DNA from: a virus
Lineage: Duplodnaviria; Heunggongvirae; Uroviricota; Caudoviricetes
Virus record (IMG/VR): IMGVR_UViG_2585427773_000003
Length of the DNA: 64,000 bases
Reading direction: 5' to 3' (one strand)
Shown: positions 1 through 64,000 of the stretch, piece by piece
How positions within the stretch are numbered: the stretch's first letter is position 1
Layout of the letters: each line of letters opens with the position of its first letter
Made by a program: the position numbers and the translations under genes
The notes under the pieces: model-generated
What the model saw: only the letters and a program-made list of their open reading frames with translations
Database searches by the model: none
What the model was told of the DNA's origin: nothing

Positions 1-40
1 GAAACGGAAGGGACTTGTTCTGGTGGTGTCTTTTAAAAGA

Positions 41-97
41 CCTGCTTCCGTATATATTTAATAAGTTACTTATTATTTATATATATACAGAAGCAGG
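41..97. repeat. 57-bp imperfect palindrome, copy 1
   Basis: 8-bp GC-rich inverted arms cctgcttc/gaagcagg flank an AT-rich core with central AATAAGTtACTTATT; near-identical copies at 32891-32945 and 62387-62441. Confidence 0.9.
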
Positions 98-208
98 CAT
101 AACTTGTCGTCTTAGACGCCCAGAAGCTCTACACTTTGAGCCTGTTAAATTGATTAAAAACTTATGTGTAAAATAGAACGCATTAGTCAGTAGCTAAGAG
201 ATGCAATA

Positions 209-976
209 ATGGACGATTTATCGGTATACGCGAGATCATTGGATAAGGCTAAATACTATGTTTACTGTCTCTATGATACAGAAGACAAGATGAAAAGACC
301 GTTTTACATAGGAAAAGGCAAATCGACTCGTTGTCTCGATCACATCAAGTATCCCGATGACTCTCCCAAATCCATGCGGATCAAAGAACTTTTGGCTAAT
401 AAAAAATTAGGCATAGATATACTTCGTCATGGTATGGATGAAACCACAGCCAAACTTGTTGAGGCGACATGCATCGACCTTATGGGGGTCGGAGAGCTTA
501 CGAATAAGGTACGAGGAAGTGGTTCCATGATGGGCAGAATATCACTGGACGCCTACCATCACTTAGTGCTGCAAGAGGAAACTGAAATTGCTCCTGAGCA
601 CGCCGGTCTTGCCTTCCTGCTAAACAGCACCTACAAGTCAGGAATGTCCGCTCTGGCATTATATGAAGCTACGCGTGGCGTATGGGCAAAGGTTCCAAGA
701 GACGAGAATCTCAAATATGCCTACGCTACATATGGTGGGCTGATAATGGAAGTTTATCGGATTGAATGCTGGGTCAAAGCCGGTTCTCAGCAGTACTTTA
801 CAAGGGATATAGCTCTTGGCCCCGACACAAAACGTTATGAATTTGTTGGCAGAATAGCCGATGAGCATATTAGAAAACTGTATGTAGGCAAATTAATCAA
901 GAAACCACCAAGCTACGGTAGCCCTTTTGTGAAGGTTGGGGTGGTTAGGACTGAACATAGTGTTAGCGCGGCATAA
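209..976 (+). CDS. GIY-YIG nuclease domain protein (homing-endonuclease-like), 255 aa
   Basis: N-terminal YYVYCLYD...PFYIGKGK motif typical of GIY-YIG; C-terminal domain unrecognised. Confidence 0.6.
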   Translation: MDDLSVYARSLDKAKYYVYCLYDTEDKMKRPFYIGKGKSTRCLDHIKYPDDSPKSMRIKELLANKKLGIDILRHGMDETTAKLVEATCIDLMGVGELTNKVRGSGSMMGRISLDAYHHLVLQEETEIAPEHAGLAFLLNSTYKSGMSALALYEATRGVWAKVPRDENLKYAYATYGGLIMEVYRIECWVKAGSQQYFTRDIALGPDTKRYEFVGRIADEHIRKLYVGKLIKKPPSYGSPFVKVGVVRTEHSVSAA

Positions 977-1028
977 AGCTGACACTGTAGTTATGCATTG
1001 GCGCAATGTACGCGCCAATGCATGATTT

Positions 1029-1388
1029 TTAACCTTTTTTCATCAACTCTCGTTTGATTTCATCGGTACGCATCGTGACATCGGCAGCTGTGATCGCCTC
1101 GTTAAGTTTCACGATGTCCTCGATTTCCTGCGGTGACTTCTCTGCCAGATGGAAAATGGCTGCGCGAATCACGTCTGAACGGGTGAATTTCTCGAAGCGA
1201 GGGATGAACTTCATCATCTCCAGCAGTTCGAAGTATTCGTCCTCCAGTGACATTGTGCGGCTTTTAATTTTCTCTTTGCCACGAGTCGGGCGTCCCTGTG
1301 GTCTGACTGGTTGGCGCAAAGGAGTTGTGTTCTTAGCCGGTGCATCAGGCTCTTTGCGCTTTGCTAGGTCACCCATTTTCATGGACAT
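1029..1388 (-). CDS. Small partition protein, ParG-like RHH centromere-binding partner of ParA
   Basis: 119 aa, basic disordered N-terminus then predicted strand-helix-helix; start ATG overlaps parA stop (TAATG coupling). Confidence 0.5.
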   Translation of the reverse strand: MSMKMGDLAKRKEPDAPAKNTTPLRQPVRPQGRPTRGKEKIKSRTMSLEDEYFELLEMMKFIPRFEKFTRSDVIRAAIFHLAEKSPQEIEDIVKLNEAITAADVTMRTDEIKRELMKKG

Positions 1389-2056
1389 TATTCTTCTTCC
1401 TCCAGACTCAACAGATAATCTACAAATTCTTCAAACTCGGCTTCCGCCTTTTTGTCGCGCTCGCTACCGGTCATTTCAAAGATAGAGCGACCAGACTCTT
1501 CCGCATCATCATAGACGTTGCGGTTATATAGATTGACTGGCGCAGACTCGATTCCAAACGTCTCAACAATCTCTTTAGCCGCCAGAATGCGAGACACTTG
1601 TGATGGCAAAGCCGGGCACTGGTTCATGACCGCGCGGACCTTCACTTTATCGTTTACATTGCGAACATTGTCGATAATAGGATCGATGTCACGTAAAGAT
1701 TTCAAATCACGACGCTTAGGACGCAGCGGGATAATGATAACGTCAGCCATCAGCATCGCTTGTCGCTGAATTTCGGAGTCGAAGCCACCAGCATCTACCA
1801 CTACAAACTCAGCTCTACCCTGAAGCGATTTTAGGTGCTTAATGATGTCATCCTGAACGTATGCAAAAGGAATCAGCTCAAGGTCTTCGTTCTGTCGACG
1901 GTCTTCACACCAGCTCGTTGTCGTGCGCTGAATATCTATATCGGTAATATAAACCTTCTTCTTCTTTTTGACTTTCAGGCAAACGGCAATTTGCTGGGCA
2001 ACGGTGGATTTGCCAGGCCCGCCCTTTGTGCCGCCAACCACAAAGATCTTGGTCAT
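1388..2056 (-). CDS. parA: ParA-family partition ATPase (small, type Ib-like)
   Basis: Deviant Walker A GGTKGGPGKST near N-terminus, 222 aa; RBS aaggga upstream. Confidence 0.8.
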   Translation of the reverse strand: MTKIFVVGGTKGGPGKSTVAQQIAVCLKVKKKKKVYITDIDIQRTTTSWCEDRRQNEDLELIPFAYVQDDIIKHLKSLQGRAEFVVVDAGGFDSEIQRQAMLMADVIIIPLRPKRRDLKSLRDIDPIIDNVRNVNDKVKVRAVMNQCPALPSQVSRILAAKEIVETFGIESAPVNLYNRNVYDDAEESGRSIFEMTGSERDKKAEAEFEEFVDYLLSLEEEE

Positions 2057-2374
2057 TGGAGAGTTCCCTTTGCGTATATAATTATCGTCTGAAACAACTT
2101 GTTTTCTTATATGTGATATAGCCTAAATGCCTACGGCTGCGGTGTAAAGGTTAAATGGTAGGTTGTGATTAACAATTGGCAAACATAGCTTGTATTTGTC
2201 TGTTGAAAAAAGTAACAATGACATCTATATTACAAGTACGGTGATATGCCGTACACAATTTGATAATGCACACGTAATGGGCTATAGCCTTTTAAAGTAA
2301 TTTTTGAGTCGAAAACTCAGTTTGAACAGAGGAGATTGATGGCCTTCCTACATCACGGCCATCAGGAGGAATAC

Positions 2375-2644
2375 ATGTCAGCACTAAAAAAGCAGCGCAT
2401 CGATTTGAGATTAACCGATGACGATAAAAGCATCATCGAGGAAGCTGCCGCAATGTCTAACCAGAGCATTACTCAGTTTATGGTTAGCAGTGCATCTGAA
2501 CGTGCCGTGAAAGTTATAGAGCAACACCGTAGACTAGTTCTGAATGAAGAATCCTGGAATCTGGTTATGGACGCTATAAGCAATCCTCCGGCACCGAACG
2601 ACAAGCTGAAACGAGCTGCTGATCGTCTGAAAAGCATGGAGTAG
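2375..2644 (+). CDS. ataR: DUF1778 antitoxin (AtaR/TacA-like)
   Basis: MSALKKQRIDLRLTDDDKS...NEESW motif pattern of DUF1778 antitoxins; RBS aggagga; alternative start at 2339. Confidence 0.75.
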   Translation: MSALKKQRIDLRLTDDDKSIIEEAAAMSNQSITQFMVSSASERAVKVIEQHRRLVLNEESWNLVMDAISNPPAPNDKLKRAADRLKSME

Positions 2645-2651
2645 TTTACTC

Positions 2652-3173
2652 GTGAGCAATACAACGATAGAGATTTTCTCTGGAGAGAAAGATTATGATC
2701 TAAACGGTTTTGATTGCGGCGAAGAGTCACTAAACGCCTTTTTAGCCAACCACTTAAAAAGGCAGCATGAGGGAAAAATTCTTCGTGCTTATGTGCTTTG
2801 CACTCAAGAAGAAAGGCCAAAAGTGTTAGGATATTACACTTTGTCAGGTAGTTGTTTTGAAAAGGAGTCCTTACCTTCAAGAAGCAAACAAAAGAAGGTT
2901 CCTTATCGGAATGTTCCAAGTGTTACTTTGGGTAGGCTGGCTTTGGACAAGTCCCTTCAAGGTCAAGGATTTGGCTCAATGCTTGTAACACATGCAATGC
3001 GCGTTGTGTACAATGCATCTCTTGCTGTAGGCATTCATGGACTTTTCGTTGAGGCGTTAAATGACAAAGCCAAGGCGTTTTATAAAAGTTTAGGCTTTAT
3101 CCAGCTGGTTGGTAACAACGAGCGTTCTTTGTTCTATCCTACAAAATCTATCGAAAAATTGTTCGACGAATAA
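2652..3173 (+). CDS. ataT: GNAT acetyltransferase toxin (AtaT/TacT-like tRNA acetyltransferase)
   Basis: GTG start; YDLNGFDCGEE, LGYYTL, SVTLGRLALDKSLQGQGFG motifs as recalled for AtaT-family toxins; 8 nt after antitoxin stop. Confidence 0.75.
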   Translation: MSNTTIEIFSGEKDYDLNGFDCGEESLNAFLANHLKRQHEGKILRAYVLCTQEERPKVLGYYTLSGSCFEKESLPSRSKQKKVPYRNVPSVTLGRLALDKSLQGQGFGSMLVTHAMRVVYNASLAVGIHGLFVEALNDKAKAFYKSLGFIQLVGNNERSLFYPTKSIEKLFDE

Positions 3174-3176
3174 TGT

Positions 3177-3198
3177 GTTCCCCTCATTTGAGGGGAAC
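3177..3198 (+). terminator. Hairpin after toxin gene (weak terminator)
   Basis: gttcccctc-attt-gaggggaac perfect 9-bp stem; poor T-tract. Confidence 0.35.
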
Positions 3199-3205
3199 TT
3201 CGACA

Positions 3206-3421
3206 TCACCAACCACAAACCCTCTCTCCCATCGTATTGTGAAAAAGGATTTGGCGTTCGGTTTCTTCAGTCATTACATCATTATTGCTGATATAGATAG
3301 GCTCAGCCCCATCGCAGAACAACACGCTGGCTGTTTGTGGTTTAATGACGCACCCACTTATCATACAACTCACGATGAACGGCAGAAGCATCTTTCTGAC
3401 GTATTTTACTGCTCGTCTCAT
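3206..3421 (-). CDS. o-spanin (Rz1-like outer membrane lipoprotein), overlapping i-spanin
   Basis: Signal peptide MRRAVKYVRKMLLPFIVSCMISGC with lipobox ISGC; encoded in alternate frame overlapping 3' end of i-spanin gene. Confidence 0.5.
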   Translation of the reverse strand: MRRAVKYVRKMLLPFIVSCMISGCVIKPQTASVLFCDGAEPIYISNNDVMTEETERQILFHNTMGERVCGW

Positions 3422-3593
3422 TCACCACTTTCACTGTGTTTTGAAGTCGTTTTCTGTCTTCCTGTTTTGCCTTCTCTTCCATTGCTCGTCGCGCCGCATT
3501 CCCGCCCATCGTGTAAGCGCCGACAAGAACGAAAAGAACGGCAGCCAGCGTAATCAAAGCAACTTTTAGCTTTGTCATCAGGCTGCCTAGCAT
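3342..3593 (-). CDS. i-spanin (Rz-like)
   Basis: N-terminal TM helix followed by charged coiled-coil-like segment; directly follows lysin gene (TAAtATG). Confidence 0.5.
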   Translation of the reverse strand: MLGSLMTKLKVALITLAAVLFVLVGAYTMGGNAARRAMEEKAKQEDRKRLQNTVKVVNETSSKIRQKDASAVHRELYDKWVRH

Positions 3594-3594
3594 A

Positions 3595-4287
3595 TTAGAC
3601 CATCCCTTTCTGGTGTTTTCTTACCTGCGACCAGGCAATGAATCCTGCCACAACAATAGTGGCAATACCGAAGATGATGCGTACTGTATCCCCGCTAGAG
3701 ATATGACCTTGTGCTTTATCCATAGCAGCGGAAACCTGCGGCATAACATCGGCCAGCTGCGCCAGACCAATACCTGCTGTAACAGTTGCGCCTGCGGTTT
3801 CTTTAGTTACAGGAACAGCCTTCACGGTTTTCACCGGCTTAACAACGCCAGCTCGACGCAGACCTTCCTCAATAACTTCTGCCGCATACCAGGTGTTCAG
3901 CGTTTTTAGCGGGCCTCGGCCATTCTCGTGGCGAATGATTGCCTCAACCAAAGGTCGAAGGATGTCGTAATCATGCAGATCGATGATCATGTCTGCGGTT
4001 ACACCAACGGCTTTAGACACCTCATTAATGTAGGCGTCAGTATTGTTTTCATTCGGCGGTGCCCAGCGTTCAATAACTTCACGAATGGTATCGATACTTG
4101 TGCCGTCTTTTGCGCGACGTTTATCGTGGTAGGTAATTAGAGTCACCGCCAGCGCACGAATCCCCCAAACAGGGTCTTTAAACGTGCAAAAGCGCGGTTC
4201 GGCAGGGTTGTCGATTAGCCCCTGCCACGGCGAACCTTTGTCGAGGTTGCCAGGGTTGTTATTACGAATGCCTCTCGGAGTTTTCAT
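3595..4287 (-). CDS. Putative lysin / peptidoglycan hydrolase-like protein with C-terminal membrane anchor
   Basis: Position in lysis cassette; GIRNNNPGNL motif; C-terminal hydrophobic helix; strong RBS aggaga before ATG at 4287. Confidence 0.45.
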   Translation of the reverse strand: MKTPRGIRNNNPGNLDKGSPWQGLIDNPAEPRFCTFKDPVWGIRALAVTLITYHDKRRAKDGTSIDTIREVIERWAPPNENNTDAYINEVSKAVGVTADMIIDLHDYDILRPLVEAIIRHENGRGPLKTLNTWYAAEVIEEGLRRAGVVKPVKTVKAVPVTKETAGATVTAGIGLAQLADVMPQVSAAMDKAQGHISSGDTVRIIFGIATIVVAGFIAWSQVRKHQKGMV

Positions 4288-4300
4288 CCTTGATCTCCTG

Positions 4301-4624
4301 TTATTGCAGTCCATTCTTCACGCCATAAGCGGCCAGACCCAGCAGCAGCGCGGTAATCAGGAACGACGTTATCTTTGAGATAATGCCGCCAAAGAACCCG
4401 CTGGAGATGGCGTCTAGCCGATTAAGTAGTTTGTCCAGGTTGGAGTGCTGAATGCTGTGTTGCGAAGGCGTCATATCGCCAAAGTAGGTTTTGAGCTGGT
4501 CGTTGACCTCCTGGCCAATTTCCTCACGCAACTCCTTACCTAATTTGCCGACAACTTCACGCGCAACGATAGCGGCAATGCGCTCTACCTGCTCTGGCGT
4601 TACGCCTGCCATCTCGTTCGACAT
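4301..4624 (-). CDS. Putative holin-like membrane protein
   Basis: About 107 aa, single C-terminal TM segment, first gene of lysis cassette; RBS ggagg before ATG at 4624. Confidence 0.35.
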   Translation of the reverse strand: MSNEMAGVTPEQVERIAAIVAREVVGKLGKELREEIGQEVNDQLKTYFGDMTPSQHSIQHSNLDKLLNRLDAISSGFFGGIISKITSFLITALLLGLAAYGVKNGLQ

Positions 4625-4690
4625 TATTTCCTCCATGAATCGTCAAATCGGGATGGCGGTTTTATATCATAAAACGCCCACACTTGGTAG

Positions 4691-4702
4691 GTAAGTACTT
4701 AC
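4691..4702. promoter_or_regulatory. Palindrome GTAAGTACTTAC (late-region operator family)
   Basis: Perfect 12-bp palindrome 55-66 bp upstream of holin-like start; same family as sites at 23868, 43437, 63069 and others. Confidence 0.5.
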
Positions 4703-5538
4703 ACATGAGCGCCGTAAATTGCCCCAACTTTAGTCCAAGTTGGAGCATTACCAGTAACAGCTTTACCAGCTGCTCCGCCGTTATATTCTGTACCGTTACC
4801 TTGAGTATTACATCTTCCTCCAGCAGCACCGACATTACCACCCGAACCGCCTGTATATGCACTAAGAGACCCCTCACCAACAGATCCTTTACCAGGAGCG
4901 GAAATAGTACCAGCAGTTGCACCGGAACTCATATGAGAGGAAGACCCACCAGCACCGAATGGGCGACCACCGCCGCCGCCAAATATTAGTTTACCCCTGT
5001 TACCGCCGCCACCGCCGCCGCCACCTCCAGCGATTGCACCATTATTCGTAATACGCAAGCGTGTACCGATGCCATTATTAATTGCGTTACCACCAGCAGC
5101 ACCGGCAGCGTTACTACCACCATTGCCACCGCGTCCATAGACAGTCACACCTGCGTTGATTACAAGGCTGATATAAGAGTTGGTAAGTGAACTCGGGAAA
5201 TCTAAACATGGCACGCCGCTACTGGACGACACCAGATCCCCTGTAATGGTAACAACGACTGGCGTCGCCCCCTGGGATTTTAAATAGTTGATCAGTGTGT
5301 CTTTGTTGTAGTTATGATTCGCACCGATGCTGTACTGAATTTCCTTAGAACGACCTGCTAACTGAGACATATTCCCAGCAGCAGACAATTGCACCGCCGT
5401 TCGAGCTGCACTCATCCATCTCTGGCCTGTCACACTGACAGCCGAAGACCCAATCCAACCGGGAACACCGACAATTGGCACATCTAATCTCCTTTTTGAT
5501 GTGAATATCCTGAATTGGTGAGGGGGGCCCCTCACCAT
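4699..5538 (-). CDS. Glycine-rich tail-fiber-associated protein (possible receptor-binding tip/adhesin)
   Basis: Immediately follows tail fiber gene with RBS aaggtga; poly-Gly tracts (GGGGGGGGGN) and G/S/N/T-rich composition. Confidence 0.4.
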   Translation of the reverse strand: MVRGPPHQFRIFTSKRRLDVPIVGVPGWIGSSAVSVTGQRWMSAARTAVQLSAAGNMSQLAGRSKEIQYSIGANHNYNKDTLINYLKSQGATPVVVTITGDLVSSSSGVPCLDFPSSLTNSYISLVINAGVTVYGRGGNGGSNAAGAAGGNAINNGIGTRLRITNNGAIAGGGGGGGGGNRGKLIFGGGGGRPFGAGGSSSHMSSGATAGTISAPGKGSVGEGSLSAYTGGSGGNVGAAGGRCNTQGNGTEYNGGAAGKAVTGNAPTWTKVGAIYGAHV

Positions 5539-5547
5539 TCACCTTGA

Positions 5548-8500
5548 TTACATTTTTGCCTTCAGTTCGCGCACTTCCTCGCGCAGCTCTTTGACAGCCT
5601 CGACCAACATGCCGATAACGCCGTTGTAGTTAAGACGCAGACGAGGCTCTCCTGACTGATCGTTATGGTCAACCGTTACCAGTTCAGGCTGAACATTCTG
5701 GACGTCCTGAGCGATGAGGCCGCCAGACTGCTCATACCGGTCACAGACCTGAATCTCGTACAGAACACCTTCGATCCGATCCAGCTTGTCGAGCGCTCGT
5801 TCAATCTTGCGAATATTGCGTTTGCTACGACGGTCAGAGCGGATATAAACGTCATTAAAGCTGCCATTACCGCCACAAACCCAAGTACCATCATTCTGGA
5901 GGTATGCGTTCGCATCCGTGCCGTTTGCGGTACGTGAGTTGTTGATCATGTAAAAACCAAACTGACTGTTTCCCAAGCCACCCAAGAAGAATTTGCGATC
6001 CGCGTGGTCTTGTCTCAACAACGCTTGTGCAGAGCTTGTACTTACAGCGTTCCTCCCGAAGATGACGTTCTGGTTACGCATATCTATCCACGCGCCAGAG
6101 CCGCTGTTGATGGAAAAACGGTTGGCGTAAACCCACGCACTTGACGTGATGTCACCCGTTACACTCAACGGCTTAAGGCTTTGCAGCGTGCTATTAACGA
6201 ACCTAAAAACATGGGCGCTATTGGCGTAAACATCCAGAATGCCATCTCCGTTCTGTTTAAAGCCGGTGTCATTGTCACCCAGAACAATGGAATTACCGCC
6301 AAGAGCACTGGATGTACCGATGCCCAGTGCACCATTCAATTGACCTCCAGATAATGATAACGCCCCAACATCAGCAGCAGTCGGTTTAATGTGCGAACTG
6401 TAAATTACATATACAGTTCCATCTGTCAGGCCTGTTGGTTTATTCGCTGTATAAGTTGGTGATGTATGAATCGTTACGCTGGCGTTACTGGTATAATCCC
6501 ACTGGATATTAACACCTGTGGCGTAATTACCTATTTCTACATAAATGTCATAGGTATCACCGGATGTATTCACCCATGCAAAATTAGTAAATCCAACCGA
6601 GGTCCGTCGCCATAATGCACCAGTAATACCTTTGGGGTTCCCATTTCCTGCACGCAGAACCAGCTCAGAGATGCCTGCTTGCTGCGGGGAGCCAACGTTA
6701 AACCCTGCGCCACCAATCAGGCTTATGTAAACCACGGAACTGGCTTGTGGCATGGTTACAGTTGCCAGCTTGAACCATCCGGCACCACCACTAAAAGACA
6801 TTGTTGCTGAGTTGATCGTGCCTATAGACCTTGGAGTTAGCTCAATGTTTTTAGAACCGTCAAACGACACCCCATTTATAGTTCTAGCGGTTTGTAACTT
6901 GGTCGCTGTCGCTGCATTACCGGTTGTGTTCTGGTTACCAGCAATGTTTACACCCGGCAGGTTGATATTGGCGGAGCCATCGAATGACACGCCGCCTATT
7001 GTGCGTGCTGTTTGCAGTTTTGTTGCAGTTGCAGCATTACCGTTCAAACTACCATTGATGCCGCCAGTAACATTGAGTCCATTACCGATCGTAACAGCAC
7101 CGCTGGTATTATTAATTATAATAGGTCGCAAACCGTTCCATGAACCTAATGTGTCTCCTGATGCTGTTAGCATGAAATATGTGTTCGATCCATCATTACG
7201 GATAAAGAATCCATAGTTGCCATAGGCAATGCGCAGACCATTCGCCGATTTTGAAATAATCTCGCCAGCAGCAGTTAATCCGCCAGTTAACGCTCCTCCA
7301 GAAAGCGATAATGCTCCTACATCAGAAGCTGTTGGTTTGTTTCTAGTGTTATAAGAACGACGCCAGCCTGGCGCATAATCACTCCCATTGTACACATAAA
7401 TAAATTCCGCATTATTAACACCACCATGACCTGATGTTGTTGTCGTTGTAACACGAATAGTGTAGTGGCTTGTTGACTTATTACTAAACACCTCAATCAC
7501 GGAACCAGATAGATCGATCCTACCGCAACCAGTGTCGTCTATATAATTATTGTTGGCGTAAGCCCATGAGCACCGTGCAATCCAATATTTGTTTGAAAAT
7601 GCACCCTGATTATTTAGCCAAGTTATAAATTGAGCAGTCGTAAATGCCGTTCCGTTACCACTATTTAACCATCCAGCGGCAGCGGTTGGCGCGTTTATAT
7701 CAGCCGGCTGAGGCATAAATCCAGTCGTGTAAACCTGCTCCCAACCACTTTCAAAACCATAGCCATCTCTTGAGGAACGGTAGAACAGACCTCCATTTTT
7801 ATAGTGAGCTTTAATTTGAAGCGTACGGCAACTACCTACACCGGTATAAAAGTTGGCAAGAATATAACTTTCGCCTGTTCTAACTACATTGTAAGCACCA
7901 GATTCAGCATTCCACGGCACGCCACCATCAGCATCAGCATATGACCCTGTTGCTCTTCTTGCGAAAGCGGCAACATGCGCGGCGGTTAAAGTAATATCTT
8001 TGGAACCATCAAACTCAACACCAGAAACCCGTCTTGGCGTTTGCAGCTTTGTTGCTGTTAATGCATTACCGTTCAGACTTGCGGACAGTTTGGTTCCAAT
8101 AACCAGTTCGCCGGTTGCGTTATCAATAGAAAACGGTCTTAATGTATTCCAGCCACCATAAACATCACCTTGATTGGTAAGCAGCAGGTGAGTTTTAGCG
8201 CCATCATTACGCCATAATGCACCATACTCCCCACCTATCATTCGAATCTGATTACCACCACGCGCTACAATTTCGTCTGTGGCAAAAAGTTTTTTGCACG
8301 ACAAGTTATCGTTAACGATTAACGAATTAGACTCATAAAAACCACGCCCACTCTTAAAATCAAGGATAACGTCCGCCGCGATACATTCAGTCGCCGGATT
8401 TGTTGCCCCAAACTTATAGGTCGTATCATTAACAACGAGATCAGCACCAGGTGCGGATATTGACAGGCCATCTTCGATAAACGCAAAAACAGGGAAAGCT

Positions 8501-10401
8501 GCGCCATCAACATAGAACACAGAGCGCAAATCATCGCCCTTATTACTCATCATTATTGAGTGGATGGCTCGTTCATTGTTTTGATATTGCCAGAACATTC
8601 CATAAGCATAACGCCCCCTGTCAGTCCAGCCGCCAGGCATAACAAATCCGTTAAACTCGCAGTTATTCATCGGATCGCCTGCGGTTCGCGTTGCCGTGGT
8701 GATAATGACCCTTGATGCCAGTTCGCTTACTGAGCCAGCAGAACGCATAACAACAACAGGGTAATATTTTCCAGATGTTGCACCTGCAGGAGCGTTAACC
8801 CGCACATAACGCATACCACGCTTATCAGCAAAGTCTGTTTTACTGACCGCGTTAATGTTGTTCAGGAAGCGTCCCTTATCGGGTATATCAGCGCCGTTCT
8901 GGTCTTTCTGCAGACGTTTCTCTGCATTGTCATAGGCTGATTTTACTGCCTTTGGCGTTGCCGCCAGCGTTTCAGACGTACTGTTGGTCGCACTGCTGAG
9001 CTGTACTATCCCCTTTTTCGTCGTGCTCGCATCCTCAAGCGCCACGGCGGATGCAATATCCTCTGCCCGTTTTGCCGCTGTCTCGGCGCGCGTTGCCGCG
9101 GATTCCGCCGTACTTTTGCTCTGTGCTGCCGCCGTCGCACTGCCAGCTGCCTCTGTCGCCTTCGTGGATGCTGTCGTGGCGCTGCCCTTCGCTGCGGACG
9201 CTTGTCTGGTCGCCTCATCTTTTGAAGCAGACGCAGATGATGCCGATGACGCCGCCGAACTGGCGGACGATGCGGCAGCCGTTTTTGAGGATTCTGCGCT
9301 GGTTTCCGACGCTTTCGCGTTCGTCTCGGATGTCTTCGCTGCGGAAGCAGACCTCGCTGCTGCGCTGGCCTGTTCAGTGGCTTCGCCAGCCTTCGTTGTG
9401 GCTGTTGAAGCAGACGATGCGGCACTTTCTGCCGATTTTCCGGCGGCGGTGGCACTGGCTGAGGCCTGCCCGGCACTTGTTGACGCGGCACTGGCAGACG
9501 ACGCAGCCGCTGTTTTTGAGCCTGCCGCAGCCGAGGCGCTCTGTCCCGCTGCCGTTTCAGAAGACCTGGCGTTTGTCTCAGACGTCTTTGCCGCCTTCGC
9601 GGAATTGCCTGCCGCCGTTGCCGAGGAAGCGGCACTACTGGCGCTCGAGGCTGCGTTAGTTTCTGATGATTTCGCTGCCTCTTTTGAGGCCGCCGCATCC
9701 CGGGCTGAGGTGGCAGCTTCTGACGCTTTCGTGGTCGCGGTGGATGCAGAAGTGGCTGCAGATTTTTGTGACGCTGCAGCATTCGTTTCAGACGTTTTCG
9801 CGGCACCGGCACTGGTGGCCGCCGCGCTTTTTGAGGACTCTGCAGCGGATGCACTTTGAGACGCTTGAGAGGCTTTTTCTCCAGCGGTATTGGCGCTTTC
9901 TGCTGCTGCGGCAGCACTGGCCGCCGCCTCACGAGCTTTGTCGCCAGCAGCGTCAATCGCGTCGGTGTTATTTTTATACCACTCAACGTTTTCGTTGTGC
10001 TCGTTGACAATCTGTATCAGCGGCTTAACGGTCACTTCTGTACCGTCTTCACGCTCGATTGTCACCTCATCCAGCGCAGTCAACCAACTGCGCATGGACT
10101 TGGAATCAGCCGACATACGCGACATTAGCGCAGTAAAGCGCGCGCTAAACTGTGTTAAGTCGCCTTCATAGGTCGTAATGATTCGGCACGGAACCTCAGA
10201 CTGAGTTTCGCCGGTATAAGGTTCTGAGAGAACAATATTCGTATCGCTTATTACGCGCTTGATCTCATACAGCTTATTGTCGGGGCCAATGACGATCATC
10301 CCCGGCAACACACCATTAGCTGTTACGTTCCAGGCTGTCCCTGCCCCAACCAGAGTATTGCTACCCTGTGTAAATGTGATAGTACCTTCCCTGTACCACA
10401 T
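5548..10401 (-). CDS. Long tail fiber protein with C-terminal intramolecular chaperone (peptidase S74-like) domain
   Basis: 1617 aa; Ala/Ser-rich low-complexity coiled segment; C-terminal SDRRSKRNI...IAQDVQ...VEAVKELREEV pattern typical of self-cleaving chaperone domains. Confidence 0.75.
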   Translation of the reverse strand: MWYREGTITFTQGSNTLVGAGTAWNVTANGVLPGMIVIGPDNKLYEIKRVISDTNIVLSEPYTGETQSEVPCRIITTYEGDLTQFSARFTALMSRMSADSKSMRSWLTALDEVTIEREDGTEVTVKPLIQIVNEHNENVEWYKNNTDAIDAAGDKAREAAASAAAAAESANTAGEKASQASQSASAAESSKSAAATSAGAAKTSETNAAASQKSAATSASTATTKASEAATSARDAAASKEAAKSSETNAASSASSAASSATAAGNSAKAAKTSETNARSSETAAGQSASAAAGSKTAAASSASAASTSAGQASASATAAGKSAESAASSASTATTKAGEATEQASAAARSASAAKTSETNAKASETSAESSKTAAASSASSAASSASSASASKDEATRQASAAKGSATTASTKATEAAGSATAAAQSKSTAESAATRAETAAKRAEDIASAVALEDASTTKKGIVQLSSATNSTSETLAATPKAVKSAYDNAEKRLQKDQNGADIPDKGRFLNNINAVSKTDFADKRGMRYVRVNAPAGATSGKYYPVVVMRSAGSVSELASRVIITTATRTAGDPMNNCEFNGFVMPGGWTDRGRYAYGMFWQYQNNERAIHSIMMSNKGDDLRSVFYVDGAAFPVFAFIEDGLSISAPGADLVVNDTTYKFGATNPATECIAADVILDFKSGRGFYESNSLIVNDNLSCKKLFATDEIVARGGNQIRMIGGEYGALWRNDGAKTHLLLTNQGDVYGGWNTLRPFSIDNATGELVIGTKLSASLNGNALTATKLQTPRRVSGVEFDGSKDITLTAAHVAAFARRATGSYADADGGVPWNAESGAYNVVRTGESYILANFYTGVGSCRTLQIKAHYKNGGLFYRSSRDGYGFESGWEQVYTTGFMPQPADINAPTAAAGWLNSGNGTAFTTAQFITWLNNQGAFSNKYWIARCSWAYANNNYIDDTGCGRIDLSGSVIEVFSNKSTSHYTIRVTTTTTSGHGGVNNAEFIYVYNGSDYAPGWRRSYNTRNKPTASDVGALSLSGGALTGGLTAAGEIISKSANGLRIAYGNYGFFIRNDGSNTYFMLTASGDTLGSWNGLRPIIINNTSGAVTIGNGLNVTGGINGSLNGNAATATKLQTARTIGGVSFDGSANINLPGVNIAGNQNTTGNAATATKLQTARTINGVSFDGSKNIELTPRSIGTINSATMSFSGGAGWFKLATVTMPQASSVVYISLIGGAGFNVGSPQQAGISELVLRAGNGNPKGITGALWRRTSVGFTNFAWVNTSGDTYDIYVEIGNYATGVNIQWDYTSNASVTIHTSPTYTANKPTGLTDGTVYVIYSSHIKPTAADVGALSLSGGQLNGALGIGTSSALGGNSIVLGDNDTGFKQNGDGILDVYANSAHVFRFVNSTLQSLKPLSVTGDITSSAWVYANRFSINSGSGAWIDMRNQNVIFGRNAVSTSSAQALLRQDHADRKFFLGGLGNSQFGFYMINNSRTANGTDANAYLQNDGTWVCGGNGSFNDVYIRSDRRSKRNIRKIERALDKLDRIEGVLYEIQVCDRYEQSGGLIAQDVQNVQPELVTVDHNDQSGEPRLRLNYNGVIGMLVEAVKELREEVRELKAKM

Positions 10402-10494
10402 GTTGAATATGCTCCTTGATTTAGCGGGTTATCCTTGCCCGCCATTAAGTAAATACTTACCTATTTTTACCGATATAAAATTTTTTTTCCACCA

Positions 10495-13400
10495 TCACAG
10501 ACGGCCAATTCTTACTCGTAGGACGTTGTTATCGTCATAAACGTCAATCCGCTGACCATTTATAACCAATCGCCCATTGCCGCCGCTATTACCGTTGATC
10601 TCAAGCGTTCCATTTTTGCCGAACCGCCATCCAGATCTACCGCTAACAAAATTGGTAGATTGCAGATCGCCTACTTTTGCATTGGTGATTGTGCCATCCT
10701 TGATATACGCTCCATTCATATAGGCGATACTGTTTTCGATAACAAATGGCGTTGTGATCTTCCCGTTAACAGAGTTGACCAAACCAAACCTGTCCGCCTG
10801 AACCAAAAACTGAGATAGCCCAGTGGTGTCAATACCAAGCGCAATACCGGCAACATACTTCTGCCCTCCGCTCGTTGAAGTCTCCATTTTCAACGTCCAC
10901 GCGGTTGATACTTTTTTGTTGGTATCAGCAATAGCTGTTGCCTGCTGTTGAATTGTCGCGGTATTTCCATCCACCTCTGCTTTCAGAGTATCGATTCGCC
11001 CACTCAGAGCATTATCTGCCTGCGTTCTCGCTGTCGTTTCAGTTGTTACCGCCGCGGAAATGTTGGCTGCCGTTTGAGACTCTAAGTTTGTGATTTGAGT
11101 CGCCAATGCAGCATCTTGCTCTGTACGCGTTTTCGTTTCGGTTGCTACAGCCGCTTTAATATCCTCTTTGTATTGAGAGGTCAGCTTGGTGATCTGAGAC
11201 GACAACGCCGAGTCAGCATCAGTTCGAGCCTGCGTTTCAACTGCAACGGCCGCACTAATATCTTTCGCTGTCTGTGCTTTTAAACTTGAAACCTCTTTTG
11301 TTAAAGCGGTATCACCATCTGCACGAGCCGTTGTTTCTCTGGCAAGAGACGCCTCGAGATCATTAGCTTTTGCTGTAAGAGACGTAATCTGGGTAGACAA
11401 TGCACTATCGGCATCAGTCCTTGCTTTTGTCTCTACAGCAACCGCTGCGGCAATATCAGTTCCGGTTTGTGCTCGCAGGCTGTTAATTTCTCGTGAGAGC
11501 GCCTGGTCAGCACTTGCTCTGGCCTCCTGCTCCTGAGTGATGGCAGCGGATATATCACCGTCAACCTTTGACTGAAGCTGGTTTATTTGTTTGGCTAACG
11601 CAGAGTCCCCGCTTGCTCGGGCCTCCTGCTCACTACGTATTGCAGCAGAAATATCATCATCAACCTTTGCCTGAAGTTGGGTGATCTGGCTTGCCAGAGC
11701 CGAATCTTCCGTTGCTCGGGCTTCTTGCTCTTCCTTAATAGCTGCGACGATATCGTTGCTTACTTTCGACTCAAGCTGAGTGATCTGTGTCGTCAGAGCT
11801 TCATCGGCAGATGTACGAGCCTCCTGCTCTGTACTAATCGCCGCGCTGATATCTCCTTCAAACTTAGATTGCAGCTGAGTGACACGCTTTGCCAACGCTT
11901 CATCGCCATCGGCACGAGCGGTGGACTCTTCCAGAATACTGGCCTTAATGTCTTCGCCAATTTCTACGCGAATTTCCTCAACCTTCGTGGCCATTGCAGA
12001 CATATCATCAGCAAAGGTTTTCTGTGTTGTTGCGATCTTCGCGTTATTGACCATCTGCTTGTGCTGGTCTTCATCTTGACGAAGAGCCAGGTCAATATTT
12101 GTTTTGGCTAACGCCTCAATGTTCGTAGTCAGTTCTGCACTTGCACGATCGACCTCTGCAACCGTCTTTTTCATTTCTTCAACGGCAGCGGAGCTTTCCT
12201 CTACCGTTGACTGCAACACTTCCAGTTGTTTAGCGTTTGCAGCATCGCCTTCAACACGAGCCTCGCTTTCCTTAGCAATAAGAGCCGCCGCTTCATCTCT
12301 TGCAGCCTTTATTGCCTCGACTGTATTAGCGAGAGCTTTATCGTGTTCAGATACGGTGTTTTCGATTTCAACAATTGCAGCATCAGTGGCATCAATTTTT
12401 TCAAACGCTTCATTGACCTTGTCGATCGTTGCCGAAACCTCACCTTTAAGCTCGGTTTGTGCGTTCTCCAAAGCATCGCTACGCTCGTTGAATTTTATTT
12501 CAAAACCCGCGAGGTTATCGTTGAACTGCTTATCTAATTCAGCTATATCTTCCTTAACGTCGTTTACCGACCCCTCCAAAGATTCGACGCTCTGGTTGAT
12601 ATGCTCATTTAACTCGTCAACTGCTTCTTGAGAGGCTTTGCTGTTGATGTCCTCAAGCAGAGCCTGACCAAGCTCGGAAGATGTAATTTTGCCAGTCAGG
12701 AACGACAGTACATCGCGAGTTGTCGCCTCTGTACCCAAATTTGAGTTCGGAGGACTTAACATACCTCGCTTGTTCGATGCTCGAACCCAGTAATACCACG
12801 TTTCACTATCCCCAAGACCAGCATGTGTAAAGGTGGTGCTTGCAGACTCTGCGATCAGTTTCGCCGTATCCAGATTGTTGGTCTGGGATGCGTAAACATT
12901 AATGTGATCAAGGTCTACCGAATCTGGATTAACCCAATTCAGTATCACATTACGATAGTCTCCAACGGCCGTTAATGACGTTGGTGCATCCGGCGGTGTC
13001 ATTGTGCCCAGCACCTGATAAACGGTACTGATAATTTCTGTTTTTTTACCGTTGAATGAAACCGCATACAGTTGGAAGTCGTAGCGTCCATTCTCCGCGA
13101 CATTAACGATTTCGTATTGCTCTTCGGTTACACGCGCCGATTGCCAGTTCGATACATTGTTTTCATCAGAACGTCGCCAACTGATCCAATACTCTGGAGA
13201 TTTCCCTTCCCATGTTGCAGTCAGTTTTACTGACAGGTTGCCAGGGCTTGAGAGATAAGTCCCTTCGGTTATTTGCAAATTAGACGGCTTGGAGTAAGTC
13301 GGGTCCAATACCGTCGTATTTTGCGGGATAAGCGTTGCACCATTGTCGATCGCCTCATATTTAGACGGATTGTTCTCAACAGCGGTGATGTCAAAGCTAC

Positions 13401-15228
13401 CCGGCGTTTCCCCCTGCGCGATGTTAACGATGCGAACACGCATAGGTTCGAGGTCTGGTTCTGTAATAGTCCAGACGCCGTTCAAAACAGGCGTTTCAGC
13501 CGAAGACAGGGATTTTGAAAACGTAACTTTTGTTATATTTTCGCCAGTTTCAAGAACATCGCGTTCAACGATTTTGCCTTCCTGATTCAGTATTCGAATA
13601 AAGCAGCCGCCTTTGGCTAACGACACCGGCGCATCGAGTGTGACGCTGTTTTTGGTAAACGCCACAATTCGACCTGAGTTACGTTTGCCTGCGCGATATT
13701 TGTTCTGAATCAGAACGGTTTCACCAGGCATCAGAAATGACGCGTCTAAGCCGGCAGTAAATGTAATTACATCCGACTCCATTCTGGCGGTATATAAAAG
13801 CCACAAACCAACTCGGTGAGCCTGCCCTCGGCTTGTACAGCCAAATGCTACGACTTCTGTTTTACGCTCACCATAACGGCGCATTGCGTCCTGATCTTCG
13901 ACGTACTCGATGTTTTGCTTATAACCGTCCTCCTTGTTGTTGTAGGTTACGAGCGCAACGGATGGGCGATCTTTACGCGCAGAACCTTTATAGGTAAACA
14001 ATCCATCTTTGACGTTAGAGTTGGTAAACATCATTACCGGATCTGATGGGCTATCCTGCATGATGTTAACCATCCCACCAGCCCAAAACACCATGCCGCG
14101 GAATGCTCCGGCAATATCCTGAATTAGCCGGTATGCGTCCTGTCGACTGGTGATCTGCGTATTGATTGCAAAGCGTTTCTCTTTGCCACCAAAGCCATCA
14201 TCGACCTCTTCGTCACAATATCGACCAATCTGGTACAACTGGCCAAGGTCAATCATAGATTCCGACACATACTGACCAAGGCCATATCGAGCATTGGTCA
14301 GCAAATCAAAGAGAATCCACGCGGGGTTCGAAGAAGACAACAGCTTAAAAGTGCCATCCCATACCCCAGCGTAAGTGTTACTGGACTCGTTATAGTTTGA
14401 AGGTACTCGAATTTTTAGGCCACGCACCAGATAAGAGCGAGATGGCATGGTGCTGCCGAATTGCTCAGAGTTTACCTTCAATCCAACCAAAACAGAGTTT
14501 GGATAGTTCATCGGTGTATCGACAATTTCCCCGATTGAATCCACCCATGTATCGTTATAGAGATACTGGCTACTGTTATCATCGGTAATACGGACCACAC
14601 GAACCTTGTATGCTCGTCCAGGCTTAGGCAGCTTCAGCTCATAGCTACGGTAATAAACGCCGGTCTTCTTTGCTGTTAGCTTAATGCCAACGCTTTTTTC
14701 ACCTTCAGCGACCACATCTACAAATGTTGAGTCGCCATTTGCTATCTGGAACTTGTACTCAACAGTCGTACCGTTCGTGTCACCAGTTTTTTTATCTATG
14801 CTTCGCAAAGAAGGAAACTTCATGATGACACGAACCCGATCAGCTTCATCGTTATCGATTGAAACCGTTACATAATGTGTTTTTTTTAACTGGATATTGA
14901 CGGATTTAGGCGTTTCAACGAAATCAAAGCCAGACATTGGAGTCTGGTCTTGTGAACCGTCGCGAAAATCCCATGTGATTCCGCTGAAGTTGGAGGAACC
15001 GTCTTCATTTACAATCGGCAGATCGTCGATAAAAATAGATCTTGCGCCATTTACTAAGCCGCCAATTACCCCTTCCCCAAGAAGATCGAGGATAGCGGCC
15101 ATTGCACGAGAATTTACGGTATCGTCGGCTTCAACCGGTGTACGGCTGGAGCTTTTGCTGCTTTTTTTACCACCCGCACCGGCAATAAACAGCGGTAGCT
15201 TTTTCTTCTTGAACTGTTCCATGTTCAA
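10495..15228 (-). CDS. Tail tip / host specificity protein (lambda J-like) with long coiled-coil repeat region
   Basis: 1577 aa; N-terminus resembles lambda J; about 12 tandem repeats of roughly 24 aa (DISAAI..EQEAR..AD.AL); start TTG at 15228 or ATG at 15222. Confidence 0.8.
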   Translation of the reverse strand: MNMEQFKKKKLPLFIAGAGGKKSSKSSSRTPVEADDTVNSRAMAAILDLLGEGVIGGLVNGARSIFIDDLPIVNEDGSSNFSGITWDFRDGSQDQTPMSGFDFVETPKSVNIQLKKTHYVTVSIDNDEADRVRVIMKFPSLRSIDKKTGDTNGTTVEYKFQIANGDSTFVDVVAEGEKSVGIKLTAKKTGVYYRSYELKLPKPGRAYKVRVVRITDDNSSQYLYNDTWVDSIGEIVDTPMNYPNSVLVGLKVNSEQFGSTMPSRSYLVRGLKIRVPSNYNESSNTYAGVWDGTFKLLSSSNPAWILFDLLTNARYGLGQYVSESMIDLGQLYQIGRYCDEEVDDGFGGKEKRFAINTQITSRQDAYRLIQDIAGAFRGMVFWAGGMVNIMQDSPSDPVMMFTNSNVKDGLFTYKGSARKDRPSVALVTYNNKEDGYKQNIEYVEDQDAMRRYGERKTEVVAFGCTSRGQAHRVGLWLLYTARMESDVITFTAGLDASFLMPGETVLIQNKYRAGKRNSGRIVAFTKNSVTLDAPVSLAKGGCFIRILNQEGKIVERDVLETGENITKVTFSKSLSSAETPVLNGVWTITEPDLEPMRVRIVNIAQGETPGSFDITAVENNPSKYEAIDNGATLIPQNTTVLDPTYSKPSNLQITEGTYLSSPGNLSVKLTATWEGKSPEYWISWRRSDENNVSNWQSARVTEEQYEIVNVAENGRYDFQLYAVSFNGKKTEIISTVYQVLGTMTPPDAPTSLTAVGDYRNVILNWVNPDSVDLDHINVYASQTNNLDTAKLIAESASTTFTHAGLGDSETWYYWVRASNKRGMLSPPNSNLGTEATTRDVLSFLTGKITSSELGQALLEDINSKASQEAVDELNEHINQSVESLEGSVNDVKEDIAELDKQFNDNLAGFEIKFNERSDALENAQTELKGEVSATIDKVNEAFEKIDATDAAIVEIENTVSEHDKALANTVEAIKAARDEAAALIAKESEARVEGDAANAKQLEVLQSTVEESSAAVEEMKKTVAEVDRASAELTTNIEALAKTNIDLALRQDEDQHKQMVNNAKIATTQKTFADDMSAMATKVEEIRVEIGEDIKASILEESTARADGDEALAKRVTQLQSKFEGDISAAISTEQEARTSADEALTTQITQLESKVSNDIVAAIKEEQEARATEDSALASQITQLQAKVDDDISAAIRSEQEARASGDSALAKQINQLQSKVDGDISAAITQEQEARASADQALSREINSLRAQTGTDIAAAVAVETKARTDADSALSTQITSLTAKANDLEASLARETTARADGDTALTKEVSSLKAQTAKDISAAVAVETQARTDADSALSSQITKLTSQYKEDIKAAVATETKTRTEQDAALATQITNLESQTAANISAAVTTETTARTQADNALSGRIDTLKAEVDGNTATIQQQATAIADTNKKVSTAWTLKMETSTSGGQKYVAGIALGIDTTGLSQFLVQADRFGLVNSVNGKITTPFVIENSIAYMNGAYIKDGTITNAKVGDLQSTNFVSGRSGWRFGKNGTLEINGNSGGNGRLVINGQRIDVYDDNNVLRVRIGRL

Positions 15229-15239
15229 AAAATCCTTGT

Positions 15240-15833
15240 TTACATTAGCTGGTCAATCGTGATTGAAGAACTCACAACCTGTGAGCCAACCAGAATTTCC
15301 TCGCCATAGATAAGTTGTACTGGGTTGCCCTGGTTTTCTGTATTTTGAGGGCCGTCGAAATAATAAGAGTTCGAGTTATCTGCCTGTCTCACACTTTCGT
15401 TAGTGGCTTTCGGCGATATGATTTTTGGTATTCCCCCCATCATCAGTGACAAACCGAGAGGTGCTAAAGCAGGCATCACTACCGCCGATACAACCAACAA
15501 AGCGGCCCCTACTACCGTCTGAAACCACCCAAAAGCAGATCCACCGCTTCCTCGCGGAACAGGTGTAATGCGGATTTTGGCAATGTTGTCAGACTGCCCC
15601 ATCATCTGATATTCACTTTCGTCAACAGACCACTTGTGGCCCTGTTTATTGGTGATCTGGATGTGGTAACGGTCATAGGTTTTGATATTGCGCTTCATCC
15701 ATGCTTTAAACCCAGGCTTGTTGGCCTCAATTAAATCCAGAGCCTGTTTTGTATTGCGCACCTTTAGATGCCAGTGGCGGCCAAAATGTTTGGCCATAGG
15801 GCCGCCAAGCTGCACATGAACTAACTCAGACAC
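15240..15833 (-). CDS. Tail assembly protein (lambda I-like)
   Basis: Homology pattern to lambda gpI N-terminus; Gly-rich hydrophobic C-terminal half; GTG start overlapping K gene. Confidence 0.75.
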   Translation of the reverse strand: MSELVHVQLGGPMAKHFGRHWHLKVRNTKQALDLIEANKPGFKAWMKRNIKTYDRYHIQITNKQGHKWSVDESEYQMMGQSDNIAKIRITPVPRGSGGSAFGWFQTVVGAALLVVSAVVMPALAPLGLSLMMGGIPKIISPKATNESVRQADNSNSYYFDGPQNTENQGNPVQLIYGEEILVGSQVVSSSITIDQLM

Positions 15834-16618
15834 GTCTCATCTCCCTTGAGCAAGTCTCTGTGACGCAAGTGATGCGTCGTATGTTTCTGATACATTCCGC
15901 CGTAATAAGCACGACAACTAAGACGGTCGATCTGGTGATGAAGAATCATTCCATCGCCGATATAAACCGCGCAGTGATCTGGCATTTTCCCGTATTGAAT
16001 AAAGAAGACGTCCCCACGTTGAGGCTCTGTTCCAGGTGCAAGCCGTACCAATCCCTCGTTTCGGTAGTTCTGGTCGAGAATGTCGTTATCGCCGGTGTAC
16101 CACGATGGAATATGCAGGTGTGCGTTCGGGTTAAGCTCGACGTTAAACTCACGCTTCAAATAGTCCCGACACAACATCCAGCAATCGAATACGCCAAATA
16201 CATACGGTCTACCCAGGTATGGCATTTCGAAACCATCAGGTGTGATCACATTCATCTCGCTAAAATGGAAAGGGGCATCTCCCTCAACATTCTTGCGAAT
16301 AGCCAGAATCATCCACGGAACTTCCGTCGCTTCACAGCCTGCACGATCGGCATCAGATGCTTCTGCTGATTCATCAGTATGTGAATGCCAGATTGCGATT
16401 ACGTCACCTGCATCCTCTGCCGCCATAATGTCGTCAACGTGCATTACAAAAGTGTTCTGCGGGTTCTCCGAAACATTTCGCGCTTCCATAAAGCGATATT
16501 TGTCGCCATTAGTTCTCACCAGAAAGCCACACGCTTCATTAGGGTAGCGATTTATGGCGCAGAGATAGATTTGCTGCATAACATCAGAGCCAAGCTCAGG
16601 GATTGCTTTATTACCCAT
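15821..16618 (-). CDS. Tail assembly protein (lambda K-like, MPN/JAMM plus NlpC/P60)
   Basis: YPNEACGF and HSH motifs (JAMM-like), C-terminal Cys/His peptidase-like region; start choice 16618 vs 16645 uncertain. Confidence 0.75.
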   Translation of the reverse strand: MGNKAIPELGSDVMQQIYLCAINRYPNEACGFLVRTNGDKYRFMEARNVSENPQNTFVMHVDDIMAAEDAGDVIAIWHSHTDESAEASDADRAGCEATEVPWMILAIRKNVEGDAPFHFSEMNVITPDGFEMPYLGRPYVFGVFDCWMLCRDYLKREFNVELNPNAHLHIPSWYTGDNDILDQNYRNEGLVRLAPGTEPQRGDVFFIQYGKMPDHCAVYIGDGMILHHQIDRLSCRAYYGGMYQKHTTHHLRHRDLLKGDETCLS

Positions 16619-17309
16619 ATCGCGTAGCTCCAATAAACCCGCCAAAATGGATCACTCCGTTGGCAAAATAATTCCGACGCGCATTACAGGCGTCATAACG
16701 TTTTGTGCAGTAATCAGCACCAGACATAGACGTCTGCTGGTTATTTTTGTCGAAATATGGACCGGTATAGCCGCATTCTGGCCCTCGGTATTTCCACGGG
16801 CAGGTGTTTTTAATGATCTGACGATACGGCAGTTGCACCCCCATCAAATCGAACACACTGGACAATTCAAACTCGACAACCTGATGAGTTTCGAGAGTTT
16901 TCTGTTCGATAAACCACATTTCATCCGGGAAATGTTGGTTTGGATCTGCTGTTGGGTTGCCGTCTTTAAAATTAACGGCATCGAGGAAGCGAGCCAGCGT
17001 CATCTTGCGAATAATGCGGCAGCCAACAAGATCGTCGTTCGCCTGAACTTCCGCAGAGACGGTTCCGGCAAAGTTCGATACCTGAATTTTTGGACGTGGC
17101 AACGTTCCCTGGCCAGTTTTGTCAAAGCCTGATGCTTTGATTGGCCACGGCTCGTATGTCACTCCTTGCCAGACGACAGGTTGCATCAGTTCGTTTGTTC
17201 CGGCGTGGAAGAATAACTTCCCCCCTGAAGTTGTGTTCGACATATCCAGTACGAACAACTCAATGAGTGCAGAGGGAGATAAGCTCTGAATATCAGCTTT
17301 AATTCCCAT
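16611..17309 (-). CDS. Minor tail protein (lambda L-like)
   Basis: RFLDAVNF, NTCPWKYRG.ECGY motifs shared with lambda gpL; RBS aagga. Confidence 0.8.
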   Translation of the reverse strand: MGIKADIQSLSPSALIELFVLDMSNTTSGGKLFFHAGTNELMQPVVWQGVTYEPWPIKASGFDKTGQGTLPRPKIQVSNFAGTVSAEVQANDDLVGCRIIRKMTLARFLDAVNFKDGNPTADPNQHFPDEMWFIEQKTLETHQVVEFELSSVFDLMGVQLPYRQIIKNTCPWKYRGPECGYTGPYFDKNNQQTSMSGADYCTKRYDACNARRNYFANGVIHFGGFIGATRYG

Positions 17310-17391
17310 TGTTTCATCCTTGAAATAAGTAGGCGCTAACATCCTGTCAGCGCCACAATGATAGTAAATTAGTACTTACTTATCCAGATAC

Positions 17392-17727
17392 TTAAGCCTC
17401 AAATACTTGTCTGAATGTAGCAGTTAAGACACAGTACCCCTGATATCGCTTGACCGTATGACTGTCACATACAACTACAATCCGTTTTCCTCTTGGATTA
17501 ACCCAATAGAACGACTCAACGCCTGCTCGCTCAGTCAGGAAGTCATCGATTGCATTAATTTCGTTGTATGATCTGGTAAAGGTTAACGACCATTCTTCTT
17601 TAATACGATTAAGACCTTGAGCCTGTCGCTGCTCGTAGTCATCACCAAAATTAAGTACCGTTACATTCGGTTTTACGCTCTTTTCAGATTCGTAATCTGG
17701 ATACCAATTAAACGTTTGTCTTTCCAT
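17392..17727 (-). CDS. Minor tail protein (lambda M-like)
   Basis: 111 aa, position between tape measure and L. Confidence 0.7.
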   Translation of the reverse strand: MERQTFNWYPDYESEKSVKPNVTVLNFGDDYEQRQAQGLNRIKEEWSLTFTRSYNEINAIDDFLTERAGVESFYWVNPRGKRIVVVCDSHTVKRYQGYCVLTATFRQVFEA

Positions 17728-17769
17728 CTCACATCCTTGTGAGACTGCCCCGGTCGGGGCAGTCGATAG

Positions 17770-20700
17770 TTAGTTACGTTGAGTGTTTGGGTTGAGTGAT
17801 CCGCCAGGGCGTTTCTCTTGAGCGATAGTCTCAAGCGCGATTGCTTTCATCCGTTGAGCGGCATTGTTCCATATGCTTTCTGTATCGCCGGATTCTGTCG
17901 TGCTACCGTCACTATGGACGTTGATCTCAATTGATACAGGAGAAAGAACATTTCCGCCTCCACTCATACCATCGGTACTGAGCGTTACAGGGATTGTTCG
18001 GCCATCAGGCAATGGAACATACGCCTCATTCATATCGCCTTCCCCAAACAACGCCAATTGAGGTGAGTTGGCGATACCGCCTTTCTGGTATGCCCGGAGC
18101 GGGATCACGCCGTCTTTTCCGAATATGCCACCATTTGCAAACTTCGGAATTGCAGGAATACCATTCGTGCCATCGGCAGCAGAACTGGTCAGATTGTTGA
18201 ACCCGGAAGTTGAGCCAGAAGAACCGGACATCAATCCATCGAATCCACCGCCAGCCCAAGCTGAAACAAGACCAGATGCAACCGTTGCTCCAAAACTCAA
18301 CCACTTATTACCAGAGCCGGAAGCATTAGCTCCAAGCATTGCAAACGCGGCAGACAGCGCGCCGGTAACAGAGCTGAGGTTCTGCATCGAGAAGATGGAG
18401 TCCTTCACGGCTTTTGTCTCAGCATCTTTGGCTTCGGTGCTATCAAATAGCCCCGATACCCAGCTACCAATCGCATTTGTTGCTGTGCCAATTGCGCTGG
18501 TGGTCTGCTGTGTTGTTTGCCCCAATCCAGTTACCGAACTGGACGTCTCCTTCGTGGCTTCTCCTACAGACTTGTCGCCGTTAACAGTGTTGCCCATTCG
18601 TACCCCTTGATTGGCAACGGCGGAAGCAACCCCGGTCAGCAAATTACCACTCTGTGAACTACCAGCAGCGGTGGTCCCCATCCCCAACATGTTCATTAGA
18701 GGCAGCGTGATCTGCGACTTCACGACCATATTGGTGATATCTTTCAAAATGGACTGAGATAGGCTGGAGAAGCTCATCTTCCCGTTAATAACGAAATCAG
18801 TCAGGACATCAGTTAAGCCACTAAACAAATCAGTCCAGGTGCTTTCGATCTGCTCTGCCAGGTTTTCGTATTCCAGTGCCAACTTCTGCGTCGCAGTCCC
18901 CGTCTCTTTAATAAGCGCGGTATTGCCAGCAGCAATCAGTTGATTGATTTTCTTTGTATAAAGCGCCACAACTTTAGGATCAGACGCCTTATCACGAAGT
19001 TCTATCAACGCTTTGAGATTGCGGTTGTAGGTGTCTTCGAAATCAGCAACTTTCTCTTCACGAGACGGCGTATAGCCAGCACTAATAATGGAATCCGCCT
19101 CCGGTGCCCAAGTGGAGATCATCTGCTCAACATTGCGGCGATTAAACATCTCGCGATATTCAGGTGTCGCATTTTTGAGGTCTTCAAGACGTTTTTTCGC
19201 CTTGTCGATCATCTCTTGAGTAATGAACTCGTTAGGTACCGCATTAGCCAAATCTGTCAGCGATTTCGTTGTATCGCGAAGAGACTGATCAAACGATACC
19301 GTAGCCTTAGAGCTTTCACCCATTTGCCCCATAAGCTGATCAGCTTTGTCCAGAGCCTTCTGGTATCCGGCTGCCAGTTTCTGTTGCGCTGCCTGTTCCT
19401 TCTTGGCCGCACGCTGCGAGGCGTTAGCTGATCGTTGGGCTGCTTTCTCGGCAGCTGCTGCATCCTGTTCACGAGCTTTAGTCAGTGCAGCAATGGCTGC
19501 GGCACGCTCTTCATCGCTCATTTTCTCCAGAGAGCTGGCACTGGATGCTTTCTGCAAATTAAGCTGCGTCTTGAGTTGTTTAGGCCCAATAATCGGCTTA
19601 CCTTCGAAGTCCATCATCGGAGTGCCGTCAGGCAAAGTACGCTGATAAGTCGCAGAATCCATCTGGTTTCGCATATATTGCGCCAGCGCCTTCTGAGCAG
19701 CTTTATCAGTTGTACCTAACCCAAGAACAGTCCCCTGGTTTGACATTACGCCCTTACCAGTTTTGGCCGCGTTATCTCTCTCGAACTCTGCCTGAGTCAG
19801 CTCCTGAGCAACGGCTTCCAAATGCTCCTGATAACCACGAATACTGCCTTGCAGTTTCTGGATCTGCTCGGTATTTCCATCCTTTTTGGCTTTTTCAAGC
19901 TGATCATTAAGAGTCGCAATTTGCTTCTCGGTCGCATTCTTACGAGAAGAAAGTGAATCAACCAGTTTTTGCGCAGGCTCCAGATAGCTTTTGTTTACCG
20001 TTTCACGTAACGGTGCCAATAGCTTGTTCTTTTCGTCATCTGAAAGTGAACCGTCATCATTGATTTTCTGGATCTTATCCAGAGCCTCCTGCCGGGCTTT
20101 CACGAATGTTGCCGCGAAAATCTGGTTTTCCGCTCGAATTTTCTCAATCTGAGATTCGGCAGCCTCTTTAGCCAAACGCTTTGCTACAGCGCCGTCACCA
20201 AGAGCTATCGTGCCGGTTATCTTTTGATACTCTTCCTGATTTTTTTTCAGGCGTGCTTCGATGTCAGCCTTCGACTCTTTGTGAGTAATAACACCGGCAG
20301 AGTTAGATACGTAATTAACACCCTCACCAGTTTTTAATGCTCGTTGATCAGCAAGAATCTGCTTTTCGAGCTTTTCTGCGCGGTCGGCCATTTGTGCACG
20401 TTTGGCCGCCGTCATCGCCTCTGGTATTTTCCTAATCTCGTCAACGACCTTTGAAGTTTCGCTGCGGAGCATGGTCATGTACGTGATTAGGCCAGCAACA
20501 GCTACAGTGGCAACTGTAAATGCTGCCCCTATAGGGTTTGCTGCAATGAACGCCGTTAATCCAGCAAAAGCGCCTTTAAGCCCCGTAATCGCCCCACGGA
20601 TGGCGAAAATAAGAGAGGGGATCGGAGCCAGCCCCATACGTGCCGCACGATTGAATCGGGTTACTGCTGTAGCGCCGAGGTTAAATGGAGTCTGTATGGC

Positions 20701-22362
20701 GGTCGCCATCGTGGCAAAGGTGCTAACCATCTGGCTGCCTGCGCCAACTACCCCCATGATCCCTGCTCGCATCAGTTTGAACGCAACCATCGCGGCCACG
20801 ACCTTACCGAGATTAATTACCAGCTCTTGGTTCTTTGCTAACCATTGAGCAAGCTGACGCAACCCATCGATTGCCGTCGTTAACCCCGAGCCTAAAGAAT
20901 TGGCAAACGAAATCCCTTCGGCGCTATTCATGATTGAAGCCAGTTCTTTCATCCCCTTCGATAGAGAATCCAGATATCCGGCCTGACCAACCCGATCAGC
21001 AAATAACGTGAATGACGTCTGAAGTTGCGCCAGCGCACCTGTGTAGGTTTGCATCATGTCTTTCGCTGCGTTCTCATTCTCCGCACGCAGACCAACAAAC
21101 ATCAGAGACAACGCCTGTTTTGCCTCAACCGTACCGCTGGCAACGGCTTTAGTCAGTTCCCCCATAGTGATGCCTGCGGCGTCTGCCATTGCCTGCATCG
21201 CGTTAGGAACGGCTTCACCTAATTGCTGACGTAGCTCTTCCATTGACACGACGCCCTTACCGGACATCTGCTGAACGGCCACAGCCGCACGTTTCAACAG
21301 CTCACTATCACCACCAAAACGAGCAACGGAGTCCACCAGCGCCTTCAGAGAACCATCGGTTGGATCTAAGCCAGCAGAACGAAACTTCACGAAGGAATCT
21401 GTTAACGCCTGCATCGCGAACGGCGCATTTTGAGCCATGTCTACGATGTACTTCATATCATCAGCGGCAGCCTGGCCCGGGTTGGACTTCTCCTTATTCA
21501 ACCCTCGAAGCATCACCCGCATACGTTCCATTTCGGCCGCAGCTTCAACAATAGGCTTCTGCCACCCAAACATGATGTCAGTAACCGTTCTGGCTGCATC
21601 TCCGATCTCGCCAAGCAGGAAAATGTTGCCACGCAGGCCAGAGAACATACCTCCTTCGTTACTTTTACCGCTATGGCCAGAAGCGCCGCTACGCCGCCCG
21701 CTACCACCATCACCACTTCCAGATGTACGAACGCGTACCGGCTTGCTAATCAGTTGCTGACGTCCGATAACTTCGTCCATCTGCTCACGAACCTTTTTCA
21801 GTCCCTCGGCAGCCTGACTCGTTGTGACACCCCAATTACTGAGTCGCTTCGTCGTGGTATTAAGGCGCGTATTCATGCCACTCACGGACGCAGAGGCTTC
21901 TTTGACCTCCGTACCAAAGCGGCTTGCGCTTTTGCTTGCATAGGTCGCCCAATCAGAGAAATCATTTAGCTCTGATTGCACTTTACGTAATGACGCGGTG
22001 AGTTTATCTACTGAAGAAGTTGTCGTATCGACGCGCTCAATCAGGGCTTTAAGACCAGAATTGAGGCTGGTGATGTTGCCACGCATTTTACGCGTAGCAT
22101 CTGAAGCAAGCTCAAAACCGGCAGCTACATCCTGTAGTTTATCTGCCGTAGAATCGAGCTTGCTTTCCAGAACGCCAATGATACGGGCGACCGAACCCAA
22201 AGAGCGTTCAAAGGTTTGGATTTTTTGAGCAGGCTTTGTTACCTGCTCACCAAATCGAGTAAGCAGTTTCCCCGCACGATCGATTGACGCTGTAAACTGT
22301 TTGTCTTCCAGCGACAGGATAAACTCTACGTTTTGTGACATTCCCTTGTCATCCTCTGCCAA
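17770..22362 (-). CDS. Tail tape measure protein
   Basis: 1530 aa, helical/coiled composition, hydrophobic Gly-rich internal segments, position after G/T chaperones. Confidence 0.85.
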   Translation of the reverse strand: MAEDDKGMSQNVEFILSLEDKQFTASIDRAGKLLTRFGEQVTKPAQKIQTFERSLGSVARIIGVLESKLDSTADKLQDVAAGFELASDATRKMRGNITSLNSGLKALIERVDTTTSSVDKLTASLRKVQSELNDFSDWATYASKSASRFGTEVKEASASVSGMNTRLNTTTKRLSNWGVTTSQAAEGLKKVREQMDEVIGRQQLISKPVRVRTSGSGDGGSGRRSGASGHSGKSNEGGMFSGLRGNIFLLGEIGDAARTVTDIMFGWQKPIVEAAAEMERMRVMLRGLNKEKSNPGQAAADDMKYIVDMAQNAPFAMQALTDSFVKFRSAGLDPTDGSLKALVDSVARFGGDSELLKRAAVAVQQMSGKGVVSMEELRQQLGEAVPNAMQAMADAAGITMGELTKAVASGTVEAKQALSLMFVGLRAENENAAKDMMQTYTGALAQLQTSFTLFADRVGQAGYLDSLSKGMKELASIMNSAEGISFANSLGSGLTTAIDGLRQLAQWLAKNQELVINLGKVVAAMVAFKLMRAGIMGVVGAGSQMVSTFATMATAIQTPFNLGATAVTRFNRAARMGLAPIPSLIFAIRGAITGLKGAFAGLTAFIAANPIGAAFTVATVAVAGLITYMTMLRSETSKVVDEIRKIPEAMTAAKRAQMADRAEKLEKQILADQRALKTGEGVNYVSNSAGVITHKESKADIEARLKKNQEEYQKITGTIALGDGAVAKRLAKEAAESQIEKIRAENQIFAATFVKARQEALDKIQKINDDGSLSDDEKNKLLAPLRETVNKSYLEPAQKLVDSLSSRKNATEKQIATLNDQLEKAKKDGNTEQIQKLQGSIRGYQEHLEAVAQELTQAEFERDNAAKTGKGVMSNQGTVLGLGTTDKAAQKALAQYMRNQMDSATYQRTLPDGTPMMDFEGKPIIGPKQLKTQLNLQKASSASSLEKMSDEERAAAIAALTKAREQDAAAAEKAAQRSANASQRAAKKEQAAQQKLAAGYQKALDKADQLMGQMGESSKATVSFDQSLRDTTKSLTDLANAVPNEFITQEMIDKAKKRLEDLKNATPEYREMFNRRNVEQMISTWAPEADSIISAGYTPSREEKVADFEDTYNRNLKALIELRDKASDPKVVALYTKKINQLIAAGNTALIKETGTATQKLALEYENLAEQIESTWTDLFSGLTDVLTDFVINGKMSFSSLSQSILKDITNMVVKSQITLPLMNMLGMGTTAAGSSQSGNLLTGVASAVANQGVRMGNTVNGDKSVGEATKETSSSVTGLGQTTQQTTSAIGTATNAIGSWVSGLFDSTEAKDAETKAVKDSIFSMQNLSSVTGALSAAFAMLGANASGSGNKWLSFGATVASGLVSAWAGGGFDGLMSGSSGSTSGFNNLTSSAADGTNGIPAIPKFANGGIFGKDGVIPLRAYQKGGIANSPQLALFGEGDMNEAYVPLPDGRTIPVTLSTDGMSGGGNVLSPVSIEINVHSDGSTTESGDTESIWNNAAQRMKAIALETIAQEKRPGGSLNPNTQRN

Positions 22363-22618
22363 ATATTTGCATCAGTTGCTCTTTGGCGTCAGGGTCTGCC
22401 TTATCCTGGCTTGGATCGTAGACTTTATCTGTTACGACTGGTCTTCCAATCCTGAGTTGCAAACCCTCCATGAACGCCTTCACAGCCTCGCCATCCGCCT
22501 GGGACGCACGAGCGACTTGTAAGTTGCGGACATCCTCTTCCGCACGCAGACGGTCTATATTGCGACTGAGCATCCAGAACATCGTGAGAGGAACGTTCAG
22601 TAGCTCTAATGGCGACAC
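22349..22618 (-). CDS. Tail assembly chaperone T-like segment (expected -1 frameshift extension of G)
   Basis: Open frame in -1 register relative to G, overlapping G 3' end and tape measure start; slippery site not pinpointed. Confidence 0.5.
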   Translation of the reverse strand: MSPLELLNVPLTMFWMLSRNIDRLRAEEDVRNLQVARASQADGEAVKAFMEGLQLRIGRPVVTDKVYDPSQDKADPDAKEQLMQIFGRG

Positions 22619-22698
22619 GGCGTAGTGAGCAACTACACGACTGAAATAGAATCCGAGATCTATTGAGACGGTCCTTGTCCCGGATTCATCGCGGGAAA

Positions 22699-23016
22699 TT
22701 ACTTTGCCCCTTCGCCAGCCGCTTTTTCGTTTTCTTCATCAATCACTTCCATAGCGAAGGTGAAGATCTGCTGGAGTTGCGGAACAGTCAGTTTTTCAAG
22801 AACTTCGTCAGGTACTGAAGGGATAACCTTACGAACCAGATCTGCATAAGCTGTCACTTGCTCAACAGGAGACATGTTCATGAGATCTTTGCCTTCCATC
22901 TGCTTGATGGAAACGAACAGACCTACCGTCATTTCAACGATGGGATATTCCTGACCGCCAAATTTGATGCTTTTCTTCGGAGGCAGAATGGAATCGAGAT
23001 CGAGTAATTTGGTCAT
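22699..23016 (-). CDS. Tail assembly chaperone (lambda G-like)
   Basis: 105 aa acidic protein between major tail and tape measure genes; RBS aaggat. Confidence 0.7.
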   Translation of the reverse strand: MTKLLDLDSILPPKKSIKFGGQEYPIVEMTVGLFVSIKQMEGKDLMNMSPVEQVTAYADLVRKVIPSVPDEVLEKLTVPQLQQIFTFAMEVIDEENEKAAGEGAK

Positions 23017-23030
23017 TGGTTAAAATCCTT

Positions 23031-23060
23031 TTAAAAGAGAGGCTCATCCTGAGCCTCTGC
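23031..23060 (-). terminator. Rho-independent terminator after major tail gene
   Basis: Stem gagaggctc/gagcctctg followed by T-tract on minus strand. Confidence 0.6.
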
Positions 23061-23071
23061 TTAATTACTGA

Positions 23072-23818
23072 TTAACCTGCGGAGTTAATCGTTACTGACT
23101 TAGTAGCCTTCTTACCACCGCTATTGCTGGTGAAGGAGATATTTGTAGAACCCTGCGCCACACCACGTACCAGACCCGTTTGATCTACCGTGGCCTTTTC
23201 CTGGTCTTCGGATTCCCAAACACCGGTTTTGTCTGCGGCATCAGCTGGAGTGATTTCGGCTGTCAGTTGCACAGTCTCCCCTGCTTTTACAGTTGGAGAT
23301 TCCGGTTTGATCGACACGGTTTTTACCGGTTTAGGGCCGCTCATTCTTCCCAGAACGCCTTCGTCATCAGGGTATGCGCTGAACTGAACAGAGAACACAC
23401 GAACATCATCAGACTGGTAAGTCATGGTGAAGTTGCCCGCGGTTGCCGCTTTCGGGATGGTCAACACATAGTCGGTGGTGTCCTGCGGAGTCAGAACCAG
23501 CTCCTTCGCCACATCAATCAGGTTAACGCCCTGTGCAGATGTGATCGTGACAGAGCTGTCATCTTCGCTCAGAGTAGAACCAGGCATCAGGTCAACCATG
23601 TTTTGGAGTACAGACTCAGCCAGAGGCGCGGTGATGGTAATGTTGCGCCCCTGAACTAATTCGGAAATTACGGTCTGCCCCAACTGATCGACGGTGACTT
23701 TCAGCGTTTCAGTGGCTACTTCAACCTGAACACCACCTTTGGTGTAACCCAAATCCACACCACCAAACGACACCTTACAGGCACCAAGTTTGATGTTTTT
23801 TACATGGGTATTAGACAT
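23072..23818 (-). CDS. Major tail protein with C-terminal Ig-like (Big_2-type) domain
   Basis: Position; C-terminal T/V-rich beta domain resembling bacterial Ig-like repeats; RBS aaggag before ATG 23818. Confidence 0.7.
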   Translation of the reverse strand: MSNTHVKNIKLGACKVSFGGVDLGYTKGGVQVEVATETLKVTVDQLGQTVISELVQGRNITITAPLAESVLQNMVDLMPGSTLSEDDSSVTITSAQGVNLIDVAKELVLTPQDTTDYVLTIPKAATAGNFTMTYQSDDVRVFSVQFSAYPDDEGVLGRMSGPKPVKTVSIKPESPTVKAGETVQLTAEITPADAADKTGVWESEDQEKATVDQTGLVRGVAQGSTNISFTSNSGGKKATKSVTINSAG

Positions 23819-23867
23819 TGATGGAAAACTCCTTTTTCCGTTAATTCTACGCATTCATTGCGCTAAT

Positions 23868-23883
23868 AGTAAGTATATACTTA
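23868..23883. promoter_or_regulatory. Perfect 16-bp palindrome GTAAGTATATACTTAC
   Basis: 50-65 bp upstream of major tail gene start; member of recurring late-region palindrome family. Confidence 0.5.
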
Positions 23884-23892
23884 CCAATTGAG

Positions 23893-24249
23893 TTAATTCA
23901 ATAAATAGCCAGCAAATTCAACAGGAATGCCTGCTTCTATTAATGCCCCATCATTTTTGGGATAAATGATTGGCATCGCCATCGGTCGTACAAGTCGAAA
24001 ATAAACACCACCAGATTCCGTTTCCTCTACTGGAAACATCTCAATGATTTTATTGGCTTTCTCAACCGTCGTAGTAATTGACGAACCACGCACAATGATT
24101 GTGAATGATTCGTGATAAAAGCCCTGTAGCTCATGATCGATGCTGATACCGGTATTTGGGTTAATAAGCAGGACGCCAGATTTCACATTGGCAGGCAAGT
24201 AGTGACAGAAAATGTCAGTCCCGACCGTGCCAATCTTTGCCTTCTGCAT
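23893..24249 (-). CDS. Tail completion/terminator-like protein
   Basis: Synteny (immediately upstream of major tail gene); about 118 aa. Confidence 0.4.
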   Translation of the reverse strand: MQKAKIGTVGTDIFCHYLPANVKSGVLLINPNTGISIDHELQGFYHESFTIIVRGSSITTTVEKANKIIEMFPVEETESGGVYFRLVRPMAMPIIYPKNDGALIEAGIPVEFAGYLLN

Positions 24250-24277
24250 CAAACTTGCAAACGCTTCGATAAACACA

Positions 24278-24751
24278 TTAACCTCTCGTAAAACCGGCTT
24301 TTCTTGCAGCCTCAAGAATCGCTTCTGAGAACTGCTTCTCGCTAATTTCCACCGCTCTTTCCAGAAAGTGTGGCCCAACACGAGGTTTAACACCGGCAAT
24401 TGGTGGGTTTGTCACGTTCTTCATTCGAGAAAGATAACCGAGTCGGTATTTACCCAGCTCCATGTACTTAGCATAGTCACCGACTTCTACGCCCGGATGC
24501 CCCTGACGTGGTTTTGCTCCAGACACAGAAAGCTCAATGCGCAGCCCTGAATAACCTTCTTTAATCACCCTGGCAAAGATGGCTGTCTCCAGAGATCCGG
24601 TTTCCAGCGGGGCCATTGCACGACTGAGACGCTCAACCAAACGCGCCAGCTTTTCCATGTCCCGAATAAGATATCGCTTAAATGCTTTCTGGCTGTTATT
24701 GAGTCTATTCCCCGCACGTTTGAACTGATGCGCATCGTATTTCAGACCCAT
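24278..24751 (-). CDS. Head-tail connector/tail component protein
   Basis: Synteny within head-tail joining block; 157 aa. Confidence 0.4.
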   Translation of the reverse strand: MGLKYDAHQFKRAGNRLNNSQKAFKRYLIRDMEKLARLVERLSRAMAPLETGSLETAIFARVIKEGYSGLRIELSVSGAKPRQGHPGVEVGDYAKYMELGKYRLGYLSRMKNVTNPPIAGVKPRVGPHFLERAVEISEKQFSEAILEAARKAGFTRG

Positions 24752-25086
24752 ATATTCGCCCCCACTTCAAGATGCCCAGGTCTTCCTCGTAGCCCCCAGC
24801 GGCGATGAACACTGGACACCTTTAATTTTTGACCTTCAAGGATCAGCACATCATCAAGTTGTACAGCCGCTTCTAAAGGGACAACTAACACAGCATCAAA
24901 CAGCTCCAGACTCGCCTTACCACGACTACCAGAGCTATCAGCACGAACTGACGATTTCTCATTACTCTGTTCGAACTTAACCACGCCGACATTCGTCTTC
25001 CTGACGAATTGTAATTGCGCCTCACCGTAAACGTTCTTTGCGCCAAAGCGGTAGATCGCAATTTCTGTTTGCCATGAAATATTCAT
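24742..25086 (-). CDS. Head-tail joining (head closure-like) protein
   Basis: Synteny; about 114 aa. Confidence 0.35.
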   Translation of the reverse strand: MNISWQTEIAIYRFGAKNVYGEAQLQFVRKTNVGVVKFEQSNEKSSVRADSSGSRGKASLELFDAVLVVPLEAAVQLDDVLILEGQKLKVSSVHRRWGLRGRPGHLEVGANIWV

Positions 25087-25165
25087 GCTCTCTCCCTGTT
25101 GTTGTCGGTCGCTCTCATTACTGGCCAAAAAACCTTTCGACCAAAAGTAAATAATGCGACTGGCG

Positions 25166-25999
25166 TTACGCACGGCGAACAATCATACGGTTGTTGATGT
25201 AACTGACCAGCAAGCGCCAGGTACTACGAGCCACATGCACGTTTGCAGCTTTACCGGTACGGTACATGTTGGTTGTTTCACCGATGGACTCTGACAAAAT
25301 GCCATCCTCTCGTGCTGCGGCTACATCATTGCCATTTGCGATCTCACACGCTTCGTTGACAACGGCAAGCATCAACGCTTCTTTGAAGTAGTCAGGGAAC
25401 TCTTCAAACTTCTCCTGCGTCATCTTTTCCCAATCGACTAAATCATGCCGGTACGCTCCATCTGCTCCCCACGGAATGTCATACACATTCAGCATATTTT
25501 GAGGGCGATCGTATCGGTCAAAGTCGATACGTAGAATTTTGCGGATTGAGAACGGTAAAGTTTTAATTCGTCTGGTAGCCTCAATGAGACGCTTGCGCAT
25601 TAAGCCTTCACCATCCGACAGCAAAGTGTCCCCATTCAGCATATCGATCGCCTGCATTTGAGCATCAGCGACAGTTGCAAACGACTGTTCTGGTATCGAC
25701 AGTTCAAAACTATTCAGCAGAACATACATTTGCCGCTCTTCATGCGTCAGACCCGATGCAACAGCCTTCACAATGACGTACCGCAGATCTCGCTCTTTCT
25801 CAGAGAGCTGGTTATATTCAGCCGACACGACAACCGGAATCGACATTTGACCGCTGGTAATTTCTAGCGGCTCGCCATCAACGAGAATAGCCCCGGTGCT
25901 GTCCTTTACTGTGTAGGTAGCAGATTCGATATCCAGCACGTTGAAGGCAAATGAAAGGGAAACAGCTTCACCGCTACGATACGAGTCGATCTGCGCCAT
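25166..25999 (-). CDS. Structural protein of unknown function (head-tail region)
   Basis: Synteny in structural operon; 277 aa. Confidence 0.35.
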   Translation of the reverse strand: MAQIDSYRSGEAVSLSFAFNVLDIESATYTVKDSTGAILVDGEPLEITSGQMSIPVVVSAEYNQLSEKERDLRYVIVKAVASGLTHEERQMYVLLNSFELSIPEQSFATVADAQMQAIDMLNGDTLLSDGEGLMRKRLIEATRRIKTLPFSIRKILRIDFDRYDRPQNMLNVYDIPWGADGAYRHDLVDWEKMTQEKFEEFPDYFKEALMLAVVNEACEIANGNDVAAAREDGILSESIGETTNMYRTGKAANVHVARSTWRLLVSYINNRMIVRRA

Positions 26000-26433
26000 T
26001 ACTCACCGCCTTGTGCTTTCAGGATGCCTTCAATCATCTCGACAATTCCTTTCGCTTTGACACCAACCTGATTACCAATCACACGTAGACCGGCAATGCC
26101 TTCATTGTCTGCAATTGACTCCAACTCTTCTCGTGTGAAAGTCTGGATCTGTTTGGCCGGTTCATCTGGTGTCCCACGTTTCATTGGCACAATGTCAGGT
26201 GCTGCTGGCTCGGTAATCAGGTCTGCGGTCAACTCGCCACGATCACTGTATGCGGCAGACGGAGAAACATTTTTGCCCTCGACTGTTGATGCTCGCATTG
26301 AGGCACAAATCCTTTGCTGATCGATAAAAGGCAACTCCGCTACGGACACCCCGTTCTCGAACTGAACGCCGCACAGCATTCCCGAATAACCGGAAAATTG
26401 CGGTTCTAATAAAACAATTTTTGCTGGTTTCAT
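25999..26433 (-). CDS. Hypothetical structural protein
   Basis: Synteny; 144 aa; start overlaps upstream stop. Confidence 0.3.
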   Translation of the reverse strand: MKPAKIVLLEPQFSGYSGMLCGVQFENGVSVAELPFIDQQRICASMRASTVEGKNVSPSAAYSDRGELTADLITEPAAPDIVPMKRGTPDEPAKQIQTFTREELESIADNEGIAGLRVIGNQVGVKAKGIVEMIEGILKAQGGE

Positions 26434-26477
26434 AACGCTTTCTCTCCTCTTGGGCGGCTTTCGCCGCCCAATGTCGG

Positions 26478-27398
26478 TTATTCCTGTGCGGCAGTGACCT
26501 CTACGGTCGCTGTCGCTTTGTGGCTACCATCTTGGGTAGTAACCTCGATTGTGGCAGTACCAGCCGCAACACCAGTTACAACACCGGTTTCGCTGTCCAC
26601 CGTTGCAAACTCGGTATTTTTAGATTCCCAAGTAACGGTTTTATTTGTGGCTCCTGCCGGCTCGACATTTGCGGTCAGCTGAACAGTTTTGTTTGCCTCA
26701 ACGGTTGTGCTATTTGGGTCGATTTCGACGCCTGTAACAGCCACAACAGGCGCAGTTACTTCCACCGTTGCAGTTGCCTTTTTGCTACCATCTTGGGAAA
26801 CGATCTCAATCGTCGCAGTGCCAACTTCTACACCAGTTACGTTCCCGCTCTGGTCTACCGTTGCCTTATCTTCATTTTTGGAAGACCAGGTAACAGCCTT
26901 ATTCGTCGCATTTGACGGCTGAACATTCGCTTTCAGACTGACTGATTTCCCTTTCTCAACAGACGTTGATTCTGGCGTTACCGTTACGGATTGAACGGCT
27001 ACCGGATTTACGGTGACTTCCACTGAAGCGGAAAGCTGGGTTTCCTGATCAGTTGCAGTAATTTTTACTTTGCCTGGGGCTACGCCAGTTACTAATCCAG
27101 TGCCGTTAACGGTTGCAATTTGATCATTGGCTGACTTCCAGGTAAATGAACTGGCACTCTTACCCATACTAATACCTGCACTAAGTTGAACAGTTTTCCC
27201 AACCAAAACTGATGGTGAAGCCGGAGTTATGTTTACGGATTGGGAGAAGGGAACCGCCTGCAAACAAGCAGATAGCTGACTTTGTTGCCGCTCGGTTAAA
27301 GGTTCATCGGAGATAGAATTGGTAAATCCGGCGCGGCACATATGCCCCGTAAAATCCGAAAATGCCTCTTCCGTAATCTTCATCTTTTGTTCTGGCAT
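26478..27398 (-). CDS. Capsid decoration-like protein with three Ig-like (Big_2-type) repeats
   Basis: Three tandem about 85-aa repeats (ATV.....G.V.GV..G.A.I); follows major capsid gene; RBS aggag. Confidence 0.6.
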   Translation of the reverse strand: MPEQKMKITEEAFSDFTGHMCRAGFTNSISDEPLTERQQSQLSACLQAVPFSQSVNITPASPSVLVGKTVQLSAGISMGKSASSFTWKSANDQIATVNGTGLVTGVAPGKVKITATDQETQLSASVEVTVNPVAVQSVTVTPESTSVEKGKSVSLKANVQPSNATNKAVTWSSKNEDKATVDQSGNVTGVEVGTATIEIVSQDGSKKATATVEVTAPVVAVTGVEIDPNSTTVEANKTVQLTANVEPAGATNKTVTWESKNTEFATVDSETGVVTGVAAGTATIEVTTQDGSHKATATVEVTAAQE

Positions 27399-27411
27399 TT
27401 CTTGCTCCTAC

Positions 27412-27440
27412 AAAAAGGGTGGGCGTATAGCCCACCCTTA
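27412..27440 (-). terminator. Rho-independent terminator between major capsid and decoration genes
   Basis: Stem gggtggg/cccaccc with T-tract on minus strand. Confidence 0.7.
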
Positions 27441-27445
27441 AACAT

Positions 27446-27461
27446 AGATAATTACTTATCT
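27446..27461. promoter_or_regulatory. Palindrome AGATAAttacTTATCT
   Basis: Perfect 6-bp arms, between capsid stop and terminator. Confidence 0.4.
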
Positions 27462-27471
27462 ACCACACTGA

Positions 27472-28350
27472 TTAAATTTTTACATTGGTCAGTGCAGCGA
27501 TAGCCTTATCGTGCTTATTCGCCAGAGAGCAGTACCACTTCACACGGGTACGTACTGCGTCTTTGTTCTGTACAGTACCAATGTTTTCAACAACGATACC
27601 TGCGTTGTCGCCGCCATACAGACCAGTAACGCCGTTCTCTTCAGAAAGGTGCAGACAGTAGATATCCGCTTTGGTGGAGTCCACAACCGGAATGAAGTCG
27701 TTTACGATAAACGGAACGCCGTTATGGCACAGCATTGGTCGACCGAAGTTTTCCATCATGATTTCGGACGGGCCTACGTTTACAGTTCGCAGCAGCGCAC
27801 GATATGCGCGAAGATGCTCAGAACGCATCATGATGCAGTCTGCGCCCAGATCTTTAACTGCGTCGACCAGTTCGTCGAACATAGAGAAAGTCATGGATGC
27901 GCCGGAGATGTCGATCTTCTGATCGTCATGCATCAGCTTCGGAATACCGTCGAAGGCTTTGTTGTTAGTGGTGGAGTCGCCAACAATCAGATTGCGACGG
28001 AAGGCACGAGCCAGACCTTTGACTTTCTGACGAACCTGGATAGCCAGCTGGTTGTTGGTATCAGCCATAGTGGTAGCCAGGAATTTGTCGACGTCAACGT
28101 CGCCAGCCAGAATGCGCAGCTTCGCAACTTTCTCTTCGAAGGTTGCTGCGCCTTCGGTGATGGTGTCGTTCACATCAATGAAAGTAGCTTCGCTCAGCGT
28201 TTTTTCACGGTTGTACAGATATGCCTTTGAATTAATTTTCATAAAAGGCAGGATGGCAAACAGGTCATCGCGATCAATGATGGTTTCGATCACACCCTGT
28301 TCGAGTTCGTTGTTAGACAGCTTTTCAGCTTCTTCACGCAGTAATGGCAT
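27472..28350 (-). CDS. Major capsid protein
   Basis: 292 aa; position after scaffold gene and before terminator/decoration gene. Confidence 0.6.
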   Translation of the reverse strand: MPLLREEAEKLSNNELEQGVIETIIDRDDLFAILPFMKINSKAYLYNREKTLSEATFIDVNDTITEGAATFEEKVAKLRILAGDVDVDKFLATTMADTNNQLAIQVRQKVKGLARAFRRNLIVGDSTTNNKAFDGIPKLMHDDQKIDISGASMTFSMFDELVDAVKDLGADCIMMRSEHLRAYRALLRTVNVGPSEIMMENFGRPMLCHNGVPFIVNDFIPVVDSTKADIYCLHLSEENGVTGLYGGDNAGIVVENIGTVQNKDAVRTRVKWYCSLANKHDKAIAALTNVKI

Positions 28351-28375
28351 CTATCAATTCCCTTTGATTTAGATG

Positions 28376-29263
28376 TTACTTAAGTCCAATTTTCCCCAGA
28401 CCGGAGGCCAACTTATCCATAGTCGACTTGTTCTTCGGTTGGGATATTGTGTAGGTCGATTTGGAATGTGAGCCTACACCCTGCTTGGCTTCGCTACGCA
28501 TCAATGCGTCAGCTTCCGGATCTGCCCGCACAATGCGTTCAATCGCGGATTCAAACGGCAACGGCTTACCTTCACCGTCAACCAGAACAGCTCGTTCTTT
28601 ATGACCTGCCGGTTTGTCATAACCCACTACGCTACCGTCTTCACCCACTTCAAAATGAGAACCGTAGATCACGCGGGCTTTTGCCGGGGTCATCAGAACT
28701 TTGTCACGTAGGAAGAGAGAGTTACTGAAGGAAGCGCCCACGGTCATCTCGACTAATTGAGATTTCAGTGATGCGTTTTCACTTTCCAGTGCTGTATAAC
28801 GTTCGTCACGCTGTGCCAGCTCTGCCTGGTGTGCTTCGATCATCTGTTTTTTAACAGCATCGAACTCACCACGACGCTCCAGTTCAGCTTGCTCCGCCTC
28901 ACGACGTGCATTTTCTGCGGCCTGTTCAGCTTCTAAAAGCTGGCGAGCACGCGCCGGGTCGATATCACCGTACTGAGCAAGCTGATCGGCCAATGTGCGC
29001 TCTTTCTCTTTGCGCTTCATGTTCTCCTTCAGCAGTTCAGCACCAGCTTTCTTGGTTTTACGAAGTTCGGCCAGTAACTCTTCCTGAGTCATGCCAGCGT
29101 ATTCGTCATCGCCCTTCGGCTGCTCTTTTTGTTCACCCTGTTTGTCAGGATCTTGTGTGCTCTGCTCATTATCAGCAGCTACACCGCCAGCGCCTCCACG
29201 CTCATGCGCTTCAGCGACATCCATCAGACCACGACGGGCCAAAAGCATTTGCCACAGATTCAT
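28376..29263 (-). CDS. Scaffolding protein
   Basis: Highly charged helical E/A/R/Q-rich protein between portal and capsid genes. Confidence 0.6.
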   Translation of the reverse strand: MNLWQMLLARRGLMDVAEAHERGGAGGVAADNEQSTQDPDKQGEQKEQPKGDDEYAGMTQEELLAELRKTKKAGAELLKENMKRKEKERTLADQLAQYGDIDPARARQLLEAEQAAENARREAEQAELERRGEFDAVKKQMIEAHQAELAQRDERYTALESENASLKSQLVEMTVGASFSNSLFLRDKVLMTPAKARVIYGSHFEVGEDGSVVGYDKPAGHKERAVLVDGEGKPLPFESAIERIVRADPEADALMRSEAKQGVGSHSKSTYTISQPKNKSTMDKLASGLGKIGLK

Positions 29264-29284
29264 AAAAATTCCTTTTGTTACTTA

Positions 29285-30859
29285 TCACTCGTTCTCTTGA
29301 GTAGATGAGTCCCCATTCCCTCGGGGTTGATCTTGCCCGCTTTCTTGGGCCGTACCACGATCATAAGTAAGTACTGACTTATTTTCAAGGGTATTTAGAT
29401 CATTTTTTGGAGGAAAATTCAAGAGATCTTTATCAAATTCCTTTTTCATCGCCTCAGTAATGTTCGGGAAAATCTTCTCAATAAGCATTTCCATCTGGTG
29501 ACGACGTACAGAGTCCGGTGCCTGAAGTAATGACAGTTTCTCGGCAACAGAAAATTCATCAGTAAGGCCACGAATATCGAAACTTTCTGGATACGCAATT
29601 AAAGAGTGGTCTTCGTCCAGATCTGCCCCCATCCATTTCGCAACCAGTAGCATGATTTGGCGTTCAGCCCTTTCCAGACGCTCTGCTTTTGTGACAAGCA
29701 AGCTATTTACACGCTGGAAGTCATACATTTTTGCGGCACCAGATGAATTATCGATTCCCTGTGCGTTGTCCTGCTTCGTTCGCTCACCAGCTACACCAAC
29801 TGAATGGTAGATTTCGTTAATCACCGTCTTAATCGTAGTGATGATCATCTGAGCTTGTTTCGGGTCTGGTGACAGATAAAACGGCTGGTTTCCACCTTCA
29901 GAATCGTAGGTGAAGACTCGCTTTGTGCCCATTTCAAGCACTTTAGTGTGGTTTTCATCACCAGGTAAAAGCGACTGTACCGGTATAGCCAACTGGCTAA
30001 ATGTCTGATCCTGAATAATGGCATCAAGGTTTGACAGATAGTTTGCAACCGCACGATCAAGATAAGCGATATCATCGATCAACGATGGGCTGAAATACGG
30101 TGATTCACTTTCTCCAATACAATCAACAGGAAACACAGGAACTACGCCGAGATTATGCTCACCGCTATCCTCTAAAATAACTTTTGCCTGACGGCGACCT
30201 GCTCCACCAGCGCCCTTCTTCACTTCCTCACGGAACAGATACCACTCGTTTTGTGTCCACAGACGATAACGTTGGTATTCCTGACCTGTAGAAGTAAAAG
30301 GATCTGCGTCATCACGAGCGACTTCCACAATTAACGCCCACAACATATTCCCGTCGTCGTCCCATGCCACATCCAACATTTGCTGAGGTGAAATCCAGTA
30401 GGCGTAGGCGCGAGCATCTTTCTTTTTCTCGTCAGCTACTGACTCAACATCACCACTCATCGTGCTATCGACAACAACCCATATGCGACCGTAAATAGAC
30501 GACTGCAAATCAATAGCGGCCATAAATGAGTCAATAGAGGCATTCTGGCGAGTCGCACGTTTCCAGAAATTGCGGATCTGCTCTGGTGCCTCTTCGATAT
30601 TTCTATGAATGTCTTCTTTAAAGAGATATTTGTTGATGAGGTTTACCACCTCACGAGTGTGGTTGAAGCGATAAGCACGTTCAACTCGCTCCTTAAACTC
30701 CTGATCTCCCTCTTTAAAGTAACGAAAGATATTGTCTGTAAACCAACCACGCCCGCCAGCGTAAGTGCTGGCGAGGAAGTCCCAATGTTCTTTTTTCTTT
30801 TCGTATTCCGGGTGGCGTCGCGCCACCAGATCCTTAATTTGTTTGTCGTTCAATTCCAT
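29285..30859 (-). CDS. Portal protein
   Basis: 524 aa, position after terminase large subunit. Confidence 0.7.
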   Translation of the reverse strand: MELNDKQIKDLVARRHPEYEKKKEHWDFLASTYAGGRGWFTDNIFRYFKEGDQEFKERVERAYRFNHTREVVNLINKYLFKEDIHRNIEEAPEQIRNFWKRATRQNASIDSFMAAIDLQSSIYGRIWVVVDSTMSGDVESVADEKKKDARAYAYWISPQQMLDVAWDDDGNMLWALIVEVARDDADPFTSTGQEYQRYRLWTQNEWYLFREEVKKGAGGAGRRQAKVILEDSGEHNLGVVPVFPVDCIGESESPYFSPSLIDDIAYLDRAVANYLSNLDAIIQDQTFSQLAIPVQSLLPGDENHTKVLEMGTKRVFTYDSEGGNQPFYLSPDPKQAQMIITTIKTVINEIYHSVGVAGERTKQDNAQGIDNSSGAAKMYDFQRVNSLLVTKAERLERAERQIMLLVAKWMGADLDEDHSLIAYPESFDIRGLTDEFSVAEKLSLLQAPDSVRRHQMEMLIEKIFPNITEAMKKEFDKDLLNFPPKNDLNTLENKSVLTYDRGTAQESGQDQPRGNGDSSTQENE

Positions 30860-30870
30860 TTGAATAACCT

Positions 30871-30889
30871 TAGATAACTACTTACCTAT
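30871..30889. promoter_or_regulatory. GATAACTACTTACCTATC motif (late-region family)
   Basis: Between terL stop and portal start; shares TTACCTATC arm with sites at 55888 and 63069. Confidence 0.4.
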
Positions 30890-32142
30890 CGAGAACCACC
30901 AAGAATAACACGGTTTTTGACTGGATACCTACGATGTACTGGATAGCCCAATGCGTCTGCACTATGCTCAATGCCACCTGTCTTATCCATATCTCGTGTT
31001 CCAGGCTTGTAGATGACTTTTTCCAGTGAATCAATCAAATGCTTGCACTTCGGATCGATATACAGCCGGATATCTCCAGATGCGGACATCAGCATTCGGT
31101 TAACAGCATTAACACGATCCGCAATTGGCGGGTGCTTTTTCGAATAATCGACACGTAAGAATCCCTTCTCTTTGAATATGTCTACGTCAGACTCCCCACG
31201 AGCATGTTGGCGATAAGCACCTGCCGGATCTGGAAATACCGTTACCTGTGATTTCCAGCGCCAGAAGCGTCTCTCAAGCTCATCACAAACTTCTGCCGTG
31301 TTAGAGGAAAAGAGCACCAATTCATCAATTGCCCATAGCTCACCATTTGGCTGAGGTTGCAAAATTACTGAAGACATCGGGTCAATGTTGAAGTCCTGCC
31401 CTACCCATATAGGCAACCGAGGGTTGAACTGAAGCGGTTTTACATGCACGTTACGATCGAACGGGTAGTAAACGCGCCCGGACATGTTCTCAAAGCTGGC
31501 CAGGTACTCCTGAGCGAACGATTTGGGGTCCATATCGTTCTTAGCAGCTTCAATTTCCGCCGTAGGCACAAACGGAGAATCGGCAGTTACAAACTGCCAG
31601 CTCTTCCACTGTCCCTTTCTTTGCAGCTCTACGTTCTGGCCTATAGTCCACAGTTTGTGAAATTCCGAGAAGCCTTTTGGCGTACCAATGATCAGTGCAC
31701 CGCCGCGTGTCGATGAAAGAGTAGGTCGTAACACCTTGTACCAGGTGTCAGCCTTCATATCCTGAAATTCATCAAGCACTACAAAATGCAACGCTACGCC
31801 GCGCAGAGTGTCAGGCTTATCAGCACCTTTGAGGGCGATCTCCGAACCGTTCTTCAACACGATTGTCATCGTGGTGTCGTTCTTTTTCCTAACCCACTTA
31901 CGAGGCAGAACTTCCTGTAGATCGTCCCACAAAATCTGGCGAGCCATCTGGTAAGTAGGAGCGACATACCAGACCCTTTGCTTTTTTTCCTTTGCCGCCG
32001 CACGAATAATAGTGGAGATCGACAACCGGGATTTTCCCCAGCGTCGACCAGCACAAACAACTTTAAATCGATGCGGAGACTGGAAGACTTTCATCTGTCC
32101 AGAATGCAGTTGCACAAGACTGAGCGAGGACGGGATTGCCAT
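30886..32142 (-). CDS. Terminase large subunit
   Basis: Walker A-like CAGRRWGKS, Walker B VLDE, C-terminal nuclease-like region; 418 aa. Confidence 0.8.
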   Translation of the reverse strand: MAIPSSLSLVQLHSGQMKVFQSPHRFKVVCAGRRWGKSRLSISTIIRAAAKEKKQRVWYVAPTYQMARQILWDDLQEVLPRKWVRKKNDTTMTIVLKNGSEIALKGADKPDTLRGVALHFVVLDEFQDMKADTWYKVLRPTLSSTRGGALIIGTPKGFSEFHKLWTIGQNVELQRKGQWKSWQFVTADSPFVPTAEIEAAKNDMDPKSFAQEYLASFENMSGRVYYPFDRNVHVKPLQFNPRLPIWVGQDFNIDPMSSVILQPQPNGELWAIDELVLFSSNTAEVCDELERRFWRWKSQVTVFPDPAGAYRQHARGESDVDIFKEKGFLRVDYSKKHPPIADRVNAVNRMLMSASGDIRLYIDPKCKHLIDSLEKVIYKPGTRDMDKTGGIEHSADALGYPVHRRYPVKNRVILGGSR

Positions 32143-32774
32143 TATTCGTCCTCCCCTTCACTTCCATCATCTGTCGCATCAAATTCGCTTAGAGCTTCTT
32201 CTTCCAACGTCTCAAGCAATTCGTCATCGATGATTTCAGGCTCGTCGTCTTCCTGACGTAATTTCGCCACCTGGGAAGGCGTAAGCTCACCAAATACCAG
32301 GTTCGGAATTTCTTCCTCGTCATTTTCCGCATGATCCATGCCCAATGCTTTGGACGAAACTTCAAAGCATTTTGCAAGGGTATTACTGGCTCTCTGTAAG
32401 CTCTTGAGAGAATCCTCAATCGCCCCTAAAGGCTTACCCTCACGTTTGGCCGTAGTGACTTCGACCATCACCATCTGCCCCAACGCATACGCCCAGCCGT
32501 CATAACGTGTACGACGTTCTTCTATCTTTTCCGCACGGGCTTTAGCGCGAAGCTCTGCGTCAGATTTAAGAGACTCACGAACCATCTTCCCAACAGAGTC
32601 CGCGCCTTTCTCTAATCCTCGCTTTTTGAAATGTCTGGAGAGTGTTTCACGACGAATGCCGTACTCTTCCTCCAGCTTTGAGAGTGTATATTCGCCTGAC
32701 GTCCATTTGGCTTCAGCTTCGGCCCACTCCGCTGGTGTCAGGCGAGTTTTTACCTCGTCTTTTTCGACCGTCAT
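32142..32774 (-). CDS. Terminase small subunit
   Basis: 210 aa, HTH-like N-terminus, acidic C-terminus, start overlaps terL. Confidence 0.6.
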   Translation of the reverse strand: MTVEKDEVKTRLTPAEWAEAEAKWTSGEYTLSKLEEEYGIRRETLSRHFKKRGLEKGADSVGKMVRESLKSDAELRAKARAEKIEERRTRYDGWAYALGQMVMVEVTTAKREGKPLGAIEDSLKSLQRASNTLAKCFEVSSKALGMDHAENDEEEIPNLVFGELTPSQVAKLRQEDDEPEIIDDELLETLEEEALSEFDATDDGSEGEDE

Positions 32775-32890
32775 AGATCCCTCTAAAACACACAGAGCGC
32801 GTCCATGCGCTCTAAAACAACTTGTTTACTGCATCTGCTAACCAACTTGTTTTCTGGGGTGTTTAATTAGGTCTGGCATGTCTTACGAAG

Positions 32891-32945
32891 CCTGCTTCCG
32901 TATATATTTAATAAGTTACTTATTATTTATATATACAGAAGCAGG
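32891..32945. repeat. 55-bp imperfect palindrome, copy 2
   Basis: Near-identical to copy 1; lies 117 bp upstream of terS start. Confidence 0.9.
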
Positions 32946-32969
32946 TCTTTAAATAAGCTCCCAGACCGA

Positions 32970-33236
32970 TTACATCACCAGTAACTTCGCTTTGGCTCGA
33001 CCTAAAGTAGTTAACCCAAGAGTTCGGCGGTGATAGCGATTGTCACTGCGTTGGCGCGTATGCCCTTTCTCCACCAGCCCCTTTTTTATCAGAGCGCGAA
33101 TTGAGAACTGGATACTTTGCTTGGTTGTCTTGTACGGCAAAACTTCAAGCAATTCGTCCAGGTCAAGTAGATGACCTCGCTCATAACCGAGATTGAGCGT
33201 TTTGATGATGTCCTTTTGTTTATCGGTTAACGTCAT
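32970..33236 (-). CDS. Small putative winged-helix DNA-binding protein
   Basis: 88 aa, basic, helix-turn-helix-like segment. Confidence 0.35.
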   Translation of the reverse strand: MTLTDKQKDIIKTLNLGYERGHLLDLDELLEVLPYKTTKQSIQFSIRALIKKGLVEKGHTRQRSDNRYHRRTLGLTTLGRAKAKLLVM

Positions 33237-33245
33237 GGCAAATCC

Positions 33246-34145
33246 TTATGCCGGTAAAGCAATTTCTAACGGTTTATCCAAAGGTTGTTTGTCGAATGCC
33301 AGCAGTGGCAGCGTGTCAGGCAGTCGACGACCAAAGTCAGGGTTTCGATACACACCATACAACGGAGACGTAAAGCTCAGGTTGTGAATGTCCTTGAGCA
33401 GCTTCACAATGCTGGCCTCGTCCACCAGACTGTCGGCAATGTCCTGAATCGTCGTGCCACGATTCCGCCCAGCTTTTGCCAGGGAACTGTTCTTGTGGTA
33501 GTCCGCCACCAGATCACGCAGTGCACGGCGACGACGAGACTCGCTCATAGCGAACAACTCTTTGACGATCGCCTCGTTATCACCCGGGTCGGAGCGGAAA
33601 TGGCGCTGGAACACACGCAGTGCACTTTCATAGCTCTTCGGTCGCTCAGGGCGGATGAACTTAAACCCTGCTTTCATGGCGAAGGGATTGTATTTGCTCA
33701 TCGATGACTGGATCTCAATGATTGGCCGGTCATGCATCCTGCTAACCAGGTTAATCATTCGATAAGAGACGCCTACGCCACGGTACTGAGTATCCACAAC
33801 TGAGCGGCTGATCACCGCAAAGTTGTTATTCACGTACCGGCCCCAGTACTGGTTAGCCACGGTGGTATTGGTAGTTGGTTTCAACTTAGGAAACATGCGA
33901 TGGCGAGGTGCCAGCAGAAGTTTCGGGTAAGCCATAACCACGACGCCCACCAGACGGTCATCCAGTTCGCAGCGATAGTATGTTGGCGCGAAAGGTTTGC
34001 CGTCTGTTTTGTAGTGAAGCGATTTAAGAGCGTGCCAGTCCTCTACAGTTCCCTTTGTGACAGTCATTCGCTCCAGAAAGTCCAGATGACGCGGAAACTC
34101 TTCAGGGCGGTAGCGTTTGATGATGATATCTGCCATGTCGATCAC
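33246..34145 (-). CDS. GNAT-fold (acetyltransferase-like) domain protein
   Basis: Motif QYRGVGVS (R/Q-x-x-G-x-G/A) preceded by hydrophobic strand, NPFAMKAGFKFI downstream; about 120 aa C-terminal extension. Confidence 0.45.
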   Translation of the reverse strand: MIDMADIIIKRYRPEEFPRHLDFLERMTVTKGTVEDWHALKSLHYKTDGKPFAPTYYRCELDDRLVGVVVMAYPKLLLAPRHRMFPKLKPTTNTTVANQYWGRYVNNNFAVISRSVVDTQYRGVGVSYRMINLVSRMHDRPIIEIQSSMSKYNPFAMKAGFKFIRPERPKSYESALRVFQRHFRSDPGDNEAIVKELFAMSESRRRRALRDLVADYHKNSSLAKAGRNRGTTIQDIADSLVDEASIVKLLKDIHNLSFTSPLYGVYRNPDFGRRLPDTLPLLAFDKQPLDKPLEIALPA

Positions 34146-34396
34146 CTGCGCTCGATATTGGCATTGATGAAATCCAGGCGAAGAGACTCCATCGCCCCTA
34201 CCATGACATACGGGCGCCCGCCGTTATGCCAGCAATCAAGAACACTGCCGTCGTTGTTGATCATCAACAGCGCCAGGCTCTGGCTTTTTCCTTCTCTGGC
34301 GTGCTGAAGTGCTTCTTCCAGCAGGCGGATGACTTCCACGTTGTTGTTATCAGTCTCTTTCGATGGCTTCAGCTCTACGATCTTCAAATCAGGCAT
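34142..34396 (-). CDS. Hypothetical protein
   Basis: 84 aa ORF with overlapping start/stop coupling to neighbours. Confidence 0.4.
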   Translation of the reverse strand: MPDLKIVELKPSKETDNNNVEVIRLLEEALQHAREGKSQSLALLMINNDGSVLDCWHNGGRPYVMVGAMESLRLDFINANIERR

Positions 34397-35027
34397 ATTC
34401 CACCTTCACGCGTTCTTTGTAGTGCTTGGTGATCTGCATATCCGGGCGCAGCGCGTTCTTCAGGTCTTCGTGAGTCGTCGCCACCATTACCGTCGCACCA
34501 ACCTTTCGAGCGGCACGCTGGAGGTTAGATGCCACAACCTGAGCGGTTACACGGTCGAGAACAGCGCCGAACTCGTCAGCAGCCCACACTTTAGCGCCTG
34601 ACTCAATCAGTTTGGCAATCTTGAGACGATATTTCTGACCGTCTGACATTTCAGAAGGCTTGCGAACAAACAGATATGCATCGTTCAGACCAGCCATAGA
34701 TAACAACCCAAGCGCATCACTGGTAGTTTTGCCCAGTTGGTCAATGACGTTAACCTCATTATCGAAGGTAAAATCATCGATGGAGGCCACAGATAGCCCT
34801 TCATCCTTCATCTGGTGTTGCAGCTCGCGCAGCACAACGGATTTGCCGGAACCGGATTGGCCGGTAATGTACACCACATCGCCCTGCTTCACTTCCAGCT
34901 CCAGATTGTCGTAAAGCGTCCACTCTTTTTCGTCCAGGCCAAGCCCGAACGACTCAGCGATTTCCAACGTGCGCGTGGTTTTATTTACGCGTGTCTGAAA
35001 CGATACGTTGATGATGTATTTGCTCAT
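34389..35027 (-). CDS. Compact ABC-type ATPase
   Basis: Walker A GQSGSGKS, ABC signature LSDGQKYRL, Walker B VWAADEFGAVLD, H-loop ATTHE; 212 aa. Confidence 0.7.
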   Translation of the reverse strand: MSKYIINVSFQTRVNKTTRTLEIAESFGLGLDEKEWTLYDNLELEVKQGDVVYITGQSGSGKSVVLRELQHQMKDEGLSVASIDDFTFDNEVNVIDQLGKTTSDALGLLSMAGLNDAYLFVRKPSEMSDGQKYRLKIAKLIESGAKVWAADEFGAVLDRVTAQVVASNLQRAARKVGATVMVATTHEDLKNALRPDMQITKHYKERVKVEYA

Positions 35028-35692
35028 GCAGCCATCTCCCCGGAAGAGATCTTCTCCGCATATGCCACAAATGCGTCTACCCCGCTTTCTCCCGTCATTT
35101 CTTCCATGTGGGCAAGCAAATCACCAACAACAATGGCAGAGCCAGCAGGGAGCGTTTTAAAGCCCAATACGTCGACAACACGTACTTCTTCCGCTGCAAC
35201 TTCACGACTGATCTCGGTGTGTTCATCCTTCTGTCGTTTAGTTTCTTCGCCAAGATCGATAACTAGCGAGTCGGTGTCCATTTCTTCTGTCATACTGCCA
35301 ACGAGAACATTCAACTCACGCTCTTCAAAGCCGAAAACCTCGATATCGTCCAGAACAAGCGACTCAAGCTCTTTCTGTAGCTTAATTGCATCGTAATCAA
35401 TGCTGGCAAGTCGGTTATCTTCAAGGCGCTTCGCACGAACCTCGTCATCACTGAGATCATCGCGAACAATAACCGGTACGCGCTCAAGTCCAGCAAAAAT
35501 TGCAGCCTCACGGCGGCCGTGGCCAGTAATAATTACGTCGTTCTTATCGACCGTAATTGGCTGGTCAAATCCGCGCTTTTTAATGGCTGCGGCTAGATCT
35601 CGGATCTGCTGTTCATCATGCTTTTTGGCATTCATCTCATAGGGAATAAGATCTGCCGGGTCGCGATATACGATTTCAAACTTTTTGGTCAT
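35024..35692 (-). CDS. ParB-like nuclease domain protein
   Basis: ParB N-terminal motif ITGHGRREAAIFAGLERVPVIV. Confidence 0.55.
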   Translation of the reverse strand: MTKKFEIVYRDPADLIPYEMNAKKHDEQQIRDLAAAIKKRGFDQPITVDKNDVIITGHGRREAAIFAGLERVPVIVRDDLSDDEVRAKRLEDNRLASIDYDAIKLQKELESLVLDDIEVFGFEERELNVLVGSMTEEMDTDSLVIDLGEETKRQKDEHTEISREVAAEEVRVVDVLGFKTLPAGSAIVVGDLLAHMEEMTGESGVDAFVAYAEKISSGEMAA

Positions 35693-36372
35693 TACATACG
35701 CTCCTTGTAGTAGTCGACCAGCCATACCAGAGCCTCACCAGCGTTCTCCATTTCATTACCGGTGTTAATAGCCTGCTCTTTGATGATGTTTTTTATGGTT
35801 TCTGCAACACGATCTGACGCATCGAAAGTTACTTTGAAGCGCATGGTCTGATGTTCCGCACCCACACGTTCGGTTTTCTCTCGTTTGTCGGTATCGACAG
35901 GCTCATCACTACCACGAGACAACGCCTCCAGTGCTTCAAGGTCGATTGCCGCCTCTTTTGCTAAAACCATCGAGATTTCGTCGTCATACGGGGCGATTTC
36001 AGACAGTTGATAGTCAAGTTCTGACTGAATTTCTTCAATGAAGCGTTGCAATGCGATTTGGTCGTCTTCACCGTATCGCTCGTTGTCCACCAGTGACATC
36101 TGTTTAGCTACGACATCGCTAATTTTGCCCACAGAAAGCACCGGAACCGTTGAAATTCCTTGCTCAATAGCAGCACGCCAGCGATGTTCGCCGCCGAGGA
36201 TTTCAAAAAATCCATCTTCAAGTTCACGAGCCAAAATTGGCTTAAAAAAGCCCAATTTTTCGATAGAACCTTTCAGTTTTTCAAAATTCTGCGCACCAAC
36301 CGAATTGGTGTTCCAGGTATTCGGGCGAAGGTTGGCAACATCAACCTGCAAAATCGTGATTTTTACATCCAT
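35692..36372 (-). CDS. ParB-like nuclease domain protein
   Basis: ParB N-terminal motif ILGGEHRWRAAIEQGISTVPVL; ATG at 36372 preferred over GTG at 36390. Confidence 0.55.
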   Translation of the reverse strand: MDVKITILQVDVANLRPNTWNTNSVGAQNFEKLKGSIEKLGFFKPILARELEDGFFEILGGEHRWRAAIEQGISTVPVLSVGKISDVVAKQMSLVDNERYGEDDQIALQRFIEEIQSELDYQLSEIAPYDDEISMVLAKEAAIDLEALEALSRGSDEPVDTDKREKTERVGAEHQTMRFKVTFDASDRVAETIKNIIKEQAINTGNEMENAGEALVWLVDYYKERM

Positions 36373-36390
36373 TTTATTGCTACAATCCAC

Positions 36391-36408
36391 TAAGTAATCA
36401 CTTACTTA
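36391..36408. promoter_or_regulatory. Palindrome TAAGTAAtcacTTACTTA in divergent promoter region
   Basis: Perfect 7-bp arms, between ParB-like gene (minus) and helicase (plus). Confidence 0.45.
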
Positions 36409-36454
36409 TTATAATAGCCAAATAACATACAAAAGGCACTAAGGAAAGAGGTTT

Positions 36455-38014
36455 ATGACTGTTCGGATTGTATCTAACGCAGTAAATGCGCTTATTTCTG
36501 GCGCAGATGACAAGGTAAAGCAACTGGTGCAGCAAATGTTGAGCTACGAAGTCGAGACTGGCGACTGGAAGGGCACAAGCACGATGTTCAACTGGAGTAA
36601 AAACTCGTTCCCTGCTGGCTTTGCCAAGCCTGTAGCGGCGAACTTGAACAAGGCGGGCATCAAATGTGTTCATATCCGCAAAGACAAAGCCCCGGCGCTT
36701 GGTAAACCAAATCCGGCGGTTAACCCATTCCCATACAATCCTGATTATGCGTATCAGGATCAGACTGTGGAAACACTGGTTCGAGAGGGAATGATGATTG
36801 CGCAGATCGCTACTGGTGGCGGGAAATCTAACGTTGCCTGCAAAGCAGCTGCACGTATCGGTCGAATGACATTATTTTTAACAACCCGCTCTGTTCTGAT
36901 GTTTCAAATGGCCGAAAACTTCCAGAGATCCATCGACTACCGCGCCGAAAATGGCGAACCGTGGTTAAAGGGCCAAAAGGTTGGAGTCATTGGCTCGGGG
37001 GAGTTCCAGGTATCACGACATATCAACGTCGCTACAGTTCAAACTCTGGCAAGTTTCCTTGAAGAACCACCACGCGATGCAACACCAGATAAAAAGAGCT
37101 ACCATCTCAAACGTCGGGAGTTGGTGAAACGCTTCCTTTCAAGTGTGTCTCTGCTTATTCTGGAAGAAGCGCATGAGTCTTCAGGCTCTAATTTCTATGA
37201 CATTGCCAGATTATGTGTGAACGCAGACTATCGTCTGGCGCTTACAGCCACGCCGTTCATGAAGGATTCGACGGAAGCCAACATGCGCCTGATGGCGGTG
37301 GCCGGGCGAATTGAAATTAAAGTCACAGAAAAGTACCTGATTGATCGAGGCATTCTGGCAAAGCCGTACTTCCTTTATCATAAAGTTGCCTACAAGCCAG
37401 ACGAGGCCAGAATCAAGGCCGAACTTGCCAACAAACACCTCAATTTTAGAGTTGGTATGAGCACCGCCTACCAAAAGGCTTATCAGTTGGGGATCGTGTA
37501 TAATTTGGGACGTAACGAGGCCATAGTGCGCGAGGCATTGCTTTATAAGCAACATTCACTCAACTGCATGACTCTGGTTCGTCTTAAACGCCACGGGCAA
37601 ATCCTGATGGAGATGATGAAGGAGTCAGGTCTTAAAGTTGATTTCATCTATGGGGAATCTAACCAGACGACAAGGCAAGCAAAGCTGAATAGTTTAGCGT
37701 CTGGTGAAATAGATGTTTTAATAGGCTCGACTATTCTGGATGTTGGTGTTGATGTGCCAAGCGTTGGTGCGGTCATTCTTGCTGGTGGTGGGAAAGCAGA
37801 AGTTGAAATGAGACAGCGTGTCGGTCGTGGCTTACGAGCCAAAAAAAATCAGGCAAACGTGTGTTTTATCACTGATTTCATTGACATTAGCAACAAATAC
37901 CTGTTGTCTCACTCTTATGAGCGAAAACACATCATCGACACCACACCTGGCTTTGCAGAAGGTGTATTGCCTATTGATGGAGCATTCGATTTTGGAGTTC
38001 TGAAACGAGATTAG
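36455..38014 (+). CDS. SF2 (DEAD/DEAH-type) helicase
   Basis: Walker A ATGGGKS, LEEAHE (motif II), TATP (motif III), QRVGRGLR (motif VI); RBS aaggaaagagg. Confidence 0.75.
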   Translation: MTVRIVSNAVNALISGADDKVKQLVQQMLSYEVETGDWKGTSTMFNWSKNSFPAGFAKPVAANLNKAGIKCVHIRKDKAPALGKPNPAVNPFPYNPDYAYQDQTVETLVREGMMIAQIATGGGKSNVACKAAARIGRMTLFLTTRSVLMFQMAENFQRSIDYRAENGEPWLKGQKVGVIGSGEFQVSRHINVATVQTLASFLEEPPRDATPDKKSYHLKRRELVKRFLSSVSLLILEEAHESSGSNFYDIARLCVNADYRLALTATPFMKDSTEANMRLMAVAGRIEIKVTEKYLIDRGILAKPYFLYHKVAYKPDEARIKAELANKHLNFRVGMSTAYQKAYQLGIVYNLGRNEAIVREALLYKQHSLNCMTLVRLKRHGQILMEMMKESGLKVDFIYGESNQTTRQAKLNSLASGEIDVLIGSTILDVGVDVPSVGAVILAGGGKAEVEMRQRVGRGLRAKKNQANVCFITDFIDISNKYLLSHSYERKHIIDTTPGFAEGVLPIDGAFDFGVLKRD

Positions 38015-38016
38015 TT

Positions 38017-38295
38017 ATGAGTGAAAAGAAAACAACTTACTGTCAGGTAGCATTGTCTGATAAGGCCAATGACAAACTTGGAAAGTTTCAAGTGAAACTA
38101 AAAGAAAAAAATATCAAAATGTCTAAGGCTGAAGTCATAAATACCATTCTGGAACAATTGACAATGGCCGACTTTGACAAGGTTATATCTTCTGTCGGGG
38201 CTTCCGCTAAGACTCGTGAGAAAATCATGCGTATCTATGAGAACTCTAATATGACAAAGGAAGATCTCGAAACGCTATTAAGCAGATTAAAATAA
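38017..38295 (+). CDS. Hypothetical small protein (possible RHH-like)
   Basis: 92 aa, start 3 nt after helicase stop. Confidence 0.3.
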   Translation: MSEKKTTYCQVALSDKANDKLGKFQVKLKEKNIKMSKAEVINTILEQLTMADFDKVISSVGASAKTREKIMRIYENSNMTKEDLETLLSRLK

Positions 38296-38363
38296 TCACG
38301 CTATCAATTAGGGAGACAAAGATGAAGTCTCCCATACTGTTCACTTTCTGTTCTAAAACTATC

Positions 38364-38786
38364 ATGAAATACTCGCTTCTCCCTCTACTAACGTTACCAG
38401 TGTTGATGCTTACCGCGTGCCAATCACGCCCAATATCAATCCATGACGCCAAACCAGCACCGCAGGCCAAAGTGTTCAAGTATCAAAGCGCAGCGCCAGC
38501 TACGTTGGTGGTAATGAGAGACACAGGTTTTGTAGGAGCTGGATGTGATGCTTCCATTTTCATCAACGGCGAAACTGTCGCAAAACTGGCTACAGGCGAA
38601 AAAGCGACTTTCCATTTAAATGCCGGAGTATTAATTGTGGGTGCATCTCTTGAAGGTGCAGGTTTATGTGCTCTAAACCCCGCTCGTCAAGAGCGAGAAA
38701 CGACTCTGAAGAATGGAGACACAAAAGCGTTCAGGGTGTTCACCAGCAATTCTGGTGACATCGACATTCTGCCAACAACTCTGTGA
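38364..38786 (+). CDS. Lipoprotein
   Basis: Signal peptide MKYSLLPLLTLPVLMLTAC with lipobox LTAC. Confidence 0.5.
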   Translation: MKYSLLPLLTLPVLMLTACQSRPISIHDAKPAPQAKVFKYQSAAPATLVVMRDTGFVGAGCDASIFINGETVAKLATGEKATFHLNAGVLIVGASLEGAGLCALNPARQERETTLKNGDTKAFRVFTSNSGDIDILPTTL

Positions 38787-38790
38787 TGAC

Positions 38791-39315
38791 ATGACAACCA
38801 AAGATATTACCTACGGTATCCAAGCTGAACTCTGGCCGCGAGATTACACTAACGTTGAAAAACTACTGATGTTCTGGCGCAGAGAACAAATTCCTGTAAG
38901 GGTCACTCTCGAAGATGGCCAGGCGTTTTGCATGTACGTTTATGGCCTCATGCCATCTCGTAACAAAGTTGACCTTTGCCCAGCCCCTTTTGACAAAGAA
39001 AATCGTATAAGGCTCCCACTTGAACGCATTAGTACAATTGAATCAGGTGTGGTTGACAGTATCGCTCACGATTTCAAAGGTCGACTAACAGTTCACCCTG
39101 ATTATGTCGATAATCGGCCATCACGCCGCGATTTTTTTGCAATTTGCAACCAAGCCTACAAAGCAAACAAATCTATAAGGGTGTACATGGCGGATGGCCG
39201 TGAAATTGAGGGGGTGTCAGCAGGTGCAGATGCTTGTCAGGTTACACTACGTGTCGAGAACGGTAGAAAAATAGTTGTTTTGTTCGATTGGGTTGAACGA
39301 ATTTTGCCTTTTTGA
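38791..39315 (+). CDS. Hypothetical protein
   Basis: 174 aa ORF, ATG 5 nt after lipoprotein stop. Confidence 0.4.
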   Translation: MTTKDITYGIQAELWPRDYTNVEKLLMFWRREQIPVRVTLEDGQAFCMYVYGLMPSRNKVDLCPAPFDKENRIRLPLERISTIESGVVDSIAHDFKGRLTVHPDYVDNRPSRRDFFAICNQAYKANKSIRVYMADGREIEGVSAGADACQVTLRVENGRKIVVLFDWVERILPF

Positions 39316-39318
39316 GTT

Positions 39319-39627
39319 ATGAAATCGATATTGTTACCACCATTATTTTTACTTTGCTCAGTTGCAGCAAATGCAATGGACTATAAGCCTGTCATTCAGT
39401 CGCTGATGAATGACGTGTGCTCAACGTCTCAGAATGTATCAGTTTGCATGTATCAATTTTCGGCAGCCGTAAAAGCAGGAAAAGCGATAGGCGAGAATGT
39501 GGAACTGTGTAAGAAAGTGGCAAATGAAGAACGGGCAATGTTGGATTGCGAATCTAGCGAGTCATCGGCACAGTTCGTTGATGCGCTATTTGACACCAAT
39601 CGTAAGGCTGTAGAGTCTGTTCAATAA
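39319..39627 (+). CDS. Secreted/periplasmic small protein
   Basis: N-terminal signal peptide MKSILLPPLFLLCSVAANA. Confidence 0.45.
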   Translation: MKSILLPPLFLLCSVAANAMDYKPVIQSLMNDVCSTSQNVSVCMYQFSAAVKAGKAIGENVELCKKVANEERAMLDCESSESSAQFVDALFDTNRKAVESVQ

Positions 39628-39642
39628 ATCTATAAGGTTAAT

Positions 39643-39669
39643 AACCGGCTAAGTCCGGTTATTATTTTT
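39643..39669 (+). terminator. Rho-independent terminator
   Basis: Stem aaccgg/ccggtt followed by attattttt. Confidence 0.6.
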
Positions 39670-39817
39670 CACATCACTTCTTTATATCTACAAATCAAAT
39701 AACCTAAATATATATAAGGTCTAAAGCCGCAATCGATTATTTATTTAGGGAACACCTTCGACGATCTCGCTTTTATTTCTAGGACTTTCATCCCTGCAAA
39801 AAATTTTAAAAAAACAC

Positions 39818-39846
39818 TTGCAATCTTTTTTCGTATATCGATAATT
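39818..39846 (+). promoter_or_regulatory. Near-consensus sigma70-type promoter with upstream A/T tract
   Basis: TTGCAA-17 bp-ATAATT, preceded by aaaaaattttaaaaaaa UP-like element. Confidence 0.55.
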
Positions 39847-39910
39847 GAACTCGTCGAAAGCGAAGACGCTAACGACAATAAATTTTAAATTTACATAAGG
39901 AAAAATCATC

Positions 39911-40561
39911 ATGGCTAACATTATCATTTCTAAAAAATCCATCGTTGAAGCTGCTTCCATTGTATCCGATGAACTGCGCGAAAAAGCAGATCTGGCAACT
40001 CAAACATATAACGAACATTATAAAAATGGTACGCACACTAAAGCAGACAAAGCAAATATGCAAGCTGCGACCACTAAACTAGCTTACTTCATCAACAACG
40101 TTGTAAACGCTGTAGAAGACGAAAAATTGTGCTCTGTTTTCTACTATGCGATTAAAGCAAGCAAACAAGCGCCAGAAGTATTTTTTCGTGATGCAATGAC
40201 TAATAGTTATTCTCTGGAAAAACTGGTTTATCTGGTTAAATCAATTAAATCTGGTAAATGCATTTATTCCATCGCTGATATGTCTGGATCTCGTGTATTC
40301 GCTTTAATCGATATGATTAACGACGAGATCGACACGTTCACCAATGGCGCTGTTTTCGATTTAATGAATGAAGCTAAAAAAGCGTGTGAAATTAAATTGG
40401 ACGCTGGCTATACTCAAGCCAACCAGTTGATCAATCTTTGCGAACGTCTCGGACTTGTTGAAAAAGTCAAAGGAGCTGGGAGCGCCAAAGCTGGTACACA
40501 GCAATATCGCTTTATCAAGAATGATTTCTACAATTATTTAGCTGATGCTTTTAAAGCGTAA
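39911..40561 (+). CDS. Hypothetical protein (moron gene 1)
   Basis: 216 aa; AT-rich with codon usage unlike neighbouring genes; RBS aagga. Confidence 0.5.
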   Translation: MANIIISKKSIVEAASIVSDELREKADLATQTYNEHYKNGTHTKADKANMQAATTKLAYFINNVVNAVEDEKLCSVFYYAIKASKQAPEVFFRDAMTNSYSLEKLVYLVKSIKSGKCIYSIADMSGSRVFALIDMINDEIDTFTNGAVFDLMNEAKKACEIKLDAGYTQANQLINLCERLGLVEKVKGAGSAKAGTQQYRFIKNDFYNYLADAFKA

Positions 40562-40609
40562 TTAATGGAATCAAGCGCCCACAATGGGCGCTTTAAAGGA
40601 GCTTTAAAG

Positions 40610-40813
40610 ATGGTCAGCTATGACAAGATCCGCGCAGAATATCGCGCAAATTATCGCGCTTATAAACTGGAATTAATCGACGATTTGATCGCGCAACGCG
40701 ACCAATTAAATTTTACGTTTTCTGATTTGCTTAACAGCAAGCGAGATTGCAAGCGCAAACGTGAATACTTACGCTTAAGCGCATTAATCGGAAAACTTCA
40801 AAATTCTATTTAA
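40610..40813 (+). CDS. Hypothetical small protein (moron gene 2)
   Basis: 67 aa; RBS aaggag; preceded by intergenic hairpin agcgcccacaatgggcgct. Confidence 0.45.
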   Translation: MVSYDKIRAEYRANYRAYKLELIDDLIAQRDQLNFTFSDLLNSKRDCKRKREYLRLSALIGKLQNSI

Positions 40814-40834
40814 TTTTTTTTAAGGAGCTTAATC

Positions 40835-41065
40835 ATGTTTGTTCTTATCGCTGGCGTTAACGTCCATAATGAATATTATGTTAATCGCATCGCTGGGATC
40901 GCTGGTTACGCTGGGCGCGTAGTCGAGCTTATAGATGAAACGACGCGCAAAATTGACTTATTGAGCGACCAGGAGCGAAAAAAAGCAGACGTGAACGACG
41001 CTGATCTATTTTTAATGTTAAAAGCGTTCGTAGAAATGGGATTTAAAATCAGTTTACACAAATAA
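40835..41065 (+). CDS. Hypothetical small protein (moron gene 3)
   Basis: 76 aa; RBS taaggag. Confidence 0.45.
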   Translation: MFVLIAGVNVHNEYYVNRIAGIAGYAGRVVELIDETTRKIDLLSDQERKKADVNDADLFLMLKAFVEMGFKISLHK

Positions 41066-41070
41066 AATCG

Positions 41071-41096
41071 AGCGCCCACTATGGGCGCTTTTTTCG
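41071..41096 (+). terminator. Rho-independent terminator
   Basis: agcgcccactatgggcgct hairpin plus tttttt. Confidence 0.7.
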
Positions 41097-41115
41097 TTTC
41101 CAATACTTCCACAAT

Positions 41116-41141
41116 AACGCGCCATCAATGGCGCGTTTTTT
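41116..41141 (+). terminator. Second tandem terminator
   Basis: aacgcgccatcaatggcgcgtt hairpin plus ttttt. Confidence 0.6.
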
Positions 41142-41539
41142 ATTGTCTTTAACTCACTCCAACAACATAAAAATAAGCGCCAAAATAACGCCATAGACGC
41201 GCTTTTATATCCTTGCCAGTACATACCCATTACTTAACACATTAACGCGCTTAAAACGCGTTATAGCGCATAGTTAATCATTGGCTTTTAGTCTTGCTTT
41301 ATGATCCGCGTTTATTTGTCGGTGCGGATCGGTATTTTGTTTTGTTCTGTATCCGCTCGCGTATTATGTGCGCGTGATTTTTCACATAATCACACCACTT
41401 AATCACGTATGTGATTATGCTACGAAAGAAATCTGGATGTCTCAGGTGACGAAAGTCATCATAATTTTCCCCGCTCACCTGTCCGACAACCGCTGGTTGG
41501 ATTCCACCAGCTTCCCGATGTTTTTTTCTACACAAAGGC

Positions 41540-41665
41540 AAATGCAGCCGTTTCCCGAAAAAATCCTGGCCGTTCCCCGTCGGCTCATGAATACGTTCCT
41601 CGCCGCTTCTGAAAATTTCCCTGCGGCAGCTGGTGGCTATAGAGAAAGGGCCGTTTCTGGCCCTC
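41540..41665. repeat. Iteron-like direct repeats, cluster A
   Basis: Repeated GCCGTTTCCCGAAAA-like units at about 20-bp spacing. Confidence 0.45.
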
Positions 41666-41672
41666 TTCTCAG

Positions 41673-42155
41673 TTACACGCCATCAAGGATGTGGATGCGG
41701 TTGCTTGCGTATACATTCAGCATAAAGTTAGCGCAAAACAGTTTCCATGTATCAACGCCAGCGGTATACGTAATGTTTTTGCATTTAATTGCATTGTTGG
41801 CGATCCGCATCCCCTGCGATACTGCTTCATCGTCGGAAAATTTGAACGACGATTGAGTTTTAATCCAGACAGAAATCTGCGTAGCGAACTCAATCAGCTT
41901 GGACTGGCAGAATCGCCCGGAGCGCACCGGAAAGACGAACGTTCCGAATCCAGAATTTACCACATACGCTTTCTCAAATACCCGCGAGTAACGACGATTG
42001 CCAATGATGTCGCGTGCAATAATGCATTTTTCTTGTGCTGACAGTTCTACCGTCTCATTGTCGCGCCATGCACCAAGTACTCGTTTTTCAATGTCAGAGA
42101 ACGTTACAGCGATATTGCCATGTGCGGGTGCGTTTACAGTAGCGATAAAATTCAT
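41673..42155 (-). CDS. Hypothetical protein
   Basis: 160 aa ORF; operator-like motif 42177-42189 just upstream. Confidence 0.45.
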   Translation of the reverse strand: MNFIATVNAPAHGNIAVTFSDIEKRVLGAWRDNETVELSAQEKCIIARDIIGNRRYSRVFEKAYVVNSGFGTFVFPVRSGRFCQSKLIEFATQISVWIKTQSSFKFSDDEAVSQGMRIANNAIKCKNITYTAGVDTWKLFCANFMLNVYASNRIHILDGV

Positions 42156-42359
42156 GATTAATTCCTTATCGTAAATAACAAATTGTTTTCTTGTTGGTGT
42201 TAATTATCGTTGTACGAATAAGGCGTCAAAGTGGAAAGTTGCGGTAGCCGGACGGGAACAGGTGGGTTTGTCGGTTGCCTGGAGGTAAGAGGTTGGTGTT
42301 TTTAGCCTGCGGGAAACAAGATGGTCATTTAAGGCCACCAATGCTGATGGCCTTAATAA

Positions 42360-42503
42360 TTATCGCACGATTACGCTAAGGATCTTTTCCTCAACTGATT
42401 TGTTGTTGCGACTAAACTGCCTTGCGTATCTGATGACAGAAGAGGCGTTTTGCTTTCTGACCATCTCGGCTCTTTCCTTCAGGCGTTTCTTGAAATCGCC
42501 CAT
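42360..42503 (-). CDS. Possible small basic protein (47 aa)
   Basis: ATG at 42503, basic composition; below ORF-track size cut-off. Confidence 0.2.
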   Translation of the reverse strand: MGDFKKRLKERAEMVRKQNASSVIRYARQFSRNNKSVEEKILSVIVR

Positions 42504-42505
42504 AT

Positions 42506-42880
42506 TTACCACCAGGCGCAGAAGGTCAGTCTGTTATTGTGAAAGTCGTGGTTCTTAATCAGATCTTCCACAAGCTCTTTCAACTGCCCCACATCATGCC
42601 AGTAACCTTCATCGTACTCCTGACTGCCGAAGAAAAAACCTTCCCGGGTAGGCAAGTACTCTTCGCAATTACTTTCGTTTATGTGCATCAAATGAGCCTT
42701 CAGAAAACAAATGTCATTCATCGTTAATTCTAAAAGCTCACAATTTTCGACTTCACCTACGTTGCGCTCCATCCACCCAACGAGCGCATTGAACTTACGG
42801 AAGTAAGCAACCTGCTTTCTGGATGCCTCGTTATTCAGATCGTTTTTAGGTTGTGTCTCGATATAGATATCAAGTCCCAT
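42506..42880 (-). CDS. Hypothetical protein
   Basis: ORF starting MGLDIYIETQ. Confidence 0.4.
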   Translation of the reverse strand: MGLDIYIETQPKNDLNNEASRKQVAYFRKFNALVGWMERNVGEVENCELLELTMNDICFLKAHLMHINESNCEEYLPTREGFFFGSQEYDEGYWHDVGQLKELVEDLIKNHDFHNNRLTFCAWW

Positions 42881-42997
42881 GATGGTTTCCTTATTAAGTT
42901 GCTTCAGTGAAATCATTTTCACAAATCAGATAAGGCAGAAAACAAATTGTTATCGGGCTTAATAAAATGGCGCGGTTTACGCGCCATTTAAAGAGGA

Positions 42998-43393
42998 TTA
43001 AGCGAATACGCTTTCAGGGATTAAGGTGTCGGCAGGAATGCCAGAGGTAATGCGCAGGCCGTACTGACCAATCCAGGTAGTGTTGGTATTCAGGTTGGAG
43101 GCGAATACGGTGTTAACCATATTCATCATGGTTTCAAACACCTCTTCATCAACCTGGCGGAAGTAGTTCTCGATTTTCAGCAGCAGCGGGTCAGTTGCAT
43201 CGAAAATAGACTGGTATTGAGTCGCGTACTCGCCGCCGGAGGCATCACCTTTACGCACGATCGTACTGGCCTGGACTTCGGCACCAGTTTCGGTGTTGTA
43301 CGTAACAACGGTGATTTTTGCCACATTCTTACCTTCGGCGGTTTCAGAGGCATAGTAAACATCAACTGTCAGTTTTTCGCGTTTAACGGTCAT
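42998..43393 (-). CDS. Hypothetical protein
   Basis: ATG at 43393 with RBS ggagag; palindrome 43437-43452 upstream. Confidence 0.45.
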   Translation of the reverse strand: MTVKREKLTVDVYYASETAEGKNVAKITVVTYNTETGAEVQASTIVRKGDASGGEYATQYQSIFDATDPLLLKIENYFRQVDEEVFETMMNMVNTVFASNLNTNTTWIGQYGLRITSGIPADTLIPESVFA

Positions 43394-43436
43394 TTCACTC
43401 TCCGTAGTGTTTTGGTTATTTTTATATTCTATGATA

Positions 43437-43452
43437 GTAAGTATGTACTTAC
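43437..43452. promoter_or_regulatory. Palindrome GTAAGTAtgTACTTAC
   Basis: 44-59 bp upstream of start at 43393. Confidence 0.45.
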
Positions 43453-43455
43453 AAT

Positions 43456-43486
43456 ACAAAAAAGCCCCGTAAGGATGGCGGGGCTG
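43456..43486 (-). terminator. Rho-independent terminator
   Basis: Stem agccccg/cggggct, T-tract on minus strand. Confidence 0.6.
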
Positions 43487-43519
43487 TCGTACTGTCGACT
43501 AATTGCCACTTGCACATTA

Positions 43520-43831
43520 TCAGGCTATTGCCATCACTGATGCTCTCTGAATCTCTTGCTGGGCCACGCGGTTAACTTCCATCAAAGCCAGTTCGAGCTG
43601 ATGTTCCGGCCACATTCTTTGAAATGCCACCCAGCCTTTTCCACGCTGGCGACGAACATTCATTACATAACGAGTAAAGGTGTTTTTATCGAAAGACACC
43701 GCTGTTTCACGGAACAGACGAATAGAGGTTCCATTGGCAACGATGTCCAGCAAAGTTAATTGAGCAACCAGCGCAGGCTTCTCTTTTCTCTTCTGGTCTT
43801 TGTCCAGACCAAGAACCAATGATTTTTTCAT
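43520..43831 (-). CDS. Hypothetical protein
   Basis: ORF with RBS ggag; conserved 65-bp upstream module (43843-43905) paralogous to 44327-44395. Confidence 0.45.
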   Translation of the reverse strand: MKKSLVLGLDKDQKRKEKPALVAQLTLLDIVANGTSIRLFRETAVSFDKNTFTRYVMNVRRQRGKGWVAFQRMWPEHQLELALMEVNRVAQQEIQRASVMAIA

Positions 43832-43984
43832 TACAACTCCGTAAACAACTTGTTTTCTCAATGGCGTAAATAATACCAGTAAGAAAACGGCTACAAAGCA
43901 TATTGATCAGGTGCATGAGCGATATGCAGGTTCTTCCCTGCGGCTATAGAGAAATTAAGCCAGCATTGCTGGCTTTGGTTGGGG

Positions 43985-44314
43985 TTACTCGAATACTTCA
44001 AGAAACTCCTGAACGTCCCAATGCTGGACGAGGTGAAGATAGACCTTAGAAATCACGTCATTTTCGCTATCGCATGTGAAGTAGTACTTCTGGCTGCGGT
44101 TGTATGTGTCCACACAAAATTCGCTCATATCCATAAAGTCAGCATCTTCACCCAGGTCGCTGATCATCAAAGCAGGTGCGTCATCACGAGTCATCAGTTC
44201 CAGCACCCATCTTGAATTGATCAGAGTGGAAGACCAACCTTCTAACTCATAAAACTGATCAAACTCTTTTTGAGTTAATTTCTTGATTTGGTTGATGTCG
44301 ATATTTGTAAACAT
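43985..44314 (-). CDS. Hypothetical protein
   Basis: ATG 44314 with RBS aagga. Confidence 0.45.
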   Translation of the reverse strand: MFTNIDINQIKKLTQKEFDQFYELEGWSSTLINSRWVLELMTRDDAPALMISDLGEDADFMDMSEFCVDTYNRSQKYYFTCDSENDVISKVYLHLVQHWDVQEFLEVFE

Positions 44315-44452
44315 AAAGCAATCCTTAAACATGTTGTTTTCTGAATTGCGTAAACAATACCAGTAAGAAAACGGCCACAAAGTATATCGTTACGGTGTTG
44401 CGCTGCCCGGAGGTTAATAGCGACAAAAGCCACCGTGCTGGTGGCCTCACTC

Positions 44453-44671
44453 TTAATCTTCGTCGCCCGGGAACTCGCTGTGTACCGCGTCCACCAGCTC
44501 CCGCTTTTCATCTTCACTCAGCAGGTGCCAGATATCCTTCCCTTTGGGCGATTCCCCTTCTGCCGGGACGAACGACCACAACTTGCGGTACAACTCCGGC
44601 CCCACTGCATCCAGACACTCAGCCAGGGAATCCACGCCCCACACCTCAACCGTCACAGGCATCTTAATCAT
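44453..44671 (-). CDS. Hypothetical small acidic protein
   Basis: 72 aa; operator-like motif 44704-44718 upstream. Confidence 0.4.
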   Translation of the reverse strand: MIKMPVTVEVWGVDSLAECLDAVGPELYRKLWSFVPAEGESPKGKDIWHLLSEDEKRELVDAVHSEFPGDED

Positions 44672-45049
44672 CTCTTCATCCTCACTTCGTTTATATAACG
44701 TCTAAACATGTTGTTTACTTGTTGGTGTTATTATCGCAATAAGACAAAGGCGGAAAAGGATTTTATTCCGGTGAATGTGGTTTTGGCAGTGAGTTTTCAG
44801 GTTCAGTACCGAGTACACTTTTTACATTATTCTGATTTAGTGGCCGAATGTGGCTGGTGGCAGAGTAATCCTCTCCCCAAAAACCTACTGAAATCGATTG
44901 TGACCCGTTGGCTGTCTGGCACAATTACGCTGTAGCTGGGCATTCAGAGGGAATCCAGCGGTAAGCAAGTCCGCCTACGTGAGCGCCTCTCTTCTTCCCG
45001 CACATTACAGGTGGGTAGCCGCAACTCTCCCTCTCGCTATACCGGTACG

Positions 45050-45190
45050 CCACCGTTCCTGAGCCGGCATCGAGCCTTTTCCCGAAATCCACACAGGCAA
45101 CTCGACCGTTTCCCTGAAAACCTCCAGCCGTTCCCCGAAGGCAACCCAGCCGTTTCTGTAGCGGGATGCAGCCTTTTCCCTGTATGGACC
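45050..45190. repeat. Iteron-like direct repeats, cluster B
   Basis: Six units resembling (A/C)GCCGTTYCCCKGAA at about 21-23 bp periodicity. Confidence 0.5.
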
Positions 45191-45239
45191 GAAGGCTGAC
45201 CGTAGGGGTGTTACGGGGGGATAAAATCAGGAGTTGAAT

Positions 45240-46230
45240 AAATACGAAAAAGGAGGCGACACCCCTCCTTCCCTCCCCACTTATACATACCTGGCTTCTT
45301 CGCTATACATGTTGTGTTTTATCTGTCTCAACCTCTCTATAGGCGTTAATGCTCACTCCTTCCAGAATGTTCTATACGGCGACTATTTCTGTTGGTGAAT
45401 TGGGTGTGTTGTTTTCTCTGTCGGTGTATGTGGTTTCGTTCGTTTTGCGGTGGTTCTTCTATGGGGTGTTCTCGTCGTTTTGGTGATTGTTCTTCTCCGT
45501 GTATGGAGTAATGGCAGGTGGGCGATTCCTTTCGTTATTGTGTTTGAGTTGTTTGTCTGGAGTGTGTGAAAGGCTTTTGTAGTTATTCGTGTATTGGGTA
45601 ATGGCGTTTCCCGTGATTGTTATGCTTCGAGTCTTTTGGGATTGAGAGAATCCTTGCGGTTACAGGCTTCGTTGGGGTTTCAGTGATTCTGGTGTTTCTT
45701 CGCTGTTTGGGGAATGGCGTGTCGTGGGTATCGCGCGTATGAATGTTTTCGGATTGCCTGTGAAAGTTAGGTTGGTTGTCCGGTAGCCTGGGGAGAAGAG
45801 GTGGGTCTTTTCGGTAGCCTGCCATAAAGAGGTTGGTTGTTTTGGGTAATGGCATATGTGTTATTTAGTTGTTTTGTTATACCTGAAAATATGTTGTTTA
45901 TATGGTTGTGTAACGCAACGGGAGCGATTTTGAGCGTGTGTTTTTGTTGGTAGTGTGTTGAGTCGTCTGTGGTGAAAATTGGACTCTGTGGCGCTGTCTG
46001 CTGCGTAGAGTTACGGGTATAAGCAGTGATGTGTGAAAACGTCAATTTTTTAGACCAAATCGGGTGAAAGCGTTGATGTTTCGTTGATCTGTTATTCAGT
46101 TGTTTTCTTGATTGTATAAACAACTATAACTTATTGATATTTAAGGATGTGATTGCAGGTATTGAAGGGGAGTAGTGGCGATCAACGGATTCTTATAGAA
46201 AAGAATCAAATTGTGACCGCCATTATCAAT
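45240..46230. other. GT-skewed non-coding tract with dispersed repeats
   Basis: Strong G+T bias on plus strand; repeated GGGTAATGGC-like units about 100 bp apart; ORFs here are low-complexity and implausible. Confidence 0.5.
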
Positions 46231-46233
46231 GTT

Positions 46234-46968
46234 TTACTTAGTTTTGTTTAGCAGAGAGAGAATTTCATCACTAATTTCACTCGCCTGTTTGATAGCCAAT
46301 GCAGTTACCTCTTCTATGGTTGGTGACTGTTGATGCTCATGTTTGGTTTCAGTTATGACAATGTGTTCTTCACCTGAATTTGCGCATAGTGCCGCATTGA
46401 CTATAAGGTTTGAGTAAGAATTTAGCAGAGCACTGTTGATAAACGCTTTCACGGTATTACTGTCTGCACCAAATACATCTTTTCTGACCGCTTCAGCCTC
46501 ACAGCGAACCCCTGCAGCAACATCGTGAAGAACATGTATGGCCTTGGAGCTTGTTTGTTCACAGTACTCAATCATTATTGTCGAATTGTTCTGTTCAACA
46601 AACGATCTGATGCCTGACGATTTACCCATAGCATCGAAGGCAGCGTGACCCGCACTAGTAGAGATATCTTCATAGAGTTCTTCATCGCTATCTTTTTCTT
46701 CAGGTGTCGAGGTGTCTTCATCGTCGTAATAGATATTGCCTTTAATCAGTGTCTTGGACACTTGATATAAACAATAAGAAACGAGATTTAAGCATTGGAT
46801 TTTAGCTGTATTGTCCTTTGTCGCCTCGCTATTCAGTTCTTTCGCTTCTTCAGTAAGGCTGTTGATAAGACTTTGTATTTTTTCCAACGCGTTAGGTGCA
46901 CACTCCGCGTTGTCCATAAAGAATTTATAACCAGTCCCAGGGATTTCTAAACTTTTCAACTTTTTCAT
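46234..46968 (-). CDS. Hypothetical protein
   Basis: 244 aa ORF. Confidence 0.45.
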   Translation of the reverse strand: MKKLKSLEIPGTGYKFFMDNAECAPNALEKIQSLINSLTEEAKELNSEATKDNTAKIQCLNLVSYCLYQVSKTLIKGNIYYDDEDTSTPEEKDSDEELYEDISTSAGHAAFDAMGKSSGIRSFVEQNNSTIMIEYCEQTSSKAIHVLHDVAAGVRCEAEAVRKDVFGADSNTVKAFINSALLNSYSNLIVNAALCANSGEEHIVITETKHEHQQSPTIEEVTALAIKQASEISDEILSLLNKTK

Positions 46969-47013
46969 TTCTTTGATAATCCTAAAAACAAACTACCAAT
47001 GCTTTAACATCTG

Positions 47014-47322
47014 TTACCAGTTCCAGCACTCAAGCCCTTCAACGACCGGCGCACCACAATCAAAATGTACAGAGTCAAAGCCTACATCAAGTACTTTCTG
47101 AATGTTAGCAATCGCGCCTTCGGATATACCATATCGACGCAAGTCCTCTTTCCAGACATCATCCTGTAACCCAGCGTGGACAATACAACCGCCGTCAATT
47201 TGTGAAACCCAATCCAGCTCATTGCTTGCGATCATGAATCGGCGAGCATCTTCCTCTGATGTATGAGATGAACTGATCAATGCCACCTGGTAGGCTTGGG
47301 TAATGTTCAACATTTCAACCAC
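47014..47322 (-). CDS. Hypothetical protein
   Basis: 102 aa ORF. Confidence 0.4.
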   Translation of the reverse strand: MVEMLNITQAYQVALISSSHTSEEDARRFMIASNELDWVSQIDGGCIVHAGLQDDVWKEDLRRYGISEGAIANIQKVLDVGFDSVHFDCGAPVVEGLECWNW

Positions 47323-47326
47323 TCCG

Positions 47327-47391
47327 AAACAATTTGTTTTCTTATGTGGCTTATTATCTCAATCAATAAAAGGTAGAAAACAAATTGTTTT
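47327..47391. promoter_or_regulatory. Two operator-like palindromes AAACAAtTTGTTTT / AAAACAAaTTGTTTT
   Basis: Immediately upstream of gene starting at 47322. Confidence 0.5.
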
Positions 47392-47428
47392 AGGGTTTGT
47401 TAAAGTCAGAAGGGGTTGTGTCTATATG

Positions 47429-47452
47429 AAAATGCCCAGCGTATTGCTGGGC
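47429..47452 (-). terminator. Rho-independent terminator of metG
   Basis: Stem gcccagc/gctgggc followed by T-tract on minus strand, 23 bp after metG stop. Confidence 0.7.
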
Positions 47453-47474
47453 ATTGTGAAGAATGGTTGCTTAA

Positions 47475-49508
47475 TTACTTAACCTGGTGGCCAGGTTTAG
47501 CACCGACATCCGGGCTTAACAGGAAGATATCTTTCCCGCCGGGGCCAGCAGCCATCACCATGCCTTCGGAGATACCGAAGCGCATTTTACGCGGAGCCAG
47601 GTTAGCCACCATAATGGTGTGACGACCAATCAGTGCCTGTGGGTCTGGATAAGCAGAACGGATGCCTGAGAAGACATTGCGTTTTTCACCGCCGAGATCC
47701 AGCGTCAGGCGTAGCAGTTTGTCAGAACCTTCAACAAACTCTGCGTTTTCAATCAGTGCCACGCGCAGGTCAACTTTAGCGAAGTCGTCAAAGGTGATGG
47801 TTTCCTGAATCGGGTCGTCTGCCAGTGGGCCAGTTACCGGTGCGGCTGTGGCTCTCACTTCTTCTTTGGATGCTTCCACCAGTGCTTCCACCTGTTTCAT
47901 ATCGATACGGTTATACAGTGCCTTGAACGGATTCACTTTATGGCCCAGCAGCGGTTGCTGGATACCATCCCAGGTCAGTTCTGTATTCAGGAATGCTTCT
48001 GCACGTTCAGTCAGTTTCGGCAGTACCGGCTTCAGGTACGTCATCAGCACGCGGAACAGGTTAATGCCCATAGAGCAAATCGCCTGCAGATCGGCATCGC
48101 GTCCTTCCTGCTTCGCCACCACCCACGGAGCCTGTTCATCGACATAGCGGTTAGCCAGGTCAGCCAATGCCATGATTTCACGGATAGCTTTACCAAATTC
48201 GCGGCTTTCCCATGCTTCGCCAATCACTTCAGCGGCATCAGTAAAGGTTTTGTACAGTTGCGGGTCAGCCAGTTCGTTTGCCAGCACGCCGTCAAAACGC
48301 TTGTTGATAAAGCCTGCATTACGGGAGGCCAGGTTAACCACTTTGTTCACGATATCGGCATTCACGCGCTGAACGAAATCCTCCAGGTTGAGATCGATAT
48401 CATCAATGCGCGAAGAGAGTTTCGCAGTGTAGTAGTAACGCAGGCTGTCGGCGTCAAAATGATTCAGCCAGGTGCTGGCTTTAATAAAGGTGCCGCGAGA
48501 CTTGGACATCTTCGCGCCGTTCACCGTCACATAGCCGTGAACAAACAGGTTGGTCGGCTTGCGGAAGTTGCTGCCTTCCAGCATGGCAGGCCAGAACAGG
48601 CTGTGGAAGTAAACAATATCTTTACCGATGAAGTGGTACAGCTCGGCGGTGGAGTCTTTCTTCCAGTATTCATCGAAGCTGGTGGTATCGCCGCGCTTGT
48701 CGCACAGATTCTTGAAGGAACCCATGTAGCCAATCGGCGCGTCCAGCCAGACGTAGAAATATTTGCCCGGCGCGTCCGGAATTTCAAAACCGAAGTAAGG
48801 CGCATCGCGGGAGATATCCCACTGTTGCAGGCCAGATTCAAACCACTCCTGCATTTTGTTTGCCACCTGCTCCTGCAACGCGCCGCTGCGGGTCCATGCC
48901 TGCAACATTTCGCTGAAAGAAGGCAGATCAAAGAAGAAGTGTTCGGAATCACGCATTACCGGGGTAGCGCCAGAAACCACCGATTTCGGCTCGATCAATT
49001 CAGTCGGGCTATATGTTGCGCCGCAGACTTCACAGTTATCGCCGTATTGATCTGGCGCTTTACATTTCGGGCAGGTGCCTTTTACAAAACGATCCGGCAG
49101 GAACATGCCTTTTTCCGGGTCGTACAACTGAGAGATAGTGCGGTTTTTAATAAAACCGTTCTCTTTCAGGCGAGTATAGATAAGCTCAGACAACTGACGG
49201 TTCTCTTCGCTGTGCGTCGAGTGATAGTTGTCATAGCTGATGTTAAAGCCTGCGAAATCAGTCTGGTGTTCCTGACTCATTTCGCCAATCATCTGCTCCG
49301 GTGTGATACCAAGCTGCTGTGCTTTCAGCATGATCGGCGTACCGTGGGCATCGTCGGCACAGATGAAATTAACCTCGTGGCCGCGCATTCGCTGGTAACG
49401 AACCCAGACATCAGCCTGGATGTGCTCCAGCATATGGCCGAGGTGGATTGAGCCGTTAGCGTACGGCAGCGCGCACGTCACCAGAATTTTCTTCGCGACT
49501 TGGGTCAT
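47475..49508 (-). CDS. metG: Methionine--tRNA ligase
   Basis: 677 aa; HIGH-type motif [16 protein letters not shown], Zn-knuckle CPKC...C..CG, C-terminal tRNA-binding domain; sequence recalled as very close to enterobacterial MetG. Confidence 0.95.
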
Positions 49509-49665
49509 AGTAGGCATTACTTCTTTGTAGTGAAAAGGGGCTTGATAGTAACAAAATGGCCTTATGTCTGCCATGTGATAACAGCATTTCTCATAAATGA
49601 TTAAATGTCGTAGCTGGAGTACACTACAAGGCGACAATTGCGCAAATTAAAATAAAGGAGACGGG

Positions 49666-50766
49666 ATGAGCGAGTCCAAATCGCCGGATGCCCTGAGAGC
49701 AATGGTAGCCGGTACGCTGGCTAATTTTCAGCACCCAACCCTGAAACACAACCTGACTACGCTTAAAGCGTTACACCATGTTGCGTTGATGGATGACACA
49801 CTGCATGTCGAACTAATCATGCCTTTCGTGTGGAATAAGCCTTTTGAAGACCTGAAAGAGCAATGTAGTGGTGATCTGCTCCGTATCACTGGCGCAAAGG
49901 CTATTGACTGGAAGCTGTCGTACAACATTGCCACGCTTAAGCGCGTCAAAAACCAACCAGGCATTAATGGCGTTAAGAACATTATCGCCGTCAGCTCAGG
50001 CAAGGGCGGCGTGGGTAAATCCTCCACGGCGGTAAACCTGGCACTGGCGTTGGCTGCTGAAGGTGCGAAAGTTGGTATTTTGGATGCCGATATCTATGGT
50101 CCATCAATTCCAACCATGCTGGGCGCGGAAAACCAACGTCCAACCTCACCTGACGGTACTCACATGGCACCTATCATGTCTCATGGCCTGGCAACCAACT
50201 CTATTGGTTATCTGGTCACCGACGACAATGCAATGGTGTGGCGTGGACCGATGGCCAGCAAGGCGCTGATGCAGATGTTGCAGGAAACTCTATGGCCTGA
50301 TCTGGACTATCTCGTTCTCGATATGCCGCCGGGCACTGGTGATATTCAGTTGACGCTGGCGCAGAACATTCCTGTAACTGGTGCGGTTGTGGTAACTACG
50401 CCGCAAGACATCGCGCTGATCGATGCGAAGAAAGGCATTGTGATGTTCGAAAAAGTCGAAGTGCCGGTACTGGGTATCGTCGAAAACATGAGTGTGCATA
50501 TTTGCAGTAACTGCGGTCATCACGAGCCAATTTTTGGCACCGGTGGCGCACAGAAACTGGCCGAGAAATACAACACGCAGTTGTTAGGCCAAATGCCACT
50601 TCATATCTCTCTTCGTGAAGATCTGGATAACGGAACACCAACCGTTATTAGTCGTCCAGATAGCGAATTTACGGCTATTTATCGTGACCTCGCAGATCGC
50701 GTTGCCGCCCAAATGTATTGGCAAGGTGAAGTAATACCTGGCGAAATCGCATTCCGCGCAGTGTGA
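49666..50766 (+). CDS. apbC: Fe-S cluster carrier ATPase ApbC/Mrp
   Basis: 366 aa; P-loop SGKGGVGKSS, CxxC motif CSNCGH; divergent from metG as in Enterobacteriaceae chromosomes. Confidence 0.95.
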   Translation: MSESKSPDALRAMVAGTLANFQHPTLKHNLTTLKALHHVALMDDTLHVELIMPFVWNKPFEDLKEQCSGDLLRITGAKAIDWKLSYNIATLKRVKNQPGINGVKNIIAVSSGKGGVGKSSTAVNLALALAAEGAKVGILDADIYGPSIPTMLGAENQRPTSPDGTHMAPIMSHGLATNSIGYLVTDDNAMVWRGPMASKALMQMLQETLWPDLDYLVLDMPPGTGDIQLTLAQNIPVTGAVVVTTPQDIALIDAKKGIVMFEKVEVPVLGIVENMSVHICSNCGHHEPIFGTGGAQKLAEKYNTQLLGQMPLHISLREDLDNGTPTVISRPDSEFTAIYRDLADRVAAQMYWQGEVIPGEIAFRAV

Positions 50767-50792
50767 TAAAAAGGCGGTGCATTGCACCGCCT
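50767..50792. terminator. Bidirectional hairpin terminator between apbC and umuD-like gene
   Basis: aggcggtgcattgcaccgcct hairpin flanked by A-tract. Confidence 0.6.
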
Positions 50793-50803
50793 AATCAGTT
50801 CTC

Positions 50804-51193
50804 CTACATCACGGGACAATCATCAAACTCGCCACTTCTTGCGTCGTTGATAATGTGAGTGATCACACCAAACACGGCATTGCTGCCCGTGCATCCATCG
50901 TCATCCTTTGGCAATGCTTCCTTCTTACCGGTTCTTAAATCCTCCAGATGCTGACGTGGGTACTTCCGGTATCTTTTTACGCGATATTCCCCATCCAGAG
51001 CGCATACAAGCAGAGAACCATCAACCGGGGTAAGTGAGGAATCGACCACCAGCAATGCACCCTGTAATATTCCCTCACGATGATGACTATCAGCTGCCCT
51101 CATGAAGTAGGTCGCTGAAGGATGTCTAATTATCTGCTGATCAAGAGAAATACGGCTCTCAGCATAATCCGCCGCAGGAGAAGGGAAGCCCAT
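50804..51193 (-). CDS. UmuD-like S24 peptidase (LexA/UmuD family)
   Basis: FPSPAADY...HPSATYF...DS...VDGEY.VKRY pattern matching UmuD; Ser/Lys dyad positions retained; perfect LexA box upstream. Confidence 0.75.
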   Translation of the reverse strand: MGFPSPAADYAESRISLDQQIIRHPSATYFMRAADSHHREGILQGALLVVDSSLTPVDGSLLVCALDGEYRVKRYRKYPRQHLEDLRTGKKEALPKDDDGCTGSNAVFGVITHIINDARSGEFDDCPVM

Positions 51194-51209
51194 AATACTC
51201 GCCTCTTAA

Positions 51210-51229
51210 TACTGTATACACATACAGTA
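51210..51229. promoter_or_regulatory. LexA (SOS) box TACTGTATACACATACAGTA
   Basis: CTGT-N8-ACAG perfect palindrome 17-36 bp upstream of umuD-like ATG. Confidence 0.8.
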
Positions 51230-51523
51230 TATATTGAAGCTATATATTTTTGAACTCTATCTCTTAAAAAAGATGTTAATAAGATGCTAACTATTGAAAG
51301 GCATAAATATATACAATTCAAACAAACGTTATTTTTAACAAATTTTTTCTTCCCATTGACTTTTTCGAACGCCTTGTCCGGTCTAAAGTGCGCAGAAGTC
51401 ACTTTTTCCTTCCTGAGTTATCCACAGGCTTATGCACTTGCATGAAAAATCTATTCACACTATCTTAATTCGCAAGACACTGATGTTGCAGTATTGAGGG
51501 TATGTTGGGTTAAAAATAGACAT

Positions 51524-51556
51524 TAAAAAGCCCAGTTGACTAGGCTGGGCTTTTTA
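51524..51556. terminator. Bidirectional hairpin terminator
   Basis: agcccag...ctgggct stem flanked by A-tract and T-tract. Confidence 0.55.
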
Positions 51557-51592
51557 AAGGGAAACAGAGTTTGAGGCTCTGTTCCTGAGCCA

Positions 51593-51608
51593 TAAGTATC
51601 TGGCGACT
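51593..51608. repeat. 16-bp direct repeat TAAGTATCTGGCGACT, copy A
   Basis: Identical copy at 51766-51781. Confidence 0.8.
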
Positions 51609-51765
51609 GAATTAAGATTAACCGAATGTACTGGATTCATCAAGAAACGTTGAGTGGTCATACCAGGTAATAATGACCATTTACTAAACATCGTTGTTCT
51701 CAAAGAAGATTTAAGTCCAGGTTTTTGGTGACTCTAAAACCTTACCTTAACTCGAAATCGTGCCG

Positions 51766-51781
51766 TAAGTATCTGGCGACT
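51766..51781. repeat. 16-bp direct repeat TAAGTATCTGGCGACT, copy B
   Basis: Identical to 51593-51608; followed by small hydrophobic ORF. Confidence 0.8.
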
Positions 51782-51855
51782 ACAGATATTGCAACTGCAA
51801 AGGCAATCCCAAAGGTATTTGCAGCTAGGCGCGATAAAACTAAGTGAGGCCTGTT

Positions 51856-51939
51856 ATGGTTAACTTACTGTTCAAAATCGTGCCGCCGATGTTCGCGATT
51901 ATCAAAGCGATCATTGAGTACGTAAACCAGCGTCCATAA
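51856..51939 (+). CDS. Small hydrophobic peptide (27 aa), candidate type I toxin
   Basis: MVNLLFKIVPPMFAIIKAIIEYVNQRP; RBS gagg 6 nt upstream; terminator hairpin 51953-51982 downstream. Confidence 0.25.
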   Translation: MVNLLFKIVPPMFAIIKAIIEYVNQRP

Positions 51940-51994
51940 CGCTAGTTGCTACAGGCCCCATCAAGAGCATGGGGCCTCTTTATCGTACTATTGC

Positions 51995-52621
51995 TTATTT
52001 TTTACGGACTGAGTTGTTCACTGCTCTGGCAATCTTCTCCCGCAATTGCTGCGTTCCGTGGTACTGAACCGCAATATCTCTCAACTCGTTCACCAGTTCT
52101 CGAATCTGGTGATCTTTAAGCTCATTATTTGGGTGATTGGTAACAACTCTGGTTAATTCACCCTTGTCTTTTGCTCTTACGTATGCAGCTCTTGTGCATT
52201 CGACCCATGTATTACCGCCTACATTAACTTCGTAGATTAGGCTGGACTTATCTGTCAATTCGGAACAAATACGGGCCGTGGTCTGGCAACTAGAGCATTC
52301 GCAGTTATCGCGGAAACCGTGATCTACCGGTCGAGAAAGAGGTTTAACTTTTTCATCCAACTTCATCACAGCATCGTGATAAGCGTTCCAGCCGTCATCT
52401 TTACCAAGTTGATAAATCTCTGAAGGCTCCATGTAGTCTATATCGCAACCTTCTTCATCCGATCTATCTGGTCGCTTCCCTGGTAATCGCTCATAAAAAC
52501 GATTTCTGTCTCGACGTTCGGCTCTCAGTGCTAACGCAAGAAGTTGCTCAAGCGAGGTATTTGCACCAGCAATAATTTCATTGAGAATATCTTCTGTGAG
52601 ATCTTTCGCTACCGTGCTCAT
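51995..52621 (-). CDS. Hypothetical protein
   Basis: 208 aa ORF, Cys-rich central segment. Confidence 0.45.
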   Translation of the reverse strand: MSTVAKDLTEDILNEIIAGANTSLEQLLALALRAERRDRNRFYERLPGKRPDRSDEEGCDIDYMEPSEIYQLGKDDGWNAYHDAVMKLDEKVKPLSRPVDHGFRDNCECSSCQTTARICSELTDKSSLIYEVNVGGNTWVECTRAAYVRAKDKGELTRVVTNHPNNELKDHQIRELVNELRDIAVQYHGTQQLREKIARAVNNSVRKK

Positions 52622-53001
52622 TTATCTCTCTCGGTATGTTGCGATGGCGTAAATTTGACGACATCAAATATTTTGGATGGCATCAACTTTATCCGCGAGC
52701 TTAGTTCGGCTCTTCTCTGTAATGCGGTTAATAATGTTTTCGTTCTGACGCCTTCGTGTATCCTCATCCCTGGCACAAGAACTACATCGCAGGGGAGATG
52801 CTCAGGTGACAAATCATTTTGGGCATCGCTAATCAGTCGTGTAATCTCTCTTTCAAGCCGACCGCCTAGCTCTGTTTTAGTGCAATGTTCTGACCAATCG
52901 CCAGCCTCAAGCAGCGCGAGAATGCTTAAAATATCGTCCAATAGATCAGTGGTATTATCGACTTCCTTCTGAAACTCACCGGCTACTGATTTATGCATCA
53001 T
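52618..53001 (-). CDS. Hypothetical protein
   Basis: 127 aa ORF with overlap coupling. Confidence 0.4.
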   Translation of the reverse strand: MMHKSVAGEFQKEVDNTTDLLDDILSILALLEAGDWSEHCTKTELGGRLEREITRLISDAQNDLSPEHLPCDVVLVPGMRIHEGVRTKTLLTALQRRAELSSRIKLMPSKIFDVVKFTPSQHTERDK

Positions 53002-54074
53002 TCGTCATCCTCATCCGAGTCATCCTCATCACAGGATGAGAGTAGTGGGTTAGTCATTCGCCCTACTTGAGTGGCGTAGCCACGCCGACAGAGATTGCGC
53101 AGCACACTGTATATTTCGAACATCTCGGTTCGTTCATCGCCAACATCAAGCTCAGATGCTATAGCGTGGCATTCAGTCGCGAGAGCCGATATTTTCTGAA
53201 ATAACTCTGCATTATTCACTGTTCGACTCCTGCGGCGTTCTGGTAGTGGCATCCAGTGTGTGACATTGCTAATCAGACCATATTCATTAGTTTGAGGATG
53301 GTTGCCGTTATCGTCTCCGTATTTAAAACTTTCCATAAAACCATAATGCTTACCCCCATTAACGCTCACAAAGCCGTAATAAGCTGGTATAACGCCGATC
53401 TCACACGTAATCAGCAAAGGAAAACCAGTTCTCCAATTTAGCTCGCCGATTACAGGCATTCGCTCACTACAGCTTATCCAGCTATCCTTAATGCCACTAT
53501 CTTGACTCTGAAGCATGGCGGCGCGGCAGGCGTTCCATGCTCTCCAGTTGCGTGACTCAATCCCAGCTGGATAAGGGTCAGAGCTTCCTACGATGCACTT
53601 TTCATCCTCAACCATCCACCGTTCAAAATCCGCTCGGAACTTATCGTTGTCAACCACCGCTGGCTGCGGTAACTTTGGTTCCATCAGTGACTCCAGTTCA
53701 GCAATGCGCTTCTCTGCGGCTTCCAGCTCAACGCGCAGCTTCCCAACCGTTAGCGCAATATCCTCGTTCTCCTGGTCACGGCGTTTGATGTATTGCTGGT
53801 TCCTTTCCCGTTCATCCAGTAATACCAGCACAGTAGCCGGGTTGGCTGCGGCGATGAATTCAGCATTGGCCTGCTGCTCCATTTGGAAATCTTCATCGAA
53901 ACCGCTTTCAGGATGCGCTCCTTCAATTCTGCAAATGGGAATATATCCAGCAGCCTCGCGATGAATTAGTGCATCATCACCATCAAATCTGCCATCTCCA
54001 TATTCTAGCGACCACTCGCCACACGTTGCTTTCTCTGCCTTTTCACGCAGTGCCTGATAGTCAATCTTGCTCAC
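52998..54074 (-). CDS. Ead/Ea22-like protein (DUF551-type C-terminus)
   Basis: Resembles prophage Ea22-family proteins: coiled N-terminal half, C-terminal W..CSERMP...THWMPLP segment. Confidence 0.55.
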   Translation of the reverse strand: MSKIDYQALREKAEKATCGEWSLEYGDGRFDGDDALIHREAAGYIPICRIEGAHPESGFDEDFQMEQQANAEFIAAANPATVLVLLDERERNQQYIKRRDQENEDIALTVGKLRVELEAAEKRIAELESLMEPKLPQPAVVDNDKFRADFERWMVEDEKCIVGSSDPYPAGIESRNWRAWNACRAAMLQSQDSGIKDSWISCSERMPVIGELNWRTGFPLLITCEIGVIPAYYGFVSVNGGKHYGFMESFKYGDDNGNHPQTNEYGLISNVTHWMPLPERRRSRTVNNAELFQKISALATECHAIASELDVGDERTEMFEIYSVLRNLCRRGYATQVGRMTNPLLSSCDEDDSDEDDE

Positions 54075-54622
54075 TGGTTGCCTCCTTTGCGAAGCTGTTC
54101 AGCAATACTTACGCATATCTCTGCGCCTCTAATCAGCCCCGGAACGTTCTTGTTTGGCCCAACTTCACCATCAACAAAATCAATCATCGCGTTACGAGCC
54201 ATATCCACGCCCTGCGCACGTACTTCAGCCAGAAAAGCATCGGTGGCTGGAGTTTCTATGCACTGCATTTCATGCAATGTCTGCATGTCCATAAAATCCC
54301 CGTCAGGCTCTGTGATAGTGGCGTTATATGCCGAGTAAATTTTTGACGCTTCATGTGCCAGTTCCGCAGCCTTAGATCGCAATGCCACATTCTCCGCCGC
54401 TAATGCGTCTCTCTGCGCCCGCAACTTCTCAATTTCGGCAGCCATGTAGTAACCAACCATAGCGAAGACGGCAAAAGAGTTATCTGCCTCATCAGGCGAC
54501 ACTGAGGCCATTAGCAGGCCATCGTAAAAATCGTGACTCCCATTGGTGATCGCCACCGCATAGGAGTCGTGGTTCTCGCGCTTGTGAATGAGAACTACGG
54601 GATTTTCGATTTTGTTACTCAT
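54071..54622 (-). CDS. Hypothetical protein
   Basis: 183 aa ORF. Confidence 0.45.
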   Translation of the reverse strand: MSNKIENPVVLIHKRENHDSYAVAITNGSHDFYDGLLMASVSPDEADNSFAVFAMVGYYMAAEIEKLRAQRDALAAENVALRSKAAELAHEASKIYSAYNATITEPDGDFMDMQTLHEMQCIETPATDAFLAEVRAQGVDMARNAMIDFVDGEVGPNKNVPGLIRGAEICVSIAEQLRKGGNQ

Positions 54623-54760
54623 GTGTTTTTCTCTTCTTTGCTGTTACATAAGCACTACCAAGTGCTGGTTTATTTTCACAAATAAGAAAAGGTAGAAAAC
54701 AATTTATTTAAGGCCATAACTTATGGCCTTTATTTATTCATGCAGAAGGATTTGTAGCGC

Positions 54761-55141
54761 CTAATTGCCGGATAAAATGGGTTGAGGTGCTTGCCAGTAG
54801 GCTCCACCGGTCCATGTGAACCCCATGCGAATAAGAGTGTTTATTGCGGCTTTGGTAGACTCCGATTCGACACTGGCTTTTCGAAACTCTTGAACCTCTT
54901 TCGCCAACTTGTATGTAATTGTGCAGGGGACGATTGCAGCCCAGCCTTTCTCATGACTGTTAATGACCATCTGGATGTGACCATCCAGAATAGGTTGATT
55001 AGGCATGTTATTGAAAATGTCTGCCTGTTTTTGAATGTGAAGAAAAAGCCTTGCCAGCTCCATTTGCTCACTACGAGACAAGGGATTATCAAGAGGGCTT
55101 TTTGCAAAAGCGGCTACACGCTGTGCGTCAATGCCAAACAT
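54761..55141 (-). CDS. Hypothetical protein
   Basis: 126 aa ORF. Confidence 0.4.
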   Translation of the reverse strand: MFGIDAQRVAAFAKSPLDNPLSRSEQMELARLFLHIQKQADIFNNMPNQPILDGHIQMVINSHEKGWAAIVPCTITYKLAKEVQEFRKASVESESTKAAINTLIRMGFTWTGGAYWQAPQPILSGN

Positions 55142-55845
55142 CAGCGCACCTCACCATCTTTATGGCTGGAGTTAACTTCCGTCATTAAATGTCTGACGTA
55201 ATCGACAAGAGAGCCGCCTGGTGGAATCTGGCATTCCTCAACTAACTGGAAGTAGATATCCGCTGCATTACGTGTATTGCTACCCGCGCATATTCTTTCT
55301 TCCCGAAGTGCATGAAGCTCGTTGATCAAACGGTCACACTCTCCGTTACGCTGATCCACAACGGCCTCAAGCTCTGCGACGCGTTCACCTGGCGTCTTAC
55401 CTTCTTTGCGTTGGATGGTAACGACGAAATCGCCAATTGCAGGGACGTTGTAATCCAGCTCAAGGTAGTTTTTGGCACCGCTGCGGACGAACTCACCCGC
55501 GAACATGGTGGCGAACATCGCAGAGGCCACTTCGCCGTTGAAAAGTGACTCCAGATCTAACGGAGTCCCGGCAGCAAGAGCCTCTTTTGCTGTATCCATT
55601 GCATCCATGAACCGATCAAACTCACTAGCGCGCTTTTCCAGGTCTTTCCATTGCTCGCTCCAACGTTTGGCAACGAAGTCTATGAATGTTTTCGCGGATT
55701 CATCAAAATCCCCCTCAAACTTAACGATGCCTTTATCAATAATGATCTGGCCTACCGCATCCTCTGCATAACCTTTCAATGTAAACTTGAAAGGAAAATC
55801 AGAATGGCCTGTGACGTTAAAATGCTCTAACTGGAGGTTGTTCAT
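55141..55845 (-). CDS. Hypothetical protein
   Basis: 234 aa ORF. Confidence 0.45.
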   Translation of the reverse strand: MNNLQLEHFNVTGHSDFPFKFTLKGYAEDAVGQIIIDKGIVKFEGDFDESAKTFIDFVAKRWSEQWKDLEKRASEFDRFMDAMDTAKEALAAGTPLDLESLFNGEVASAMFATMFAGEFVRSGAKNYLELDYNVPAIGDFVVTIQRKEGKTPGERVAELEAVVDQRNGECDRLINELHALREERICAGSNTRNAADIYFQLVEECQIPPGGSLVDYVRHLMTEVNSSHKDGEVR

Positions 55846-55905
55846 GTGTTTTCTCTTATCGTTTAGTTATTACATTCTTACACAAATTAAGTAAGTATTT
55901 ACCTA

Positions 55906-57591
55906 TCATTTAACGCGTTTGAAAACGTATACGCTGACTGTGATCCCTGTGTCTTCAAACTCGTTGGTAAACGACTTCCCTCTGGCATAAACGTAATTAT
56001 CCATCGTCATCCAGTCCAGTATTGGCGCAGTGCCCGGCAATACTGCTACAAGACGCCCGCCGACTTTCAGATGCCCCAGCGCAGCCAGCGTGTGCTCTCT
56101 ATGACGACCAAGCGAGTACGGCGGGTTCATAACGATTTTGTCGAACTGATAACCTGCGTTGTCCTCAGACCACTTTATGAAGTCGCAGCAAATCGTGTTC
56201 GTATACCCTTTTCCACGCAGGATATCAGCGAAGAGAGGTGCGATTTCTATGCAGGTAACATCTTCCAGATCGGCGTTAATATAGGCCAGAAGATCCCCAC
56301 GTCCGGCTTGAGGCTCCAGCAGCTTCTCACCAGGCTTCAATTCAGTGGCTCTGGCAACGTACTCAGCAATCAAGCGTGGGGTAGGGTAGAACTGGTGTGA
56401 TTTTGTATCCGGTATTAAACCGGTAGCCACAATCGTATTTAGCGTATGGCCGATGTCATACGGGAACTGCCAGTGCTTTTTCTCCTGCACGCCGCCAATG
56501 AAGCTCAGTGTGCGCTCAAGCTCTTCCACCTGCGACTTCTGGAGAGCTGAATCAGAGAAGTACCATACGCCTTTGTCTTTGCTCAATCGCCCGTCACGAA
56601 GCGCAGTGCGAACCGGCACGGAGATCGTCTTCTGGATTAACCCGAACTGCTTTGGTGCCCGTGTTTTTGGCGCAGTTCGGCATGGCGCGGGGATTGCAGC
56701 AGGCATACTGTAAGCCAGCACCTCATTCAACTTCCAGGCCACGTCAGGATGTATTTCAAAGTGAACGTTGCCGTTCTTGAACATCTTCACGCGCATCAGA
56801 TTTCCATCGACGTTCATCCAGTCACCGGTCTGGCAGTCGTTTGCTCGATACGCAGCTGATAGCACCTCAGCAGTGCGGTTGATGGTAATAAATTCTTTGT
56901 GCGCGAAGAAATGAAGCAAGACACGCAGATCGTCGATGTAGTCCTCTTTGCGATAGTTCACGCTAACGCTGTCCCGCCAGAAATCAGAAATGCAGTCAGC
57001 GATTATCAGACGCTCGCTGAAACCGTTTGTCTTATTTGTCTTGTGCGCAGGACTCAGCGCCTTAAACAAGCCATACACGCGCTCAGAGAGATATTTGTGC
57101 CTGTCATTCAGCAAATTAAGCATCGTGGGTATGACCGTTTCTGCTTTGAACTCCGGTACACCAACGAACTCTTTAACCTTCATCTGGTAGCCGGTTCTGT
57201 CAGTTTTGATGACTTCCTGTTTGCCCTCTATAAACTGCTCGCGCCACTCATCTCGACGGGAAGCTGGCATGATCAGCAAAACGTTAGTCATGTCCGTGAC
57301 CTTACTCCAGTACTCGGCCCAAATATTCTGTTTCACCCATTCCAGATCGACTTTATCCAACCAACCTCGATTTAAACGCGAGCGATCTTCATCTGGTCGA
57401 TGGTTTAGTCTCAGCAGGCGATTAATCATGTTGTGGCGTTCGTCGCCATAAACGAAGTCGTGTACCTGATACATGAAGGCGATCTCTTTCTCGCACTCGG
57501 CCACAATTTCGTGGATGACGTTCATTTCCTGCCGATAGTCGATAGCAGTGTTTGAGTTGGCATCGTCGATGATGGAAAGGGCTGTATTCAT
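55906..57591 (-). CDS. DNA N6-adenine methyltransferase with large N-terminal domain
   Basis: FYPTP, EPQAGRGDL (AdoMet-binding-like) and NPPY motifs in C-terminal third. Confidence 0.7.
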   Translation of the reverse strand: MNTALSIIDDANSNTAIDYRQEMNVIHEIVAECEKEIAFMYQVHDFVYGDERHNMINRLLRLNHRPDEDRSRLNRGWLDKVDLEWVKQNIWAEYWSKVTDMTNVLLIMPASRRDEWREQFIEGKQEVIKTDRTGYQMKVKEFVGVPEFKAETVIPTMLNLLNDRHKYLSERVYGLFKALSPAHKTNKTNGFSERLIIADCISDFWRDSVSVNYRKEDYIDDLRVLLHFFAHKEFITINRTAEVLSAAYRANDCQTGDWMNVDGNLMRVKMFKNGNVHFEIHPDVAWKLNEVLAYSMPAAIPAPCRTAPKTRAPKQFGLIQKTISVPVRTALRDGRLSKDKGVWYFSDSALQKSQVEELERTLSFIGGVQEKKHWQFPYDIGHTLNTIVATGLIPDTKSHQFYPTPRLIAEYVARATELKPGEKLLEPQAGRGDLLAYINADLEDVTCIEIAPLFADILRGKGYTNTICCDFIKWSEDNAGYQFDKIVMNPPYSLGRHREHTLAALGHLKVGGRLVAVLPGTAPILDWMTMDNYVYARGKSFTNEFEDTGITVSVYVFKRVK

Positions 57592-57694
57592 AATTGCACC
57601 ATTAAGAAGTGATTTGTTTAATGGTGCAATTATTTCAAAAATGAAAAGGTACTAAATAGAAATAAACAGGCAATCGTTCAAATAAAGGCATTGG

Positions 57695-58309
57695 CTAATC
57701 ATACTTGGAGGTATTTATCACCAGAATTTTGTTTGTATAAATCTTCTTAATATCCCATGTGACATTACCGGAATACCATTGACCGTTATATACTTGGTTT
57801 CCAGTTGCACCTGTCATTGTTACATAGACAGGTCTGTCGTAATCGGTTCGTCTATAGTTATATACCCCAACCATAGCAGGCATTACCGCACATGGATACC
57901 CCATATCTATTGTAAATTGAGGGTCAGAAATAGTGATAAGTTTCGCATCAAGGGGCATCATCTCACCGTGATACACCATTGCGCCTGCGCTGTTATACAT
58001 GGCAATGCCATAGCCAGAATGTGGTAACACCATATCAGAAAAAGCATAAACTGTTATTGTTCCGGGGCTACCATTTACCTGATGCAATCTGAGAGCATTG
58101 TATCCGTTACTATGCTCATGAATAAACATCATGTTCGCCTTATTACTGCTTTTTATGAAAAAAAAACATGATTTGTTTGATGGGATTGATGTTTGAAAAA
58201 CAGAACCTTTAGATGTAGACATTGTCCCTTTATTAATCAGATTTTGCGGAGTAAATTCTGGACTCATCCACAAACTTCCATCTGATTGAGTAATTGACAT
58301 CCCGAACAT
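57695..58309 (-). CDS. Hypothetical protein (AT-rich cassette gene 2)
   Basis: Low-GC ORF; contains A9/T9 homopolymer at 58156-58164. Confidence 0.35.
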   Translation of the reverse strand: MFGMSITQSDGSLWMSPEFTPQNLINKGTMSTSKGSVFQTSIPSNKSCFFFIKSSNKANMMFIHEHSNGYNALRLHQVNGSPGTITVYAFSDMVLPHSGYGIAMYNSAGAMVYHGEMMPLDAKLITISDPQFTIDMGYPCAVMPAMVGVYNYRRTDYDRPVYVTMTGATGNQVYNGQWYSGNVTWDIKKIYTNKILVINTSKYD

Positions 58310-58311
58310 AA

Positions 58312-58593
58312 TTATCCCCAGTATGTGTATATGTAAGAACCAAGCCCCGTATATAAATTTGACCAACTAACCGTATTTCCATTAATAGTAACTGTTGGAA
58401 CAGGTAAATTAATGTAGTTGTCGTTGTTAAGAGGCATCAATGACCACACGGCATGTAGCGATTTACCCGGTGGCGGATTGGAGTACGTCTTAGAGCCTGA
58501 TGACGCAGTAAATCGATCAAGAAAAAAAATAGGAGTAAGGAAGCCAGTAACGTTAATTCCTTTATTGTTGTAAATCCCTGTACCGTATGCCAT
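58312..58593 (-). CDS. Hypothetical protein (AT-rich cassette gene 1)
   Basis: 93 aa, G/N/T/Y-rich; stop followed 2 nt later by next ATG. Confidence 0.35.
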   Translation of the reverse strand: MAYGTGIYNNKGINVTGFLTPIFFLDRFTASSGSKTYSNPPPGKSLHAVWSLMPLNNDNYINLPVPTVTINGNTVSWSNLYTGLGSYIYTYWG

Positions 58594-58648
58594 TTTTCAT
58601 CCTTGTTTTTTATCAACACAATATGGCCGATCATGCGGCCATATCAGA

Positions 58649-59218
58649 TCAATTAGAGCTTTGAAAGGCTTTGTGTGGCTGTGTTGCGAGGTTATGTCGA
58701 TGGCTTAACTCACGCATCATGTCTTCAAGCCGACTCTTTGTGTCGTCGAGTTGGTCGGCCATTGCTCCCAAAAGCTGACGAACGGCCATCGGATCATCGC
58801 TGTTTAGTGATGGCATTTTATAACCCGCCTGAGAAGACATAAGATTGAACGCAGACATCAACATCGTTAGAGAGGATTTAAGCCCAGCAATTTCACGATC
58901 TTTGCTGGCAATAATCGCCTCACTCTTGTTAGTGTCATCAGTTCGTTGAGTCTCGCTCACCATATCCAAAGTCGCCTGCAACTTATCAGCGCGCTCTTTT
59001 TCAGCAAGATAATGAACACCGAAATGATGTGCTAAAGCTACAACCTGAGTTGGCTCTTCAAAGGTGGACTCAAAATTAAGTGCTGTAACCACTCTCTCAA
59101 ATATGGAAACGTCTTCTATTCCTCGAAGAATGGCTAACATTTTGACCAGTTCATTAGCATCCATTTCTTCGAATAAGGCGTTTTGTTCATCAGCTATCGC
59201 TTTGCATTTCTTGCACAT
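58649..59218 (-). CDS. Hypothetical protein
   Basis: 189 aa; operator-like motif 59237-59250 upstream. Confidence 0.45.
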   Translation of the reverse strand: MCKKCKAIADEQNALFEEMDANELVKMLAILRGIEDVSIFERVVTALNFESTFEEPTQVVALAHHFGVHYLAEKERADKLQATLDMVSETQRTDDTNKSEAIIASKDREIAGLKSSLTMLMSAFNLMSSQAGYKMPSLNSDDPMAVRQLLGAMADQLDDTKSRLEDMMRELSHRHNLATQPHKAFQSSN

Positions 59219-59515
59219 GTGTTTTTCCTAATGCTTAAACAAGTTGTTTTCTTATTGGCTTTATTGTGATGTGGCATAAAAGGGGAGCAAGCTAAACGTA
59301 AAGGTGCAAACTCTCTATTTCGGTCAACGAAACACAAGGGCCATTTGGCCCTTGTCATTAACACGTTGCTTTACGGACTAGCGGATAAGCGAAGTAGATC
59401 GCCAGACCAATGAGGACGCCATCAGAAATGACAGACATCATCTTTCCCGTAAAATCCACCAACACCGCCATCACCAGAAGAGCAATGACGATCACAAGCC
59501 GGAATCTCTCAAGCA

Positions 59516-59941
59516 TTAGAGATAAGCATCCAGTGACAACTGAAGCGCCTGGGCGATCTTTTTAAGTGCCTGCTCTTCTTGTTCGCCAATGCCGTCCTGA
59601 TCGGCAATATCAAGGCACAGACACAGAACATCGACCGCCTCTGGAGTACCCGCAATATCAGACAGCTCACGAATAGCCTGTGCATTAGCAGAACGAGGGG
59701 ACGCTTCGTAACGAGCACGGATATTGGCGCTCATTTGGGCAATTTCACCAGCAAACGGAGAAAACGCAGGCAGAGCTGCAATTGTCTTCTCAAGAATGGC
59801 AATTTCTTTTGCGTCACATGTGCCGTCGGCATAGGAGATCATGTACGCGCCCCACACGGTGGCCTCAACCGCATCACGGTTCTCCATTTTTTTGACTTCG
59901 ATAACAGCTTTACGAGTTTTCTTTTTGAAGAAACCTAACAT
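59516..59941 (-). CDS. TerB-like domain protein
   Basis: ISYADGTCDAKEIAILEKTIA resembles TerB-type helical motif; operator-like motif 59965-59980 upstream. Confidence 0.35.
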   Translation of the reverse strand: MLGFFKKKTRKAVIEVKKMENRDAVEATVWGAYMISYADGTCDAKEIAILEKTIAALPAFSPFAGEIAQMSANIRARYEASPRSANAQAIRELSDIAGTPEAVDVLCLCLDIADQDGIGEQEEQALKKIAQALQLSLDAYL

Positions 59942-60034
59942 GTGTTTTCCTTTTGTTATTTGTCAAAACAAGTTGTTTTATAGTTTCATAAATTGCTTAC
60001 GCAAAGATGGTCAATGCATATGCACTAACAGCCG

Positions 60035-60223
60035 TCAGAAATAACCAAGTACCGAACCGACTGGAAAAACAAAAATCCCAACTACACGAGCCAAGGTCAT
60101 GCCAGCCTGAAACTGGAGATCGCCAGAGCAAACAAGTTTTATAATGTTCGATACCCAACCGGCGGCCATGAGGGCCAGAATTGCCAGCCAAATTTTTCCA
60201 AAGTGATTTGAAAACAAGTTCAT
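60035..60223 (-). CDS. Small membrane protein
   Basis: 62 aa with two hydrophobic segments. Confidence 0.4.
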   Translation of the reverse strand: MNLFSNHFGKIWLAILALMAAGWVSNIIKLVCSGDLQFQAGMTLARVVGIFVFPVGSVLGYF

Positions 60224-60438
60224 ACAACCGCCTTAGTCACAACATGATCCTGAGTAACTGGATGAAATTGAGGTATCGCATCCACCGTCATCCCATCCAG
60301 AGTGACAGGACGCTCTACTGGAGTGGTGGTAATTGTCGTCGACGGAGGTGTGGTGATGGATGAATCCGGCATCAAAAGGCTCTGGCCGGCTGGAACAGCT
60401 ACCGTCGCCAGTGAAACTATAATGAGAACGTAGGCCAT
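60220..60438 (-). CDS. Small secreted protein
   Basis: Signal-peptide-like MAYVLIIVSLATVAVPAG; T/P-rich. Confidence 0.35.
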   Translation of the reverse strand: MAYVLIIVSLATVAVPAGQSLLMPDSSITTPPSTTITTTPVERPVTLDGMTVDAIPQFHPVTQDHVVTKAVV

Positions 60439-60727
60439 TGGTTTCAGCCTCTTTCTTTGAAAATTTTCCATTCGAACTGTCCTTGTTGTTTTTCTCCTTC
60501 ACTAAAGGCCGTGCATTTTTCGCTTGGTGTGAAGAACCAGAGGTAACAATCGCCCCCACGTTCGCAACAACTGACGCTTGCTTATCTAAACGTTCATTCA
60601 GCAACCGAACGGTAGTCTCCAGTTCATCAAGACGTGACAGAACACGACCGCTAAATAATTCGGCCAAAATTTGACGTAGTGAACGAGGACGTTTAGTTGC
60701 AGAAGTGAAATAGGTTTGACGTGCCAT
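60233..60727 (-). CDS. Hypothetical protein, 3' extent ambiguous (overlaps 60220-60438 in another frame)
   Basis: N-terminal 60 aa look protein-like, C-terminal half is S/G/C-rich low complexity suggesting frame error or true end near 60540. Confidence 0.25.
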   Translation of the reverse strand: MARQTYFTSATKRPRSLRQILAELFSGRVLSRLDELETTVRLLNERLDKQASVVANVGAIVTSGSSHQAKNARPLVKEKNNKDSSNGKFSKKEAETNGLRSHYSFTGDGSCSSRPEPFDAGFIHHHTSVDDNYHHSSRASCHSGWDDGGCDTSISSSYSGSCCD

Positions 60728-60875
60728 GTGGACTCCATCCAGTGTCAGAAAGAGTTGCGGCTGGCGATTGCCAGCCGCCTTTCTCGTTCCATCCTGGAAC
60801 TGTGTCTTACCGACACATTGTCATCCTGACGCCGATAAGATACATGATTTAAAATGATAGGTAAACACTTACTTA

Positions 60876-61469
60876 CTATTTGTTATAAACAAAACCAATA
60901 TCTTTCTTGTGAGGCATATCTGCTGCTGAAAAAGCTGCGATCTTCGCGAGTCGATCACATATTTCATTTTCACGATGCCCGGCGTGACCTTTAACCCACT
61001 TCCAGCGAACATTATGTCGACTTGCGGCCTCATCCAGACGCTTCCACAGATCAACATTCTTTACCGGTTTTTTGTCAGAAGTCATCCATCCATTGCGTTT
61101 CCACCATTTCATCCACTGTGTCATGCCGTTTTTCAGATACTGGCTATCAGAGTGCAAAATAACGTTGCATGGATATTTCAAACGCTCCAGCCCGATAAGT
61201 GCCCCCATCATCTCCATGCGGTTATTGGTGGTGCTATGAAAACCATCTGAGAACTCGCGTTCCTCACCACGATACTGGAGAACGATACCGTAACCGCCCG
61301 GGCCACCCGGATTTTTAAGGCAAGAGCCATCACTAAAGATTTTCACGGTTTTGAGCTGGGGATTGAACTCTACGACAGGCGTTGTGGGATTGGTGCGGGG
61401 AGAATTTTTGTTTTTGTCTTTTTTGCGAGTTTTTGCTTGCGATCGGGCTGGTGTCTTCGTCGTCATATA
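60876..61469 (-). CDS. rnhA: Ribonuclease HI with basic N-terminal extension
   Basis: DGSC, NNRME, DSQY, KGHAGH.EN..CD motifs with catalytic D/E/D/H/D in place. Confidence 0.8.
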
Positions 61470-61559
61470 AACTCCTGAATCAAGCGCCGCGCCGATTTTT
61501 CCTCGCGCGTGCGCACACGCGTGCGTGTTAATAATTATTAAAATAAACAAATTACTTCC

Positions 61560-62047
61560 CAGAACAGGTTTTTATAAACCTGAACTGAACGAACGAAGTG
61601 AGTGAAGTTCACCTCGAACGAAGTGAGAGGTTGTCTTTTCAGGTAATACTCTCCCAGGGAGGTGAGTATAAAATTCCTCACCAACCTGGTCGTTTCATAA
61701 CCTGAAAAGCTATGGTCTAAGTCTACTGCCAGCTTAGACTTGGGAAGTTATGGATGACAGCACCCCAGAACCGAGATCTTCCCACACTTTATGAAGGGGA
61801 GTACTGGATTCAACCTCTCGAAACACCCCAGACTCGACAATCATAAAGTGACCCTTGTCTCTGCTCACTTTGGTTCCCCCTTCCCCGACACCTATACGGC
61901 ACCGGTTCTACGCTGGTAGTGAGCTTTTTTAAACCTGACGCCAGTGACGCTTACCCCCACCCATCAGGTCGAGCCTCCAGTCTACGACTGGAAACTATCA
62001 GATCTTAGCACTTACAATTCACTTTATGAATAGTTTGTACTTATCTA
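61560..62047. other. Structured non-coding region (candidate ncRNA or origin)
   Basis: About 490 bp without plausible ORF; multiple hairpins (caggttt..aaacctg, ggtgag..ctcacc, tctaag..cttaga) and direct repeat cgaacgaagtgag x2. Confidence 0.4.
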
Positions 62048-62278
62048 TCATTGTGATTGATTATTTTCTCGACCATGTAGTTGAACATTCAAGGCAAACA
62101 CCTCATTGATCAACTCACCTAAAAGCTGTTCAACAAGTTCGCGATGCTCGCCAAGATGTAAGCACTTAATTGCCCACTCGTACAAGTTGAAAGCCTGCTC
62201 ACGATCTTTCATCATTTCACGAGCCTGGGCCAGAAAATCGCTCTCTACGAGCGCAACGACATTAGTCGGGTATGACAT
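62048..62278 (-). CDS. Hypothetical small protein
   Basis: ORF starting MSYPTNVVAL. Confidence 0.4.
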   Translation of the reverse strand: MSYPTNVVALVESDFLAQAREMMKDREQAFNLYEWAIKCLHLGEHRELVEQLLGELINEVFALNVQLHGRENNQSQ

Positions 62279-62386
62279 GTTGGTTTCCTTAAAGTGGTTC
62301 ATAAAATCGATTTTAAAGCGTCTGGGAAGGGGTTCTAGTGGATTCTGTAGTGGTGTTCAGGTCTGGGAGTCTCTGATATAAAACAG

Positions 62387-62441
62387 CCTGCTTCCGTATA
62401 TTAATAATTAATATGTAGTTATTTATATATACAGAAGCAGG
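62387..62441. repeat. 55-bp imperfect palindrome, copy 3 (variant core)
   Basis: Same cctgcttccgtata...atatacagaagcagg arms as copies 1 and 2, with altered central AT-rich core. Confidence 0.85.
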
Positions 62442-62464
62442 CTAATTACAGACGCCAGAACAAA

Positions 62465-63058
62465 CTAAGCAGCCTTCTTTGATGGTCTTTTTTTCCTGAT
62501 CACATTCGCAGGATCATACCCTCCCAGACTTTTCATGACATCCAAAGGGATCTTGCTTATAGAGTGCCCAGCGTCCTGACAAAATCCTCGAAAAACAACG
62601 AGCATACTGCCACCGGGGTTGATGTTTACTTCTACCTGACCCAAATTGACGTCAGGCTCGACAAACGCTACGCGGCCACCAGACAGAATAATCGTCTCAT
62701 TCGCACACTCTGTTGCACGCTCATACCACTTTGTATCGAGGGATTGAGGAATTAGCATCACTGTTGTAACTCCGCGAGCCTGCTCACGTATAGCCGCATC
62801 AATCCAGGGGGAGATTTTGGAGTAGGGTGGATTGAGGAAGGCAATTGTACCTGGCTGTCCCCATTCAGATTTCAAAGCATCACGCTCAACGCCTATGAAA
62901 TTAGGCAGCTTCGCATTGTCCTTGTTGCAGGCAACGTCAACATCAAATGTCACTCCAAGATAACGTTGAATGGCAGAAAACAGCCAGTCAGGTGTTCTCC
63001 AGAGGTCACGAAGAGAGTTGTCGCGCTTTCGCTGTTTGATTTTTTCGGCTGCAATCAT
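62465..63058 (-). CDS. Phage-type DNA N6-adenine methyltransferase
   Basis: 197 aa; FLNPPYS motif, small Dam-like architecture. Confidence 0.7.
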   Translation of the reverse strand: MIAAEKIKQRKRDNSLRDLWRTPDWLFSAIQRYLGVTFDVDVACNKDNAKLPNFIGVERDALKSEWGQPGTIAFLNPPYSKISPWIDAAIREQARGVTTVMLIPQSLDTKWYERATECANETIILSGGRVAFVEPDVNLGQVEVNINPGGSMLVVFRGFCQDAGHSISKIPLDVMKSLGGYDPANVIRKKRPSKKAA

Positions 63059-63068
63059 CGTCTTTCTC

Positions 63069-63089
63069 GATAGGTAAGTGATTACCTAT
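63069..63089. promoter_or_regulatory. Palindrome GATAGGTAAgtgaTTACCTAT
   Basis: Perfect 8-bp arms 11-31 bp upstream of methyltransferase ATG. Confidence 0.45.
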
Positions 63090-63241
63090 TTTTGCATTTG
63101 ATTTTATGTCTGGCAATCAAATAAAACGCGCCAGAAATGCAAACGAGAAGCTCTCTGGCGCGTTTTTGTGGTGCTGGATATGTGATTGGCTTACCCAGCA
63201 CTATAAAGCTCTCTATGGGCTTTATTTTCAGTAGGGGGACG

Positions 63242-63997
63242 TCATCCAATAGTGTACTCCGCTACAAACTTCTTAACGATCGGTGATTCTTCGTTCAATG
63301 TTAGATTTCCACCGTCTCTAACGGCAATTCCTGTCGCTGGAAATACAGCCATCATTTGCCCAGCCTGAGTTGACGCAGTGTTAAGCGGATACGGTTTTTC
63401 TGGATTGCTCATTAAAGCAATCTTAATACTATTACTTGTAGCCTTCTTTTCTGTGAGAAGGTGTCTCATGGAAATTACCGTGTAAACACTAATATCTGGA
63501 CCTCCGCTAAACCAATTAAGAAGGTTTAATATCTTATCCTTTGCTTTGACAGGCGCGTTTTCGTAAGCGTCTAAGAAAATATCTGTTTCTAAGCCTGCTT
63601 TATTGAAAAACGAATCATCTTTATCACTTAAAGTAAAACGAGGACCTCTTGCAGTACGCGCTTTTTTATTTGTGTTGCTATCATTTGACTGTTGAACTTT
63701 TAATTCATCATTAACATCAACACACTCTTCAACCTCAATCAATCCCAATTGTTCTGGCTCGTTTTCGGCAGATTCAACACTTTCAGCGTTAATTACGTTT
63801 ATAGGCTCATGCGCTAACTCCAACTCATTTAAAGCAGAGCTGAAATCACCTGCTTTTTCTTCATTGAACAGTTCTTCGGCAACATCATCAGAACTCATGG
63901 CTACGCCAGCATCGAGGCCGAGCAGCAGATCGTCAATATCATCAGTATTTTCAACCTGTGCGGCTTTTTTTACTGGTTCATCAAGTGATTGCAACAT
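63242..63997 (-). CDS. Hypothetical acidic protein (may extend beyond window)
   Basis: 251 aa ORF, frame stays open to window edge. Confidence 0.4.
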   Translation of the reverse strand: MLQSLDEPVKKAAQVENTDDIDDLLLGLDAGVAMSSDDVAEELFNEEKAGDFSSALNELELAHEPINVINAESVESAENEPEQLGLIEVEECVDVNDELKVQQSNDSNTNKKARTARGPRFTLSDKDDSFFNKAGLETDIFLDAYENAPVKAKDKILNLLNWFSGGPDISVYTVISMRHLLTEKKATSNSIKIALMSNPEKPYPLNTASTQAGQMMAVFPATGIAVRDGGNLTLNEESPIVKKFVAEYTIG

Positions 63998-64000
63998 GGC

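Follow-up and report, generated by a model that had tools for sequence, protein, structure and literature searches.

The locus is best explained, with a probability of roughly 0.7, as two independent units lying side by side, namely humD with its LexA box and, at 51521-51985, a type I toxin-antitoxin-like module composed of a candidate antitoxin sRNA and a divergent candidate toxin gene (Table 1). This module, with its tisB/istR-1-like architecture, probably represents a new type I toxin-antitoxin family. The computed evidence comprises the structure of the sRNA, its co-evolution with the mRNA, the coding constraint on the small ORF, and the findings that the module is mobile and lacks a LexA box. 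The original prediction had described the region as a single SOS-linked type I toxin/sRNA locus of the dinQ-agrAB or tisB-istR kind. All the sequence features that it listed are present, and its type I reading is supported by covariation within the sRNA and between sRNA and mRNA, as well as by purifying selection on the ORF, whereas the proposed SOS link and the proposed duplication of the sRNA do not hold.

Table 1. Features of the humD unit and the neighbouring module (coordinates in the window)
Feature	Position	Strand	Description
humD	50804..51193	-	129 aa, P1-type UmuD'-like (S24/UmuD'-like) protein; neighbour of the module, outside it
LexA box of humD	51210..51229		TACTGTATACACATACAGTA; consensus match and promoter overlap
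Small phage ORF	51284..51445	+	53 aa, between LexA box and module
Candidate antitoxin sRNA	51521..51608 (51608→51521)	-	~87 nt; fold, covariation, conserved promoter, terminator
Terminator hairpin	51523..51557		Arms 51523-51535 / 51545-51557, 13 nt, 100% complementary, T-runs on both strands
Predicted sRNA promoter	51615..51643	-	-35 TTGATG (51643-51638), 17-nt spacer, -10 TAATCT (51620-51615)
5'UTR hairpin H1	51719..51742	+	AGGUUU/AAACCU, invariant loop UUGGUGA
Predicted sRNA target site	51762..51781	+	Toxin mRNA 5'UTR, 75-94 nt upstream of AUG
5'UTR hairpin H3	51796..51825	+	CUGCAAA...UUUGCAG
Candidate toxin ORF	51856..51939	+	27 aa, MVNLLFKIVPPMFAIIKAIIEYVNQRP; hydrophobic; purifying selection
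Toxin mRNA terminator	51953..51985 (also given as 51953-51977)	+	9-bp stem, 6 G-C pairs, then CTTTATCG

Genomic setting and the humD unit

Judged by its relatives, the window (the whole 64,000-nucleotide stretch of DNA analysed) is an SSU5-like E. coli phage-plasmid, with a head-gene region 82% identical to that of phage SSU5 and 98-99% identical to those of E. coli phage-plasmids. Of 5426 complete E. coli genomes, 111 (~2%) carry humD together with the module, on plasmids of ~105-126 kb. The humD product matches the NCBIfam 'HumD family' equivalog NF051876 over residues 1-129 of 129 (219.8 bits, cut-off 120), and additionally Pfam Peptidase_S24 and PHROG 811 (UmuD-like); RefSeq labels the identical protein as HumD family. 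Downstream of humD lie apbC and metG, with no umuC, in keeping with the earlier description of a LexA-controlled UmuD-like gene devoid of its usual partner. This stand-alone condition, which had been taken as unusual, is not so, the gene being an equivalog of P1 HumD.

Nothing else in the 64-kb window matches the 20-nt LexA consensus as the LexA box does at up to 3 mismatches (0.00 expected by chance). Both of its 2 mismatches fall within the AT spacer, and between 49408 and 54034 it alone has the form CTG-N10-CAG. The humD ATG follows 16 nt downstream of the box, in an arrangement like that of P1, and the box overlaps the humD promoter predicted on the minus strand by a promoter scan (-35 TTCAAA, 51254-51249; -10 TATACT, 51231-51226). 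The P1 record likewise annotates a 'LexA binding site in the regulatory region of lxr and humD'. The two copies of humD agree in their assignment to the HumD equivalog by HMM, in their length of 129 aa and in having a LexA box directly upstream; they differ in their surroundings, the P1 copy being followed by phd-doc and facing lxr, whereas the window copy is followed by apbC-metG and faces the small phage ORF. Together, humD and its LexA box represent the SOS-regulated UmuD' homologue already known from P1-type phages.

The small ORF matches phrog_28987 (E 5e-29) at positions 1-53 of 80 and appears shortened relative to this 80-aa family; its region resembles the P7/P1 upf region, and AP026520 has an 81-aa CDS at the homologous position. 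The idea that the module occupies the P1 phd-doc slot was rejected, as phd-doc lies downstream of humD in P1 and the module lies on the upstream side, past the small ORF.

The module as a separate mobile unit

The similarity to P1/P7 covers 51200-51446 and does not extend to 51500-51990. The module is also carried by plasmids of Citrobacter, Klebsiella and Enterobacter, unaccompanied by humD or a LexA box, and on those of Citrobacter and Klebsiella its neighbours are RepB, an IS3 element or unrelated genes. CTG-N10-CAG is absent from 11 of 11 module variants, none of which comes closer to the LexA consensus than 7 mismatches. The module itself is predicted to lie outside SOS control, because the LexA box is that of humD, the small ORF and a terminator intervene, and the module is encountered elsewhere with neither humD nor a LexA-like box. 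The description of the whole as an SOS-linked locus fails on the same grounds.

The candidate antitoxin sRNA

The predicted sRNA begins with a 5' pairing region (51608-51589) that includes a small GCCA/UGGC hairpin, continues through a middle hairpin (51585-51561) and closes with a terminator (51555-51525). Its fold has an MFE of -30.9 kcal/mol (z = -5.5). Across 13 variants, 94.2% of the cells are paired under this structure, as against 33-62% in slid controls; 7 pairs are changed on both sides, and the compensatory changes support three helices. A covariance model of the sRNA (R1) finds a single match per locus, at 79-101 bits.

In the alignment, the pattern TTGA(A/T)G - 17 nt - TAA(G/T)(C/A)T stands at a constant position in all variants while the letters of the spacer vary, and a promoter scan passes the predicted sRNA promoter in variants L005 and L007. 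From this conservation we infer the sRNA promoter, whose -10 element in the window is 6 nt from AGTCGCC and which would place the 5' end of the sRNA at ~51608. At the other end, the terminator hairpin, correctly recognised at the outset as bidirectional in the window, is the predicted end of the minus-strand sRNA; in the window variant only, it would also stop plus-strand transcription coming from the humD side, the U-run of the aligned Citrobacter and Klebsiella variants being on the minus-strand side only. In alignment A3 every one of the 11 base pairs of this helix is formed in 100% of the cells, and 3 of them are changed on both sides.

The candidate toxin mRNA and its peptide

The 27-codon ORF and the terminator following it are both present as originally predicted. 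The ORF thus provides a gene for a small (<60 aa) hydrophobic protein with its own terminator and its own SD (GAGG at 51846-51849, 6 nt upstream of the ATG), as expected of a type I toxin. Between the window and variant L020 it shows 9 synonymous and 2 non-synonymous differences (pN/pS 0.06), and the range of pN/pS over all variant pairs, 0.06-0.56, indicates purifying selection with mostly synonymous change. The candidate peptides match no Pfam, NCBIfam or PHROG family, and an exact look-up finds the 27-aa peptide in public collections only as a 'hypothetical protein'. Many type I toxins are more evenly hydrophobic than this peptide, which includes two Lys, one Glu and a Pro-Pro motif. Two paralogous types of peptide, A and B, can be distinguished among the variants, where they occur singly or in tandem and have the 5'UTR in common. 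At the position of the mRNA terminator the other variants have a GC hairpin and a T-run. The scan gave no position-conserved sigma-70 match for the promoter of this mRNA, which was not located in the window variant.

The predicted 5'UTR is highly structured. In the RNAalifold consensus of 10 variants, hairpin H1 has 3 pairs changed on both sides. Hairpin H3 retains all its pairs in 10/10 variants, an invariance that is partly a matter of ascertainment, as part of the sample was found with the H3 pattern. A predicted long-range helix, UCGUGCC (51758-51764) with GGCGCGA (51828-51834), flanks H3 in at least 8 of the 10 variants, with one-sided changes only. Further, the SD lies in a local hairpin, with a probability of being unpaired of 0.02 in the window variant; in the type-B loci the SD hairpin and an outer helix are conserved, with no compensatory change.

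Pairing between the sRNA and the mRNA

The two identical 16-bp direct repeats that first drew attention to the region (51593-51608 and 51766-51781, spacing 173) widen to 20 nt at 19/20 identity (51589-51608 and 51762-51781). An exact repeat of 16 nt was reached in 0 of 1000 dinucleotide-preserving shuffles of 51200-52000, the largest being 14. The repeats had been read as the mark of duplicated sRNA genes; given one strong covariance-model match per locus, that reading gives way to one in which the copy at 51589-51608 is the predicted 5' end of the sRNA and the copy at 51762-51781 its predicted target in the 5'UTR of the toxin mRNA. The first ~20 nt of the sRNA of the window variant pair perfectly with this 5'UTR, with one G·U, and the predicted sRNA-mRNA duplexes comprise 20-25 bp at -38.6 to -51.9 kcal/mol. 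Another feature expected of a type I system, an antisense RNA extensively complementary to the toxin mRNA, is likewise predicted here. In its 3' half the target site forms part of a hairpin (51768-51790), and the loop of this hairpin, GCGACUA, complements the 5' end of the sRNA.

Over 10 variants, 9 of the 25 intermolecular pairs are changed on both sides, and every one-sided change is to a G·U. The share of paired cells is 93.2%, as compared with 30-37% in slid controls, and none of 500 shuffles reaches the observed values. Nine distinct co-varying pairs of repeats are seen, such as GTTGTTAACCGGCGAC in both copies in Klebsiella or ...GGCAGC in both in C. portucalensis. Such co-variation of a direct repeat could in principle also be produced by gene conversion or by a shared DNA-binding protein; the restriction of asymmetry to G·U argues against both, though it reflects few independent events.

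The shorter repeat aaatcgtgccg (51755-51765 and 51873-51883; 13/14 over 14 nt), which had been linked to the toxin ORF in the original prediction, is likewise present. As a sequence shared by sRNA and toxin it does not survive: it lies outside the sRNA, is by itself at chance level (repeats of at least 11 nt arise in 8.4% of shuffles), and other variants do not preserve its ORF copy at synonymous positions.

Proposed working of the module

We propose that a constitutive ~87-nt sRNA would be transcribed leftward from ~51608, and that a divergent mRNA would encode the 27-aa hydrophobic peptide. The sRNA might occupy the upstream ribosome-loading (standby) region and/or form a 20-25-bp duplex that is cut by RNase III, in either case leaving the peptide unmade. 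This repression step is modelled on tisB/istR-1, whose type of mechanism is the most likely one because the pairing lies far upstream of the start codon and the SD is already buried in a hairpin. Upon loss of the phage-plasmid, the unstable sRNA would be the first to decay, and membrane damage by the peptide would follow, resulting in post-segregational killing. By analogy, the module probably serves plasmid addiction: the plasmid module dqlB-agrB of pOXA-48, with a layout as in the window, is an experimentally shown addiction module (PMC12365149).

A structure switch, in which the two copies of AAAUCGUGCC compete for GGCGCGAU and binding of the sRNA closes the SD, was dropped in favour of the standby-site/RNase III model because the accessibility of the SD is constant, the ORF copy is unconserved at synonymous sites and the type-B loci lack compensatory change. 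Specifically, partition-function calculations gave the same SD accessibility after in silico blocking of the target site or truncation of the 5' end in 11 of 11 variants.

A search of the literature, including work on type I systems in phage-plasmids, found neither the peptide strings nor a description of the module. The chances are about even that it represents an undescribed type I family, resident on SSU5-like phage-plasmids of E. coli and on plasmids of Citrobacter, Klebsiella and Enterobacter, with one- and two-peptide (A+B operon) versions and co-diversified sRNA-target specificities, and acting as an addiction, possibly anti-phage, module.

Alternative interpretations

It is quite improbable that the region is a dinQ-agrAB-like toxin locus under SOS control, with LexA acting on it and with the 16-bp repeats marking two duplicated sRNA genes. 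The strong LexA box 530-650 bp away, a peptide as long as DinQ (27 aa) and a full-length match of Rfam AgrB (RF02891) to the window sRNA, weak at 27.1 bits (E 0.18; gathering score 40), do point that way. However, the box stands directly before humD as in P1, with the small ORF and the terminator ahead of the module; the module variants, some of them apart from humD, lack CTG-N10-CAG; and each locus has one sRNA gene, with the second repeat copy in the sense 5'UTR. The AgrB match is missing from 7 other variants, and R1 finds nothing on K-12 agrA or agrB. The DinQ HMM (NF041472) does not match any of 9 peptides at E<=10 and yet gives its K-12 DinQ control 54 bits, and the DqlB HMM (NF041473) also leaves the peptides unmatched though its positive control works. 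With blastn-short yielding chance words only, homology to K-12 dinQ-agrAB was rejected. Still harder to credit is a reading of the repeats as DNA-level elements (iterons, or operators for replication, partition or a repressor protein) with the small ORF and the 'sRNA' as coincidences. While all variants have two 20-bp direct repeats 150-180 bp apart, RepB adjoins in one plasmid and the window has an inverted repeat GGTCAT...ATGACC between the two copies, this reading is at odds with the purifying selection on the ORF and with a minus-strand unit that combines compensatory changes in three helices with a conserved promoter and terminator. It further conflicts with one-sided copy differences that are only of the G·U-giving kind, and with the covariation of the target copy with its intramolecular partner in the hairpin as well.

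A more serious, though still unlikely, alternative is that the sRNA tunes the level of a small membrane protein outside any toxin-antitoxin system, with a role in superinfection exclusion, modulation of a membrane complex or lysis timing. The computed evidence speaks to regulation and coding and not to toxicity, many small membrane proteins are non-toxic, and the peptide is not purely hydrophobic but amphipathic; set against this, a divergent sRNA, a long stretch of perfect pairing well upstream of a sequestered SD and a long structured 5'UTR together make up the specific type I hallmark, known from tisB, zorO, dinQ and shoB (PMC5397157, PMC5066626), the specificity variants co-evolve, and the compact cassette moves among unrelated plasmids, once beside a replication gene, like addiction modules. 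A different question, of classification and not of mechanism, is whether the module belongs to the DinQ/Dql (dqlB-agrB) superfamily as a highly diverged branch instead of forming a family of its own, which we consider rather doubtful. The architecture is alike, the N-terminus M(V/I)NLL is common to the peptide and pOXA-48 DqlB (MINLLIVV...), and variants L020 and L028 have short collinear matches to pOXA-48 in the sRNA terminator (25/30, E 2e-4), TAAACAATTGACGTG (15/15, E 0.026) and ATGrTTAACTTG. The 25.4 bits that R1 gives to pOXA-48 agrB, however, come from an alignment of the terminator alone, and nhmmer with the whole module likewise recovers only the terminator (E 0.059). The DqlB and DinQ models fail as above, BLAST similarity to K-12 dinQ-agrAB is lacking and so is the 'LELIR' signature of DinQ/DqlB. 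The hhalign scores of the peptides against DqlB (13.6-15.6), reached by 2-4 of 300 shuffles, are no better than those against Ldr (15.5) or TisB (14.4); set against shuffle controls, these scores are weak and do not single out any of the three as kin, and what ties the module to DqlB/agrB and Ldr is equally weak and lacks specificity.

Implications

Clinical E. coli often harbour SSU5/pHCM2-like phage-plasmids, some of which carry ESBL genes, and the persistence of these elements in the cell is poorly described. If the toxin-antitoxin reading is true, an unannotated killer peptide controlled by RNA would act as a stability determinant and might be a target for curing, a role established in 2025 for dqlB-agrB on pOXA-48 (PMC12365149). 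To RNA research, the locus would offer a natural series of co-evolved sRNA/target specificities, as well as single- and double-peptide operons under one antisense control. It also suggests that annotation pipelines, along with Pfam, NCBIfam and Rfam, still overlook whole type I families.

Comparison with known type I systems

Among the known systems, Ldr/Rdl resembles the module in its peptide: types A and B align to the C-terminal two-thirds of Ldr (LAxPxxxxIxT...W/Y-x-N-R), with an hhalign P of 0.0015, 1 of 300 column shuffles reaching the observed score, and a probability of only 16.9%. The scores for TisB and DqlB are comparable, however, and Pfam and NCBIfam, Ldr models included, give no match; moreover, R1 finds nothing on the ldr/rdl loci, and Rdl is a cis-overlapping antisense RNA, whereas the sRNA of the module does not overlap the mRNA. 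With zorO/orzO and shoB/ohsC the module has in common a divergent trans-acting sRNA, which in those systems pairs over 18-19 nt in a long, translation-limiting 5'UTR (PMC5397157); it differs from them in the lack of a sequence or model match, OrzO-P attaining 33 bits in one variant only against a gathering score of 60.

The resemblance to dinQ/agrAB and dqlB/agrB (PMC3567139, PMC5066626, PMC12365149) extends to the entire order of terminator, sRNA, divergent promoters, 5'UTR target, SD, small ORF and terminator, to the origin of the complementarity in a direct DNA repeat read off opposite strands, and to the size of the peptide (27 aa for DinQ, 31 aa for DqlB and 27 aa here). Nevertheless, pairing spans 31-35 nt in those systems and 20-25 nt in the module, which has one sRNA gene instead of two, no LexA box, no sequence similarity in the 5'UTR and, in some variants, tandem peptides; in addition, its peptides fail NF041472 and NF041473, and its AgrB match is sub-threshold and confined to one variant.

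As for tisB/istR-1, this system is chromosomal, whereas the module resides on a phage-plasmid or plasmid and its toxin gene is without a LexA box. The peptides are unmatched by the TisB HMMs, which give their TisB control 69.6 bits, and in Rfam the sRNA stays below every gathering score, with no match to IstR. In organization, however, the two are alike: both combine a toxin that is a small hydrophobic peptide of <30 aa (a candidate toxin in the case of the module) with a divergent, non-overlapping sRNA, and both place ~20 nt of perfect pairing ~100 nt upstream of a sequestered ribosome-binding site.

Direct repeats and predicted antisense pairing

The module at 51521-51985 combines a candidate minus-strand small RNA (sRNA) gene with a predicted divergent mRNA for a 27-aa peptide. 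Strong comparative evidence supports the core of the original prediction, namely that of a type I toxin/sRNA locus; its transcripts, the toxicity of its peptide and the repression step are what we infer for it. The 16-bp direct repeat noted initially is genuine, with an exact repeat of equal length arising in 0 of 1000 dinucleotide-preserving shuffles, and extends further to 20 nt at 19/20 identity. The accompanying 11-nt repeat likewise exists, but is of chance-level length (found in 8.4% of shuffles). The proposal that the repeats mark duplicated sRNA genes is not supported: the second copy lies in the plus-strand 5'UTR of the small ORF, and the 5' end of the sRNA is therefore complementary to the mRNA.

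Features of the module and its neighbourhood (window coordinates)
Feature	Position	Strand	Basis or remark
UmuD-like ORF (humD)	50804-51193	-	129-aa S24-family protein
LexA box, TACTGTATACACATACAGTA	51210-51229
Small phage-family ORF (phrog_28987)	51284-51445	+	Reaches up to bidirectional terminator
Bidirectional terminator	51523-51557		13-bp perfect inverted repeat, flanking A- and T-runs
Candidate sRNA, ~87 nt	51608→51521	-	Fold, covariation, promoter and terminator conservation
First repeat copy	51589-51608		Predicted 5' end of sRNA
Inverted repeat GGTCAT-N11-ATGACC	51657-51679		Between sRNA and mRNA units
Loop of hairpin H1, TTGGTGA	51725-51731		mRNA 5'UTR
Second repeat copy, predicted sRNA target	51762-51781	+	5'UTR of small ORF
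Candidate toxin ORF, 27 aa, MVNLLFKIVPPMFAIIKAIIEYVNQRP	51856-51939	+	SD GAGG; purifying selection

A search with the 5'UTR pattern recovered 28 IMG/VR contigs and 2 genome contigs, which yielded 10-13 distinct variants for comparison. Among these the two repeat copies covary, forming nine different repeat pairs. In the joint alignment, 9/25 intermolecular pairs have changed on both sides, the observed values being reached in 0/500 shuffles, and 93.2% of the intermolecular cells are paired as against 30-37% for slid partners. The predicted sRNA-mRNA duplexes comprise 20-25 bp (-39 to -52 kcal/mol). Further, one-sided differences between the copies are all G·U-compatible in an RNA duplex and never mismatches, a pattern favouring RNA pairing over a DNA-level repeat. 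Non-overlapping divergent type I antitoxins gain their complementarity by the same direct-repeat means, and the K-12 dinQ/agrB and pOXA-48 dqlB/agrB loci share the geometry of the module.

The predicted sRNA and mRNA leader

The predicted sRNA fold (MFE -30.9 kcal/mol, z = -5.5) consists of a small hairpin at the 5' end, one of 9 bp in the middle and the terminator, whose anticipated bidirectional form was confirmed. Across 13 variants, 94.2% of the cells in its helices are paired, compared with 33-62% for slid partners; seven pairs have changed on both sides, and no shuffle reached the observed covariation score. Since promoter-like hexamers upstream, TTGA(A/T)G - 17 nt - TAA(G/T)(C/A)T, keep their position among variants while the spacer sequence varies, the sRNA probably starts at ~51608, which would make the first repeat copy its extreme 5' end. 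Variants from outside E. coli have the terminator U-run on the minus strand only, and this fixes the direction of sRNA transcription as minus.

The mRNA 5'UTR carries conserved hairpins in the variant fold. One holds the 3' half of the target and presents a loop, GCGACUA, with which the sRNA 5' end could pair by complementarity. Covariation links the stem of this hairpin to the target; the Klebsiella variant, for example, has GUUAAC/GUUAAC there. The H1 loop is invariant in a BLAST-derived alignment of five variants while the H1 stem covaries in the 10-variant fold, which suggests a sequence-specific role for the loop, e.g., tertiary pairing or contact with a protein, the ribosome or an RNase. 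The inverted repeat between the two units may serve as an operator or, within a long 5'UTR, form an RNA hairpin; the equivalent in L008, a close module variant, reads AGTCAT...ATGACT, with both arms altered and symmetry kept, and the repeat is absent in Citrobacter variants.

Candidate toxin peptides

The 27-codon ORF and its terminator were found as predicted. It differs from the ORF of the variant locus L020 by 9 synonymous and 2 non-synonymous changes, and pN/pS values of 0.06 to 0.56 over all variant pairs indicate purifying selection. A paralogous peptide, type A (MQMLLLFLKLAHPVTVIIMTLLGFWKNR), also exists, such that the common UTR is followed by type B alone (as in the window), type A alone, or A then B. 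Two tandem small ORFs follow the sRNA-targeted 5'UTR in L004 (K. pneumoniae NZ_CP143920), L005/L012, L007 and L019, the first of type A (MQMLLLFLKLAHPVTVIIMTLLGFWKNR) and the second of type B (MVNLLMKLLPPLVSIIVMVVDYFNKR), with a separate SD for each; judging from this arrangement, they would be two-peptide operons under one antisense RNA. Within the toxin ORF, the opposite strand has a sigma-70-like site, TTTACG-17-GATAAT (51898-51926(-)). If active, it would yield an RNA antisense in cis to the SD and 5'UTR; such sites occur in the region at chance-level number, and its hexamers are fixed by conserved codons.

Genomic context and the SOS question

The window is not part of a chromosome. In the head-gene region, identity is 82% with Salmonella phage SSU5 and 98-99% with phage-plasmids of E. 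coli (Cyrano, CMS-2020a). The segment 50780-52000 is matched at >99% identity on E. coli plasmids of 105-126 kb, and at least 80% of it is present in 111/5426 complete genomes. The module has no match to P1 or P7. Versions 67-78% identical to it are present on plasmids of Citrobacter, Klebsiella and Enterobacter, where humD is lacking and the neighbours, among them RepB, IS3 and DUF5417 genes, are unrelated; it is a mobile cassette separate from the humD unit. L008 (JAEWTL010000044.1, labelled 'MAG: Bacillota bacterium') has a module closely related to that of the E. coli lineage; the flanking sequence is shared, and the type-B peptide is MLNLLFKVVPPMFAIIEAIIEYVNQRP. Its label most likely reflects mis-binning of a contig from an enterobacterial phage-plasmid.

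The predicted LexA box is present, as the sole consensus-like match in the 64-kb window (0.00 expected by chance), and so is the stand-alone UmuD-like gene without a following umuC. This arrangement is ordinary for P1-type modules and represents known biology, because the ORF is a full-length P1 HumD equivalog (HMM score 219.8 bits, cut-off 120), P1 humD likewise has a LexA site immediately upstream, whose annotation names lxr and humD as its regulated genes, and 51200-51446 is homologous to P1/P7 sequence of the humD neighbourhood. The SOS link proposed for the module itself is not borne out: the LexA box lies 16 nt from the humD ATG, with a small ORF and a terminator between the box and the module. 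CTG-N10-CAG occurs in 0/11 module variants, the best LexA-consensus match having no fewer than 7 mismatches. As the intervening phrog_28987 ORF faces humD across the box, it may be a LexA-controlled divergent partner in the role of P1 lxr. The window copy looks truncated, since it covers just positions 1-53 of the 80-position profile and its counterpart on the homologous plasmid AP026520 is a CDS of 81 aa ending at the terminator. Directly beside humD (47475-50766) lie metG (methionyl-tRNA synthetase), full-length and on the minus strand, and apbC on the plus strand. The related E. coli plasmids also have both genes next to humD, and phage Cyrano has the pair annotated too; a housekeeping aminoacyl-tRNA synthetase is unusual cargo for an SSU5-like phage-plasmid.

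Mechanism, role and relation to known systems

In the window variant the SD is almost wholly paired (probability unpaired 0.02). A dinQ-style structural switch is not favoured, because blocking the target or removing the 5' part in silico leaves SD pairing unaltered. The best-supported model is a mechanism of the tisB/istR-1 type, in which the sRNA would bind the mRNA 75-94 nt upstream of the sequestered ribosome-binding site and block a standby ribosome-loading site and/or form an RNase III substrate. Plasmid addiction is the probable role, given that the cassette is mobile among plasmids, adjoins a replication gene in one, and has an experimental precedent in dqlB-agrB of pOXA-48 (PMC12365149).

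The peptides have no match in NCBIfam, Pfam or PHROGs, the NCBIfam search having recovered DinQ and TisB as controls; in public collections they appear solely as 'hypothetical protein' (2 cluster members), while DqlB is widely named there. The window gives nothing at gathering score in Rfam; its sRNA has a sub-threshold AgrB match (27 bits), in place of which other variants show weak OrzO-P or RNAI matches. A covariance model of the sRNA variants has no match on K-12 agrA/agrB or rdl and matches pOXA-48 agrB at 25 bits through the terminator only, as does nhmmer with the whole module (E 0.059). The Rfam AgrB model itself gives no match at E<=1 to the validated pOXA-48 agrB (NC_019154.1, 6338-6410), and that family is therefore restricted to the chromosomal K-12 type. 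Two variants have short collinear matches to the pOXA-48 locus. Comparing the peptide profile with Ldr, DqlB and TisB gave similar, marginal scores for all three. Distant kinship with the Dql family is possible. A 15-nt block, TAAACAATTGACGTG, in the complementarity region of agrB/dqlB on pOXA-48 recurs without change as the sRNA promoter spacer of L020. The searchable literature, of incomplete coverage, yielded no description of the module. The system has strong comparative support and is testable, and its architecture and likely role are unsurprising. It would work like tisB/istR-1, zorO/orzO and dinQ/agrB, yet falls outside each by their membership tests, and is probably a new family among systems of an established type.

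Follow-up and report, generated by a model that had tools for sequence, protein, structure and literature searches.

A probable large structured non-coding RNA gene upstream of rnhA in SSU5-like phage-plasmids

Why does a phage-plasmid carry a long segment with no open reading frame directly in front of an RNase HI gene? The question arises from one locus in the window, a 64-kb stretch (64,000 nucleotides) of an SSU5-like element. Is the segment an RNA gene? Is it a primer or regulatory RNA processed by the RNase H, following a ColE1-like logic, or an origin? An earlier note, made from the letters of the DNA, had proposed such roles for a 490-bp non-coding region rich in stable hairpins and short direct repeats. 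The ORF-free stretch upstream of rnhA is real, but it is larger, 580 bp (61467-62047); the figure of 490 bp arose because a TTG start was used. The hairpins go beyond chance: the minus-strand transcript of the stretch has a minimum free energy of -211.5 kcal/mol against -167 ± 6 for dinucleotide shuffles (z = -7.0; none of 100 shuffles was as good). The plus strand gives z = -5.2, the trimmed 455-nt RNA z = -4.7, and the RNA in two Klebsiella lineages z = -3.8 and -4.4. Short direct repeats were found as well, among them CGAACGAAGTGAG, which occurs twice, 25 nt apart. Could these be iterons? They are present in two copies only and lie inside helices of the RNA, and therefore this reading was rejected.

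What is the neighbouring gene? rnhA (60876-61466, minus strand) encodes a protein of 196 aa whose residues 40-178 match Pfam RNase_H (PF00075) at 1e-44, and whose residues 38-180 align to the E. coli RNase HI chains (1rnh/2rn2 family; about E 1e-62), corresponding to residues 2-143 of the solved enzyme. The motifs FSDGS, NNRME, HSDSQ, GHAGH and ICD are all found, and the DEDD residues of bacterial RNase HI (D10, E48, D70 and D134, E. coli numbering) are present together with H124, in agreement with the earlier description of a catalytically intact homolog. The basic N-terminal extension, estimated then at roughly 35 aa, measures 37 aa (residues 1-37), and PHROG 531, a phage RNase H family, spans residues 1-190, extension included. 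The enzyme thus has the core and the complete catalytic residue set of E. coli RnhA, from which it differs in its extension, in being phage-plasmid-borne and in being often lost. Its start is the ATG at 61466, preceded by an AGGAG ribosome-binding site (61472-61476), and this ATG and a Shine-Dalgarno are kept in all lineages; the TTG at 61550, taken from a mechanical ORF list, was rejected in favour of this ATG with its conserved Shine-Dalgarno. Variable sites in rnhA fall over the codon phases as 38/24/134 (p = 1e-24), a strong third-position bias. The element has replication machinery of its own (DnaE, helicase, primase, ligase, 5'-3' and 3'-5' exonucleases), of which this RNase HI is an ordinary, dispensable accessory with RNA primer removal as its expected job. 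It is the ordinary part of the finding.

Is the ORF-free stretch simply an unannotated small protein gene? Its longest internal ORF (44 aa; 61734-61868, minus strand) is annotated in one record, as hypothetical protein CYRAN_81 of phage Cyrano, and RNA-seq reads have been counted over it. This ORF starts with GTG, with no ribosome-binding site seen upstream by eye in the window sequence; it is frameshifted in one lineage (L035) and in a Klebsiella group (L059), and it has premature stops in four others (L069-L071 and L073). Single- and dinucleotide indels are scattered through the region, and variable sites are spread evenly over the codon phases (34/31/32, p = 0.93). The earlier note had named conserved codon periodicity in a small coding stretch as one of the results that would undo its proposal; there is none, nor is there a conserved ORF with third-position bias. 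A protein gene is so improbable that the 44-aa ORF is best treated as spurious, a reading frame that happens to lie inside an RNA.

Does the predicted structure hold up in evolution? All known copies are close enough for alignment with MAFFT, and a consensus fold was calculated by RNAalifold. Across 60 distinct sequences, 99.3% of the cells in the 136 predicted pairs are paired, compared with 38-48% when the partners are slid. Double compensatory changes affect 8 pairs (81 cells), compared with 1-3 pairs (1-5 cells) in the slid controls, and in pair support none of 500 shuffles was as good as the real alignment. The structure also belongs to one strand. The RNAalifold energy is -251 for this strand and -217 for the reverse complement, the pair cells contain 829 G-U against 22 A-C on the minus strand, and the structure is only 89.4% paired if read on the opposite strand. 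As G-U is tolerated and A-C is not, selection is strand-specific. Ninety-seven of the 136 pairs never vary, which makes them uninformative either way, and because about 80% of the paired and 66% of the unpaired columns are invariant, the central fold is largely based on thermodynamics. The outer helices covary, while the central and 3' parts are nearly invariant across Enterobacteriaceae. Diversity per 50 nt is 0.006-0.10 within 61551-61950 and 0.12-0.21 in the flanking genes, that is, 2-20 times lower in the RNA. Frequent recombination at an adjoining cargo hotspot could contribute to this low diversity. Pairs are kept by compensatory and wobble changes, on one strand and beyond controls, and we consider it very probable that the 580-bp stretch is an independent structured non-coding RNA (ncRNA) gene on the minus strand.

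Where would this RNA start and end? A sigma-70 promoter lies at 62002-62030 (minus strand), with a -35 box TTCATA (62030-62025), a 17-nt spacer and an extended -10 TGcTAAGAT (62010-62002). Among 28 diverse sequences the TT of the -35 and the T, A, A and T of the -10 are invariant, and the spacer varies freely. A simple consensus promoter scan left it unflagged, with 8 of 12 positions matched against a threshold of 9, and the evidence for it is therefore the conservation pattern together with RNA-seq. The predicted RNA start is an invariant G at 61995. The core RNA, called here type 1 (about 456 nt; 61540-61995, minus strand), is supported by folding, pair counts, diversity and RNA-seq; its length would be about 455 nt, or up to about 520 nt, both 3' ends being predicted. 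It opens with a 5'-terminal stem-loop (61973-61995; GUUUCCAGUC GUA GACUGGAGGC) whose nucleotide diversity reaches 0.48, yet a hairpin folds at the same spot in every lineage, rebuilt each time with other stems (CCAGUC/GACUGG, CCGGA/UCCGG, GGCAGA/UCUGCC, UUUCGA/UCGAAA). The purine tract GGGGAAGGGGGAACC (61872-61886) is invariant or nearly so in the 60 sequences and is predicted to be mostly unpaired in a multiloop. Two longer blocks are invariant as well: UGGGAAGAUCUCGGUUCUGGGGUGCUGUCAUCCAUAACUUCCCA (61741-61784), with a mean per-column diversity of 0.002 over the 60 distinct sequences, which come from E. coli, Salmonella, Klebsiella, Enterobacter, Cronobacter, Kluyvera and Raoultella elements, and CCUCUCACUUCGUUCGAGGUGAACUUCACUCACUUCGUUCGU (61589-61630; 0.008), which contains both CUCACUUCGUUCG repeats with the intervening hairpin.

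The first candidate 3' end, at about 61540, follows a terminator-like element (61540-61587, minus strand) made of a hairpin with a variable loop and a compensatory stem (61560-61587; pair 432:441 changes from UA to GC in 9 sequences), the invariant GGGAAGUAA and a U-rich tract (61540-61551). A Klebsiella lineage lacks the U-tract, so this element does not qualify as a canonical terminator in all lineages. A second terminator-like or attenuator element, predicted by folding, is a GC-rich hairpin (61478-61527, minus strand) located just upstream of the rnhA ribosome-binding site, in which an alternating CG/CA tract (61504-61527) pairs with 61484-61499 and is followed by UUGAUU. The hairpin folds in three of three rnhA-containing lineages (E. 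coli, Cronobacter and Klebsiella), with differing stems, and variants that lack rnhA keep most of it. If transcription ends here, the RNA would be about 518 nt long. A Z-DNA reading of the alternating tract was dropped, as the tract is one arm of this hairpin.

Is the RNA made? Published RNA-seq of an E. coli LF82 lysogen lists 117 normalised counts for CYRAN_81, a figure that covers the annotated 135-nt ORF inside the ncRNA, against 9.5 for CYRAN_80 and 8.4 for the RNase H gene on either side (PMC9928086, S1 Table). In five conditions the log2 FPKM of CYRAN_81 is 6.8-10.35, against 2.6-5.8 for the neighbours, and expression of the region rises about 11-fold inside macrophages (PMC9928086). 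The region is thus transcribed in the lysogen 12-40 times above both neighbours. These counts and the conserved hexamers point to a discrete transcript from its own promoter, with predicted ends.

Does the RNA need the RNase H? A blastn search of 72,556 PLSDB plasmids located the type-1 RNA in 687 of them, exclusively SSU5-like elements, in E. coli, Klebsiella, Salmonella, Enterobacter, Citrobacter and Cronobacter; their replicons are typed IncFIB or rep_cluster, with a RepB-family initiator. It is also present in 232 of 5,426 complete E. coli genomes (about 4%), and RefSeq annotates no feature under these 232 copies. Resistance genes, blaCTX-M-15 among them, are found in some carriers. At most 618 PLSDB plasmids have a full-length rnhA of this type, compared with 687 for the RNA. 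Where rnhA is absent, truncated or replaced by unrelated cargo, the RNA remains 89-95% identical; this is the case at about 8 of 75 IMG/VR loci and about 12 of 51 metagenome loci, and in Kluyvera (L086) and E. hormaechei (L236). In three loci (L086, L297 and L298) the intact RNA is followed by unrelated cargo on the opposite strand, and in others AMR or betT cargo comes next. The cargo insertion of L236 spares the RNA to its 3' end; past the GC-rich tract comes a GAGG-A(n)-TCG junction, after which homology stops. In unrelated phages (L075-L082) no gap precedes the RNase H gene. The proposed coupling to the RNase H is not supported by these comparisons: the RNA is kept where rnhA is gone, terminator-like hairpins separate the two, and in the lysogen the RNA is far more abundant than rnhA. 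To judge by its distribution, the ncRNA does not appear to depend on the RNase H.

The same comparisons raise the question of whether the conserved entity is the DNA. A cargo hotspot lies immediately downstream of the RNA, where rnhA is replaced by various cargo; several of the cargo variants have the junction sequence CCCATCGTAATGTCTTCAATGTGCC in common, and in Buttiauxella a promoterless 3' fragment of the RNA persists and marks a recombination joint. All this would suit a recombination anchor at the hotspot, or a cluster of protein sites, with the hairpins being incidental. Such a DNA-level element is nevertheless very improbable, as it would leave unexplained the strand-specific tolerance of G-U over A-C, the compensatory changes and the promoter with its discrete transcript; moreover, the 164-aa ORF on the other flank of the hotspot does not reach a comparable conservation.

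Could the RNA be a cis-acting leader or attenuator? Transcripts from the constitutive promoter would end at the two hairpins in the lysogen, and a lytic-phase factor, possibly a protein binding the palindrome at the promoter (see below), would allow read-through into rnhA and beyond. The folded RNA would then be a recognition or termination platform and a by-product, like the lambda 6S or P4 PLE leader. The layout is suggestive: in both RNA types (type 2 is described below) the RNA lies directly upstream of the RNase H gene and co-directional with it, it heads rnhA and the downstream genes in most elements, two terminator-like elements and a 12-40-fold fall in RNA abundance precede rnhA, a palindromic site adjoins the promoter, and in SSU5 a gene of the antirepressor family, read in the same direction, follows about 1 kb past rnhA, an arrangement reminiscent of P1 and N15. 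The lambda pR' '6S' leader (194 nt) is likewise a discrete, constitutive and terminated lysogen transcript upstream of silent lytic genes; we know of no strong constraint on its sequence or structure. Unlike 6S, the RNA described here outlasts swaps of the genes behind it. Neither 450 nt nor a nearly invariant sequence is required of a leader; the RNA is retained in front of opposite-strand cargo and of AMR or betT cargo, and in Buttiauxella a promoterless remnant persists. A leader is an unlikely explanation of this RNA.

What remains of the ColE1-like logic? ColE1 RNA II is a folded RNA of about 550 nt with a constitutive promoter, and the resemblance is evident: the type-1 RNA is plasmid-borne, constitutive, strongly folded, about 500 nt long, found in Enterobacteriaceae and located beside functions of RNA-DNA hybrid metabolism. 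Its strand is G-rich, with invariant G-runs (GGGUGGGGG and GGGGAAGGGGG), and an AT-rich variable spacer follows it. A replication primer or R-loop origin, ColE1- or T4 ori-like, would have the transcript hybridise near this AT-rich stretch (61528-61551), be cut by RNase H and prime the leading strand, for lytic replication or for the plasmid replicon. The locus lies within the replication-gene cluster, an RNase H gene follows both RNA types, and the host has an RNase HI of its own, which may process such a primer. However, no homology to RNA II, RNA I or a Col-type replicon was found, either with Rfam or by blastn against the 72,556 plasmids, and there is no conserved antisense (RNA I) promoter inside the 5' part; the sole promoter-like site on the plus strand (61989-62018) is located at the RNA start or upstream of it and is directed away from the RNA. 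Terminator-like hairpins separate the RNA from the supposed transition point. Lysogens that express the RNA replicate with a RepB-family initiator (plasmid coordinates 101-1315), about 16 kb away on the circular map, and the element encodes its own replisome; cumulative GC skew shows no turn at this place. Loss of rnhA has occurred repeatedly without loss of the RNA, and in the pCAV1099 lineage the RNase H lacks D10 and D70. More distant SSU5-like elements of Morganellaceae and Pectobacterium, compared at the neighbouring genes, share dam, the exonuclease and the ORF76-like gene, yet both the RNA and rnhA are missing from the locus. Finally, the sequence is frozen far more than in ColE1-family RNA II, and a self-templated primer needs no frozen unpaired positions. 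A primer or origin is thus quite improbable; of the original proposal the structured RNA stands, whereas its coupling to RNase H and the origin are not supported.

Does the RNA belong to a known family? An Rfam 15 scan, run on 6 kb with a cutoff of E <= 1 and on the isolated region with E <= 10, gave no ncRNA match, the models of C4 antisense RNA, 6S, CsrB, tmRNA, RNase P and group I/II introns included; the best hit is a hepatitis C virus (HCV) stem-loop model on the GC hairpin, which scores 21.5 bits against a 56-bit threshold and is attributable to chance. ARAGORN reported no tRNA or tmRNA at the locus, and the searchable literature contained nothing on the type-1 RNA. The unrecognised ncRNA that the earlier note had listed among its options is thus the one that fits: structured, covarying, non-coding and outside Rfam. 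With an nhmmer profile, no copy turned up in Moellerella, Providencia, Pectobacterium or the type-2 Klebsiella loci. Scans anchored on RNase H (in IMG/VR) and on ORF76, and exact-motif scans of genome, viral and metagenome collections, returned the same family only, at identities of at least 86%. A conserved 330-nt block in Morganellaceae and Pectobacterium was rejected as an analogue, being unstructured (z about 0). The RNA does have features of GOLLD, ROOL, HEARO and OLE: it is several hundred nt long, multi-domain, covarying, non-coding and carried by mobile elements. Those RNAs are known mainly from outside Enterobacteriaceae. The type-1 RNA differs from them in having no Rfam match and in being confined to SSU5-like phage-plasmids of Enterobacteriaceae.

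Several functional readings were also put aside. PADLOC, applied to the RNase H, the 76-aa ORF upstream of the RNA, three ORFs on the downstream side (164, 62 and 141 aa) and both cargo ORFs of L086, gave no defence hit, and an anti-phage defence reading was rejected. A CsrB-like sponge was rejected by inspection, the GGA motifs being neither conserved nor in loops. A blastn-short search for antisense targets in the 64-kb window and the other 47 kb of a near-identical plasmid yielded none above chance, by a method that would miss short or structured kissing contacts.

A second RNA occupies the same slot. In a divergent Klebsiella lineage, 30 plasmids carry a sequence-unrelated structured RNA, type 2, which has a folding z of -5.2, 152 pairs with 15 compensatory (7 sequences) and no match in Rfam. 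Its layout matches that of type 1, with promoter, palindrome (TAAGTAAnnATTTACTTA, related to that of type 1) and 5' hairpin. The local alignment score of the two types equals the shuffle mean, so homology was rejected at the sequence level. That two different large RNAs stand ahead of RNase H genes could mean a tie to RNA-DNA hybrid metabolism.

How might the RNA be controlled? A 20-bp palindromic operator-like site, ATAGATAAGTACAAACTATT (62029-62048; family consensus about ATAGGTAAGTACTTACCTAT), shares bases with the stop codon of the 76-aa ORF and borders directly on the -35 box; it is centred at about -43.5 relative to the predicted RNA start. Its position is kept in all lineages and its TAAGTA is invariant. 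The motif occurs 9 times in the 64-kb window against 0.22 expected, mostly in intergenic regions just upstream of genes. A second copy, ATAGGTAAACACTTACTTACTAT (60857-60879), overlaps the rnhA stop codon, and the two copies bracket the RNA-rnhA unit. Mycobacteriophage L5 'stoperators' and many P1 C1 operators are dispersed repressor sites, and like them this is a short site repeated intergenically at early and late genes; here, in contrast, the site is palindromic and the adjoining promoter is active in the lysogen.

P1/P7 c4, P4 CI and N15 CA are RNA-based immunity or anti-immunity systems of phage-plasmids and satellites, with RNAs of 70-90 nt after processing that pair with repeats in their own leader. 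Work on all three appears in the reference list of PMC3632133. The type-1 RNA is likewise phage-plasmid-encoded; in the lysogen a constitutive promoter produces it at the start of an operon whose later genes are silent, and it comes in distinct sequence types among relatives. It is, however, 5-6 times larger, the Rfam C4 family does not match it, and it shows no complementarity above chance to repeats in its own or the downstream leader.

The best overall explanation, to which we give a probability of roughly 55%, is an independent structured ncRNA gene that acts in trans in the lysogen and is unlinked to the RNase H. The sigma-70 promoter next to the operator-like palindrome would start the RNA at about 61995; the transcript would open with the 5' stem-loop, fold into a multi-domain structure and stop or be trimmed ahead of rnhA. 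In the lysogen it accumulates while both neighbouring genes stay at background. It would act in trans as a folded molecule, both during lysogeny, when the element is a plasmid, and directly on entry into a cell. As a regulator or a determinant of specificity it would bind a cognate partner, which may be another nucleic acid or a protein encoded by the element or by the host. A cognate partner is suggested by the frozen unpaired positions and by the unrelated type-2 RNA in the same slot with the same layout. Its role would be in the spirit of P1 c4, P4 CI and N15 CA control and would not be that of a primer cut by the adjacent RNase H. That the RNA is a trans-acting regulator or partner-binding RNA is, taken alone, a tentative assignment, since we infer the function from conservation and context. 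More speculative still, the two types may represent a new class of large ncRNAs specific to SSU5-like phage-plasmids, with at least two unrelated types serving as type-specific determinants of the lysogenic state or as a ribonucleoprotein (RNP) subunit. Each type would, for example, set immunity, exclusion or incompatibility, or form an RNP with a conserved partner; either role would explain why the sequence is frozen inside each type and discontinuous from one type to the other.

What would this mean for the elements and their hosts? SSU5-like phage-plasmids are common in clinical Enterobacteriaceae, and hundreds of Klebsiella plasmids hold the RNA; all these records leave unannotated a lysogen-expressed RNA of 450-520 nt whose conservation exceeds that of the proteins around it. 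Enterobacteriaceae have few large structured ncRNAs, and every new class to date has led to unexpected biochemistry. The newness lies at the level of the RNA family, and the mechanism may prove to be a variation on a known theme. The unrelated second RNA in the same slot amounts to a natural swap experiment. If the RNA controls lysogeny, copy number, exclusion or host physiology, it would offer a handle on the stability and spread of these elements.

The window comes from an E. coli phage-plasmid of the SSU5 type that resembles pECOH89. Identity over the 1.55 kb around the RNA/rnhA locus is 98-99% with phages CMS-2020a, PhiR41_1 and Cyrano, and 78-82% with Salmonella phage SSU5 and with Klebsiella phage-plasmids; plasmid pECOH89 is 100% identical across the non-coding stretch. 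All genes near the locus lie on the minus strand, in the transcription order dam, a 76-aa ORF (ORF76), the non-coding stretch, rnhA and a 164-aa ORF. The intact RNase HI with a basic N-terminal extension described in the earlier note is borne out: the product matches Pfam at 1e-44, residues 38-180 align with E. coli RNase HI, every catalytic motif is present and the basic extension measures 37 aa. The enzyme is real and, judged by these motifs, looks active; in itself it is ordinary. Its ATG at 61466 and the AGGAG before it are kept across all lineages, and because rnhA starts there, the ORF-free stretch spans 61467-62047 (580 bp). But what does this stretch encode? Its hairpin richness is real (against shuffled sequence, the minus strand scores z = -7.0 and the plus strand -5.2), and the direct repeats are present, in two copies and situated within helices. 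Could it be a small protein gene, the reading that the earlier note set against its own? Variable sites are spread evenly over the codon phases (34/31/32, p = 0.93; 38/24/134 in rnhA), 1- and 2-nt indels are scattered across the region, and the longest ORF, annotated in phage Cyrano as the 44-aa CYRAN_81 (61734-61868, minus strand), carries a frameshift or stop in several lineages. The stretch is not protein-coding, and a small protein gene here is hardly conceivable. Diversity per 50 nt is 0.006-0.10 over 61551-61950 versus 0.12-0.21 in flanking coding sequence (59 related sequences), so the non-coding core is better conserved than the adjoining genes. Identity in the RNA stays at 86-95% among elements with RNase H proteins no more than 76-84% identical, and 23% of its columns vary; in rnhA the figure is 85% for third codon positions and about 20% for the first two.

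Covariation across homologous loci, proposed earlier as a check, argues for a folded RNA. Among 60 distinct sequences, 99.3% of the 136 predicted pairs are maintained, versus 38-48% in controls with partners shifted 1-3 columns; double compensatory changes occur in 8 pairs (81 cells) versus 1-3 pairs (1-5 cells) in these controls, and none of 500 shuffles reached the observed score. Which strand is transcribed? One-sided changes pass via G-U (829 G-U cells versus 22 A-C cells), the opposite strand pairs the same structure at 89% only, and the consensus fold energy is -251 for the minus strand versus -217 for the other. The stretch encodes a minus-strand RNA, and an element acting at the DNA level is a very improbable account of it. 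Helices 1, 2, 8, 13 and 18, along with the 5' hairpin, are backed by covariation; the helices of the central and 3' parts show no variation and are therefore neither backed nor contradicted. Unpaired positions are 66% invariant. A sigma-70 promoter for the RNA (minus strand; TTCATA at 62030-62025, 17 nt, TGcTAAGAT at 62010-62002) was overlooked by a consensus scanner because it scores 8/12; in 28 diverse sequences its key hexamer positions are invariant and its spacer variable. The predicted start is an invariant G at 61995, at the base of a stem-loop whose stem sequence is rebuilt differently in each lineage, a typical protective 5' end. Two terminator-like elements follow, a hairpin (61560-61587) with invariant GGGAAGUAA and a U-rich tract, and a GC-rich hairpin (61484-61527) with UU(U) immediately before the rnhA ribosome-binding site. 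In an E. hormaechei plasmid, betT cargo replaces rnhA just past both elements, after a GAGG-A(n)-TCG junction, with the RNA intact.

Is this RNA made? In a re-annotation of phage Cyrano, the 'hypothetical protein' CYRAN_81 falls inside it. Reads assigned to this feature in LF82 transcriptomes (Table 1 and S1 Table of PMC9928086) give a normalised count of 117, versus 9.5 for the upstream ORF and 8.4 for the RNase H gene. Across five conditions its log2 FPKM is 6.8-10.35 versus 2.6-5.8 for its neighbours, it peaks at 6 h inside macrophages, and its profile parallels that of the putative repressor CYRAN_45 (PMC9928086). As its counts far exceed those of both neighbours, it is a discrete lysogen transcript that does not reach rnhA at comparable levels. 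Of note, the top-expressed feature of the element in LF82 (723 times background) is CYRAN_43 (OV696614.1 40268-40822, outside the window), a 'hypothetical protein' adjoining the integrase and repressor genes, perhaps a further unannotated RNA or a locus of toxin-antitoxin type. No Rfam 15 match was found for the RNA, no RefSeq feature is annotated under its 232 E. coli copies, no description was found in the searchable literature, and it lacks the tested defining features of every RNA family considered; it is therefore rated a new RNA family, with a putative role. Pair retention, minus-strand G-U bias, its own promoter, the lysogen transcript and the lack of an Rfam match uphold the suggestion of an unrecognised structured ncRNA.

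How does this RNA relate to RNase H? Among 75 IMG/VR loci about 8, and among 51 gut-metagenome loci about 12, have the RNA intact but rnhA missing, truncated or replaced, and a Kluyvera genome and several plasmids of Enterobacter and Citrobacter likewise keep the RNA without intact rnhA; the cargo in rnhA's place is unrelated and often on the opposite strand. These loci show at least two distinct junction types, so rnhA was lost repeatedly. The RNA is independent of the element's rnhA, and a cis-acting leader seems rather unlikely. The earlier note envisaged a ColE1-like primer processed by the RNase H. This is unsupported because rnhA is dispensable to the RNA and no RNA I-like antisense promoter, ColE1 similarity or GC-skew inflection was found at the locus; host RNase HI could still serve, and a primer or origin is improbable. 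The element has genes for replication proteins of its own and, far from the RNA locus, for a RepB-family initiator.

Directly downstream of the RNA (window ~61467-61500; equivalents in L086, L199, L201, L216, L236 and L084) lies a hotspot for cargo. Following GAGG-A(n)-TCG, the junction CCCATCGTAATGTCTTCAATGTGCCAA(A/G)AGC is common to several variants without rnhA, which beyond it diverge into betT and AMR cargo, two opposite-strand ORFs or others; in Klebsiella variants the insertion follows about codon 8 of rnhA. On a Buttiauxella gaviniae contig (L084:4830-5163) all that remains is 335 nt from the 3' part of the RNA (95.8% identical) and the GC-rich tract, joined in frame with the end of a metallophosphoesterase gene and with host-like genes after, which looks like a recombination remnant. 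No such upstream RNA was found at RNase H genes of unrelated phages. Distant SSU5-like elements (Moellerella, Providencia, Pectobacterium) have neighbouring dam, exonuclease and ORF76-like genes in common with the window; RNA and rnhA are both absent at the equivalent locus, which holds other cargo. Moellerella/Providencia and Pectobacterium phage-plasmids have in common a non-coding stretch some 320 nt long (L239:3893-4211, L240:4414-4703, L241:3892-4211; 74% identical, flanks unalignable, AT-rich sequence after) that is not RNA-structured (z about 0).

A second RNA, termed type 2, occupies the equivalent slot in 30 Klebsiella plasmids of the pCAV1099-111 and IR12073_1 types (L293:3226-3760, L294:3226-3775; also L295-L299). 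There, dam and then an ORF76 homologue (51% identity) come before a gap of 570-650 nt, with RNase H (37-52% identity) and then TerB after it. The gap contains a related palindrome, a -35/-10 pair, a covarying 5' hairpin and a structure of about 480 nt (z = -5.2 sense, -3.4 antisense) with 15 of 152 pairs compensatory in only seven sequences. Type 2 has no Rfam match and no detectable similarity to the window RNA (type 1), and likewise persists where rnhA is replaced. It is either a very diverged homologue or an analogue; in both cases the slot, not RNase H, is what is conserved. The pCAV1099-111-type RNase H (L293:3796-4359) shares 74.5% identity with its intact counterpart in the sister lineage (L294), but has N at catalytic D10 and D70 and lacks the GHAGH motif; it may bind hybrids while being catalytically dead.

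Copies of a palindromic site some 20 bp long (consensus ~ATAGGTAAGTACTTACCTAT) lie at 4687-4706, 10445-10464, 17361-17383, 23866-23888, 27444-27463, 29363-29382, 30870-30889, 55887-55906, 60857-60879, 62029-62048 and 63070-63089. Its 12-nt core occurs 9 times in the window versus 0.22 expected, and the palindromes recur at about ten sites, in short intergenic regions ahead of early and late genes, resembling L5 'stoperators' and P1 C1 operators as dispersed operator-like sites. They are probably operators of a global regulator. One adjoins the RNA promoter with its centre near -43.5, which, speculatively, allows activation or repression. A related palindrome precedes the type 2 RNA, and another the rnhA of an unrelated phage (L066, ~2812-2830). 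In the 5' UTR of the 164-aa ORF, two small hairpins with CAGGAUG loops (60786-60831, minus strand; weak CsrB-like Rfam match, 16.8 bits) may be CsrA-binding sites.

The locus is thus an independent, lysogen-expressed, structured ncRNA gene. What might it do? We infer that the RNA would act in trans, folded, by binding a cognate partner, and would behave as a regulator or specificity determinant of plasmid state. This reading is favoured because its constitutive sigma-70 promoter implies expression in lysogens and at once on entry, its sequence is frozen at unpaired positions too, types 1 and 2 are sharply discontinuous, and it is retained whatever lies downstream; RNA-based control also has precedent in P1, P4 and N15. 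The near-identical plasmid pECOH89 bears ISEcp1-blaCTX-M-15 (NC_023916.1 3703-6096, outside the window), and the phage-plasmids that carry this RNA are therefore vehicles for clinically relevant resistance.
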